Below, piece by piece: positions 1 to 64,000 of a stretch of 64,000 nucleotides of DNA. This stretch comes from Auanema rhodensis (taxonomy: Eukaryota; Animalia; Nematoda), in contig OZ059896.1 of the NCBI GenBank assembly GCA_964057225.1, positions 5,704,001 to 5,768,000 of the forward strand, given 5' to 3'. Made by a program: the position numbers and the translations under genes. Positions within the stretch are counted from its first letter, which is position 1. Each line of letters begins with the position of its first letter. The notes under the pieces are model-generated. The model was given only the letters and a program-made list of their open reading frames with translations. It did no database searches and was not told where the DNA came from.

Positions 1-702
1 ATGTACACTCAAAATTGCTTCCAAAAACATTTTGACAAAAATTTTTTCCAAAAATTTCAGAATAATTTAGCAAAAAGTAGATGTTTTTAGATTCCTTTTT
101 TCAAGGCAAAAACGATGGACAATGTTATTCAACGAAAAAATTAATTCTTCAGGGTGAAAATCGAGGATATAAGTGTGAACTTATATCAGTTGATATCTCG
201 GTGCATTTTCAAGCTAGCGCAAATCTGATAGTACAGATCGACGCAGCTTAAAAATCCGCATCGAATGCACTATACTACATTGAGAAACGCTTAATACAAA
301 AATTAGTCATGATCGTTTGAAAAATGATGCATTAGTGTATGTTGAGTTTCCATGTACACTCAAAATTGCTTCCAAAAACATTTTGACAAAAATTTTTTCG
401 AAAAATTTCAAGATAATTTAGCAAAAAGTAGATGTTTTTAGATTCCTTTTTTCAAGGCAAAAACGATGGACAATGTTATTCAACGAAAAAATTAATTCTT
501 CAGGGTGAAAATCGAGGATATAGGTGTGAACTTATATCAGTTGATATCTCGGTGCATTTTTAAGCTAGCGCAAATCTGATAACACAGATCTACGCAGCTT
601 AAAAATCCGCATCGAATGCACTAAACTACATTGAGAAAAGCTTAATACAAAAATTAGTTATGATCGTTTGAAAAATGATGCATTAGTGTATGTTGAGTTT
701 CC

Positions 703-3700
703 ATGTACACTCAAAATTGCTTCCAAAAACATTTTGACAAAACTTTTTTCGAAAAATTTCAAAATAATTTAGCAAAAAGTAGATGTTTTTAGATTCCTTT
801 TTTCAAGGCAAAAACGATGGACAATGTTATTCAACGAAAAAATTAATTCTTCAGGGTGAAAATCGAGGATATAGGTGTGAACTTATATCAGTTGATATCT
901 CGGTGCATTTTCAAGCTAGCGCAAATCTGATAGTACAGATCGACGCAGCTTAAAAATCCGCATCGAATGCACTATACTACATTGAGAAACGCTTAATACA
1001 AAAATTAGTTATGATCGTTTGAAAAATGATGCATTAGTGTATGTTGAGTTTCCATGTACACTCAAAATTGCTTCCAAAAACATTTTGACAAAAATTTTTT
1101 CGAAAAATTTCAAGATAATTTAGCAAAAAGTAGATGTTTTTAGATTCCTTTTTTCAAGGCAAAAACGATGGACAATGTTATTCAACGAAAAAATTAATTC
1201 TTCAGGGTGAAAATCGAGGATATAAGTGTGAACTTATATCAGTTGATATCTCGGTGCATTTTTAAGCTAGCGCAAATCTGATAACACAGATCTACGCAGC
1301 CTAAAAATCCGCATCGAATGCACTATACTACATGGAGAAACGCTCAATACAAAAATTAGTTATGATCGTTTGAAAAATGATGCATTAGTGTATGTTGAGT
1401 TTCCATGTACACTCAACATTGCTTCCAAAAACATTTTGACAAAAATTTTCCCGAAAAATTTCAAAATAATTTAGCAAAAAGTAGATGTTTTTAGATTCCT
1501 TTTTTCAAGGCAAAAACGATGGACAATGTTATTCAACGAAAAAATTAATTCTTCAGGGTGAAAATCGAGGATATAAGTGTGAACTTATATCAGTTGATAT
1601 CTCGGTGCATTTTTAAGCTAGCGCAAATCTGATAACACAGATCTACGCAGCCTAAAAATCCGCATCGAATGCACTATACTACATGGAGAAACGCTCAATA
1701 CAAAAATTAGTTATGATCGTTTGAAAAATGATGCATTAGTGTATGTTGAGTTTCCATGTACACTCAAAATTGCTTCCAAAAACATTTTGACAAAAATTTT
1801 TTCCAAAAATTTCAAAATAATTTAGCAAAAAGTAGATGTTTTTAGATTGCTTTTTTCAAGGCAAAAACGATGGACAATGTAATTCAACGAAAAAATTAAT
1901 TCTTCAGGGTGAAAATCGAAGATATAGGTGTGAACATATATCAGTTGATATCTCGGTGCATTTTCAAGCTAGCGCAAATCTGATAGTACAGATCGACGCA
2001 GCTTAAAAATCCGCATCGAATGCACTATACTACATTGAGAAACGCTTAGTACAAAAATTAGTTATGATCGTTTGAAAAATGATGCATTAGTGTATGTTGA
2101 GTTTCCATGTACACTCAAAATTGCTTCCAAAAACATTTTGACAAAAATTTTTTCGAAAAATTTCAAGATAATTTAGCAAAAAGTAGATGTTTTTAGATTC
2201 CTTTTTTCAAGGCAAAAACGATGGACAATGTTATTCAACGAAAAAATTAATTCTTCAGGGTGAAAATCGAGGATATAAGTGTGAACATATATCAGTTGAT
2301 ATCTCGGTGCATTTTTAAGCTAGCGCAAATCTGATAACACAGATCGACGCAGCTTAAAAATCCGCATCGAATGCACTAAACTACATTGAGAAAAGCTTAA
2401 TACAAAAATTAGTTATGATCGTTTGAAAAATGATGCATTAGTGTATGTTGAGTTTCCATGTACACTCAAAATTGCTTCCAAAAACATTTTGACAAAACTT
2501 TTTTCGAAAAATTTCAAAATAATTTAGCAAAAAGTAGATGTTTTTAGATTCCTTTTTTCAAGGCAAAAACGATGGACAATGTTATTCAACGAAAAAATTA
2601 ATTCTTCAGGGTGAAAATCGAGGATATAGGTGTGAACTTATATCAGTTGATATCTCGGTGCATTTTCAAGCTAGCGCAAATCTGATAGTACAGATCGACG
2701 CAGCTTAAAAATCCGCATCGAATGCACTATACTACATTGAGAAACGCTTAATACAAAAATTAGTTATGATCGTTTGAAAAATGATGCATTAGTGTATGTT
2801 GAGTTTCCATGTACACTCAAAATTGCTTCCAAAAACATTTTGACAAAAATTTTTTCGAAAAATTTCAAGATAATTTAGCAAAAAGTAGATGTTTTTAGAT
2901 TCCTTTTTTCAAGGCAAAAACGATGGACAATGTTATTCAACGAAAAAATTAATTCTTCAGGGTGAAAATCGAGGATATAAGTGTGAACTTATATCAGTTG
3001 ATATCTCGGTGCATTTTTAAGCTAGCGCAAATCTGATAACACAGATCTACGCAGCCTAAAAATCCGCATCGAATGCACTATACTACATGGAGAAACGCTC
3101 AATACAAAAATTAGTTATGATCGTTTGAAAAATGATGCATTAGTGTATGTTGAGTTTCCATGTACACTCAACATTGCTTCCAAAAACATTTTGACAAAAA
3201 TTTTCCCGAAAAATTTCAAAATAATTTAGCAAAAAGTAGATGTTTTTAGATTCCTTTTTTCAAGGCAAAAACGATGGACAATGTTATTCAACGAAAAAAT
3301 TAATTCTTCAGGGTGAAAATCGAGGATATAAGTGTGAACTTATATCAGTTGATATCTCGGTGCATTTTTAAGCTAGCGCAAATCTGATAACACAGATCTA
3401 CGCAGCCTAAAAATCCGCATCGAATGCACTATACTACATGGAGAAACGCTCAATACAAAAATTAGTTATGATCGTTTGAAAAATGATGCATTAGTGTATG
3501 TTGAGTTTCCATGTACACTCAAAATTGCTTCCAAAAACATTTTGACAAAAATTTTTTCCAAAAATTTCAAAATAATTTAGCAAAAAGTAGATGTTTTTAG
3601 ATTGCTTTTTTCAAGGCAAAAACGATGGACAATGTAATTCAACGAAAAAATTAATTCTTCAGGGTGAAAATCGAAGATATAGGTGTGAACATATATCAGT

Positions 3701-5265
3701 TGATATCTCGGTGCATTTTCAAGCTAGCGCAAATCTGATAGTACAGATCGACGCAGCTTAAAAATCCGCATCGAATGCACTATACTACATTGAGAAACGC
3801 TTAGTACAAAAATTAGTTATGATCGTTTGAAAAATGATGCATTAGTGTATGTTGAGTTTCCATGTACACTCAAAATTGCTTCCAAAAACATTTTGACAAA
3901 AATTTTTTCGAAAAATTTCAAGATAATTTAGCAAAAAGTAGATGTTTTTAGATTCCTTTTTTCAAGGCAAAAACGATGGACAATGTTATTCAACGAAAAA
4001 ATTAATTCTTCAGGGTGAAAATCGAGGATATAAGTGTGAACATATATCAGTTGATATCTCGGTGCATTTTTAAGCTAGCGCAAATCTGATAACACAGATC
4101 GACGCAGCTTAAAAATCCGCATCGAATGCACTAAACTACATTGAGAAAAGCTTAATACAAAAATTAGTTATGATCGTTTGAAAAATGATGCATTAGTGTA
4201 TGTTGAGTTTCCATGTACACTCAAAATTGCTTCCAAAAACATTTTGACAAAACTTTTTTCGAAAAATTTCAAAATAATTTAGCAAAAAGTAGATGTTTTT
4301 AGATTCCTTTTTTCAAGGCAAAAACGATGGACAATGTTATTCAACGAAAAAATTAATTCTTCAGGGTGAAAATCGAGGATATAGGTGTGAACTTATATCA
4401 GTTGATATCTCGGTGCATTTTCAAGCTAGCGCAAATCTGATAGCACAGATCGACGCAGCTTAAAAATCCGCATCGAATGCACTATACTACATTGAGAAAC
4501 GCTTAATACAAAAATTAGTTATGATCGTTTGAAAAATGATGCATTAGTGTATGTTGAGTTTCCATGTACACTCAAAATTGCTTCCAAAAACATTTTGACA
4601 AAAATTTTTTCGAAAAATTTCAAGATAATTTAGCAAAAAGTAGATGTTTTTAGATTCCTTTTTTCAAGGCAAAAACGATGGACAATGTTATTCAACGAAA
4701 AAATTAATTCTTCAGGGTGAAAATCGAGGATATAAGTGTGAACTTATATCAGTTGATATCTCGGTGCATTTTTAAGCTAGCGCAAATCTGATAACACAGA
4801 TCTACGCAGCCTAAAAATCCGCATCGAATGCACTATACTACATGGAGAAACGCTCAATACAAAAATTAGTTATGATCGTTTGAAAAATGATGCATTAGTG
4901 TATGTTGAGTTTCCATGTACACTCAACATTGCTTCCAAAAACATTTTGACAAAAATTTTCCCGAAAAATTTCAAAATAATTTAGCAAAAAGTAGATGTTT
5001 TTAGATTCCTTTTTTCAAGGCAAAAACGATGGACAATGTTATTCAACGAAAAAATTAATTCTTCAGGGTGAAAATCGAGGATATAAGTGTGAACTTATAT
5101 CAGTTGATATCTCGGTGCATTTTTAAGCTAGCGCAAATCTGATAACACAGATCTACGCAGCCTAAAAATCCGCATCGAATGCACTATACTACATTGAGAA
5201 ACGCTTAGTACAAAAATTAGTTATGATCGTTTGAAAAATGATGCATTAGTGTATGTTGAGTTTCC
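703..5265 (+). repeat. Local 5-monomer higher-order repeat (1755 bp) in satellite A, about 2.6 copies
   Basis: The rare allele TTTTCCCGAA occurs at 1450, 3205 and 4960, and TCGAAGAT at 1920 and 3675. Both are spaced 1755 = 5x351. Confidence 0.85.
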
Positions 5266-8200
5266 ATGTACACTCAAAATTGCTTCCAAAAACATTTTGA
5301 CAAAAATTTTTTCGAAAAATTTCAAGATAATTTAGCAAAAAGTAGATGTTTTTAGATTCCTTTTTTCAAGGCAAAAACGATGGACAATGTTATTCAACGA
5401 AAAAATTAATTCTTCAGGGTGAAAATCGAGGATATAAGTGTGAACATATATCAGTTGATATCTCGGTGCATTTTTAAGCTAGCGCAAATCTGATAACACA
5501 GATCGACGCAGCTTAAAAATCCGCATCGAATGCACTAAACTACATTGAGAAAAGCTTAATACAAAAATTAGTTATGATCGTTTGAAAAATGATGCATTAG
5601 TGTATGTTGAGTTTCCATGTACACTCAAAATTGCTTCCAAAAACATTTTGACAAAAATTTTTTCGAAAAATTTCAAAATAATTTAGCAAAAAGTAGATGT
5701 TTTTAGATTCCTTTTTTCAAGGCAAAAACGATGGACAATGTTATTCAACGAAAAAATTAATTCTTCAGGGTGAAAATCGAGGATATAGGTGTGAACTTAT
5801 ATCAGTTGATATCTCGGTGCATTTTCAAGCTAGCGCAAATCTGATAGTACAGATCGACGCAGCTTAAAAATCCGCATCGAATGCACTATACTACATTGAG
5901 AAACGCTTAATACAAAAATTAGTTATGATCGTTTGAAAAATGATGCATTAGTGTATGTTGAGTTTCCATGTACACTCAAAATTGCTTCCAAAAACATTTT
6001 GACAAAAATTTTTTCGAAAAATTTCAAGATAATTTAGCAAAAAGTAGATGTTTTTAGATTCCTTTTTTCAAGGCAAAAACGATGGACAATGTTATTCAAC
6101 GAAAAAATTAATTCTTCAGGGTGAAAATCGAGGATATAAGTGTGAACTTATATCAGTTGATATCTCGGTGCATTTTTAAGCTAGCGCAAATCTGATAACA
6201 CAGATCTACGCAGCCTAAAAATCCGCATCGAATGCACTATACTACATGGAGAAACGCTTAATACAAAAATTAGTTATGATCGTTTGAAAAATGATGCACT
6301 AGTGTATGTTGAGTTTCCATGTACACTCAAAATTGCTTCCAAAAACATTTTGACAAAAATTTTTTCCAAAAATTTCAAAATAATTTAGCAAAAAGTAGAT
6401 GTTTTTAGATTGCTTTTTTCAAGGCAAAAACGATGGACAATGTAATTCAACGAAAAAATTAATTCTTCAGGGTGAAAATCGAGGATATAAGTGTGAACTT
6501 ATATCAGTTGATATCTCGGTGCATTTTCAAGCTAGCGCAAATCTGATAGTACAGATCGACGCAGCTTAAAAATCCGCATCGAATGCACTATACTACATTG
6601 AGAAACGCTTAGTACAAAAATTAGTTATGATCGTTTGAAAAATGATGCATTAGTGTATGTTGAGTTTCCATGTACACTCAAAATTGCTTCCAAAAACATT
6701 TTGACAAAAATTTTTTCGAAAAATTTCAAGATAATTTAGCAAAAAGTAGATGTTTTTAGATTCCTTTTTTCAAGGCAAAAACGATGGACAATGTTATTCA
6801 ACGAAAAAATTAATTCTTCAGGGTGAAAATCGAGGATATAAGTGTGAACATATATCAGTTGATATCTCGGTGCATTTTTAAGCTAGCGCAAATCTGATAA
6901 CACAGATCGACGCAGCTTAAAAATCCGCATCGAATGCACTAAACTACATTGAGAAACGCTTAATACAAAAATTAGTTATGATCGTTTGAAAAATGATGCA
7001 TTAGTGTATGTTGAGTTTCCATGTACACTCAAAATTGCTTCCAAAAACATTTTGACAAAACTTTTTTCGAAAAATTTCAAGATAATTTAGCAAAAAGTAG
7101 ATGTTTTTAGATTCCTTTTTTCAAGGCAAAAACGATGGACAATGTTATTCAACGAAAAAATTAATTCTTCAGGGTGAAAATCGAGGATATAAGTGTGAAC
7201 TTATATCAGTTGATATCTCGGTGCATTTTTAAGCTAGCGCAAATCTGATAACACAGATCTACGCAGCCTAAAAATCCGCATCGAATGCACTATACTACAT
7301 GGAGAAACGCTCAATACAAAAATTAGTTATGATCGTTTGAAAAATGATGCACTAGTGTATGTTGAGTTTCCATGTACACTCAAAATTGCTTCCAAAAACA
7401 TTTTGACAAAAATTTTTTCCAAAAATTTCAAAATAATTTAGCAAAAAGTAGATGTTTTTAGATTGCTTTTTTCAAGGCAAAAACGATGGACAATGTAATT
7501 CAACGAAAAAATTAATTCTTCAGGGTGAAAATCGAGGATATAAGTGTGAACTTATATCAGTTGATATCTCGGTGCATTTTCAAGCTAGCGCAAATCTGAT
7601 AGTACAGATCGACGCAGCTTAAAAATCCGCATCGAATGCACTATACTACATTGAGAAACGCTTAGTACAAAAATTAGTTATGATCGTTTGAAAAATGATG
7701 CATTAGTGTATGTTGAGTTTCCATGTACACTCAAAATTGCTTCCAAAAACATTTTGACAAAAATTTTTTCGAAAAATTTCAAGATAATTTAGCAAAAAGT
7801 AGATGTTTTTAGATTCCTTTTTTCAAGGCAAAATCGATGGACAATGTTATTCAACGAAAAAATTAATTCTTCAGGGTGAAAATCGAGGATATAAGTGTGA
7901 ACATATATCAGTTGATATCTCGGTGCATTTTTAAGCTAGCGCAAATCTGATAACACAGATCGACGCAGCTTAAAAATCCGCATCGAATGCACTAAACTAC
8001 ATTGAGAAAAGCTTAATACAAAAATTAGTTATGATCGTTTGAAAAATGATGCATTAGTGTATGTTGAGTTTCCATGTACACTCAAAATTGCTTCCAAAAA
8101 CATTTTGACAAAACTTTTTTCGAAAAATTTCAAAATAATTTAGCAAAAAGTAGATGTTTTTAGATTCCTTTTTTCAAGGCAAAAACGATGGACAATGTTA

Positions 8201-11200
8201 TTCAACGAAAAAATTAATTCTTCAGGGTGAAAATCGAGGATATAGGTGTGAACTTATATCAGTTGATATCTCGGTGCATTTTCAAGCTAGCGCAAATCTG
8301 ATAGTACAGATCGACGCAGCTTAAAAATCCGCATCGAATGCACTATACTACATTGAGAAACGCTTAATACAAAAATTAGTTATGATCGTTTGAAAAATGA
8401 TGCATTAGTGTATGTTGAGTTTCCATGTACACTCAAAATTGCTTCCAAAAACATTTTGACAAAAATTTTTTCGAAAAATTTCAAGATAATTTAGCAAAAA
8501 GTAGATGTTTTTAGATTCCTTTTTTCAAGGCAAAAACGATGGACAATGTTATTCAACGAAAAAATTAATTCTTCAGGGTGAAAATCGAGGATATAAGTGT
8601 GAACTTATATCAGTTGATATCTCGGTGCATTTTTAAGCTAGCGCAAATCTGATAACACAGATCTACGCAGCCTAAAAATCCGCATCGAATGCACTATACT
8701 ACATGGAGAAACGCTCAATACAAAAATTAGTTATGATCGTTTGAAAAATGATGCATTAGTGTATGTTGAGTTTCCATGTACACTCAAAATTGCTTCCAAA
8801 AACATTTTGACAAAAATTTTTTCCAAAAATTTCAAAATAATTTAGCAAAAAGTAGATGTTTTTAGATTGCTTTTTTCAAGGCAAAAACGATGGACAATGT
8901 AATTCAACGAAAAAATTAATTCTTCAGGGTGAAAATCGAGGATATAAGTGTGAACTTATATCAGTTGATATCTCGGTGCATTTTCAAGCTAGCGCAAATC
9001 TGATAGTACAGATCGACGCAGCTTAAAAATCCGCATCGAATGCACTATACTACATTGAGAAAAGCTTAATACAAAAATTAGTTATGATCGTTTGAAAAAT
9101 GATTCATTAGTGTATGTTGAGTTTCCATGTACACTCAAAATTGCTTCCAAAAACATTTTGACAAAAATTTTTTCCAAAAATTTCAAAATAATTTAGCAAA
9201 AAGTAGATGTTTTTAGATTGCTTTTTTCAAGGCAAAAACGATGGACAATGTAATTCAACGAAAAAATTAATTCTTCAGGGTGAAAATCGAGGATATAAGT
9301 GTGAACTTATATCAGTTGATATCTCGGTGCATTTTTAAGCTAGCGCAAATCTGATAACACAGATCGACGCAGCTTAAAAATCCGCATCGAATGCACTAAA
9401 CTACATTGAGAAAAGCTTAATACAAAAATTAGTTATGATCGTTTGAAAAATGATGCATTAGTGTATGTTGAGTTTCCATGTACACTCAAAATTGCTTCCA
9501 AAAACATTTTGACAAAAATTTTTTCGAAAAATTTCAAAATAATTTAGCAAAAAGTAGATGTTTTTAGATTCCTTTTTTCAAGGCAAAAACGATGGACAAT
9601 GTTATTCAACGAAAAAATTAATTCTTCAGGGTGAAAATCGAGGATATAGGTGTGAACTTATATCAGTTGATATCTCGGTGCATTTTCAAGCTAGCGCAAA
9701 TCTGATAGTACAGATCGACGCAGCTTAAAAATCCGCATCGAATGCACTATACTACATTGAGAAACGCTTAATACAAAAATTAGTTATGATCGTTTGAAAA
9801 ATGATGCATTAGTGTATGTTGAGTTTCCATGTACACTCAAAATTGCTTCCAAAAACATTTTGACAAAAATTTTTTCGAAAAATTTCAAGATAATTTAGCA
9901 AAAAGTAGATGTTTTTAGATTCCTTTTTTCAAGGCAAAAACGATGGACAATGTTATTCAACGAAAAAATTAATTCTTCAGGGTGAAAATCGAGGATATAA
10001 GTGTGAACTTATATCAGTTGATATCTCGGTGCATTTTCAAGCTAGCGCAAATCTGATAGTACAGATCGACGCAGCTTAAAAATCCGCATCGAATGCACTA
10101 TACTACATTGAGAAACGCTTAATACAAAAATTAGTTATGATCGTTTGAAAAATGATGCATTAGTGTATGTTGAGTTTCCATGTACACTCAAAATTGCTTC
10201 CAAAAACATTTTGACAAAAATTTTTTCGAAAAATTTCAAGATAATTTAGCAAAAAGTAGATGTTTTTAGATTCCTTTTTTCAAGGCAAAAACGATGGACA
10301 ATGTTATTCAACGAAAAAATTAATTCTTCAGGGTGAAAATCGAGGATATAAGTGTGAACTTATATCAGTTGATATCTCGGTGCATTTTTAAGCTAGCGCA
10401 AATCTGATAACACAGATCTACGCAGCCTAAAAATCCGCATCGAATGCACTATACTACATGGAGAAACGCTCAATACAAAAATTAGTTATGATCGTTTGAA
10501 AAATGATGCACTAGTGTATGTTGAGTTTCCATGTACACTCAAAATTGCTTCCAAAAACATTTTGACAAAAATTTTTTCCAAAAATTTCAAAATAATTTAG
10601 CAAAAAGTAGATGTTTTTAGATTGCTTTTTTCAAGGCAAAAACGATGGACAATGTAATTCAACGAAAAAATTAATTCTTCAGGGTGAAAATCGAGGATAT
10701 AAGTGTGAACTTATATCAGTTGATATCTCGGTGCATTTTCAAGCTAGCGCAAATCTGATAGTACAGATCGACGCAGCTTAAAAATCCGCATCGAATGCAC
10801 TATACTACATTGAGAAACGCTTAGTACAAAAATTAGTTATGATCGTTTGAAAAATGATGCATTAGTGTATGTTGAGTTTCCATGTACACTCAAAATTGCT
10901 TCCAAAAACATTTTGACAAAAATTTTTTCGAAAAATTTCAAGATAATTTAGCAAAAAGTAGATGTTTTTAGATTCCTTTTTTCAAGGCAAAAACGATGGA
11001 CAATGTTATTCAACGAAAAAATTAATTCTTCAGGGTGAAAATCGAGGATATAAGTGTGAACATATATCAGTTGATATCTCGGTGCATTTTTAAGCTAGCG
11101 CAAATCTGATAACACAGATCGACGCAGCTTAAAAATCCGCATCGAATGCACTAAACTACATTGAGAAACGCTTAATACAAAAATTAGTTATGATCGTTTG

Positions 11201-14200
11201 AAAAATGATGCATTAGTGTATGTTGAGTTTCCATGTACACTCAAAATTGCTTCCAAAAACATTTTGACAAAACTTTTTTCGAAAAATTTCAAGATAATTT
11301 AGCAAAAAGTAGATGTTTTTAGATTCCTTTTTTCAAGGCAAAAACGATGGACAATGTTATTCAACGAAAAAATTAATTCTTCAGGGTGAAAATCGAGGAT
11401 ATAAGTGTGAACTTATATCAGTTGATATCTCGGTGCATTTTTAAGCTAGCGCAAATCTGATAACACAGATCTACGCAGCCTAAAAATCCGCATCGAATGC
11501 ACTATACTACATGGAGAAACGCTCAATACAAAAATTAGTTATGATCGTTTGAAAAATGATGCACTAGTGTATGTTGAGTTTCCATGTACACTCAAAATTG
11601 CTTCCAAAAACATTTTGACAAAAATTTTTTCCAAAAATTTCAAAATAATTTAGCAAAAAGTAGATGTTTTTAGATTGCTTTTTTCAAGGCAAAAACGATG
11701 GACAATGTAATTCAACGAAAAAATTAATTCTTCAGGGTGAAAATCGAGGATATAAGTGTGAACTTATATCAGTTGATATCTCGGTGCATTTTCAAGCTAG
11801 CGCAAATCTGATAGTACAGATCGACGCAGCTTAAAAATCCGCATCGAATGCACTATACTACATTGAGAAACGCTTAGTACAAAAATTAGTTATGATCGTT
11901 TGAAAAATGATGCATTAGTGTATGTTGAGTTTCCATGTACACTCAAAATTGCTTCCAAAAACATTTTGACAAAAATTTTTTCGAAAAATTTCAAGATAAT
12001 TTAGCAAAAAGTAGATGTTTTTAGATTCCTTTTTTCAAGGCAAAATCGATGGACAATGTTATTCAACGAAAAAATTAATTCTTCAGGGTGAAAATCGAGG
12101 ATATAAGTGTGAACATATATCAGTTGATATCTCGGTGCATTTTTAAGCTAGCGCAAATCTGATAACACAGATCGACGCAGCTTAAAAATCCGCATCGAAT
12201 GCACTAAACTACATTGAGAAAAGCTTAATACAAAAATTAGTTATGATCGTTTGAAAAATGATGCATTAGTGTATGTTGAGTTTCCATGTACACTCAAAAT
12301 TGCTTCCAAAAACATTTTGACAAAACTTTTTTCGAAAAATTTCAAAATAATTTAGCAAAAAGTAGATGTTTTTAGATTCCTTTTTTCAAGGCAAAAACGA
12401 TGGACAATGTTATTCAACGAAAAAATTAATTCTTCAGGGTGAAAATCGAGGATATAGGTGTGAACTTATATCAGTTGATATCTCGGTGCATTTTCAAGCT
12501 AGCGCAAATCTGATAGTACAGATCGACGCAGCTTAAAAATCCGCATCGAATGCACTATACTACATTGAGAAACGCTTAATACAAAAATTAGTTATGATCG
12601 TTTGAAAAATGATGCATTAGTGTATGTTGAGTTTCCATGTACACTCAAAATTGCTTCCAAAAACATTTTGACAAAAATTTTTTCGAAAAATTTCAAGATA
12701 ATTTAGCAAAAAGTAGATGTTTTTAGATTCCTTTTTTCAAGGCAAAAACGATGGACAATGTTATTCAACGAAAAAATTAATTCTTCAGGGTGAAAATCGA
12801 GGATATAAGTGTGAACTTATATCAGTTGATATCTCGGTGCATTTTTAAGCTAGCGCAAATCTGATAACACAGATCTACGCAGCCTAAAAATCCGCATCGA
12901 ATGCACTATACTACATGGAGAAACGCTCAATACAAAAATTAGTTATGATCGTTTGAAAAATGATGCACTAGTGTATGTTGAGTTTCCATGTACACTCAAA
13001 ATTGCTTCCAAAAACATTTTGACAAAAATTTTTTCCAAAAATTTCAAAATAATTTAGCAAAAAGTAGATGTTTTTAGATTGCTTTTTTCAAGGCAAAAAC
13101 GATGGACAATGTAATTCAACGAAAAAATTAATTCTTCAGGGTGAAAATCGAGGATATAAGTGTGAACTTATATCAGTTGATATCTCGGTGCATTTTCAAG
13201 CTAGCGCAAATCTGATAGTACAGATCGACGCAGCTTAAAAATCCGCATCGAATGCACTAAACTACATTGAGAAAAGCTTAATACAAAAATTAGTTATGAT
13301 CGTTTGAAAAATGATGCATTAGTGTATGTTGAGTTTCCATGTACACTCAAAATTGCTTCCAAAAACATTTTGACAAAAATTTTTTCCAAAAATTTCAAAA
13401 TAATTTAGCAAAAAGTAGATGTTTTTAGATTGCTTTTTTCAAGGCAAAAACGATGGACAATGTAATTCAACGAAAAAATTAATTCTTCAGGGTGAAAATC
13501 GAGGATATAAGTGTGAACTTATATCAGTTGATATCTCGGTGCATTTTCAAGCTAGCGCAAATCTGATAGTACAGATCGACGCAGCTTAAAAATCCGCATC
13601 GAATGCACTATACTACATTGAGAAACGCTCAATACAAAAATTAGTTATGATCGTTTGAAAAATGATGCACTAGTGTATGTTGAGTTTCCATGTACACTCA
13701 AAATTGCTTCCAAAAACATTTTGATAAAAATTTTTTCCAAAAATTTCAAGATAATTTAGCAAAAAGTAGATGTTTTTAGATTCCTTTTTTCAAGGCAAAA
13801 ACGATGGACAATGTTATTCAACGAAAAAATTAATTCTTCAGGGTGAAAATCGAGGATATAAGTGTGAACATATATCAGTTGATATCTCGGTGCATTTTTA
13901 AGCTAGCGCAAATCTGATAACACAGATCGACGCAGCTTAAAAATCCGCATCGAATGCACTAAACTACATTGAGAAACGCTTAATACAAAAATTAGTTATG
14001 ATCGTTTGAAAAATGATGCATTAGTGTATGTTGAGTTTCCATGTACACTCAAAATTGCTTCCAAAAACATTTTGACAAAACTTTTTTCGAAAAATTTCAA
14101 AATAATTTAGCAAAAAGTAGATGTTTTTAGATTCCTTTTTTCAAGGCAAAAACGATGGACAATGTTATTCAACGAAAAAATTAATTCTTCAGGGTGAAAA

Positions 14201-17200
14201 TCGAGGATATAGGTGTGAACTTATATCAGTTGATATCTCGGTGCATTTTTAAGCTAGCGCAAATCTGATAACACAGATCTACGCAGCCTAAAAATCCGCA
14301 TCGAATGCACTATACTACATAGAGAAACGCTCAATACAAAAATTAGTTATGATCGTTTGAAAAATGATGCACTAGTGTATGTTGAGTTTCCATGTACACT
14401 CAAAATTGCTTCCAAAAACATTTTGACAAAAATTTTTTCCAAAAATTTCAAAATAATTTAGCAAAAAGTAGATGTTTTTAGATTGCTTTTTTCAAGGCAA
14501 AAACGATGGACAATGTAATTCAACGAAAAAATTAATTCTTCAGGGTGAAAATCGAGGATATAAGTGTGAACTTATATCAGTTGATATCTCGGTGCATTTT
14601 CAAGCTAGCGCAAATCTGATAGTACAGATCGACAGAGCTTAAAAATCCGCATCGAATGCACTATACTACATTGAGAAACGCTTAGTACAAAAATTAGTTA
14701 TGATCGTTTGAAAAATGATGCATTAGTGTATGTTGAGGTTCCATGTACACTCAAAATTGCTTCCAAAAACATTTTGACAAAAATTTTTTCGAAAAATTTC
14801 AAGATAATTTAGCAAAAAGTAGATGTTTTTAGATTCCTTTTTTCAAGGCAAAAACGATGGACAATGTTATTCAACGAAAAAATTAATTCTTCAGGGTGAA
14901 AATCGAGGATATAAGTGTGAACATATATCAGTTGATATCTCGGTGCATTTTTAAGCTAGCGCAAATCTGATAACACAGATCGACGCAGCTTAAAAATCCG
15001 CATCGAATGCACTAAACTACATTGAGAAAAGATTAATACAAAAATTAGTTATGATCGTTTGAAAAATGATGCATTAGTGTATGTTGAGTTTCCATGTACA
15101 CTCAAAATTGCTTCCAAAAACATTTTGACAAAACTTTTTTCGAAAAATTTCAAAATAATTTAGCAAAAAGTAGATGTTTTTAGATTCCTTTTTTCAAGGC
15201 AAAAACGATGGACAATGTTATTCAACGAAAAAATTAATTCTTCAGGGTGAAAATCGAGGATATAGGTGTGAACTTATATCAGTTGATATCTCGGTGCATT
15301 TTCAAGCTAGCGCAAATCTGATAGTACAGATCGACGCAGCTTAAAAATCCGCATCGAATGCACTATACTACATTGAGAAACGCTTAATACAAAAATTAGT
15401 TATGATCGTTTGAAAAATGATGCATTAGTGTATGTTGAGTTTCCATGTACACTCAAAATTGCTTCCAAAAACATTTTGACAAAAATTTTTTCGAAAAATT
15501 TCAAGATAATTTAGCAAAAAGTAGATGTTTTTAGATTCCTTTTTTCAAGGCAAAAACGATGGACAATGTAATTCAACGAAAAAATTAATTCTTCAGGGTG
15601 AAAATCGAGGATATAAGTGTGAACTTATATCAGTTGATATCTCGGTGCATTTTCAAGCTAGCGCAAATCTGATAGTACAGATCGACGCAGCTTAAAAATC
15701 CGCATCGAATGCACTATACTACATTGAGAAACGCTTAGTACAAAAATTAGTTATGATCGTTTGAAAAATGATGCATTAGTGTATGTTGAGTTTCCATGTA
15801 CACTCAAAATTGCTTCCAAAAACATTTTGACAAAAATTTTTTCGAAAAATTTCAAGATAATTTAGCAAAAAGTAGATGTTTTTAGATTCCTTTTTTCAAG
15901 GCAAAAACGATGGACAATGTTATTCAACGAAAAAATTAATTCTTCAGGGTGAAAATCGAGGATATAAGTGTGAACTTATATCAGTTGATATCTCGGTGCA
16001 TTTTTAAGCTAGCGCAAATCTGATAACACAGATCTACGCAGCTTAAAAATCCGCATCGAATGCACTATACTACATGGAGAAACGCTCAATACAAAAATTA
16101 GTTATGATCGTTTGAAAAATGATGCACTAGTGTATGTTGAGTTTCCATGTACACTCAAAATTGCTTCCAAAAACATTTTGACAAAAATTTTTTCCAAAAA
16201 TTTCAAAATAATTTAGCAAAAAGTAGATGTTTTTAGATTGCTTTTTTCAAGGCAAAAACGATGGACAATATAATTCAACGAAAAAATTAATTCTTCAGGG
16301 TGAAAATCGAGGATATAAGTGTGAACTTATATCAGTTGATATCTCGGTGCATTTTCAAGCTAGCGCAAATCTGATAGTACAGATCGACGCAGCTTAAAAA
16401 TCCGCATCGAATGCACTATACTACATTGAGAAACGCTTAGTACAAAAATTAGTTATGATCGTTTGAAAAATGATGCATTAGTGTATGTTGAGTTTCCATG
16501 TACACTCAAAATTGCTTCCAAAAACATTTTGACAAAAATTTTTTCGAAAAATTTCAAGATAATTTAGCAAAAAGTAGATGTTTTTAGATTCCTTTTTTCA
16601 AGGCAAAAACGATGGACAATGTTATTCAACGAAAAAATTAATTCTTCAGGGTGAAAATCGAGGATATAAGTGTGAACATATATCAGTTGATATCTCGGTG
16701 CATTTTTAAGCTAGCGCAAATCTGATAACACAGATCGACGCAGCTTAAAAATCCGCATCGAATGCACTAAACTACATTGAGAAAAGCTTAATACAAAAAT
16801 TAGTTATGATCGTTTGAAAAATGATGCATTAGTGTATGTTGAGTTTCCATGTACACTCAACATTGCTTCCAAAAACATTTTGATAAATATTTTTTCGAAA
16901 AATTTCAAAATAATTTCGCAAAAAGTAGATGTTTTCAGATACCTTTTTTCAAGGCAAAGACGATGAACAATGTTATTCAACGAAAAAATTAATTCTTCAG
17001 GGTGAAAATCGAGGATATAAGTGTGAACTTATATCAGTTGATATCTCGGTGCATTTTTAAGCTAGCGCAAATCTGATAACACAGATCTACGCAGCTTAAA
17101 AATCCGCATCGAATGCACTAAACTACATTGAGAAAAGCTTAATACAAAAATTTGTTATGATCGTTTGAAAAATGATGCATTAGTGTATGTTGAGTTTCCA

Positions 17201-20200
17201 TGTACACTCAAAATTGCTTCCAAAAACATTTTGACAAAACTTTTTTCGAAAAATTTCAAAATAATTTAGCAAAAAGTAGATGTTTTTAGATTTCTTTTTT
17301 CAAGGCAAAAACGATGGACAATGTTATTCAACGAAAAAATTAATTCTTCAGGGTGAAAATCGAGGATATAGGTGTGAACTTATATCAGTTGATATCTCGG
17401 TGCATTTTTAAGCTAGCGCAAATCTGATAGTACAGATCGACGCAGCTTAAAAATCCGCATCGAATGCACTATACTACATTGAGAAACGCTTAATACAAAA
17501 ATTAGTTATGATCGTTTGAAAAATGATGCATTAGTGTATGTTGAGTTTCCATGTACACTCAAAATTGCTTCCAAAAACATTTTGACAAAAATTTTTTCGA
17601 AAAATTTCAAGATAATTTAGCAAAAAGTAGATGTTTTTAGATTCCTTTTTTCAAGGCAAAAACGATGGACAATGTTATTCAACGAAAAAATTAATTCTTC
17701 AGGGTGAAAATCGAGGATATAAGTGTGAACTTATATCAGTTGATATCTCGGTGCATTTTTAAGCTAGCGCAAATCTGATAACACAGATCTACGCAGCCTA
17801 AAAATCCGCATCGAATGCACTATACTACATGGAGAAACGCTCAATACAAAAATTAGTTATGATCGTTTGAAAAATGATGCATTAGTGTATGTTGAGTTTC
17901 CATGTACACTCAAAATTGCTTCCAAAAACATTTTGACAAAAATTTTTTCGAAAAATTTCAAGATAATTTAGCAAAAAGTAGATGTTTTTAGATTCCTTTT
18001 TTCAAGGCAAAAACGATGGACAATGTTATTCAACGAAAAAATTAATTCTTCAGGGTGAAAATCGAGGATATAAGTGTGAACATATATCAGTTGATATCTC
18101 GGTGCATTTTTAAGCTAGCGCAAATCTGATAACACAGATCGACGCAGCTTAAAAATCCGCATCGAATGCACTAAACTACATTGAGAAAAGCTTAATACAA
18201 AAATTAGTTATGATCGTTTGAAAAATGATGCATTAGTGTATGTTGAGTTTCCATGTACACTCAACATTGCTTCCAAAAACATTTTGATAAATATTTTTTC
18301 GAAAAATTTCAAAATAATTTCGCAAAAAGTAGATGTTTTCAGATACCTTTTTTCAAGGCAAAGACGATGGACAATGTTATTCAACGAAAAAATTAATTCT
18401 TCAGGGTGAAAATCGAGGATATAAGTGTGAACTTATATCAGTTGATATCTCGGTGCATTTTTAAGCTAGCGCAAATCTGATAACACAGATCTACGCAGCT
18501 TAAAAATCCGCATCGAATGCACTAAACTACATTGAGAAAAGCTTAATACAAAAATTTGTTATGATCGTTTGAAAAATGATGCATTAGTGTATGTTGAGTT
18601 TCCATGTACACTCAAAATTGCTTCCAAAAACATTTTGACAAAACTTTTTTCGAAAAATTTCAAAATAATTTAGCGAAGAGTAGATGTTTTTAGATTCCTT
18701 TTTTCAAGGCAAAAACGATGGACAATGTTATTCAACGAAAAAATTAATTCTTCAGGGTGAAAATCGAGGATATAAGTGTGAACATATATCAGTTGATATC
18801 TCGGTGCATTTTTAAGCTAGCGCAAATCTGATAACACAGATCGACGCAGCTTAAAAATCCGCATCGAATGCACTAAACTACATTGAGAAAAGCTTAATAC
18901 AAAAATTAGTTATGATCGTGTGAAAAATGATGCATTAGTGTATGTTGAGTTTCCATGTACACTCAAAATTGCTTCCAAAAACATTTTGACAAAAATTTTT
19001 TCGAAAAATTTCAAGATAATTTAGCAAAAAGTAGATGTTTTTAGATTCCTTTTTTCAAGGCAAAAACGATGGACAATGTTATTCAACGAAAAAATTAATT
19101 CTTCAGGGTGAAAATCGAGGATATAAGTGTGAACTTATATCAGTTGATATCTCGGTGCATTTTCAAGCTAGCGCAAATCTGATAGTACAGATCGACGCAT
19201 CTTAAAAATCCGCATCGAATGCACTATACTACATTGAGAAACGCTTAATACAAAAATTAGTTATGATCGTTTGAAAAATGATGCATTAGTGTATGTTGAG
19301 TTTCCATGTACACTCAAAATTGCTTCCAAAAACATTTTGACAAAAATTTTTTCGAAAAATTTCAAGATAATTTAGCAAAAAGTAGATGTTTTTAGATTCC
19401 TTTTTTCAAGGCAAAAACGATGGACAATGTTATTCAACGAAAAAATTAATTCTTCAGGGTGAAAATCGAGGATATAAGTGTGAACATATATCAGTTGATA
19501 TCTCGGTGCATTTTTAAGCTAGCGCAAATCTGATAACACAGATCGACGCAGCTTAAAAATCCGCATCGAATGCACTAAACTACATTGAGAAAAGCTTAAT
19601 ACAAAAATTAGTTATGATCGTGTGAAAAATGATGCATTAGTGTATGTTGAGTTTCCATGTACACTCAAAATTGCTTCCAAAAACATTTTGACAAAAATTT
19701 TTTCGAAAAATTTCAAGATAATTTAGCAAAAAGTAGATGTTTTTAGATTCCTTTTTTCAAGGCAAAAACGATGGACAATGTTATTTAACGAAAAAATCAA
19801 TTCTTCAGGGTGAAAATCGAGGATATAAGTGTGAACTTATATCAGTTGATATCTCGGTGCATTTTCAAGCTAGCGCAAATCTGATAGTACAGATCGACGC
19901 AGCTTAAAAATCCGCATCGAATGCACTATACTACATTGAGAAACGCTTAATACAAAAATTAGTTATGATCGTTTGAAAAATGATGCATTAGTGTATGTTG
20001 AGTTTCCATGTACACTCAAAATTGCTTCCAAAAACATTTTGACAAAAATTTTTTCGAAAAATTTCAAGATAATTTAGCAAAAAGTAGATGTTTTTAGATT
20101 CCTTTTTTCAAGGCAAAAACGATGGACAATGTTATTCAACGAAAAAATTAATTCTTCAGGGTGAAAATCGAGGATATAAGTGTGAACTTATATCAGTTGA

Positions 20201-23200
20201 TATCTCGGTGCATTTTTAAGCTAGCGCAAATCTGATAACACAGATCTACGCAGCTTAAAAATCCGCATCGAATGCACTATACTACATGGAGAAACGCTCA
20301 ATACAAAAATTAGTTATGATCGTTTGAAAAATGATGCACTAGTGTATGTTGAGTTTCCATGTACACTCAAAATTGCTTCCAAAAACATTTTGACAAAAAT
20401 TTTTTCGAAAAATTTCAAGATAATTTAGCAAAAAGTAGATGTTTTTAGATTCCTTTTTTCAAGGCAAAAACGATGGACAATGTTATTCAACGAAAAAATT
20501 AATTCTTCAGGGTGAAAATCGAGGATATAAGTGTGAACTTATATCAGTTGATATCTCGGTGCATTTTCAAGCTAGCGCAAATCTGATAGTACAGATCGAC
20601 GCAGCTTAAAAATCCGCATCGAATGCACTATACTACATTGAGAAACGCTTAATACAAAAATTAATTATGATCGTTTGAAAAATGATGCATTAGTGTATGT
20701 TGAGTTTCCATGTACACTCAAAATTGCTTCCAAAAACATTTTGACAAAAATTTTTTCGAAAAATTTCAAGATAATTTAGCAAAAAGTAGATGTTTTTAGA
20801 TTGCTTTTTTCAAGGCAAAAACGATGGACAATGTTATTCAACGAAAAAATTAATTCTTCAGGGTGAAAATCGAGGATATAAGTGTGAACTTATATCAGTT
20901 GATATCTCGGTGCATTTTTAAGCTAGCGCAAATCTGATAACACAGATCTACGCAGCTTAAAAATCCGCATCGAATGCACTATACTACATGGAGAAACGCT
21001 CAGTACAAAAATTAGTTATGATCGTTTGAAAAATGATGCACTAGTGTATGTTGAGTTTCCATGTACACTCAAAATTGCTTCCAAAAACATTTTGACAAAA
21101 ATTTTTTCCAAAAATTTCAAAATAATTTAGCAAAAAGTAGATGTTTTTAGATTGCTTTTTTCAAGGCAAAAACGATGGACAATATAATTCAACGAAAAAA
21201 TTAATTCTTCAGGGTGAAAATCGAGGATATAAGTGTGAACTTATATCAGTTGATATCTCGGTGCATTTTCAAGCTAGCGCAAATCTGATAGTACAGATCG
21301 ACGCAGCTTAAAAATCCGCATCGAATGCACTATACTACATTGAGAAAAGCTTAATACAAAAATTAGTTATGATCGTGTGAAAAATGATGCATTAGTGTAT
21401 GTTGAGTTTCCATGTACACTCAAAATTGCTTCCAAAAACATTTTGACAAAAATTTTTTCGAAAAATTTCAAGATAATTTAGCAAAAAGTAGATGTTTTTA
21501 GATTGCTTTTTTCAAGGCAAAAACGATGGACAATGTTATTCAACGAAAAAATCAATTCTTCAGGGTGAAAATCGAGGATATAAGTGTGAACTTATATCAG
21601 TTGATATCTCGGTGCATTTTTAAGCTAGCGCAAATCTGATAACACAGATCTACGCAGCTTAAAAATCCGCATCGAATGCACTATACTACATGGAGAAACG
21701 CTTAGTACAAAAATTAGTTATGATCGTTTGAAAAATGATGCACTAGTGTATGTTGAGTTTCCATGTACACTCAAAATTGCTTCCAAAAACATTTTGACAA
21801 AAATTTTTTCCAAAAATTTCAAGATAATTTAGCAAAAAGTAGATGTTTTTAGATTCCTTTTTTCAAGGCAAAAACGATGGACAATGTTATTCAACGAAAA
21901 AATTAATTCTTCAGGGTGAAAATCGAGGATATAAGTGTGAACATATATCAGTTGATATCTCGGTGCATTTTTAAGCTAGCGCAAATCTGATAACACAGAT
22001 CGACGCAGCTTAAAAATCCGCATCGAATGCACTAAACTACATTGAGAAAAGCTTAATACAAAAATTAGTTATGATCGTGTGAAAAATGATGCATTAGTGT
22101 ATGTTGAGTTTCCATGTACACTCAAAATTGCTTCCAAAAACATTTTGACAAAAATTTTTTCGAAAAATTTCAAGATAATTTAGCAAAAAGTAGATGTTTT
22201 TAGATTCCTTTTTTCAAGGCAAAAACGATGGACAATGTTATTCAACGAAAAAATTAATTCTTCAGGGTGAAAATCGAGGATATAAGTGTGAACATATATC
22301 AGTTGATATCTCAGTGCATTTTTAAGCTAGCGCAAATCTGATAACACAGATCGACGCAGCTTAAAAATCCGCATCGAATGCACTAAACTACATTGAGAAA
22401 AGCTTAATACAAAAATTAGTTATGATCGTGTGAAAAATGATGCATTAGTGTATGTTGAGTTTCCATGTACACTCAAAATTGCTTCCAAAAACATTTTGAC
22501 AAAAATTTTTTCGAAAAATTTCAAGATAATTTAGCAAAAAGTAGATGTTTTTAGATTTCTTTTTTCAAGGCAAAAACGATGGACAATGTTATTCAACGAA
22601 AAAATTAATTCTTCAGGGTGAAAATCGAGGATATAAGTGTGAACTTATATCAGTTGATATCTCGGTGCATTTTCAAGCTAGCGCAAATCTGATAGTACAG
22701 ATCGACGCAGCTTAAAAATCCGCATCGAATGCACTATACTACATTGAGAAACGCTTAATACAAAAATTAGTTATGATCGTTTGAAAAATGATGCATTAGT
22801 GTATGTTGAGTTTCCATGTACACTCAAAATTGCTTCCAAAAACATTTTGACAAAAATTTTTTCGAAAAATTTCAAGATAATTTAGCAAAAAGTAGATGTT
22901 TTTAGATTCCTTTTTTCAAGGCAAAAACGATGGACAATGTTATTCAACGAAAAAATTAATTCTTCAGGGTGAAAATCGAGGATATAAGTGTGAACTTATA
23001 TCAGTTGATATCTCGGTGCATTTTTAAGCTAGCGCAAATCTGATAACACAGATCTACGCAGCTTAAAAATCCGCATCGAATGCACTATACTACATGGAGA
23101 AACGCTCAATACAAAAATTAGTTATGATCGTTTGAAAAATGATGCACTAGTGTATGTTGAGTTTCCATGTACACTCAAAATTGCTTCCAAAAACATTTTG

Positions 23201-26200
23201 ACAAAAATTTTTTCGAAAAATTTCAAGATAATTTAGCAAAAAGTAGATGTTTTTAGATTCCTTTTTTCAAGGCAAAAACGATGGACAATGTTATTCAACG
23301 AAAAAATTGATTCTTCAGGGTGAAAATCGAGGATATAAGTGTGAACTTATATCAGTTGATATCTCGGTGCATTTTCAAGCTAGCGCAAATCTGATAGTAC
23401 AGATCGACGCAGCTTAAAAATCCGCATCGAATGCACTATACTACATTGAGAAACGCTTAATACAAAAATTAATTATGATCGTTTGAAAAATGATGCATTA
23501 GTGTATGTTGAGTTTCCATGTACACTCAAAATTGCTTCCAAAAACATTTTGACAAAAATTTTTTCGAAAAATTTCAAGATAATTTAGCAAAAAGTAGATG
23601 TTTTTAGATTGCTTTTTTCAAGGCAAAAACGATGGACAATGTTATTCAACGAAAAAATTAATTCTTCAGGGTGAAAATCGAGGATATAAGTGTGAACTTA
23701 TATCAGTTGATATCTCGGTGCATTTTTAAGCTAGCGCAAATCTGATAACACAGATCTACGCAGCTTAAAAATCCGCATCGAATGCACTATACTACATGGA
23801 GAAACGCTCAGTACAAAAATTAGTTATGATCGTTTGAAAAATGATGCACTAGTGTATGTTGAGTTTCCATGTACACTCAAAATTGCTTCCAAAAACATTT
23901 TGACAAAAATTTTTTCCAAAAATTTCAAAATAATTTAGCAAAAAGTAGATGTTTTTAGATTGCTTTTTTCAAGGCAAAAACGATGGACAATATAATTCAA
24001 CGAAAAAATTAATTCTTCAGGGTGAAAATCGAGGATATAAGTGTGAACTTATATCAGTTGATATCTCGGTGCATTTTCAAGCTAGCGCAAATCTGATAGT
24101 ACAGATCGACGCAGCTTAAAAATCCGCATCGAATGCACTATACTACATTGAGAAACGCTTAGTACAAAAATTAGTTATGATCGTTTGAAAAATGATGCAT
24201 TAGTGTATGTTGAGTTTCCATGTACACTCAAAATTGCTTCCAAAAACATTTTGACAAAAATTTTTTCGAAAAATTTCAAGATAATTTAGCAAAAAGTAGA
24301 TGTTTTTAGATTGCTTTTTTCAAGGCAAAAACGATGGACAATGTTATTCAACGAAAAAATTAATTCTTCAGGGTGAAAATCGAGGATATAAGTGTGAACT
24401 TATATCAGTTGATATCTCGGTGCATTTTTAAGCTAGCGCAAATCTGATAACACAGATCGACGCAGCTTAAAAAGCCGCATCGAATGCACTAAACTACACT
24501 GAGAAAAGCTTAATACAAAAATTAGTTATGATCGTTTGAAAAATGATGCATTAGTGTATGTTGAGTTTCCATGTACACTCAACATTGCTTCCAAAAACAT
24601 TTTGATAAAAATTTTTTCGAAAAATTTCAAAATAATTTCGCAAAAAGTAGATGTTTTCAGATACCTTTTTTCAAGGCAAAGACGATGGACAATATTATTC
24701 AACGAAAAAATTAATTCTTCAGGGTGAAAATCGAGGATATAAGTGTGAACTTATATCAGTTGATATCTCGGTGCATTTTTAAGCTAGCGCAAATCTGATA
24801 ACACAGATCGACGCAGCTTAAAAATCCGCATCGAATGCACTATACTACATTAAGAAAAGTTTAATACAAAAATTAGTTATGATCGTTTGAAAAATGATGC
24901 ATTAGTGTATGTTGAGTTTCCATGTACACTCAACATTGCTTCCAAAAACATTTTGACAAAAATTTTTTCGAAATATTTCAAAATAATTTAGCGAAAAGTA
25001 GATGTATTCAAATTCCTTTTTTCGAAGCAAAAACGATGGACAATGTTATTCAACGAAAAAATTAATTCTTCAGGGTGAAAATCGAGGATATAAGTGTGAA
25101 CTTATATCAGTTGATATCTCGGTGCATTTTCAAGCTAGCGCAAATCTGATAACACAGATCGACGCAGCTTAAAAATCCGCATCGAATGCACTATATTACA
25201 TTGAGAAAAGCTAAATACAAAAATTAGTTATGATCGTTTGAAAAATGATGCACTAGTGTATGTTGAGTTTCCATGTACACTCAAAATTGCTTCCAAAAAC
25301 ATTTTGACAAAAATTTTTTCAAAAAATTTCAAAATAATTTAGCAAAAAGTAGATGTTTTTAGATTTCTTTTTTCAAGGCAAAAACGATGGACAATGTTAT
25401 TCAACGAAAAAATTAATTCTTCAGGGTGAAAATCGAGGATATAAGTGTGAACTTATATCAGTTGAAATCTCGGTGCATTTTCAAGCTAGCGCAAATCTGA
25501 TAACACAGATCTACGCAGCTTAAAAATCCGCATCGAATGCACTAAACTACATTGAGAAAAGCTTAATACAAAAATTAGTTATGATCGTTTGAAAAATGAT
25601 GCACTAGTGTATGTTGAGTTTCCATGTACACTCAAAATTGCTTCCAAAAACATTTTGACAAAAATTTTTTCCAAAAATTTCAAAATAATTTAGCAAAAAG
25701 TAGATGTTTTTAGATTCCTTTTTTCAAGGCAAAAACGATGGACAATGTAATTCAACGAAAAAATTAATTCTTCAGGGTGAAAATCGAGGATATAAGTGTG
25801 AACTTATATCAGTTGATATCTCGGTGCATTTTCAAGCTAGCGCAAATCTGATAGTACAGATCGACGCAGCTTAAAAATCCGCATCGAATGCACTATACTA
25901 CATTGAGAAACGCTTAATACAAAAATTAGTTATGATCGTTTGAAAAATGATGCACTAGTGTATGTTGAGTTTCCATGTACACTCAACATTGCTTCCAAAA
26001 ACATTTTGATAAAAATTTTTTCGAAAAATTTCAAAATAATTTCGCAAAAAGTAGATGTTTTCAGATACCTTTTTTCAAGGCAAAGACGATGGACAATGTT
26101 ATTCAACGAAAAAATTAATTCTTCAGGGTGAAAATCGAGGATATAAGTGTGAACTTATATCAGTTGATATCTCGGTGCATTTTCAAGCTAGCGCAAATCT

Positions 26201-29200
26201 GATAGTACAGATCGACGCAGCTTAAAAATCCGCATCGAATGCACTATACTACATTGAGAAACGCTTAATACAAAAATTAGTTATGATCGTTTGAAAAATG
26301 ATGCACTAGTGTATGTTGAGTTTCCATGTACACTCAAAATTGCTTCCAAAAACATTTTGACAAAAATTTTTTCCAAAAATTTCAAAATAATTTAGCAAAA
26401 AGTAGATGTTTTTAGATTCCTTTTTTCAAGGCAAAAACGATGGACAATGTAATTCAACGAAAAAATTAATTCTTCAGGGTGAAAATCGAGGATATAAGTG
26501 TGAACTTATATCAGTTGATATCTCGGTGCATTTTTACGCTAGCGCAAATCTGATAGTACAGATCGACGCAGCTTAAAAATCCGCATCGAATGCACTAAAC
26601 TACATTGAGCAAAGCTTAATACAAAAATTAGTTATGATCGTTTGAAAAATGATGCATTAGTGTATGTTGAGTTTCCATGTACACTCAAAATTGCTTCCAA
26701 AAACATTTTGACAAAAATTTTTTCAAAAAATTTCAAAATAATTTAGCAAAAAGTAGATGTTTTTAGATTTCTTTTTTCAAGGCAAAAACGATGGACAATG
26801 TTATTCAACGAAAAAATTAATTCTTCAGGGTGAAAATCGAGGATATAAGTGTGAACTTATATCAGTTGAAATCTCGGTGCATTTTCAAGCTAGCGCAAAT
26901 CTGATAACACAGATCTACGCAGCTTAAAAATCCGCATCGAATGCACTAAACTACATTGAGAAAAGCTTAATACAAAAATTAGTTATGATCGTTTGAAAAA
27001 TGATGCACTAGTGTATGTTGAGTTTCCATGTACACTCAAAATTGCTTCCAAAAACATTTTGACAAAAATTTTTTCCAAAAATTTCAAAATAATTTAGCAA
27101 AAAGTAGATGTTTTTAGATTCCTTTTTTCAAGGCAAAAACGATGGACAATGTAATTCAACGAAAAAATTAATTCTTCAGGGTGAAAATCGAGGATATAAG
27201 TGTGAACTTATATCAGTTGATATCTCGGTGCATTTTTACGCTAGCGCAAATCTGATAGTACAGATCGACGCAGCTTAAAAATCCGCATCGAATGCACTAA
27301 ACTACATTGAGCAAAGCTTAATACAAAAATTAGTTATGATCGTTTGAAAAATGATGCATTAGTGTATGTTGAGTTTCCATGTACACTCAAAATTGCTTCC
27401 AAAAACATTTTGACAAAACTTTTTTCGAAAAATTTCAAAATAATTTAGCAAAAAACAGATGTTTTTAGATTCCTTTTTTCAAGGCAAAAACGATGGACAA
27501 TGTTATTCAACGAAAAAATTAATTCTTCAGGGTGAAATTCGAGGATATAAGTGTGAACTTATATCAGTTGATATCTCGGTGCATTTTCAAGCTAGCGCAA
27601 ATCTGATAGTACAGATCGACGCAGCTTAAAAATCCGCATCGAATGCACTATACTACATTGAGAAAAGCTTAATACAAAAATTAGTTATGATCGTTTGAAA
27701 AATGATGCATTAGTGTATGTTGAGTTTCCATGTACACTCAACATTGCTTCCAAAAACATTTTGACAAAATTTTTTTCGAAAAATTTCAAAATAATTTAGC
27801 AAAAAACAGATGTTTTTAGATTCCTTTTTTCAAGGCAAAAACGATGGACAATGTAATTCAACGAAAAAATTAATTCTTCAGGGTGAAAATCGAGGATATA
27901 AGTGTGAACTTATATCAGTTGATATCTCGGTGCATTTTCAAGCTAGCGCAAATCTGATAGTACAGATCGACGCAGCTTAAAAATCCGCATCGAATGCACT
28001 ATACTACATTGAGAAAAGCTTAATACAAAAATTAGTTATGATCGTTTGAAAAATGATGCACTAGTGTATGTTGAGTTTCCATGTACACTCAAAATTGCTT
28101 CCAAAAACATTTTGACAAAAATTTTTTCCAAAAATTTCAAAATAATTTAGCAAAAAGTAGATGTTTTTAGATTCCTTTTTTCAAGGCAAAAACGATGGAC
28201 AATGTAATTCAACGAAAAAATTAATTCTTCAGGGTGAAAATCGAGGATATAAGTGTGAACTTATATCAGTTGATATCTCGGTGCATTTTCAAGCTAGCGC
28301 AAATCTGATAGTACAGATCGACGCAGCTTAAAAATCCGCATCGAATGCACTATACTACATTGAGCAAAGCTTAATACAAAAATTAGTTATGATCGTTTGA
28401 AAAATGATGCATTAGTGTATGTTGAGTTACCATGTACACTCAAAATTGCTTCCAAAAACATTTTGACAAAACTTTTTTCGAAAAATTTCAAAATAATTTA
28501 GCAAAAAACAGATGTTTTTAGATTCCTTTTTTCAAGGCAAAAACGATGGACAATGTAATTCAACGAAAAAATTAATTCTTCAGGGTGAAAATCGAGGATA
28601 TAAGTGTGAACTTATATCAGTTGATATCTCGGTGCATTTTCAAGCTAGCGCAAATCTGATAGTACAGATCGACGCAGCTTAAAAATCCGCATCGAATGCA
28701 CTATACTACATTGAGCAAAGCTTAATACAAAAATTAGTTATGATCGTTTGAAAAATGATGCATTAGTGTATGTTGAGTTACCATGTACACTCAAAATTGC
28801 TTCCAAAAACATTTTGACAAAACTTTTTTCGAAAAATTTCAAAATAATTTAGCAAAAAACAGATGTTTTTAGATTCCTTTTTTCAAGGCAAAAACGATGG
28901 ACAATGTTATTCAACGAAAAAATTAATTCTTCAGGGTGAAATTCGAGGATATAAGTGTGAACTTATATCAGTTGATATCTCGGTGCATTTTCAAGCTAGC
29001 GCAAATCTGATAGTACAGATCGACGCAGCTTAAAAATCCGCATCGAATGCACTATACTACATTGAGAAAAGCTTAATACAAAAATTAGTTATGATCGTTT
29101 GAAAAATGATGCATTAGTGTATGTTGAGTTTCCATGTACACTCAACATTGCTTCCAAAAACATTTTGACAAAATTTTTTTCGAAATATTTCAAAATAATT

Positions 29201-32200
29201 TAGCGAAAAGTAGATGTATTCAGATTCCTTTTTTCAAGGCAAAAACGATGGACAATGTTATTCAACGAAAAAATTAATTCTTCAGGGTGAAAATCGAGGA
29301 TATAAGTGTGAACTTATATCAGTTGATATCTCGGTGCGTTTTTAAGCTAGCGCAAATCTGATAACACAGATCGACGCAGCTTAAAAATCCGCATCGAATG
29401 CACTATACTACATTGAGAAACGCTTAATACAAAAATTAGTTATGATCGTTTGAAAAATGATGCACTAGTGTATGTTGAGTTTCCATGTACACTCAAAATT
29501 GCTTCCAAAAACATTTTGACAAAAATTTTTTCCAAAAATTTCAAAATAATTTAGCAAAAAGTAGATGTTTTTAGATTCCTTTTTTCAAGGCAAAAACGAT
29601 GGACAATGTAATTCAACGAAAAAATTAATTCTTCAGGGTGAAATTCGAGGATATAAGTGTGAACTTATATCAGTTGATATCTCGGTGCATTTTCAAGCTA
29701 GCGAAAATCTGATAGTACAGATCGACGCAGCTTAAAAATCCGCATCGAATGCACTATACTACATTGAGAAAAGCTTAATACAAAAATTAGTTATGATCGT
29801 TTGAAAAATGATGCATTAGTGTATGTTGAGTTTCCATGTACACTCAAAATTGCTTCCAAAAACATTTTGACAAAAATTTTTTCGAAAAATTTCAAGATAA
29901 TTTAGCAAAAAGTAGATGTTTTTAGATTGCTTTTTTCAAGGCAAAAACGATGGACAATGTTATTCAACGAAAAAATTAATTCTTCAGGGTGAAAATCGAG
30001 GATATAAGTGTGAACTTATATCAGTTGATATCTCGGTGCATTTTTAAGCTAGCGCAAATCTGATAGTACAGATCGACGCAGCTTAAAAATCCGCATCGAA
30101 TGCACTATACTACATTGAGAAAAGCTTAATACAAAAATTAGTTATGATCGTTTGAAAAATGATGCATTAGTGTATGTTGAGTTTCCATGTACACTCAAAA
30201 TTGCTTCAAAAACATTTTGACAAAACTTTTTTCGAAAAATTTCAAAATAATTTAGCAAAAAACAGATGTTTTTAGATTCCTTTTTTCAAGGCAAAAACGA
30301 TGGACAATGTTATTCAACGAAAAAATTAATTCTTCAGGGTGAAATTCGAGGATATAAGTGTGAACTTATATCAGTTGATATCTCGGTGCATTTTCAAGCT
30401 AGCGCAAATCTGATAGTACAGATCGACGCAGCTTAAAAATCCGCATCGAATGCACTATACTACATTGAGAAAAGCTTAATACAAAAATTAGTTATGATCG
30501 TTTGAAAAATGATGCATTAGTGTATGTTGAGTTTCCATGTACACTCAACATTGCTTCCAAAAACATTTTGACAAAATTTTTTTCGAAATATTTCAAAATA
30601 ATTTAGCGAAAACTAGATGTATTCAGATTCCTTTTTTCAAGGCAAAAACGATGGACAATGTTATTCAACGAAAAAATTAATTCTTCAGGGTGAAAATCGA
30701 GGATATAAGTGTGAACTTATATCAGTTGATATCTCGGTGCATTTTCAAGCTAGCGCAAATCTGATAGTACAGATCGACGCAGCTTAAAAATCCGCATCGA
30801 ATGCACTATACTACATTGAGAAACGCTTAATACAAAAATTAGTTATGATCGTTTGAAAAATGATGCATTAGTGTATGTTGAGTTTCCATGTACACTCAAA
30901 ATTGCTTCCAAAAACATTTTGACAAAAATTTTTTCCAAAAATTTCAAGATAATTTAGCAAAAAGTAGATGTTTTTAGATTCCTTTTTTCAAGGCAAAAAC
31001 GATGGACAATGTTATTCAACGAAAAAATTAATTCTTCAGGGTGAAAATCGAGGATATAAGTGTGAACTTATATCAGTTGATATCTCGGTGCATTTTTAAG
31101 CTAGCGCAAATCTGATAACACAGATCTACGCAGCTTAAAAATCCGCATCGAATGCACTAAACTACATTGAGAAAAGCTTAGTACAAAAATTAGTTATGAT
31201 CGTTTGAAAAATGATGCATTAGTGTATGTTGAGTTTCCATGTACACTCAAAATTGCTTCCAAAAACATTTTGACAAAAATTTTTTCCAAAAATTTCAAGA
31301 TAATTTAGCAAAAAGTAGATGTTTTTAGATTCCTTTTTTCAAGGCAAAAACGATGGACAATGTTATTCAACGAAAAAATTAATTCTTCAGGGTGAAAATC
31401 GAGGATATAAGTGTGAACTTATATCAGTTGATATCTCGGTGCATTTTCAAGCTAGCGCAAATCTGATAGTACAGATCGACGCAGCTTAAAAATCCGCATC
31501 GAATGCACTATACTACATTGAGAAACGCTTAGTACAAAAATTAGTTATGATCGTTTGAAAAATGATGCATTAGTGTATGTTGAGTTTCCATGTACACTCA
31601 AAATTGCTTCCAAAAACATTTTGACAAAAATTTTTTCCAAAAATTTCAAGATAATTTAGCAAAAAGTAGATGTTTTTAGATTCCTTTTTTCAAGGCAAAA
31701 ACGATGGACAATGTTATTCAACGAAAAAATTAATTCTTCAGGGTGAAAATCGAGGATATAAGTGTGAACTTATATCAGTTGATATCTCGGTGCATTTTCA
31801 AGCTAGCGCAAATCTGATAGTACAGATCGACGCAGCTTAAAAATCCGCATCGAATGCACTATACTACATTGAGAAACGCTTAGTACAAAAATTAGTTATG
31901 ATCGTTTGAAAAATGATGCATTAGTGTATGTTGAGTTTCCATGTACACTCAAAATTGCTTCCAAAAACATTTTGACAAAAATTTTTTCCAAAAATTTCAA
32001 GATAATTTAGCAAAAAGTAGATGTTTTTAGATTCCTTTTTTCAAGGCAAAAACGATGGACAATGATATTCAACCAAAAATTTAATTCTTCAGGGTGAAAA
32101 TCGAGGATATAAGTGTGAACATATATCAGTTGATATCTCGGTGCATTTTTAAGCTAGCGCAAATCTGATAACACAGATCGACGCAGCTTAAAAATCCGCA

Positions 32201-34362
32201 TCGAATGCACTAAACTACATTGAGAAAAGCTTAATACAAAAATTAGTTATGATCGTTTGAAAAATGATGCATTAGTGTATGTTGAGTTTCCATGTACACT
32301 CAACATTGCTTCCAAAAACATTTTGATAAATATTTTTTCGAAAAATTTCAAATTAATTTCGCAAAAAGTAGATGTTTTCAGATACTTTTTTTCAAGGCAA
32401 AGACGATGGACAATGTTATTCAACAAAAAAATTAATTCTTCAGGGTGAAAATCGAGGATATAAGTGTGAACTTATATCAGTTGATATCTCGGTGGATTTT
32501 TAAGCTAGCGCAAATCTGATAACACAGATCTACGCAGCTTAAAAATCCGCATCGAATGCACTAAACTACATTGAGAAAAGCTTAGTACAAAAATTAGTTA
32601 TGATCGTTTGAAAAATGATGCATTAGTGTATGTTGAGTTTCCATGTACACTCAAAATTGCTTCCAAAAACATTTTGACAAAAATTTTTTCGAAAAATTTC
32701 AAGATAATTTAGCAAAAAGTAGATGTTTTTAGATTCCTTTTTTCAAGGCAAAAACGATGGACAATGTTATTCAACGAAAAAATTAATTCTTCAGGGTGAA
32801 AATCGAGGATATAAGTGTGAACTTATATCAGTTGATATCTCGGTGCATTTTCAAGCTAGCGCAAATCTGATAGTACAGATCGACGCAGCTTAAAAATCCG
32901 CATCGAATGCACTATACTACATTGAGAAACGCTTAGTACAAAAATTAGTTATGATCGTTTGAAAAATGATGCATTAGTGTATGTTGAGTTTCCATGTACA
33001 CTCAAAATTGCTTCCAAAAACATTTTGACAAAAATTTTTTCCAAAAATTTCAAGATAATTTAGCAAAAAGTAGATGTTTTTAGATTCCTTTTTTCAAGGC
33101 AAAAACGATGGACAATGATATTCAACCAAAAAATTAATTCTTCAGGGTGAAAATCGAGGATATAAGTGTGAACATATATCAGTTGATATCTCGGTGCATT
33201 TTTAAGCTAGCGCAAATCTGATAACACAGATCGACGCAGCTTAAAAATCCGCATCGAATGCACTAAACTACATTGAGAAAAGCTTAATACAAAAATTAGT
33301 TATGATCGTTTGAAAAATGATGCATTAGTGTATGTTGAGTTTCCATGTACACTCAACATTGCTTCCAAAAACATTTTGATAAATATTTTTTCGAAAAATT
33401 TCAAAATAATTTCGCAAAAAGTAGATGTTTTCAGATACCTTTTTTCAAGGCAAAGACGATGGACAATGTTATTCAACGAAAAAATTAATTCTTCAGGGTG
33501 AAAATCGAGGATATAAGTGTGAACTTATATCAGTTGATATCTCGGTGGATTTTTAAGCTAGCGCAAATCTGATAACACAGATCTACGCAGCTTAAAAATC
33601 CGCATCGAATGCACTAAACTACATTGAGAAAAGCTTAATACAAAAATTAGTTATGATCGTTTGAAAAATGATGCATTAGTGTATGTTGAGTTTCCATGTA
33701 CACTCAACATTGCTTCCAAAAACATTTTGATAAATATTTTTTCGAAAAATTTCAAAATAATTTCGCAAAAAGTAGATGTTTTCAGATACCTTTTTTCAAG
33801 GCAAAGACGATGGACAATGTTATTCAACGAAAAAATTAATTCTTCAGGGTGAAAATCGAGGATATAAGTGTGAACATATATCAGTTGATATCTCGGTGCA
33901 TTTTTAAGCTAGCGCAAATCTGATAACACAGATCGACGCAGCTTAAAAATCCGCATCGAATGCACTGAACTACATTGAGAAAAGCTTAATACAAAAATTA
34001 GTTATGATCGTTTGAAAAATGATGCATTAGTGTATGTTGAGTTTCCATGTACACTCAACATTGCTTCCAAAAACATTTTGATAAATATTTTTTCGAAAAA
34101 TTTCAAATTAATTTCGCAAAAAGTAGATGTTTTCAGATACTTTTTTTCAAGGCAAAGACGATGGACAATGTTATTCAACAAAAAAATTAATTCTTCAGGG
34201 TGAAAATCGAGGATATAAGTGTGAACTTATATCAGTTGATATCTCGGTGGATTTTTAAGCTAGCGCAAATCTGATAACACAGATCTACGCAGCTTAAAAA
34301 TCCGCATCGAATGCACTAAACTACATTGAGAAAAGCTTAGTACAAAAATTAGTTATGATCGT

Positions 34363-37300
34363 TTGAAAAATGATGCATTAGTGTATGTTGAGTTTCCATG
34401 TACACTCAAAATTGCTTCCAAAAACATTTTGACAAAAATTTTTTCCAAAAATTTCAAGATAATTTAGCAAAAAGTAGATGTTTTTAGATTCCTTTTTTCA
34501 AGGCAAAAACGATGGACAATGATATTCAACCAAAAATTTAATTCTTCAGGGTGAAAATCGAGGATATAAGTGTGAACATATATCAGTTGATATCTCGGTG
34601 CATTTTTAAGCTAGCGCAAATCTGATAACACAGATCGACGCAGCTTAAAAATCCGCATCGAATGCACTAAACTACATTGAGAAAAGCTTAATACAAAAAT
34701 TAGTTATGATCGTTTGAAAAATGATGCATTAGTGTATGTTGAGTTTCCATGTACACTCAACATTGCTTCCAAAAACATTTTGATAAATATTTTTTCGAAA
34801 AATTTCAAAATAATTTCGCAAAAAGTAGATGTTTTCAGATACCTTTTTTCAAGGCAAAGACGATGGACAATGTTATTCAACGAAAAAATTAATTCTTCAG
34901 GGTGAAAATCGAGGATATAAGTGTGAACTTATATCAGTTGATATCTCGGTGCATTTTTAAGCTAGCGCAAATCTGATAGTACAGATCGACGCAGCTTAAA
35001 AATCCGCATCGAATGCACTATACTACATTGAGAAACGCTTAATACAAAAATTAGTTATGATCGTTTGAAAAATGATGCATTAGTGTATGTTGAGTTTCCA
35101 TGTACACTCAAAATTGCTTCCAAAAACATTTTGACAAAAATTTTTTCGAAAAATTTCAAGATAATTTAGCAAAAAGTAGATGTTTTTAGATTCCTTTTTT
35201 CAAGGCAAAAACGATGGACAATGTTATTCAACGAAAAAATTAATTCTTCAGGGTGAAAATCGAGGATATAAGTGTGAACATATATCAGTTGATATCTCGG
35301 TGCATTTTTAAGCTAGCGCAAATCTGATAACACAGATCGACGCAGCTTAAAAATCCGCATCGAATGCACTAAACTACATTGAGAAAAGCTTAATACAAAA
35401 ATTAGTTATGATCGTTTGAAAAATGATGCATTAGTGTATGTTGAGTTTCCATGTACACTCAACATTGCTTCCAAAAACATTTTGATAAATATTTTTTCGA
35501 AAAATTTCAAAATAATTTCGCAAAAAGTAGATGTTTTCAGATACCTTTTTTCAAGGCAAAGACGATGGACAATGTTATTCAACGAAAAAATTAATTCTTC
35601 AGGGTGAAAATCGAGGATATAAGTGTGAACTTATATCAGTTGATATCTCGGTGCATTTTTAAGCTAGCGCAAATCTGATAGTACAGATCGACGCAGCTTA
35701 AAAATCCGCATCGAATGCACTATACTACATTGAGAAACGCTTAATACAAAAATTAGTTATGATCGTTTGAAAAATGATGCATTAGTGTATGTTGAGTTTC
35801 CATGTACACTCAAAATTGCTTCCAAAAACATTTTGACAAAAATTTTTTCGAAAAATTTCAAGATAATTTAGCAAAAAGTAGATGTTTTTAGATTCCTTTT
35901 TTCAAGGCAAAAACGATGGACAATGTTATTCAACGAAAAAATTAATTCTTCAGGGTGAAAATCGAGGATATAAGTGTGAACTTATATCAGTTGATATCTC
36001 GGTGCATTTTTAAGCTAGCGCAAATCTGATAGTACAGATCGACGCAGCTTAAAAATCCGCATCGAATGCACTAAACTACATTGAGAAAAGCTTAATACAA
36101 AAATTAGTTATGATCGTTTGAAAAATGATGCATTAGTGTATGTTGAGTTTCCATGTACACTCAACATTGCTTCCAAAAACATTTTGATAAATATTTTTTC
36201 GAAAAATTTCAAGATAATTTAGCAAAAAGTAGATGTTTTTAGATTCCTTTTTTCAAGGCAAAAACGATGGACAATGTTATTCAACGAAAAAATTAATTCT
36301 TCAGGGTGAAAATCGAGGATATAAGTGTGAACTTATATCAGTTGATATCTCGGTGCATTTTCAAGCTAGCGCAAATCTGATAGTACAGATCGACGCAGCT
36401 TAAAAATCCGCATCGAATGCACTATACTACATTGAGAAACGCTTAGTACAAAAATTAGTTATGATCGTTTGAAAAATGATGCATTAGTGTATGTTGAGTT
36501 TCCATGTACACTCAAAATTGCTTCCAAAAACATTTTGACAAAAATTTTTTCCAAAAATTTCAAGATAATTTAGCAAAAAGTAGATGTTTTTAGATTCCTT
36601 TTTTCAAGGCAAAAACGATGGACAATGATATTCAACCAAAAATTTAATTCTTCAGGGTGAAAATCGAGGATATAAGTGTGAACATATATCAGTTGATATC
36701 TCGGTGCATTTTTAAGCTAGCGCAAATCTGATAACACAGATCGACGCAGCTTAAAAATCCGCATCGAATGCACTAAACTACATTGAGAAAAGCTTAATAC
36801 AAAAATTAGTTATGATCGTTTGAAAAATGATGCATTAGTGTATGTTGAGTTTCCATGTACACTCAACATTGCTTCCAAAAACATTTTGATAAATATTTTT
36901 TCGAAAAATTTCAAAATAATTTCGCAAAAAGTAGATGTTTTCAGATACCTTTTTTCAAGGCAAAGACGATGGACAATGTTATTCAACGAAAAAATTAATT
37001 CTTCAGGGTGAAAATCGAGGATATAAGTGTGAACTTATATCAGTTGATATCTCGGTGCATTTTTAAGCTAGCGCAAATCTGATAGTACAGATCGACGCAG
37101 CTTAAAAATCCGCATCGAATGCACTATACTACATTGAGAAACGCTTAATACAAAAATTAGTTATGATCGTTTGAAAAATGATGCATTAGTGTATGTTGAG
37201 TTTCCATGTACACTCAAAATTGCTTCCAAAAACATTTTGACAAAAATTTTTTCGAAAAATTTCAAGATAATTTAGCAAAAAGTAGATGTTTTTAGATTCC

Positions 37301-38570
37301 TTTTTTCAAGGCAAAAACGATGGACAATGTTATTCAACGAAAAAATTAATTCTTCAGGGTGAAAATCGAGGATATAAGTGTGAACATATATCAGTTGATA
37401 TCTCGGTGCATTTTTAAGCTAGCGCAAATCTGATAACACAGATCGACGCAGCTTAAAAATCCGCATCGAATGCACTAAACTACATTGAGAAAAGCTTAAT
37501 ACAAAAATTAGTTATGATCGTTTGAAAAATGATGCATTAGTGTATGTTGAGTTTCCATGTACACTCAACATTGCTTCCAAAAACATTTTGATAAATATTT
37601 TTTCGAAAAATTTCAAAATAATTTCGCAAAAAGTAGATGTTTTCAGATACCTTTTTTCAAGGCAAAGACGATGGACAATGTTATTCAACGAAAAAATTAA
37701 TTCTTCAGGGTGAAAATCGAGGATATAAGTGTGAACTTATATCAGTTGATATCTCGGTGCATTTTTAAGCTAGCGCAAATCTGATAGTACAGATCGACGC
37801 AGCTTAAAAATCCGCATCGAATGCACTATACTACATTGAGAAACGCTTAATACAAAAATTAGTTATGATCGTTTGAAAAATGATGCATTAGTGTATGTTG
37901 AGTTTCCATGTACACTCAAAATTGCTTCCAAAAACATTTTGACAAAAATTTTTTCGAAAAATTTCAAGATAATTTAGCAAAAAGTAGATGTTTTTAGATT
38001 CCTTTTTTCAAGGCAAAAACGATGGACAATGTTATTCAACGAAAAAATTAATTCTTCAGGGTGAAAATCGAGGATATAAGTGTGAACTTATATCAGTTGA
38101 TATCTCGGTGCATTTTTAAGCTAGCGCAAATCTGATAGTACAGATCGACGCAGCTTAAAAATCCGCATCGAATGCACTAAACTACATTGAGAAAAGCTTA
38201 ATACAAAAATTAGTTATGATCGTTTGAAAAATGATGCATTAGTGTATGTTGAGTTTCCATGTACACTCAACATTGCTTCCAAAAACATTTTGATAAATAT
38301 TTTTTCGAAAAATTTCAAAATAATTTCGCAAAAAGTAGATGTTTTCAGATACCTTTTTTCAAGGCAAAGACGATGGACAATGTTATTCAACGAAAAAATT
38401 AATTCTTCAGGGTGAAAATCGAGGATATAAGTGTGAACTTATATCAGTTGATATCTCGGTGCATTTTTAAGCTAGCGCAAATCTGATAGTACAGATCGAC
38501 GCAGCTTAAAAATCCGCATCGAATGCACTATACTACATTGAGAAACGCTTAATACAAAAATTAGTTATGA
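34363..38570 (+). repeat. Local 6-monomer higher-order repeat (2106 bp) built from alternating variant and standard monomers
   Basis: Variant monomers at 34714, 35416 and 36118 recur at 36820, 37522 and 38224. The GATATTCAACC allele occurs at about 34522 and 36628. All are spaced 2106 = 6x351. Boundaries are approximate. Confidence 0.75.
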
Positions 38571-41500
38571 TCGTTTGAAAAATGATGCATTAGTGTATGT
38601 TGAGTTTCCATGTACACTCAAAATTGCTTCCAAAAACATTTTGACAAAAATTTTTTCGAAAAATTCTAAGATAATTTAGCAAAAAGTAGATGTTTTTAGA
38701 TTCCTTTTTTCAAGGCAAAAACGATGGACAATGTTATTCAACGAAAAAATTAATTCTTCAGGGTGAAAATCGAGGATATAAGTGTGAACTTATATCAGTT
38801 GATATCTCGGTGCATTTTTAAGCTAGCGCAAATCTGATAACACAGATCTGCGCAGCCTAAAAATCCGCATCGAATGCACTATACTACATGGAGAAACGCT
38901 CAATACAAAAATTAGTTATGATCGTTTGAAAAATGATGCACTAGTGTATGTTGAGTTTCCATGTACACTCAAAATTGCTTCCAAAAACATTTTGACAAAA
39001 ATTTTTTCCAAAAATTTCAAAATAATTTAGCAAAAAGTAGATGTTTTTAGATTGCTTTTTTCAAGGCAAAAACGATGGACAATGTAATTCAACGAAAAAA
39101 TTAATTCTTCAGGGTGAAAATCGAGGATATAAGTGTGAACTTATATCAGTTGATATCTCGGTGCATTTTCAAGCTAGCGCAAATCTGATAGTACAGATCG
39201 ACGCAGCTTAAAAATCCGCATCGAATGCACTATACTACATTGAGAAACGCTTAGTACAAAAATTAGTTATGATCGTTTGAAAAATGATGCATTAGTGTAT
39301 GTTGAGTTTCCATGTACACTCAAAATTGCTTCCAAAAACATTTTGACAAAAATTTTTTCGAAAAATTTCAAGATAATTTAGCAAAAAGTAGATGTTTTTA
39401 GATTCCTTTTTTCAAGGCAAAAACGATGGACAATGTTATTCAACGAAAAAATTAATTCTTCAAGGTGAAAATCGAGGATATAAGTGTGAACTTATATCAG
39501 TTGATATCTCGGTGCATTTTTAAGCTAGCGCAAATCTGATAACACAGATCTACGCAGCTTAAAAATCCGCATCGAATGCAATATACTACATGGAGAAACG
39601 CTCAATACAAAAATTAGTTATGATCGTTTGAAAAATGATGCACTAGTGTATGTTGAGTTTCCATGTACACTCAAAATTGCTTCCAAAAACATTTTGACAA
39701 AAATTTTTTCCAAAAATTTCAAAATAATTTAGCAAAAAGTAGATGTTTTTAGATTGCTTTTTTCAAGGCAAAAACGATGGACAATATAATTCAACGAAAA
39801 AATTAATTCTTCAGGGTGAAAATCGAGGATATAAGTGTGAACTTATATCAGTTGATATCTCGGTGCATTTTCAAGCTAGCGCAAATCTGATAGTACAGAT
39901 CGACGCAGCTTAAAAATCCGCATCGAATGCACTATACTACATTAAGAAACGCTTAGTACAAAAATTAGTTATGATCGTTTGAAAAATGATGCATTAGTGT
40001 ATGTTGAGTTTCCATGTACACTCAAAATTGCTTCCAAAAACATTTTGACAAAAATTTTTTCGAAAAATTTCAAGATAATTTAGCAAAAAGTAGATGTTTT
40101 TAGATTCCTTTTTTCAAGGCAAAAACGATGGACAATGTTATTCAACGAAAAAATTAATTCTTCAGGGTGAAAATCGAGGATATAAGTGTGAACATATATC
40201 AGTTGATATCTCGGTGCATTTTTAAGCTAGCGCAAATCTGATAACACAGATCGACGCAGCTTAAAAATCCGCATCGAATGCACTAAACTACATTGAGAAA
40301 AGCTTAATACAAAAATTAATTATGATCGTTTGAAAAATGATGCATTAGTGTATGTTGAGTTTCCATGTACACTCAACATTGCTTCCAAAAACATTTTGAT
40401 AAAAATTTTTTCGAAAAATTTCAAGATAATTTCGCAAAAAGTAGATGTTTTCAGATACCTTTTTTCAAGGCAAAGACGATGGACAATGTTATTCAACGAA
40501 AAAATTAATTCTTCAGGGTGAAAATCGAGGATATAAGTGTGAACTTATATCAGTTGATATCTCGGTGCATTTTTAAGCTAGCGCAAATCTGATAACACAG
40601 ATCGACGCAGCTTAAAAATCCGCATCGAATGCACTATACTACATTAAGAAAAGATCAATACAAAAATTAGTTATGATCGTTTGAAAAATGATGCATTAGT
40701 GTATGTTGAGTTTCCATGTACACTCAAAATTGCTTCCAAAAACATTTTGACAAAAATTTTTTCGAAATATTTCAAAATAATTTAGCGAAAAGTAGATGTA
40801 TTCAAATTCCTTTTTTCGAAGCAAAAACGATGGACAATGTTATTCAACGAAAAAATTAATTCTTCAGGGTGAAAATCGAGGATATAAGTGTGAACTTATA
40901 TCAGTTGATATCTCGGTGCATTTTTAAGCTAGCGCAAATCTGATAACACAGATCTACGCAGCTTAAAAATCCGCATCGAATGCACTAAACTACATTAAGA
41001 AAAGATCAATACAAAAATTAGTTATGATCGTTTGAAAAATGATGCATTAGTGTATGTTGAGTTTCCATGTACACTCAAAATTGCTTCCAAAAACATTTTG
41101 ACAAAAATTTTTTCGAAATATTTCAAAATAATTTAGCGAAAAGTAGATGTATTCAAATTCCTTTTTACGAAGCAAAAACGATGGACAATGTTATTCAACG
41201 AAAAAATTAATTCTTCAGGGTGAAAATCGAGGATATAAGTGTGAACTTATATCAGTTGATATCTCGGTGCATTTTCAAGCTAGCGCAAATCTGATAACAC
41301 AGATCTACGCAGCTTAAAAATCCGCATCGAATGCACTATATTACATTGAGTAAAGCTTAATACAAAAATTAGTTATGATCGTTTGAAAAATGATGCACTA
41401 GTGTATGTTGAGTTTCCATGTACACTCAAAATTGCTTCCAAAAACATTTTGACAAAAATTTTTTCCAAAAATTTCAAAATAATTTAGCAAAAAGTAGATG

Positions 41501-41703
41501 TTTTTAGATTCCTTTTTTCAAGGCAAAAACGATGGACAATGTAATTCAACGAAAAAATTAATTCTTCAGGGTGAAAATCGAGGATATAAGTGTGAACTTA
41601 TATCAGTTGATATCTTGGTGCATTTTCAAGCTAGCGCAAATCTGATAGTACAGATCGACGCAGCTTAAAAATCCGCATCGAATGCACTATACTACATTGA
41701 GAA

Positions 41704-41714
41704 TTTATGTTTAT
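41704..41714. other. Junction filler between satellite A and satellite B (TTTATGTTTAT)
   Basis: A matches up to CATTGAGAA (41703) and B starts at CTTTAATTTATGC (41715). AATTTATG at 41702-41709 duplicates 41719-41726, and TTTAT is repeated again at 41710-41714. Confidence 0.85.
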
Positions 41715-42954
41715 CTTTAATTTATGCTAATTAAATGTACACGTGATGTGCACTTGGTATGTAACTCGCTTCACGTGAAAGATAAAGAGATGCGGTTTTC
41801 AAAATTAGATTTCCCATGTCCATATTAGTCTAAAAACAAATTTTTATTGATATTGGTGCATGGTAACCATGACTTTGAAATTTACGTGAACTTTAATTTA
41901 TGCTAATTAAATGTACACGTGATGTGCACTTGGTATGTAACTCGCTTCACGTGAAAAATAAAGAGATGCGGTTTTCAAAATTAGATTTCCCATGTCAATA
42001 TTAGTCTAAAAACAAATTTTTATTGATATTGGTGCATGGTAACCATGACTTTGAAATTTACGTGAACTTTAATTTATGCTAATTAAATGTACACGTGATG
42101 TGCACTTGGTATGTAACTCGCTTCACGTGAAAAATAAAGAGATGCGGTTTTCAAAATTAGATTTCCCATGTCAATATTAGTCTAAAAACAAATTTTTATT
42201 GATATTGGTGCAGGGTAACCATGACTTTGAAATTTACGTGAACTTTAATTTATGCTAATTAAATGTACACGTGATGTGCACTTGGTATGTAACTCGCTTC
42301 ACGTGAAAGATAAAGAGATGCGGTTTTCAAAATTAGATTCCCCATGTCAATATTAGTCTAAAAACAAATTTTTATTGATATTGGTTCATGGTAACCATGA
42401 CTTTGAAATTTACGTGAACTTTAATTTATGCTAATTAAATGTACACGTGATGTGCACTTGGTATGTAACTCGCTTCACGTGAAAGATAAATGAGTGCGGT
42501 TTTCAAAATTAGATTTCCCATGTCCATATTAGTCTAAAAACAAATTTTTATTGATATTGGTGCATGGTAACCATGACTTTGAAATTTACGTGAACTTTAA
42601 TTTATGCTAATTAAATTTACACGTGATGTGCACTTGGTATGTAACTCGCTTCACGTGAAAGATAAAGAGATGCGGTTTTCAAAATTAGATTCCCCATGTC
42701 AATATTAGTCTAAAAACAAATTTTTATTGAGATTGGTGCATGGTAACCATGACTTTGAAATTTACGTGAACTTTAATTTATGCTAATTAAATGTACACGT
42801 GATGTGCACTTGGTATGTAACTCGCTTCACGTGAAAGATAAAGAGATGCGGTTTTCAAAATTAGATTTCCCATGTCCATATTAGTCTAAAAACAAATTTT
42901 TATTGATATTGGTTCATGGTAACCATGACTTTGAAATTTACGTGAACTTTAATT
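41715..42954 (+). repeat. Satellite B, short block: 176-bp monomer, 7 copies plus 8 bp
   Basis: TGCTAATTAAAT recurs at 41725, 41901, 42077 ... 42781. The block begins with CTTTAATT (41715) and ends with CTTTAATT (42947-42954), 1232 = 7x176 apart. Confidence 0.98.
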
Positions 42955-45900
42955 GCTAAATTATTTTGAAATATTTCGAAAAAAGTTTTGTCAAAATGTT
43001 TTTGGAAGCAATGTTGAGTGTACATGGAAACTCAACATACACTAATGCATCATTTTTCATACGATCATAACTAATTTTTTGTATTAAGCTTTTCTCAATG
43101 TAGTTTAGTGCATTCGATGCGGATTTTTAAGCTGCGTAGATCTGTGTTATCAGATTTGCGCTAGCTTAAAAATGCACCGAGATATCAACTGATATAAGTT
43201 CACACTTATATCCTCGATTTTCACCCTGAAGAATTAATTTTTTCGTTGAATAACATTGTCCATCGTTTTTGCCTCGAAAAAAGGAATCTAAAAACATCTA
43301 CTTTTTGCTAAATTATTTTGAAATATTTCGAAAAAAGTTTTGTCAAAATGTTTTTGGAAGCAATGTTGAAAACTCAACATACACTAATGCATCATTTTTC
43401 AAACGATCATAACTAATTTTTGTATTTAGCTTTTCTCAATGTAGTATAGTGCATTCGATGCGGATTTTTAAGCTGCGTCGATCTGTACTATCAGATTTGC
43501 GCTAGCTTAAAAACGCACCGAGATATCAACTGATATAAGTTCACACCTATATCCTCGATTTTCACCCTGAAGAATTAATTTTTTCGTTGAATAACATTGT
43601 CCATCGTTTTTGCCTCGAAAAAAGGAATCTAAAAACATCTACTTTTTGCTAAATTATTTTGAAATATTTCGAAAAAAGTTTTGTCAAAATGTTTTTGGAA
43701 GCAATGTTGAAAACTCAACATACACTAATGCATCATTTTTCAAACGATCATAACTAATTTTTGTATTTAGCTTTTCTCAATGTAGTATAGTGCATTCGAT
43801 GCGGATTTTTAAGCTGCGTAGATCTGTGTTATCAGATTTGCGCTAGCTTAAAAATGCACCGAGATATCAACTGATATAAGTTCACACTTATATCCTCGAT
43901 TTTCACCCTGAAGAATTAATTTTTTCGTTGAATAACATTGTCCATCGTTTTTGCCTCGAAAAAAGGAATCTAAAAACATCTACTTTTTGCTAAATTATTT
44001 TGAAATATTTCGAAAAAAGTTTTGTCAAAATGTTTTTGGAAGCAATGTTGAAAACTCAACATACACTAATGCATCATTTTTCAAACGATCATAACTAATT
44101 TTTGTATTTAGCTTTTCTCAATGTAGTATAGTGCATTCGATGCGGATTTTTAAGCTGCGTCGATCTGTACTATCAGATTTGCGCTAGCTTAAAAACGCAC
44201 CGAGATATCAACTGATATAAGTTCACACCTATATCCTCGATTTTCACCCTGAAGAATTAATTTTTTCGTTGAATAACATTGTCCATCGTTTTTGCCTTGA
44301 AAAAAGGAATCTAAAAACATCTACTTTTTGCTAAATTATTCTGAAATTTTTCGAAAAAATTTTTGTCAAAATGTTTTTGGAAGCAATGTTGAGTGTACAT
44401 GGAAACTCAACATACACTAATGCATCATTTTTCATACGATCATAACTAATTTTTTGTATTAAGCTTTTCTCAATGTAGTTTAGTGCATTCGATGCGGATT
44501 TTTAAGCTGCGTAGATCTGTGTTATCAGATTTGCGCTAGCTTAAAAATGCACCGAGATATCAACTGATATAAGTTCACACTTATATCCTCGATTTTCACC
44601 CTGAAGAATTAATTTTTTCGTTGAATAACATTGTCCATCGTTTTTGCCTCGAAAAAAGGAATCTAAAAACATCTACTTTTTGCTAAATTATTTTGAAATA
44701 TTTCGAAAAAAGTTTTGTCAAAATGTTTTTGGAAGCAATGTTGAAAACTCAACATACACTAATGCATCATTTTTCAAACGATCATAACTAATTTTTGTAT
44801 TTAGCTTTTCTCAATGTAGTATAGTGCATTCGATGCGGATTTTTAAGCTGCGTCGATCTGTACTATCAGATTTGCGCTAGCTTAAAAACGCACCGAGATA
44901 TCAACTGATATAAGTTCACACCTATATCCTCGATTTTCACCCTGAAGAATTAATTTTTTCGTTGAATAACATTGTCCATCGTTTTTGCCTTGAAAAAAGG
45001 AATCTAAAAACATCTACTTTTTGCTAAATTATTCTGAAATTTTTCGAAAAAATTTTTGTCAAAATGTTTTTGGAAGCAATTTTGAGTGTACATGGAAACT
45101 CAACATACACTAGTGCATCATTTTTCAAACGATCATAACTAATTTTTGTATTTAGCTTTTCTCAATGTAATATAGTGCATTCGATGCGGATTTTTAAGCT
45201 GCGTCGATCTGTGTTATCAGATTTGCGCTAGCTTAAAAATGCACCGAGATATCAACTGATATAAGTTCAAACTTATATCCTCGATTTTCACCCTGAAGAA
45301 TTAATTTTTTCGTTGAATAACATTGTCCATCGTTTTTGCTTCGAAAAAAGGAATCTGAATACATCTACTTTTCGCTAAATTATTTTGAAATATTTCGAAA
45401 AAATTTTTGTCAAAATGTTTTTGGAAGCAATGTTGAGTGTACATGGAAACTCAACATACACTAATGCATCATTTTTCAAACGATCATAACTAATTTTTGT
45501 ATTAAGCTTTTCTCAATGTAATATAGTGCATTCGATGCGGATTTTTAAGCTGCGTCGATCTGTGTCATCAGATTTGCGCTAGCTTAAAAATGCACCGAGA
45601 TATCAACTGATATAAGTTCAAACTTATATCCTCAATTTTCACCCTGAAGAATTAATTTTTTCGTTGAATAACATTGTCCATCGTTTTTGCTTTGAAAAAA
45701 GGAATCTAAAAACATCTACTTTTTGCTAAATTATTCTGAAATTTTTCGAAAAAATGTTTGTCAAAATGTTTTTGGAAGCAATTTTGAGTGTACATGGAAA
45801 CTCAACATACACTAATGCATCATTTTTCAAACGATCATAACTAATTTTTGTATTTAGCTTTTCTCAATGTAATATAGTGCATTCGATGCGGATTTTTAAG

Positions 45901-48169
45901 CTGCGTCGATCTGTGTCATCAGATTTGCGCTAGCTTAAAAATGCACCGAGATATCAACTGACATAAGTTCACACTTATATCCTCGATTTTCACCCTGAAG
46001 AATTAATTTTTTCGTTGAATAACATTGTCCATCGTTTTTGCCTCGAAAAAAGGAATCTAAAAACATCTACTTTTTGCTAAATTATTTTGAAATATTTCGA
46101 AAAAAGTTTTGTCAAAATGTTTTTGGAAGCAATGTTGAAAACTCAACATACACTAATGCATCATTTTTCAAACGATCATAACTAATTTTTGTATTTAGCT
46201 TTTCTCAATGTAATATAGTGCATTCGATGCGGATTTTTAAGCTGCGTCGATCTGTACTATCAGATTTGCGCTAGCTTAAAAACGCACCGAGATATCAACT
46301 GATATAAGTTCACACCTATATCCTCGATTTTCACCCTGAAGAATTAATTTTTTCGTTGAATAACATTGTCCATCGTTTTTGCCTTGAAAAAAGGAATTTA
46401 AAAACATCTACTTTTTGCTAAATTATTCTGAAATTTTTCGAAAAAATTTTTGTCAAAATGTTTTTGGAAGCAATTTTGAGTGTACATGGAAACTCAACAT
46501 ACACTAATGCATCATTTTTCAAACGATCATAACTAATTTTTGTATTAAGCTTTTCTCAATGTTATATAGTGCATTCGATGCGGATTTTTAAGCTGCGTCG
46601 ATCTGTGTCATCAGATTTGCGCTAGCTTAAAAATGCACCGAGATATCAACTGATATAAGTTCAAACTTATATCCTCGATTTTCACCCTGAAGAATTAATT
46701 TTTTCGTTGAATAACATTGTCCATCGTTTTTGCTTCGAAAAAAGGAATCTAAAAACATCTACTTTTTGCTAAATTATTCTGAAATTTTTCGAAAAAATTT
46801 TTGTCAAAATGTTTTTGGAAGCAATTTTGAGTGTACATGGAAACTCAACATACACTAATGCATCATTTTTCAAACGATCATAACTAATTTTTGTATTTAG
46901 CTTTTCTCAATGTAATATAGTGCATTCGATGCGGATTTTTAAGCTGCGTCGATCTGTGTCATCAGATTTGCGCTAGCTTAAAAATGCACCGAGATATCAA
47001 CTGACATAAGTTCACACTTATATCCTCGATTTTCACCCTGAAGAATTAATTTTTTCGTTGAATAACATTGTCCATCGTTTTTGCCTCGAAAAAAGGAATC
47101 TAAAAACATCTACTTTTTGCTAAATTATTTTGAAATATTTCGAAAAAAGTTTTGTCAAAATGTTTTTGGAAGCAATGTTGAAAACTCAACATACACTAAT
47201 GCATCATTTTTCAAACGATCATAACTAATTTTTGTATTTAGCTTTTCTCAATGTAATATAGTGCATTCGATGCGGATTTTTAAGCTGCGTCGATCTGTAC
47301 TATCAGATTTGCGCTAGCTTAAAAACGCACCGAGATATCAACTGATATAAGTTCACACCTATATCCTCGATTTTCACCCTGAAGAATTAATTTTTTCGTT
47401 GAATAACATTGTCCATCGTTTTTGCCTTGAAAAAAGGAATTTAAAAACATCTACTTTTTGCTAAATTATTCTGAAATTTTTCGAAAAAATTTTTGTCAAA
47501 ATGTTTTTGGAAGCAATTTTGAGTGTACATGGAAACTCAACATACACTAATGCATCATTTTTCAAACGATCATAACTAATTTTTGTATTAAGCTTTTCTC
47601 AATGTAATATAGTGCATTCGATGCGGATTTTTAAGCTGCGTCGATCTGTGTCATCAGATTTGCGCTAGCTTAAAAATGCACCGAGATATCAACTGATATA
47701 AGTTCAAACTTATATCCTCGATTTTCACCCTGAAGAATTAATTTTTTCGTTGAATAACATTGTCCATCGTTTTTGCTTCGAAAAAAGGAATCTAAAAACA
47801 TCTACTTTTTGCTAAATTATTCTGAAATTTTTCGAAAAAATTTTTGTCAAAATGTTTTTGGAAGCAATTTTGAGTGTACATGGAAACTCAACATACACTA
47901 ATGCATCATTTTTCAAACGATCATAACTAATTTTTGTATTTAGCTTTTCTCAATGTAATATAGTGCATTCGATGCGGATTTTTAAGCTGCGTCGATCTGT
48001 GTCATCAGATTTGCGCTAGCTTAAAAATGCACCGAGATATCAACTGACATAAGTTCACACTTATATCCTCGATTTTCACCCTGAAGAATTAATTTTTTCG
48101 TTGAATAACATTGTCCATCGTTTTTGCCTTGAAAAAAGAAATCTAAAAACATCTACTTTTTGCTAAATT
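42953..48169 (-). repeat. Satellite A in inverted orientation: 15 monomers (341, 342 or 351 bp), divergent subfamily
   Basis: Reverse complement of the 351-bp monomer, e.g. GATGCGGATTTTTAAGCTGCG and TTTTCACCCTGAAGAATTAA. The landmark GCATCATTTTT lies at 43047, 43389, 43730, 44071, 44422, 44764, 45115, 45466, 45817, 46158, 46509, 46860, 47201, 47552 and 47903. Confidence 0.98.
45700..48169 (-). repeat. 3-monomer higher-order repeat (1043 bp = 351+351+341) in the inverted A block
   Basis: The 10-bp deletion occurs after 46138 and 47181. The CTGACATAAG allele recurs three times at 1043-bp spacing (about 45962, 47005, 48048). Start boundary is approximate. Confidence 0.8.
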
Positions 48170-48172
48170 TCT

Positions 48173-48233
48173 AAATCTAATTTTGAAAACCGCATCTCTT
48201 TATCTTTCACGTGAAGCGAGTTACATACCAAGT
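48173..48233 (-). repeat. 61-bp inverted fragment of satellite B; forms an inverted repeat with 48262-48321
   Basis: AAATCTAATTTTGAAAACCGCATCTCTTTATCTTTCACGTGAAGCGAGTTACATACCAAGT is the reverse complement of the B segment ACTTGGTATG...AAATTAGATTT. It is preceded by a TCT filler at 48170-48172. Confidence 0.95.
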
Positions 48234-51200
48234 ATGCTAATTAAATGTACACGTGATGTGCACTTGGTATGTAACTCGCTTCACGTGAAAGACAAAGAGA
48301 TGCGGTTTTCAAAATTAGATTCCCCATGTCCATATTAGTCTAAAAACAAATTTTTATTGATATTGGTTCATGGTAACCATGACTTTGAAATTTACGTGAA
48401 CTTTAATTTATGCTAATTAAATGTACACGTGATGTGCACTTGGTATGTAACTCGCTTCACGTGAAAAATAAAGAGATGCGGTTTTCAAAATTAGATTTCC
48501 CATGTCAATATTAGTCTAAAAACAAATTTTTATTGATATTGGTGCAGGGTAACCATGACTTTGAAATTTACGTGAACTTTAATTTATGCTAATTAAATGT
48601 ACACGTGATGTGCACTTGGTATGTAACTCGCTTCACGTGAAAGATAAAGAGATGCGGTTTTCAAAATTAGATTCCCCATGTCAATATTAGTCTAAAAACA
48701 AATTTTTATTGATATTGGTTCATGGTAACCATGACTTTGAAATTTACGTGAACTTTAATTTATGCTAATTAAATGTACACGTGATGTGCACTTGGTATGT
48801 AACTCGCTTCACGTGAAAGATAAAGAGATGCGGTTTTCAAAATTAGATTTCCCATGTCCATATTAGTCTAAAAACAAATTTTTATTGATATTGGTGCATG
48901 GTAACCATGACTTTGAAATTTACGTGAACTTTAATTTATGCTAATTAAATTTACACGTGATGTGCACTTGGTATGTAACTCGCTTCATGTGAAAGATAAA
49001 GAGATGCGGTTTTCAAAATTAGATTCCCCATGTCCATATTAGTCTAAAAACAAATTGTTATTGATGTTGGTGCATGGTAACCATGACTTTGAAATTTACG
49101 TGAACTTTAATTTATGCTAATTGAATTTACACGTGATGTGCACTTGGTATGTAACTCGCTTCATGTGAAAGATAAAGAGATGCGGTTTTCAAAATTAGAT
49201 TTCCCATGTCCATATTAGTCTAAAAACAAATTTTTATTGATATTGGTGCATGGTAACCATGACTTTGAAATTTACGTGAACTTTAATTTATGCTAATTAA
49301 ATTTACACGTGATGTGCACTTGGTATGTAACTCGCTTCATGTGAAAGATAAAGAGATGCGGTTTACAAAATTAGATTCCCCATGTCCATATTAGTCTAAA
49401 AACAAATTTTTATTGATATTGGTGCATGGTAACCATGACTTTGAAATTTACGTGAACTTTAATTTATGCTAATTAAATGTACACGTGATGTGCACTTGGT
49501 ATGTAACTCGCTTCACGTGAAAGATAAAGAGATGCGGTTTTCAAAATTAGATTCCCCATGTCAATATTAGTCTAAAAACAAATTTTTATTGAGATTGGTG
49601 CATGGTAACCATGACTTTGAAATTTACGTGAACTTTAATTTATGCTAATTAAAAGTACACGTGATGTGCACTTGGTATGTAACTCGCTTCACGTGAAAGA
49701 TAAAGAGATGCGGTTTTCAAAATTAGATTTCCCATGTCCATATTAGTCTAAAAACAAATTTTTATTGATATTGGTGCATGGTAACCATGACTTTGAAATT
49801 TACGTGAACTTTAATTTATGCTAATTAAATTTACACGTGATGTGCACTTGGTATGTAACTCGCTTCATGTGAAAGATAAAGAGATGCGGTTTTCAAAATT
49901 AGATTCCCCATGTCAATATTAGTCTAAAAACAAATTTTTATTGAGATTGGTGCATGGTAACCATGACTTTGAAATTTACGTGAACTTTAATTTATGCTAA
50001 TTAAATGTACACGTGATGTGCACTTGGTATGTAACTCGCTTCACGTGAAAGATAAAGAGATGCGGTTTTCAAAATTAGATTTCTCATGTCCATATTAGTC
50101 TAAAAACAAATTTTTATTGATATTGGTTCATGGTAACCATGACTTTGAAATTTACGTGAACTTTAATTTATGCTAATTAAATGTACACGTGATGTGCACT
50201 TGGTATGTAACTCGCTTCACGTGAAAGATAAAGAGATGCGGTTTTCAAAATTAGATTTCCCATGTCCATATTAGTCTAAAAACAAATTTTTATTGATATT
50301 GGTGCATGGTAACCATGACTTTGAAATTTACGTGAACTTTAATTTATGCTAATTAAATGTACACGTGATGTGCACTTGGTATGTAACTCGCTTCACGTGA
50401 AAGATAAAGAGATGCGGTTTTCAAAATTAGATTCCCCATGTCCATATTAGTCTAAAAACAAATTTTTATTGATATTGGTGCATGGTAACCATGACTTTGA
50501 AATTTACGTGAACTTTAATTTATGCTAATTAAATGTACACGTGATGTGCACTTGGTATGTAACTCGCTTCACGTGAAAGATAAAGAGATGCGGTTTTCAA
50601 AATTAGATTTCCCATGTCCATATTAGTCTAAAAACAAATTTTTATTGATATTGGTGCATGGTAACCATGACTTTGAAATTTACGTGAACTTTAATTTATG
50701 CTAATTAAATGTACACGTGATGTGCACTTGGTATGTAACTCGCTTCATGTGAAAGATAAAGAGATGCGGTTTTCAAAATTAGATTGCCCATGTCCATATT
50801 AGTCTAAAAACAAATTGTTATTGATGTTGGTGCATGGTAACCATGACTTTGAAATTTACGTGAACTTTAATTTATGCTAATTAAATGTACACGTGATGTG
50901 CACTTGGTATGTAACTCGCTTCACGTGAAAGATAAAGAGATGCGGTTTTCAAAATTAGATTCCCCATGTCAATATTAGTCTAAAAACAAATTTTTATTGA
51001 TATTGGTGCAGGGTAACCATGACTTTGAAATTTACGTGAACTTTAATTTATGCTAATTAAATGTACACGTGATGTGCACTTGGTATGTAACTCGCTTCAC
51101 GTGAAAGATAAAGAGATGCGGTTTTCAAAATTAAATTCCCCATGTCAAGATTAGTCTAAAAACAAATTTTTATTGATATTGGTGCAGGGTAACCATGACT

Positions 51201-54200
51201 TTGAAATTTACGTGAACTTTAATTTATGCTAATTAAATGTACACGTGATGTGCACTTGGTATGTAACTCGCTTCATGTGAAAGATAAAGAGATGCGGTTT
51301 TCAAAATTAGATTCCCCATGTCAATATTAGTCTAAAAACAAATTTTTATTGATATTGGTGCAGGGTAACCATGACTTTGAAATTTACGTGAACTTTAATT
51401 TATGCTAATTAAATGTACACGTGATGTGCACTTGGTATGTAACTCGCTTCACGTGAAAGATAAAGAGATGCGGTTTTCAAAATTAGATTTCCCATGTCAA
51501 TATTAGTCTAAAAACAAATTTTTATTGATATTGGTGCAGGGTAACCATGACTTTGAAATTTACGTGAACTTTAATTTATGCTAATTAAATGTACACGTGA
51601 TGTGCACTTGGTATGTAACTCGCTTCACGTGAAAGATAAAGAGATGCGGTTTTCAAAATTAGATTCCCCATGTCAATATTAGTCTAAAAACAAATTTTTA
51701 TTGATATTGGTTCATGGTAACCATGACTTTGAAATTTACGTGAACTTTAATTTATGCTAATTAAATGTACACGTGATGTGCACTTGGTATGTAACTCGCT
51801 TCACGTGAAAGATAAAGAGATGCGGTTTTCAAAATTAGATTTCCCATGTCCATATTAGTCTAAAAACAAATTTTTATTGATATTGGTGCATGGTAACCAT
51901 GACTTTGAAATTTACGTGAACTTTAATTTATGCTAATTAAATTTACACGTGATGTGCACTTGGTATGTAACTCGCTTCATGTGAAAGATAAAGAGATGCG
52001 GTTTTCAAAATTAGATTCCCCATGTCCATATTAGTCTAAAAACAAATTGTTATTGATGTTGGTGCATGGTAACCATGACTTTGAAATTTACGTGAACTTT
52101 AATTTATGCTAATTAAATGTACACGTGATGTGCACTTGGTATGTAACTCGCTTCACGTGAAAGATAAAGAGATGCGGTTTTCAAAATTAGATTCCCCATG
52201 TCAATATTAGTCTAAAAACAAATTTTTATTGATATTGGTGCAGGGTAACCATGACTTTGAAATTTACGTGAACTTTAATTTATGCTAATTAAATGTACAC
52301 GTGATGTGCACTTGGTATGTAACTCGCTTCACGTGAAAGATAAAGAGATGCGGTTTTCAAAATTAGATTTCCCATGTCCATATTAGTCTAAAAACAAATT
52401 TTTATTGGTATTGGTGCATGGTAACCATGACTTTGAAATTTACGTGAACTTTAATTTATGCTAATTAAATTTACACGTGATGTGCACTTGGTATGTAACT
52501 CGCTTCATGTGAAAGATAAAGAGATGCGGTTTTCAAAATTAGATTCCCCATGTCCATATTAGTCTAAAAACAAATTGTTATTGATGTTGGTGCATGGTAA
52601 CCATGACTTTGAAATTTACGTGAACTTTAATTTATGCTAATTAAATGTACACGTGATGTGCACTTGGTATGTAACTCGCTTCACGTGAAAGATAAAGAGA
52701 TGCGGTTTTCAAAATTAGATTCCCCATGTCCATATTAGTCTAAAAACAAATTTTTATTGATATTGGTTCATGGTAACCATGACTTTGAAATTTACGTGAA
52801 CTTTAATTTATGCTAATTAAATGTACACGTGATGTGCACTTGGTATGTAACTCGCTTCACGTGAAAAATAAAGAGATGCGGTTTTCAAAATTAGATTTCC
52901 CATGTCAATATTAGTCTAAAAACAAATTTTTATTGATATTGGTGCAGGGTAACCATGACTTTGAAATTTACGTGAACTTTAATTTATGCTAATTAAATGT
53001 ACACGTGATGTGCACTTGGTATGTAACTCGCTTCACGTGAAAGATAAAGAGATGCGGTTTTCAAAATTAGATTTCCCATGTCCATATTAGTCTAAAAACA
53101 AATTTTTATTGATATTGGTGCATGGTAACCATGACTTTGAAATTTACGTGAACTTTAATTTATGCTAATTAAATGTACACGTGATGTGCACTTGGTATGT
53201 AACTCGCTTCACGTGAAAGATAAAGAGATGCGGTTTTCAAAATTAGATTCCCCATGTCCATATTAGTCTAAAAACAAATTTTTATTGATATTGGTGCATG
53301 GTAACCATGACTTTGAAATTTACGTGAACTTTAATTTATGCTAATTAAATGTACACGTGATGTGCACTTGGTATGTAACTCGCTTCACGTGAAAGATAAA
53401 GAGATGCGGTTTTCAAAATTAGATTTCCCATGTCCATATTAGTCTAAAAACAAATTTTTATTGATATTGGTGCATGGTAACCATGACTTTGAAATTTACG
53501 TGAACTTTAATTTATGCTAATTAAATGTACACGTGATGTGCACTTGATATGTAACTCGCTTCATGTGAAAGATAAAGAGATGCGGTTTTCAAAATTAGAT
53601 TCCCCATGTCCATATTAGTCTAAAAACAAATTGTTATTGATGTTGGTGCATGGTAACCATGACTTTGAAATTTACGTGAACTTTAATTTATGCTAATTAA
53701 ATGTACACGTGATGTGCACTTGGTATGTAACTCGCTTCACGTGAAAGATAAAGAGATGCGGTTTTCAAAATTAGATTCCCCATGTCAATATTAGTCTAAA
53801 AACAAATTTTTATTGATATTGGTGCAGGGTAACCATGACTTTGAAATTTACGTGAACTTTAATTTATGCTAATTAAATGTACACGTGATGTGCACTTGGT
53901 ATGTAACTCGCTTCACGTGAAAGATAAAGAGATGCGGTTTTCAAAATTAAATTTCCCATGTCCATATTAGTCTAAAAACAAATTGTTATTGATGTTGGTG
54001 CATGGTAACCATGACTTCGAAATTTACGTGAACTTTAAATTATGCTAATTAAATGTACACGTGATGTGCACTTGGTATGTAACTCGCTTCACGTGAAAGA
54101 TAAAGAGATGCGGTTTTCAAAATTAGATTCCCCATGTCAATATCAGTCTAAAAACAAATTTTTATTGATATTGGTGCAGGGTAACCATGACTTTGAAATT

Positions 54201-57200
54201 TACGTGAACTTTAATTTATGCTAATTAAATGTACACGTGATGTGCACTTGGTATGTAACTCGCTTCACGTGAAAGATAAAGAGATGCGGTTTTCAAAATT
54301 AGATTTCCCATGTCCATATTAGTCTAAAAACAAATTTTTATTGATATTGGTGCATGGTAACCATGACTTTGAAATTTACGTGAACTTTAATTTATGCTAA
54401 TTAAATGTACACGTGATGTGCACTTGGTATGTAACTCGCTTCATGTGAAAGATAAAGAGATGCGGTTTTCAAAATTAGATTCCCCATGTCCATATTAGTC
54501 TAAAAACAAATTGTTATTGATGTTGGTGCATGGTAACCATGACTTTGAAATTTACGTGAACTTTAATTTATGCTAATTAAATGTACACGTGATGTGCACT
54601 TGGTATGTAACTCGCTTCACGTGAAAGATAAAGAGATGCGGTTTTCACAATTAGATTCCCCATGTCAATATTAGTCTAAAAACAAATTTTTATTGATATT
54701 GGTGCAGGTTAACCATGACTTTGAAATTTACGTGAACTTTAATTTATGCTAATTAAATGTACACGTGATGTGCACTTGGTATGTAACTCGCTTCACGTGA
54801 AAGATAAAGAGATGCGGTTTTCAAAATTAAATTTCCCATGTCCATATTAGTCTAAAAACAAATTGTTATTGATGTTGGTGCATGGTAACCATGACTTTGA
54901 AATTTACGTGAACTTTAATTTATGCTAATTAAATGTACACGTGATGTGCACTTGGTATGTAACTCGCTTCACGTGAAAGATAAAGAGATGCGGTTTTCAA
55001 AATTAAATTTCCCATGTCCATATTAGTCTAAAAACAAATTGTTATTGATGTTGGTGCATGGTAACCATGACTTTGAAATTTACGTGAACTTTAATTTATG
55101 CTAATTAAATGTACACGTGATGTGCACTTGGTATGTAACTCGCTTCACGTGAAAGATAAAGAGATGCGGTTTTCAAAATTAAATTTCCCATGTCCATATT
55201 AGTCTAAAAACAAATTTTTATTGATATTGGTGCAGGGTAACCATGACTTTGAAATTTACGTGAACTTTAATTTATGCTAATTAAATGTACACGTGATGTG
55301 CACTTGGTATGTAACTCGCTTCACGTGAAAGATAAAGAGATGCGGTTTTCAAAATTAGATTCCCCATGTCCATATTAGTCTAAAAACAAATTTTTATTGA
55401 TATTGGTTCATGGTAACCATGACTTTGAAATTTACGTGAACTTTAATTTATGCTAATTAAATGTACACGTGATGTGCACTTGGTATGTAACTCGCTTCAC
55501 GTGAAAGATAAAGAGATGCGGTTTTCAAAATTAAATTTCCCATGTCCATATTAGTCTAAAAACAAATTGTTATTGATGTTGGTGCATGGTAACCATGACT
55601 TTGAAATTTACGTAAACTTTAATTTATGCTAATTAAATGTACACGTGATGTGCACTTGGTATGTAACTCGCTTCACGTGAAAGATAAAGAGATGCGGTTT
55701 TCAAAATTAGATTCCCCATGTCAATATTAGTCTAAAAACAAATTTTTATTGATATTGGTGCAGGGTAACCATGACTTTGAAATTTACGTGAACTTTAATT
55801 TATGCTAATTAAATGTACACGTGATGTGCACTTGGTATGTAACTCGCTTCACGTGAAAGATAAAGAGATGCGGTTTTCAAAATTAAATTTCCCATGTCCA
55901 TATTAGTCTAAAAACAAATTTTTATTGACATTGGTTCATGGTAACCATGACTTTGAAATTTACGTGAACTTTAATTAATGCTAATTAAATGTACACGTGA
56001 TGTGCACTTGGTATGTAACTCGCTTCACGTGAAAGATAAAGAGATGCGGTTTTCAAAATTAGATTCCCCATGTCAATATTAGTCTAAAAACAAATTTTTA
56101 TTGATATTGGTGCATGGTAACCATGACTTTGAAATTTACGTGAACTTTAATTTATGCTAATTAAATGTACACGTGATGTGCACTTGGTATGTAACTCGCT
56201 TCATGTGAAAGATAAAGAGATGCGGTTTTCAAAATTAGATTCCCCATGTCCATATTAGTCTAAAAACAAATTGTTATTGATGTTGGTGCATGGTAACCAT
56301 GACTTTGAAATTTACGTGAACTTTAATTTATGCTAATTAAATGTACACGTGATGTGCACTTGGTATGTAACTCGCTTCACGTGAAAGATAAAGAGATGCG
56401 GTTTTCAAAATTAGATTCCCCATGTCAATATTAGTCTAAAAACAAATTTTTATTGATATTGGTGCATGGTAACCATGACTTTGAAATTTACGTGAACTTT
56501 AATTTATGCTAATTAAATGTACACGTGATGTGCACTTGGTATGTAACTCGCTTCATGTGAAAGATAAAGAGATGCGGTTTTCAAAATTAGATTCCCCATG
56601 TCCATATTAGTCTAAAAACAAATTGTTATTGATGTTGGTGCATGGTAACCATGACTTTGAAATTTACGTGAACTTTAATTTATGCTAATTAAATGTACAC
56701 GTGATGTGCACTTGGTATGTAACTCGCTTCACGTGAAAGATAAAGAGATGCGGTTTTCAAAATTAGATTCCCCATGTCAATATTAGTCTAAAAACAAATT
56801 TTTATTGATATTGGTGCAGGGTAACCATGACTTTGAAATTTACGTGAACTTTAATTTATGCTAATTAAATGTACACGTGATGTGCACTTGGTATGTAACT
56901 CGCTTCACGTGAAAGATAAAGAGATGCGGTTTTCAAAATTAAATTTCCCATGTCCATATTAGTCTAAAAACAAATTGTTATTGATGTTGGTGCATGGTAA
57001 CCATGACTTTGAAATTTACGTGAACTTTAATTTATGCTAATTAAATGTACACGTGATGTGCACTTGGTATGTAACTCGCTTCACGTGAAAGATAAAGAGA
57101 TGCGGTTTTCACAATTAGATTCCCCATGTCAATATTAGTCTAAAAACAAATTTTTATTGATATTGGTGCAGGTTAACCATGACTTTGAAATTTACGTGAA

Positions 57201-60200
57201 CTTTAATTTATGCTAATTAAATGTACACGTGATGTGCACTTGGTATGTAACTCGCTTCACGTGAAAGATAAAGAGATGCGGTTTTCAAAATTAAATTTCC
57301 CATGTCCATATTAGTCTAAAAACAAATTGTTATTGATGTTGGTGCATGGTAACCATGACTTTGAAATTTACGTGAACTTTAATTTATGCTAATTAAATGT
57401 ACACGTGATGGGCACTTGGTATGTAACTCGCTTCACGTGAAAGATAAAGAGATGCGGTTTTCAAAATTAGATTCCCCATGTCCATATTAGTCTAAAAACA
57501 AATTTTTATTGATATTGGTTCATGGTAACCATGACTTTGAAATTTACGTGAACTTTAATTTATGCTAATTAAATGTACACGTGATGTGCACTTGGTATGT
57601 AACTCGCTTCACGTGAAAGATAAAGAGATGCGGTTTTCACAATTAGATTCCCCATGTCAATATTAGTCTAAAAACAAATTTTTATTGATATTGGTGCAGG
57701 TTAACCATGACTTTGAAATTTACGTGAACTTTAATTTATGCTAATTAAATGTACACGTGATGTGCACTTGGTATGTAACTCGCTTCACGTGAAAGATAAA
57801 GAGATGCGGTTTTCAAAATTAAATTTCCCATGTCCATATTAGTCTAAAAACAAATTTTTATTGATATTGGTGCAGGGTAACCATGACTTTGAAATTTACG
57901 TGAACTTTAATTTATGCTAATTAAATGTACACGTGATGTGCACTTGGTATGTAACTCGCTTCACGTGAAAGATAAAGAGATGCGGTTTTCAAAATTAGAT
58001 TCCCCATGTCCATATTAGTCTAAAAACAAATTTTTATTGATATTGGTTCATGGTAACCATGACTTTGAAATTTACGTGAACTTTAATTTATGCTAATTAA
58101 ATGTACACGTGATGTGCACTTGGTATGTAACTCGCTTCACGTGAAAGATAAAGAGATGCGGTTTTCAAAATTAAATTTCCCATGTCCATATTAGTCTAAA
58201 AACAAATTGTTATTGATGTTGGTGCATGGTAACCATGACTTTGAAATTTACGTGAACTTTAATTTATGCTAATTAAATGTACACGTGATGTGCACTTGGT
58301 ATGTAACTCGCTTCACGTGAAAGATAAAGAGATGCGGTTTTCAAAATTAGATTCCCCATGTCAATATTAGTCTAAAAACAAATTTTTATTGATATTGGTG
58401 CAGGGTAACCATGACTTTGAAATTTACGTGAACTTTAATTTATGCTAATTAAATGTACACGTGATGTGCACTTGGTATGTAACTCGCTTCACGTGAAAGA
58501 TAAAGAGATGCGGTTTTCAAAATTAAATTTCCCATGTCCATATTAGTCTAAAAACAAATTTTTATTGACATTGGTTCATGGTAACCATGACTTTGAAATT
58601 TACGTGAACTTTAATTAATGCTAATTAAATGTACACGTGATGTGCACTTGGTATGTAACTCGCTTCACGTGAAAGATAAAGAGATGCGGTTTTCAAAATT
58701 AGATTCCCCATGTCAATATTAGTCTAAAAACAAATTTTTATTGATATTGGTGCATGGTAACCATGACTTTGAAATTTACGTGAACTTTAATTTATGCTAA
58801 TTAAATGTACACGTGATGTGCACTTGGTATGTAACTCGCTTCATGTGAAAGATAAAGAGATGCGGTTTTCAAAATTAGATTCCCCATGTCCATATTAGTC
58901 TAAAAACAAATTGTTATTGATGTTGGTGCATGGTAACCATGACTTTGAAATTTACGTGAACTTTAATTTATGCTAATTAAATGTACACGTGATGTGCACT
59001 TGGTATGTAACTCGCTTCACGTGAAAGATAAAGAGATGCGGTTTTCAAAATTAGATTCCCCATGTCAATATTAGTCTAAAAACAAATTTTTATTGATATT
59101 GGTGCATGGTAACCATGACTTTGAAATTTACGTGAACTTTAATTTATGCTAATTAAATGTACACGTGATGTGCACTTGGTATGTAACTCGCTTCATGTGA
59201 AAGATAAAGAGATGCGGTTTTCAAAATTAGATTCCCCATGTCCATATTAGTCTAAAAACAAATTGTTATTGATGTTGGTGCATGGTAACCATGACTTTGA
59301 AATTTACGTGAACTTTAATTTATGCTAATTAAATGTACACGTGATGTGCACTTGGTATGTAACTCGCTTCACGTGAAAGATAAAGAGATGCGGTTTTCAA
59401 AATTAGATTCCCCATGTCAATATTAGTCTAAAAACAAATTTTTATTGATATTGGTGCAGGGTAACCATGACTTTGAAATTTACGTGAACTTTAATTTATG
59501 CTAATTAAATGTACACGTGATGTGCACTTGGTATGTAACTCGCTTCACGTGAAAGATAAAGAGATACGTTTTTCAAAATTAAATTTCCCATGTCCATATT
59601 AGTCTAAAAACAAATTGTTATTGATGTTGGTGCATGGTAACCATGACTTTGAAATTTACGTGAACTTTAATTTATGCTAATTAAATGTACACGTGATGTG
59701 CACTTGGTATGTAACTCGCTTCACGTGAAAGATAAAGAGATGCGGTTTTCACAATTAGATTCCCCATGTCAATATTAGTCTAAAAACAAATTTTTATTGA
59801 TATTGGTGCAGGTTAACCATGACTTTGAAATTTACGTGAACTTTAATTTATGCTAATTAAATGTACACGTGATGTGCACTTGGTATGTAACTCGCTTCAC
59901 GTGAAAGATAAAGAGATGCGGTTTTCAAAATTAAATTTCCCATGTCCATATTAGTCTAAAAACAAATTGTTATTGATGTTGGTGCATGGTAACCATGACT
60001 TTGAAATTTACGTGAACTTTAATTTATGCTAATTAAATGTACACGTGATGTGCACTTGGTATGTAACTCGCTTCACGTGAAAGATAAAGAGATGCGGTTT
60101 TCAAAATTAGATTCCCCATGTCAATATTAGTCTAAAAACAAATTGTTATTGATGTTGGTGCATGGTAACCATGACTTTGAAATTTACGTGAACTTTAATT

Positions 60201-63200
60201 TATGCTAATTAAATGTACACGTGATGTGCACTTGGTATGTAACTCGCTTCACGTGAAAGATAAAGAGATGCGGTTTTCAAAATTAGATTCCCCATGTCAA
60301 TATTAGTCTAAAAACAAATTTTTATTGATATTGGTGCAGGGTAACCATGACTTTGAAATTTACGTGAACTTTAATTTATGCTAATTAAATGTACACGTGA
60401 TGTGCACTTGGTATGTAACTCGCTTCACGTGAAAGATAAAGAGATGCGGTTTTCAAAATTAAATTTCCCATGTCCATATTAGTCTAAAAACAAATTTTTA
60501 TTGACATTGGTTCATGGTAACCATGACTTTGAAATTTACGTGAACTTTAATTAATGCTAATTAAATGTACACGTGATGTGCACTTGGTATGTAACTCGCT
60601 TCACGTGAAAGATAAAGAGATGCGGTTTTCAAAATTAGATTCCCCATGTCAATATTAGTCTAAAAACAAATTTTTATTGATATTGGTGCATGGTAACCAT
60701 GACTTTGAAATTTACGTGAACTTTAATTTATGCTAATTAAATGTACACGTGATGTGCACTTGGTATGTAACTCGCTTCATGTGAAAGATAAAGAGATGCG
60801 GTTTTCAAAATTAGATTCCCCATGTCCATATTAGTCTAAAAACAAATTGTTATTGATGTTGGTGCATGGTAACCATGACTTTGAAATTTACGTGAACTTT
60901 AATTTATGCTAATTAAATGTACACGTGATGTGCACTTGGTATGTAACTCGCTTCACGTGAAAGATAAAGAGATGCGGTTTTCAAAATTAGATTCCCCATG
61001 TCAATATTAGTCTAAAAACAAATTTTTATTGATATTGGTGCAGGGTAACCATGACTTTGAAATTTACGTGAACTTTAATTTATGCTAATTAAATGTACAC
61101 GTGATGTGCACTTGGTATGTAACTCGCTTCACGTGAAAGATAAAGAGATGCGGTTTTCAAAATTAAATTTCCCATGTCCATATTAGTCTAAAAACAAATT
61201 GTTATTGATGTTGGTGCATGGTAACCATGACTTTGAAATTTACGTGAACTTTAATTTATGCTAATTAAATGTACACGTGATGTGCACTTGGTATGTAACT
61301 CGCTTCACGTGAAAGATAAAGAGATGCGGTTTTCAAAATTAGATTCCCCATGTCAATATTAGTCTAAAAACAAATTTTTATTGATATTGGTGCAGGGTAA
61401 CCATGACTTTGAAATTTACGTGAACTTTAATTTATGCTAATTAAATGTACACGTGATGTGCACTTGGTATGTAACTCGCTTCACGTGAAAGATAAAGAGA
61501 TGCGGTTTTCAAAATTAGATTCCCCATGTCAATATTAGTCTAAAAACAAATTTTTATTGAGATTGGTGCATGGTAACCATGACTTTGAAATTTACGTGAA
61601 CTTTAATTTATGCTAATTAAATGTACACGTGATGTGCACTTGGTATGTAACTCGCTTCACGTGAAAGATAAAGAGATGCGGTTTTCAAAATTAGATTTCC
61701 CATGTCCATATTAGTCTAAAAACAAATTTTTATTGATATTGGTGCATGGTAACCATGACTTTGAAATTTACGTGAACTTTAATTTATGCTAATTAAATTT
61801 ACACGTGATGTGCACTTGGTATGTAACTCGCTTCATGTGAAAGATAAAGAGATGCGGTTTTCAAAATTAGATTCCCCATGTCCATATTAGTCTAAAAACA
61901 AATTGTTATTGATGTTGGTGCATGGTAACCATGACTTTGAAATTTACGTGAACTTTAATTTATGCTAATTAAATGTACACGTGATGTGCACTTGGTATGT
62001 AACTCGCTTCACGTGAAAGATAAAGAGATGCGGTTTTCAAAATTAGATTCCCCATGTCAATATTAGTCTAAAAACAAATTTTTATTGATATTGGTGCAGG
62101 GTAACCATGACTTTGAAATTTACGTGAACTTTAATTTATGCTAATTAAATGTACACGTGATGTGCACTTGGTATGTAACTCGCTTCACGTGAAAGATAAA
62201 GAGATGCGGTTTTCAAAATTAGATTTCCCATGTCCATATTAGTCTAAAAACAAATTTTTATTGATATTGGTGCATGGTAACCATGACTTTGAAATTTACG
62301 TGAACTTTAATTTATGCTAATTAAATGTACACGTGATGTGCACTTGGTATGTAACTCGCTTCACGTGAAAGATAAAGAGATGCGGTTTTCAAAATTAGAT
62401 TCCCCATGTCCATGTTAGTCTAAAAACAAATTTTTATTGATATTGGTTCATGGTAACCATGACTTTGAAATTTACGTGAACTTTAATTTATGCTAATTAA
62501 ATGTACACGTGATGTGCACTTGGTATGTAACTCGCTTCACGTGAAAAATAAAGAGATGCGGTTTTCAAAATTAGATTTCCCATGTCAATATTAGTCTAAA
62601 AACAAATTTTTATTGATATTGGTGCAGGGTAACCATGACTTTGAAATTTACGTGAACTTTAATTTATGCTAATTAAATGTACACGTGATGTGCACTTGGT
62701 ATGTAACTCGCTTCACGTGAAAGATAAAGAGATGCGGTTTTCAAAATTAGATTTCCCATGTCCATATTAGTCTAAAAACAAATTTTTATTGATATTGGTG
62801 CATGGTAACCATGACTTTGAAATTTACGTGAACTTTAATTTATGCTAATTAAATGTACACGTGATGTGCACTTGGTATGTAACTCGCTTCACGTGAAAGA
62901 TAAAGAGATGCGGTTTTCAAAATTAGATTCCCCATGTCCATATTAGTCTAAAAACAAATTTTTATTGATATTGGTGCATGGTAACCATGACTTTGAAATT
63001 TACGTGAACTTTAATTTATGCTAATTAAATGTACACGTGATGTGCACTTGGTATGTAACTCGCTTCACGTGAAAGATAAAGAGATGCGGTTTTCAAAATT
63101 AGATTTCCCATGTCCATATTAGTCTAAAAACAAATTTTTATTGATATTGGTGCATGGTAACCATGACTTTGAAATTTACGTGAACTTTAATTTATGCTAA

Positions 63201-64000
63201 TTAAATGTACACGTGATGTGCACTTGGTATGTAACTCGCTTCATGTGAAAGATAAAGAGATGCGGTTTTCAAAATTAGATTCCCCATGTCCATATTAGTC
63301 TAAAAACAAATTGTTATTGATGTTGGTGCATGGTAACCATGACTTTGAAATTTACGTGAACTTTAATTTATGCTAATTAAATGTACACGTGATGTGCACT
63401 TGGTATGTAACTCGCTTCACGTGAAGGATAAAGAGATGCGGTTTTCAAAATTAGATTCCCCATGTCAATATTAGTCTAAAAACAAATTTTTATTGATATT
63501 GGTGCAGGGTAACCATGACTTTGAAATTTACGTGAACTTTAATTTATGCTAATTAAATGTACACGTGATGTGCACTTGGTATGTAACTCGCTTCACGTTA
63601 AAGATAAAGAGATGCGGTTTTCAAAATTAAATTTCCCATGTCCATATTAGTCTAAAAACAAATTTTTATTGACATTGGTTCATGGTAACCATGACTTTGA
63701 AATTTACGTGAACTTTAATTAATGCTAATTAAATGTACACGTGATGTGCACTTGGTATGTAACTCGCTTCACGTGAAAGATAAAGAGATGCGGTTTTCAA
63801 AATTAGATTCCCCATGTCAATATTAGTCTAAAAACAAATTTTTATTGATATTGGTGCAGGGTAACCATGACTTTGAAATTTACGTGAACTTTAATTTATG
63901 CTAATTAAATGTACACGTGATGTGCACTTGGTATGTAACTCGCTTCACGTGAAAGATAAAGAGATGCGGTTTTCAAAATTAGATTTCCCATGTCCATATT
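48233..64000 (+). repeat. Satellite B, main array: 176-bp monomer, about 89.6 copies (continues beyond window end)
   Basis: The same phase (TTAAATGTAC) falls at 48241, 50881, 53521, 56161, 58801 and 61441, each 2640 = 15x176 apart, so there is no net indel between these points. About 32% GC. Confidence 0.99.
55141..60100 (+). repeat. 15-monomer (2640 bp) duplication in satellite B
   Basis: The rare allele TATTGACA occurs at 55929 and 58569, and TTTCACAATT at 57112 and 59752. The allele order from about 55141-57400 is repeated at about 57781-60040. Boundaries are approximate. Confidence 0.8.

Follow-up and report, generated by a model that had tools for sequence, protein, structure and literature searches.

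An inverted satellite block inserted without loss of target bases into the array of an unrelated satellite in Auanema rhodensis, with junctions suggestive of break repair

How one satellite comes to lie within the array of another, and what its junctions retain of the way in which it arrived, is the question raised by a stretch of 64,000 nt from the nematode Auanema rhodensis (contig OZ059896.1, positions 5,704,001 to 5,768,000), which was analysed as a whole and is referred to here as the window. The movement of satellites and the seeding of new arrays are still argued largely from indirect evidence, and few junctions are found clean and undegraded, since the edges of arrays decay. At this locus, both junctions are preserved at base resolution. 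The first part of the window (1–41703, plus strand) was occupied by about 119 monomers of a 351-bp satellite, termed A, in an array that extends past the window start. TRF gave for it a period of 351, 118.8 copies and 96% matches, and 117 of 118 monomer spacings were 351. An older boundary with a second satellite, termed B, was found at 41704–41714, with both families on the plus strand; read directly, the last A bases (CATTGAGA) are followed there by about 11 bases resembling degenerate B. Satellite B, with a unit of 176 bp, then appeared on the plus strand in two spans delimited by TRF and the 176-bp anchors, namely 41715–42954, comprising seven monomers and the first 8 bases (CTTTAATT) of a split monomer, and 48233–64000, where the array resumes in phase with about 89.6 monomers and extends past the window end. 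Between both spans, TRF placed 15.0 copies of A at 42953–48169. No overall similarity between A and B was found beyond chance, the best local alignment being equal to the shuffle mean, so the families are unrelated and a motif shared by them is no conserved box. Moreover, an Rfam search of the satellite units matched no family and no RNA genes, and a literature search by satellite unit lengths found no matching publications.

The inverted A was truly inserted into a B array that had once been continuous. All of the B anchor spacings (94/94) were 176, and excision of 42955–48232 (5278 bp) left a spacing across the site of 352, that is, 2 × 176, which means that B neither lost nor gained bases. 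Uninterrupted B is the consensus all along the array, so an allele without the insert would look the same as any other stretch of B. An earlier reading of this DNA, made from the letters alone (hereafter, the sequence-only reading), had claimed that the B array loses no bases, and the exact restoration of the B period bears this out. The same reading had named the edge of a larger inversion as an origin of the block that would overturn its account, and this origin is ruled out by the exact phase continuity of B.

The inverted A block (42955–48169, minus strand) consisted of 15 monomers and a terminal repeat of GCTAAATT. It opened and closed with TTGCTAAATT, at 42953 and 48160–48169, and this sequence was confined on the plus strand to 42953–48169, with 15 exact copies and one copy with a single mismatch at 45372. 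The successive monomer lengths were 352, 341, 341, 341, 352, 341, 351, 351, 351, 341, 351, 351, 341, 351 and 351, in which 341 occurs six times, 352 twice and 351 seven times, for a total of 5207 bp (15 × 351 − 60 + 2), and all the figures previously given for the block, both for its ends and for this arithmetic, were reproduced. The accompanying statement that the block holds a whole number of monomers is right for the 15 monomers that make up 5207 bp, but not for the A part, which amounts to 15 units plus 8–10 bases; as these 8–10 bases are identical at both A ends, the A part is no exact multiple of the unit.

Three monomer lineages were found within the block, which do not form a single clade against the neighbouring A array, and the monomers follow the order a-b-a-b-a-b-d-d-c-b-d-c-b-d-c. 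The left part of the block is a dimer repeated three times, with copies differing at 4/693, and the right part is a 1043-bp trimer repeated 2.3 times, with copies differing at 2/1043. Given these lineages and higher-order repeats, 15 is the present copy number and not necessarily the inserted one; the previous description of the insert as a 15-mer therefore holds for the copies present now, while the number that entered may have been different. If the three lineages came in together, the founder would have had at least three monomers. Furthermore, a 10-bp deletion was carried by 6 of the 15 block monomers versus none of the 118 neighbouring forward A monomers, and C at alignment column 13 was another allele private to the block and absent from all 118. 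The nearest of these 118 visible monomers, whose array continues past the window, differed from the block by 1.4–2.9%. Since the private alleles are absent from the neighbours, the visible A array (41.7 kb) was no recent template, and it was rejected as a recent donor for lacking the 10-bp deletion and because the distances to the block did not fall towards the junction.

At the left junction, B has TATGCTAATTA where inverted A has TTTGCTAAATTA. Direct reading and alignment of the junction windows showed a 2-nt microhomology, TT, common to both satellites (42953–42954), which falls inside this look-alike patch. Ranked by homeology among all 123,552 phase pairs, the patch came within the top 0.8%; hence the motif shared by A and B at the break, which had already been pointed out, is confirmed as an unusually good match for these two families. 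The patch was used at one of the two A/B boundaries in the window, the older boundary being without it, and no A/B homeology was present there (score of 5, the median over all phase pairs).

The right junction was more complex. After the A end come 3–4 orphan bases, TCT(A) at 48170–48173, and then a 59–60-nt inverted copy of B (48174–48233, minus strand), corresponding to positions 38–97 of the B consensus. The total insert of 5278 bp is therefore not pure A, as it includes 63 more bases (48170–48232) between the A end and the resumption of B, which the sequence-only reading passed over. The CT of the filler and the AAAT following it repeat the CTAAAT of the A end immediately before, which suggests that the filler may have been templated from that end. 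Microhomology at this junction was limited to the T at 48233, with none at the joint between A and filler. A blastn search for minus-strand B in the window gave a single match, the inverted fragment, at 60/60 to the B consensus; this piece is the sole off-pattern element in the 64-kb window, and it is sited exactly at the junction. By inverted-repeat analysis, it forms the left arm of a fold-back, being the reverse complement of 48262–48321 (59/60, 98%), the right arm on the plus strand within the split B monomer, across a 28-nt loop (48234–48261, plus strand) made of the opening bases of the resumed B monomer. Folding as a single-stranded DNA hairpin gave −68.4 kcal/mol vs. −13.5 for shuffles (z = −19). 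The pairing of the inverted B with its right flank is a snap-back scar, and the right arm is likely the template of the inverted fragment. The lone mismatch between the arms, C at 48293, is private to the flank monomer (1/97 B monomers).

The inverted B could also be donor sequence, had an existing B-to-A boundary from elsewhere been copied in inverted form or transposed as a piece. As the fragment equals the consensus and is matched exactly by 18 of the 97 B monomers, it could have been copied from elsewhere than the neighbouring flank. However, such an origin would turn both the shared phase of the A ends and the shortness of the 28-nt loop into coincidences (a loop of ≤30 nt has a chance of ~17%), no boundary like it was present in the window, and the A/B boundary that the window does contain uses other phases, all of which makes a donated boundary improbable. 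In an assembly artefact, an A segment would have been put inside B through a wrong join or a read of chimeric origin. Long satellite arrays are difficult to assemble, and among the pieces listed from the public Logan short contigs on 42650–48600 (word depths of 1e5–1e7) none bridged a junction, the many ‘joints’ in X1/X2 having sides of <30 nt. Nevertheless, A and B have no overlap that an assembler could use for joining them, only 1 in 176 chimeras would bring B back in exact phase, the block has variants and a repeat structure of its own, and the right junction is built like a biological repair scar, so that an artefact is improbable. Finally, transport inside a transposon with internal tandem repeats (such as a Helitron) or retroposition of a satellite RNA is very hard to believe. 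Satellites do sometimes spread inside transposons (PMC11610590), but neither the target-site duplication nor the element termini of a transposon-borne satellite were found here: B gained no base, and all the bases of the insert are A, B or the 3–4-nt filler, with no non-satellite termini. Moreover, there was no poly(A) and no Rfam match, and the ends are unlike the TC...CTRR of Helitrons in either orientation.

The position of the A ends within their unit was considered in the light of both junctions. The monomer anchors agree with the earlier claim that the ends lie at one phase of the 351-bp unit. The end pieces, which have GCTAAATT at both ends, share this phase but sum to one unit plus 8–10 nt. 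Agreement of the end phases within 10 bases would be expected by chance in ~3–6% of random fragments; the shared phase alone is therefore suggestive, and it gains strength only when taken together with the left-junction homeology. Such ends could come from an eccDNA circle of several A units, produced by intra-array recombination, that was opened and then ligated to the blunt ends of a break in B, with the fold-back and the filler as side products of end joining. Along with the common phase, the absence of target loss in B and the fact that the visible neighbouring A array is not the source would be in line with a circle, the same signature was put forward for arrays of Rsp-like (PMC7403614), and the eccDNA of flies and beetles is rich in satellites (PMC7403614, PMC11610590). 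However, a circle opened once and integrated, as put forward by the sequence-only reading, predicts ends that abut or are slightly shortened. Since a circle cut once leaves no overlap and the A ends overlap by 8–10 nt, the junctions are no proof of circle re-insertion, and a staggered cut of ~8 nt, then filled in, would have to be added. Besides, the signature calls for an insert made of the circle only, whereas 63 non-A bases (the 3–4-nt filler and 59–60 nt of inverted B) are present; no single small circle accounts for the three lineages and the two higher-order periods; and equal phases may also come from patch-guided entry and exit or from a fragile site in A. Ligation of a circle is thus rather unlikely. 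The same holds for an A circle that served as a rolling template, or had a staggered cut made in it at GCTAAATT, and was placed into the B break at the look-alike motif, a tentative scenario that, if true, would be a base-resolved record of the circle-mediated colonisation of one satellite by another, in an organism for which none has been described, and would mean that A units are preferentially opened or entered at one site. The sequence gives no means of telling a circular from a linear source or template.

The explanation that we prefer, to which a probability of roughly one half is given, is one break-repair event that involved microhomology-primed copying or capture of A and polymerase-theta-like snap-back synthesis, with later remodelling by unequal exchange. 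The B array would have suffered a break or a fork collapse at position 8|9 of a B monomer, and the 3′ ends would have been kept, so that B stayed complete. The end on the left (...CTTTAATT) may have joined or primed on A in the opposite orientation, at the look-alike patch and with the 2-nt TT overlap, and A would then have been copied or captured from GCTAAATT through to a later GCTAAATT. The right end would have been extended first by folding back, with 1-nt pairing and a 28-nt loop, copying ~60 nt of its own strand, and then joined to the A end via the 3–4-nt filler. Such a pattern would be that of polymerase-theta-type (synthesis-dependent, microhomology-mediated) end joining or of replicative template switching. 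An A block of at least three different monomers could have reached 15 copies by unequal exchange, either in the source beforehand or in place afterwards. From these scars we infer the break, the order of the steps, the enzymes and the mode in which A was supplied, be it a copy of an array, a copy of a circle or a ligated fragment.

Several observations support this break-repair explanation, namely the exact continuity of B, the position of the lone aberrant element at the junction, the stable 59/60 hairpin, and the homeology at the left junction, whereas the older A/B boundary has none. Furthermore, an overlap of 8–10 nt between the A ends is predicted by copying past the entry point, and not by a circle cut once, and an oppositely oriented A array is only 1.24 kb away from the insertion, which fits a local strand switch. 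Against it, the 5.2-kb insert and the 60-nt snap-back far exceed typical polymerase-theta insertions (tens of bases), template switching alone leaves the equal A entry and exit phase unexplained, A was exited without a hybrid patch with B, both patches being intact, and the alleles private to the block are missing from all 118 neighbouring forward monomers. As regards the mechanism in the sequence-only reading, the inserted inverted A, the shared phase and the motif stand, the once-opened circle lacks support in the form given, and the scars are those of synthesis-dependent end joining or of template switching, which it had mentioned as its alternative.

The locus shows an intact target, one end extended by snap-back, and the entry and exit of A at one phase beside a look-alike motif. 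By itself, it does not separate circle integration from template switching, and it would serve well as a test case if A/B junctions were catalogued across the genome, where a phase and motif common to many of them would point to a site at which breakage or entry is favoured.

The general phenomenon and the proposed signature have already been published for Drosophila. In particular, Sproul et al. 2020 reported Rsp-like satellites inserted in the X-chromosomal 1.688 arrays of Drosophila simulans and D. mauritiana; in some arrays, the truncated first and last monomers make up one monomer, which was read as possible eccDNA re-integration, and MMEJ, FoSTeS/MMBIR and SDSA with template switch were discussed as alternatives (PMC7403614). 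The insertion of one satellite into another has thus been reported before, and neither the end-phase signature nor the circle proposal of the sequence-only reading is new (PMC7403614). As in the Rsp-like/1.688 case, a complex satellite lies inside the arrays of another, with short junction microhomology, a complex second junction and expansion by unequal exchange. In contrast, the end pieces here sum to one unit plus 8–10 nt, the target lost nothing while the fly junctions often have deletions, the orientation of the insert is reversed, with an array of its own family at a distance of 1.24 kb, and the second junction carries a 60-nt snap-back, all at a single locus. In Meloidogyne, the monomers of unrelated satellites switch at a short shared motif, for which cut-and-paste or illegitimate recombination has been proposed (Mestrovic et al. 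2013, PMC3694981). The transition between unrelated satellites at a short shared motif is similar here, although the patch is no conserved box and is used by one of the two boundaries in the window. Parallels also exist in polymerase-theta or SD-MMEJ repair, where a minimally paired 3′ fold-back copies its own flank in inverted orientation, joining follows by microhomology or a few bases, and ends are kept; this repair is documented to yield fillers and extensions templated by snap-back, with templated insertions mostly <30–50 nt (PMC4912351, PMC5068794, PMC5728401), compared to the 60-nt snap-back found here. The locus has both the inverted templated insertion near the break (59/60, 28-nt loop) and the junction microhomology of 1–6 nt (TT at 42953–42954, T at 48233) that belong to such repair, but the event is not a small one of tens of bases, as it also brought 5.2 kb, or a smaller founder, of foreign satellite, and the insert now measures 5278 bp. 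Template switching by FoSTeS/MMBIR gives fold-back and inverted-duplication rearrangements (cited within PMC7403614). Although the process here returned to the exact base that it had left, and the inverted A copy mismatches the present monomers of the adjacent array, the locus shares with those rearrangements short inverted repeats where the switch took place and more than one junction arising from a single event, and the inverted segment may likewise have been copied from nearby.

The two satellite arrays of the window were delimited by TRF and direct reading. Satellite A (351-bp unit) occupied positions 1-41703 on the forward strand, A(+), followed by about 11 degenerate bases (41704-41714) and by seven forward monomers of satellite B (176 bp; 41715-42954), after which an inverted A block, A(-), appeared at 42953-48169 on the reverse strand. 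A stretch of 63 bases (48170-48232) separated the end of this block from the forward B array, which resumed at 48233 and continued to the window end. The unit length was 351 bp in 117 of the 118 A(+) monomers of 1-41703 and 176 bp in all B units (94 of 94 anchor spacings). When both consensus units were compared with the whole window by blastn, the sole off-pattern element was a minus-strand B piece at 48174-48233, matching B consensus positions 38-97 (60/60). Divergence within A(+) showed a weak periodicity of two and four units, and three-monomer variant patterns recurred in B on both sides of the insert. Moreover, A(+), spanning at least 41.7 kb, and A(-), 5.2 kb long, lay in opposition within 1-48169, with a mere 1.25 kb of B between them. 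Together they make up a large imperfect palindrome, which could fold into hairpins or allow flipping of the intervening B via intrachromatid exchange; at present this B piece is not flipped and shares the phase of the B array on its right.

On the forward strand, TTGCTAAATT was restricted to the inverted block, with its first copy at 42953 and its last at 48160-48169, the copy at 45372 carrying one mismatch. The block comprised 15 monomers (352, 341, 341, 341, 352, 341, 351, 351, 351, 341, 351, 351, 341, 351 and 351 bp), adding up to the 5207 bp computed in the sequence-only reading. Furthermore, cutting out 42955-48232 (5278 bp) left a B spacing of 352 bp (2x176), so that B neither lost nor gained bases. 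The monomer sum and this spacing confirmed the earlier observation of an inverted A block within an intact B array. That the block might be the edge of a larger inversion was ruled out by the exact continuity of the B spacing. The same reading omitted the 63 bases at 48170-48232, the non-uniformity of the block and an overlap of the A ends: GCTAAATT (10 bases including a shared TT) was found at both ends of the A part, which therefore consists of 15 units plus 8-10 bases, with ends that overlap and do not abut. The interpretation offered in that reading was supported in part. The proposed origin, a circle of A (eccDNA) opened once and ligated into B, accounts for the equal phase of the A ends, which in a random A fragment would agree within 10 bases about 3-6% of the time; however, it predicts abutting ends, and needs a staggered cut of ~8 nt, subsequently filled in, as an added assumption for the overlap, being thus a tentative and rather unlikely alternative.

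The 63 bases at the right junction were composed of TCT(A) and the inverted B fragment. An inverted-repeat search paired this fragment (48174-48233) with the B flank at 48262-48321 over 60 nt, with 98% complementarity and a spacing of 28 nt, and the region folded as ssDNA into one long hairpin (-68.4 kcal/mol vs. -13.5 +/- 2.8 for shuffles). The sole mismatch between the arms, a C at 48293, probably arose after the event, since the same change appeared in just one of 97 B monomers, and the inverted fragment had exact matches in 18 of the 97, so that templates other than the adjacent flank, the likeliest one, are possible. The right junction had three parts, namely the intact A end ...TTGCTAAATT, three or four orphan bases and the snap-back-extended right end. 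The filler CT, together with the AAAT of B, repeats the CTAAAT at the A end, which would fit a brief abortive templated extension, as judged from very few bases.

Overall similarity between A and B was absent, the best local alignment equalling the shuffle mean. Every combination of A phase, A strand and B phase (123,552 in total) was given a local similarity score on 24-nt windows. The left junction, where the patches A(-) TACTTTTTGCTAAATTA and B TAATTTATGCT-AATTA are aligned, scored 10, a value attained by 0.8% of the combinations, while the A exit scored 8 against the B resumption point (6%) and 5, the median, against the inverted B entry. By these scores, the shared patch probably mattered at the left junction, without holding for the junctions of this locus in general. 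No such look-alike patch was found where A(+) meets B at 41703; this older boundary had a similarity score at the median only, and its origin therefore differs from that of the left junction. Around this boundary (41690-41720), A ends after CATTGAGA at 41703, and the next ~11 bases, ATTTATGTTTA, resemble a degenerate B end before regular B starts at 41715. It is improbable that the insert was copied from a pre-existing B-to-A boundary.

With a probability of roughly one half, the insert was made by synthesis-dependent break repair or template switching, an insertion by a mobile element or retroposition being extremely unlikely. On the left, the intact 3' end ...CTTTAATT would pair via its terminal TT before GCTAAATT on an A template or, alternatively, would be joined to an A end at GCTAAATT. 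On the right, the bottom-strand 3' end at the break would fold back on one base pair (T/A at 48233/48262) and copy its own strand rightwards; such snap-back copying would place the reverse complement of 48262-48321 directly left of 48233 on the forward strand, as observed. The retention of all target bases fits a repair starting from unresected 3' ends, and polymerase theta and SD-MMEJ are documented to yield snap-back extension as well as short fillers, with minimal microhomology (PMC4912351, PMC5068794, PMC5728401). Compared with those systems, the size is unusual here (a 60-nt snap-back plus kilobases of foreign sequence), suggesting that synthesis was longer, of a break-induced or SDSA-like kind involving template switches, or that a pre-formed A fragment was captured. 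Overlapping A ends would arise naturally if template copying ran slightly past the entry phase. Copying from either a linear or a circular template, which cannot be separated by sequence alone, needs a reason for stopping at that phase; synthesis may have been halted by homeology to the B end on the right (score in the top 6%), at a fragile site of A, or where the template ended.

In a tree of the 15 inverted and 118 neighbouring A(+) monomers, the former fell into three separate clades (1/3/5; 2/4/6/10/13; 7/8/9/11/12/14/15), the common ancestor of which was the root of the whole set. Old family polymorphisms were common to the block and A(+), such as alignment columns 193/194, with G-T and A-C each carried by roughly half of the A(+) monomers. 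In contrast, a 10-bp deletion (6 of 15 inverted monomers), C at column 13 (7 of 15), C at column 195 (6 of 15) and A at column 250 (4 of 15) were found in none of the 118 A(+) monomers. The three clades and the private alleles imply that at least three different monomers were inserted, or a long evolution in place. The monomer order was a-b-a'-b-a-b-d'-d''-c-b-d-c-b-d-c, copies of the 1043-bp trimer differing at two positions and those of the 693-bp dimers at four; these two higher-order periods are inconsistent with rolling copying from one small circle. In monomer 3 (43646-43986), one half is of lineage b and bears the 10-bp deletion, and the other is of lineage a; this monomer is likely a b/a recombinant produced by unequal crossing-over within the block. 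The copy number has been altered by unequal exchange, and 15 is without special meaning. A misassembly of A into B is very unlikely on indirect grounds: no A/B overlap was available for mis-joining, the exact B phase would be restored by chance once in 176, the block has private variants and an internal structure of its own, and the right junction resembles a biological scar.

Logan contigs of short-read data were considered for runs from at least four coded organisms. The share of sampled words present was 0.82-0.83 in two runs of organism A (X1 and X2), about 0.6 in seven further runs (X3-X9; organisms A, B and C), and about 0.25 in those of organisms C and D (X10-X13). Both satellites thus occurred in no fewer than four coded organisms, at ~0.6 of the words in three of them and ~0.25 in the fourth, so the A and B families predate these taxa or strains. 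The higher share in X1 and X2 might reflect strain specificity of the private variants of the block, run depth being equally able to explain it. On 42650-48600, the contigs had an enormous summed depth in pieces of only 60-100 nt, none of those listed spanning a junction. A break at B positions ~94-97 (42688-42691 and 48319), restricted to X1 and X2, was seen in many short contigs, which had sides below 30 nt and ran on into other B phases, A or inverted B, as in a near-perfect head-to-head B/B join of 42691 to 48174. This B position is also where the inverted fragment ends; the breaks could stem from a genuine hotspot of breakage, from a variable column at which unitigs end, or from a library artefact.

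Insertion of one satellite into another has been described by Sproul et al. 2020 (PMC7403614), who reported Rsp-like repeats inserted into 1.688 arrays, with 4-7-bp microhomology at the junctions, second junctions that were complex and varied, and subsequent expansion through unequal exchange. According to these authors, arrays from re-integrated circles would be expected to have first and last truncated repeats that add up to one monomer, a pattern shown by six arrays, and MMEJ, FoSTeS/MMBIR and SDSA with template switching were given as alternatives (PMC7403614). Moreover, satellites on eccDNA were found in a Tribolium study, where insertion by circles was proposed (PMC11610590), and divergent nematode satellites change over at short shared motifs (Mestrovic et al. 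2013, PMC3694981). The present locus, whose main use would be to anchor a catalogue of junctions across the genome, is a clean further example of this type of insertion, and features of its own are the zero target loss, the overlapping end phases, the long snap-back and the inverted orientation, with another array of A lying 1.24 kb away.
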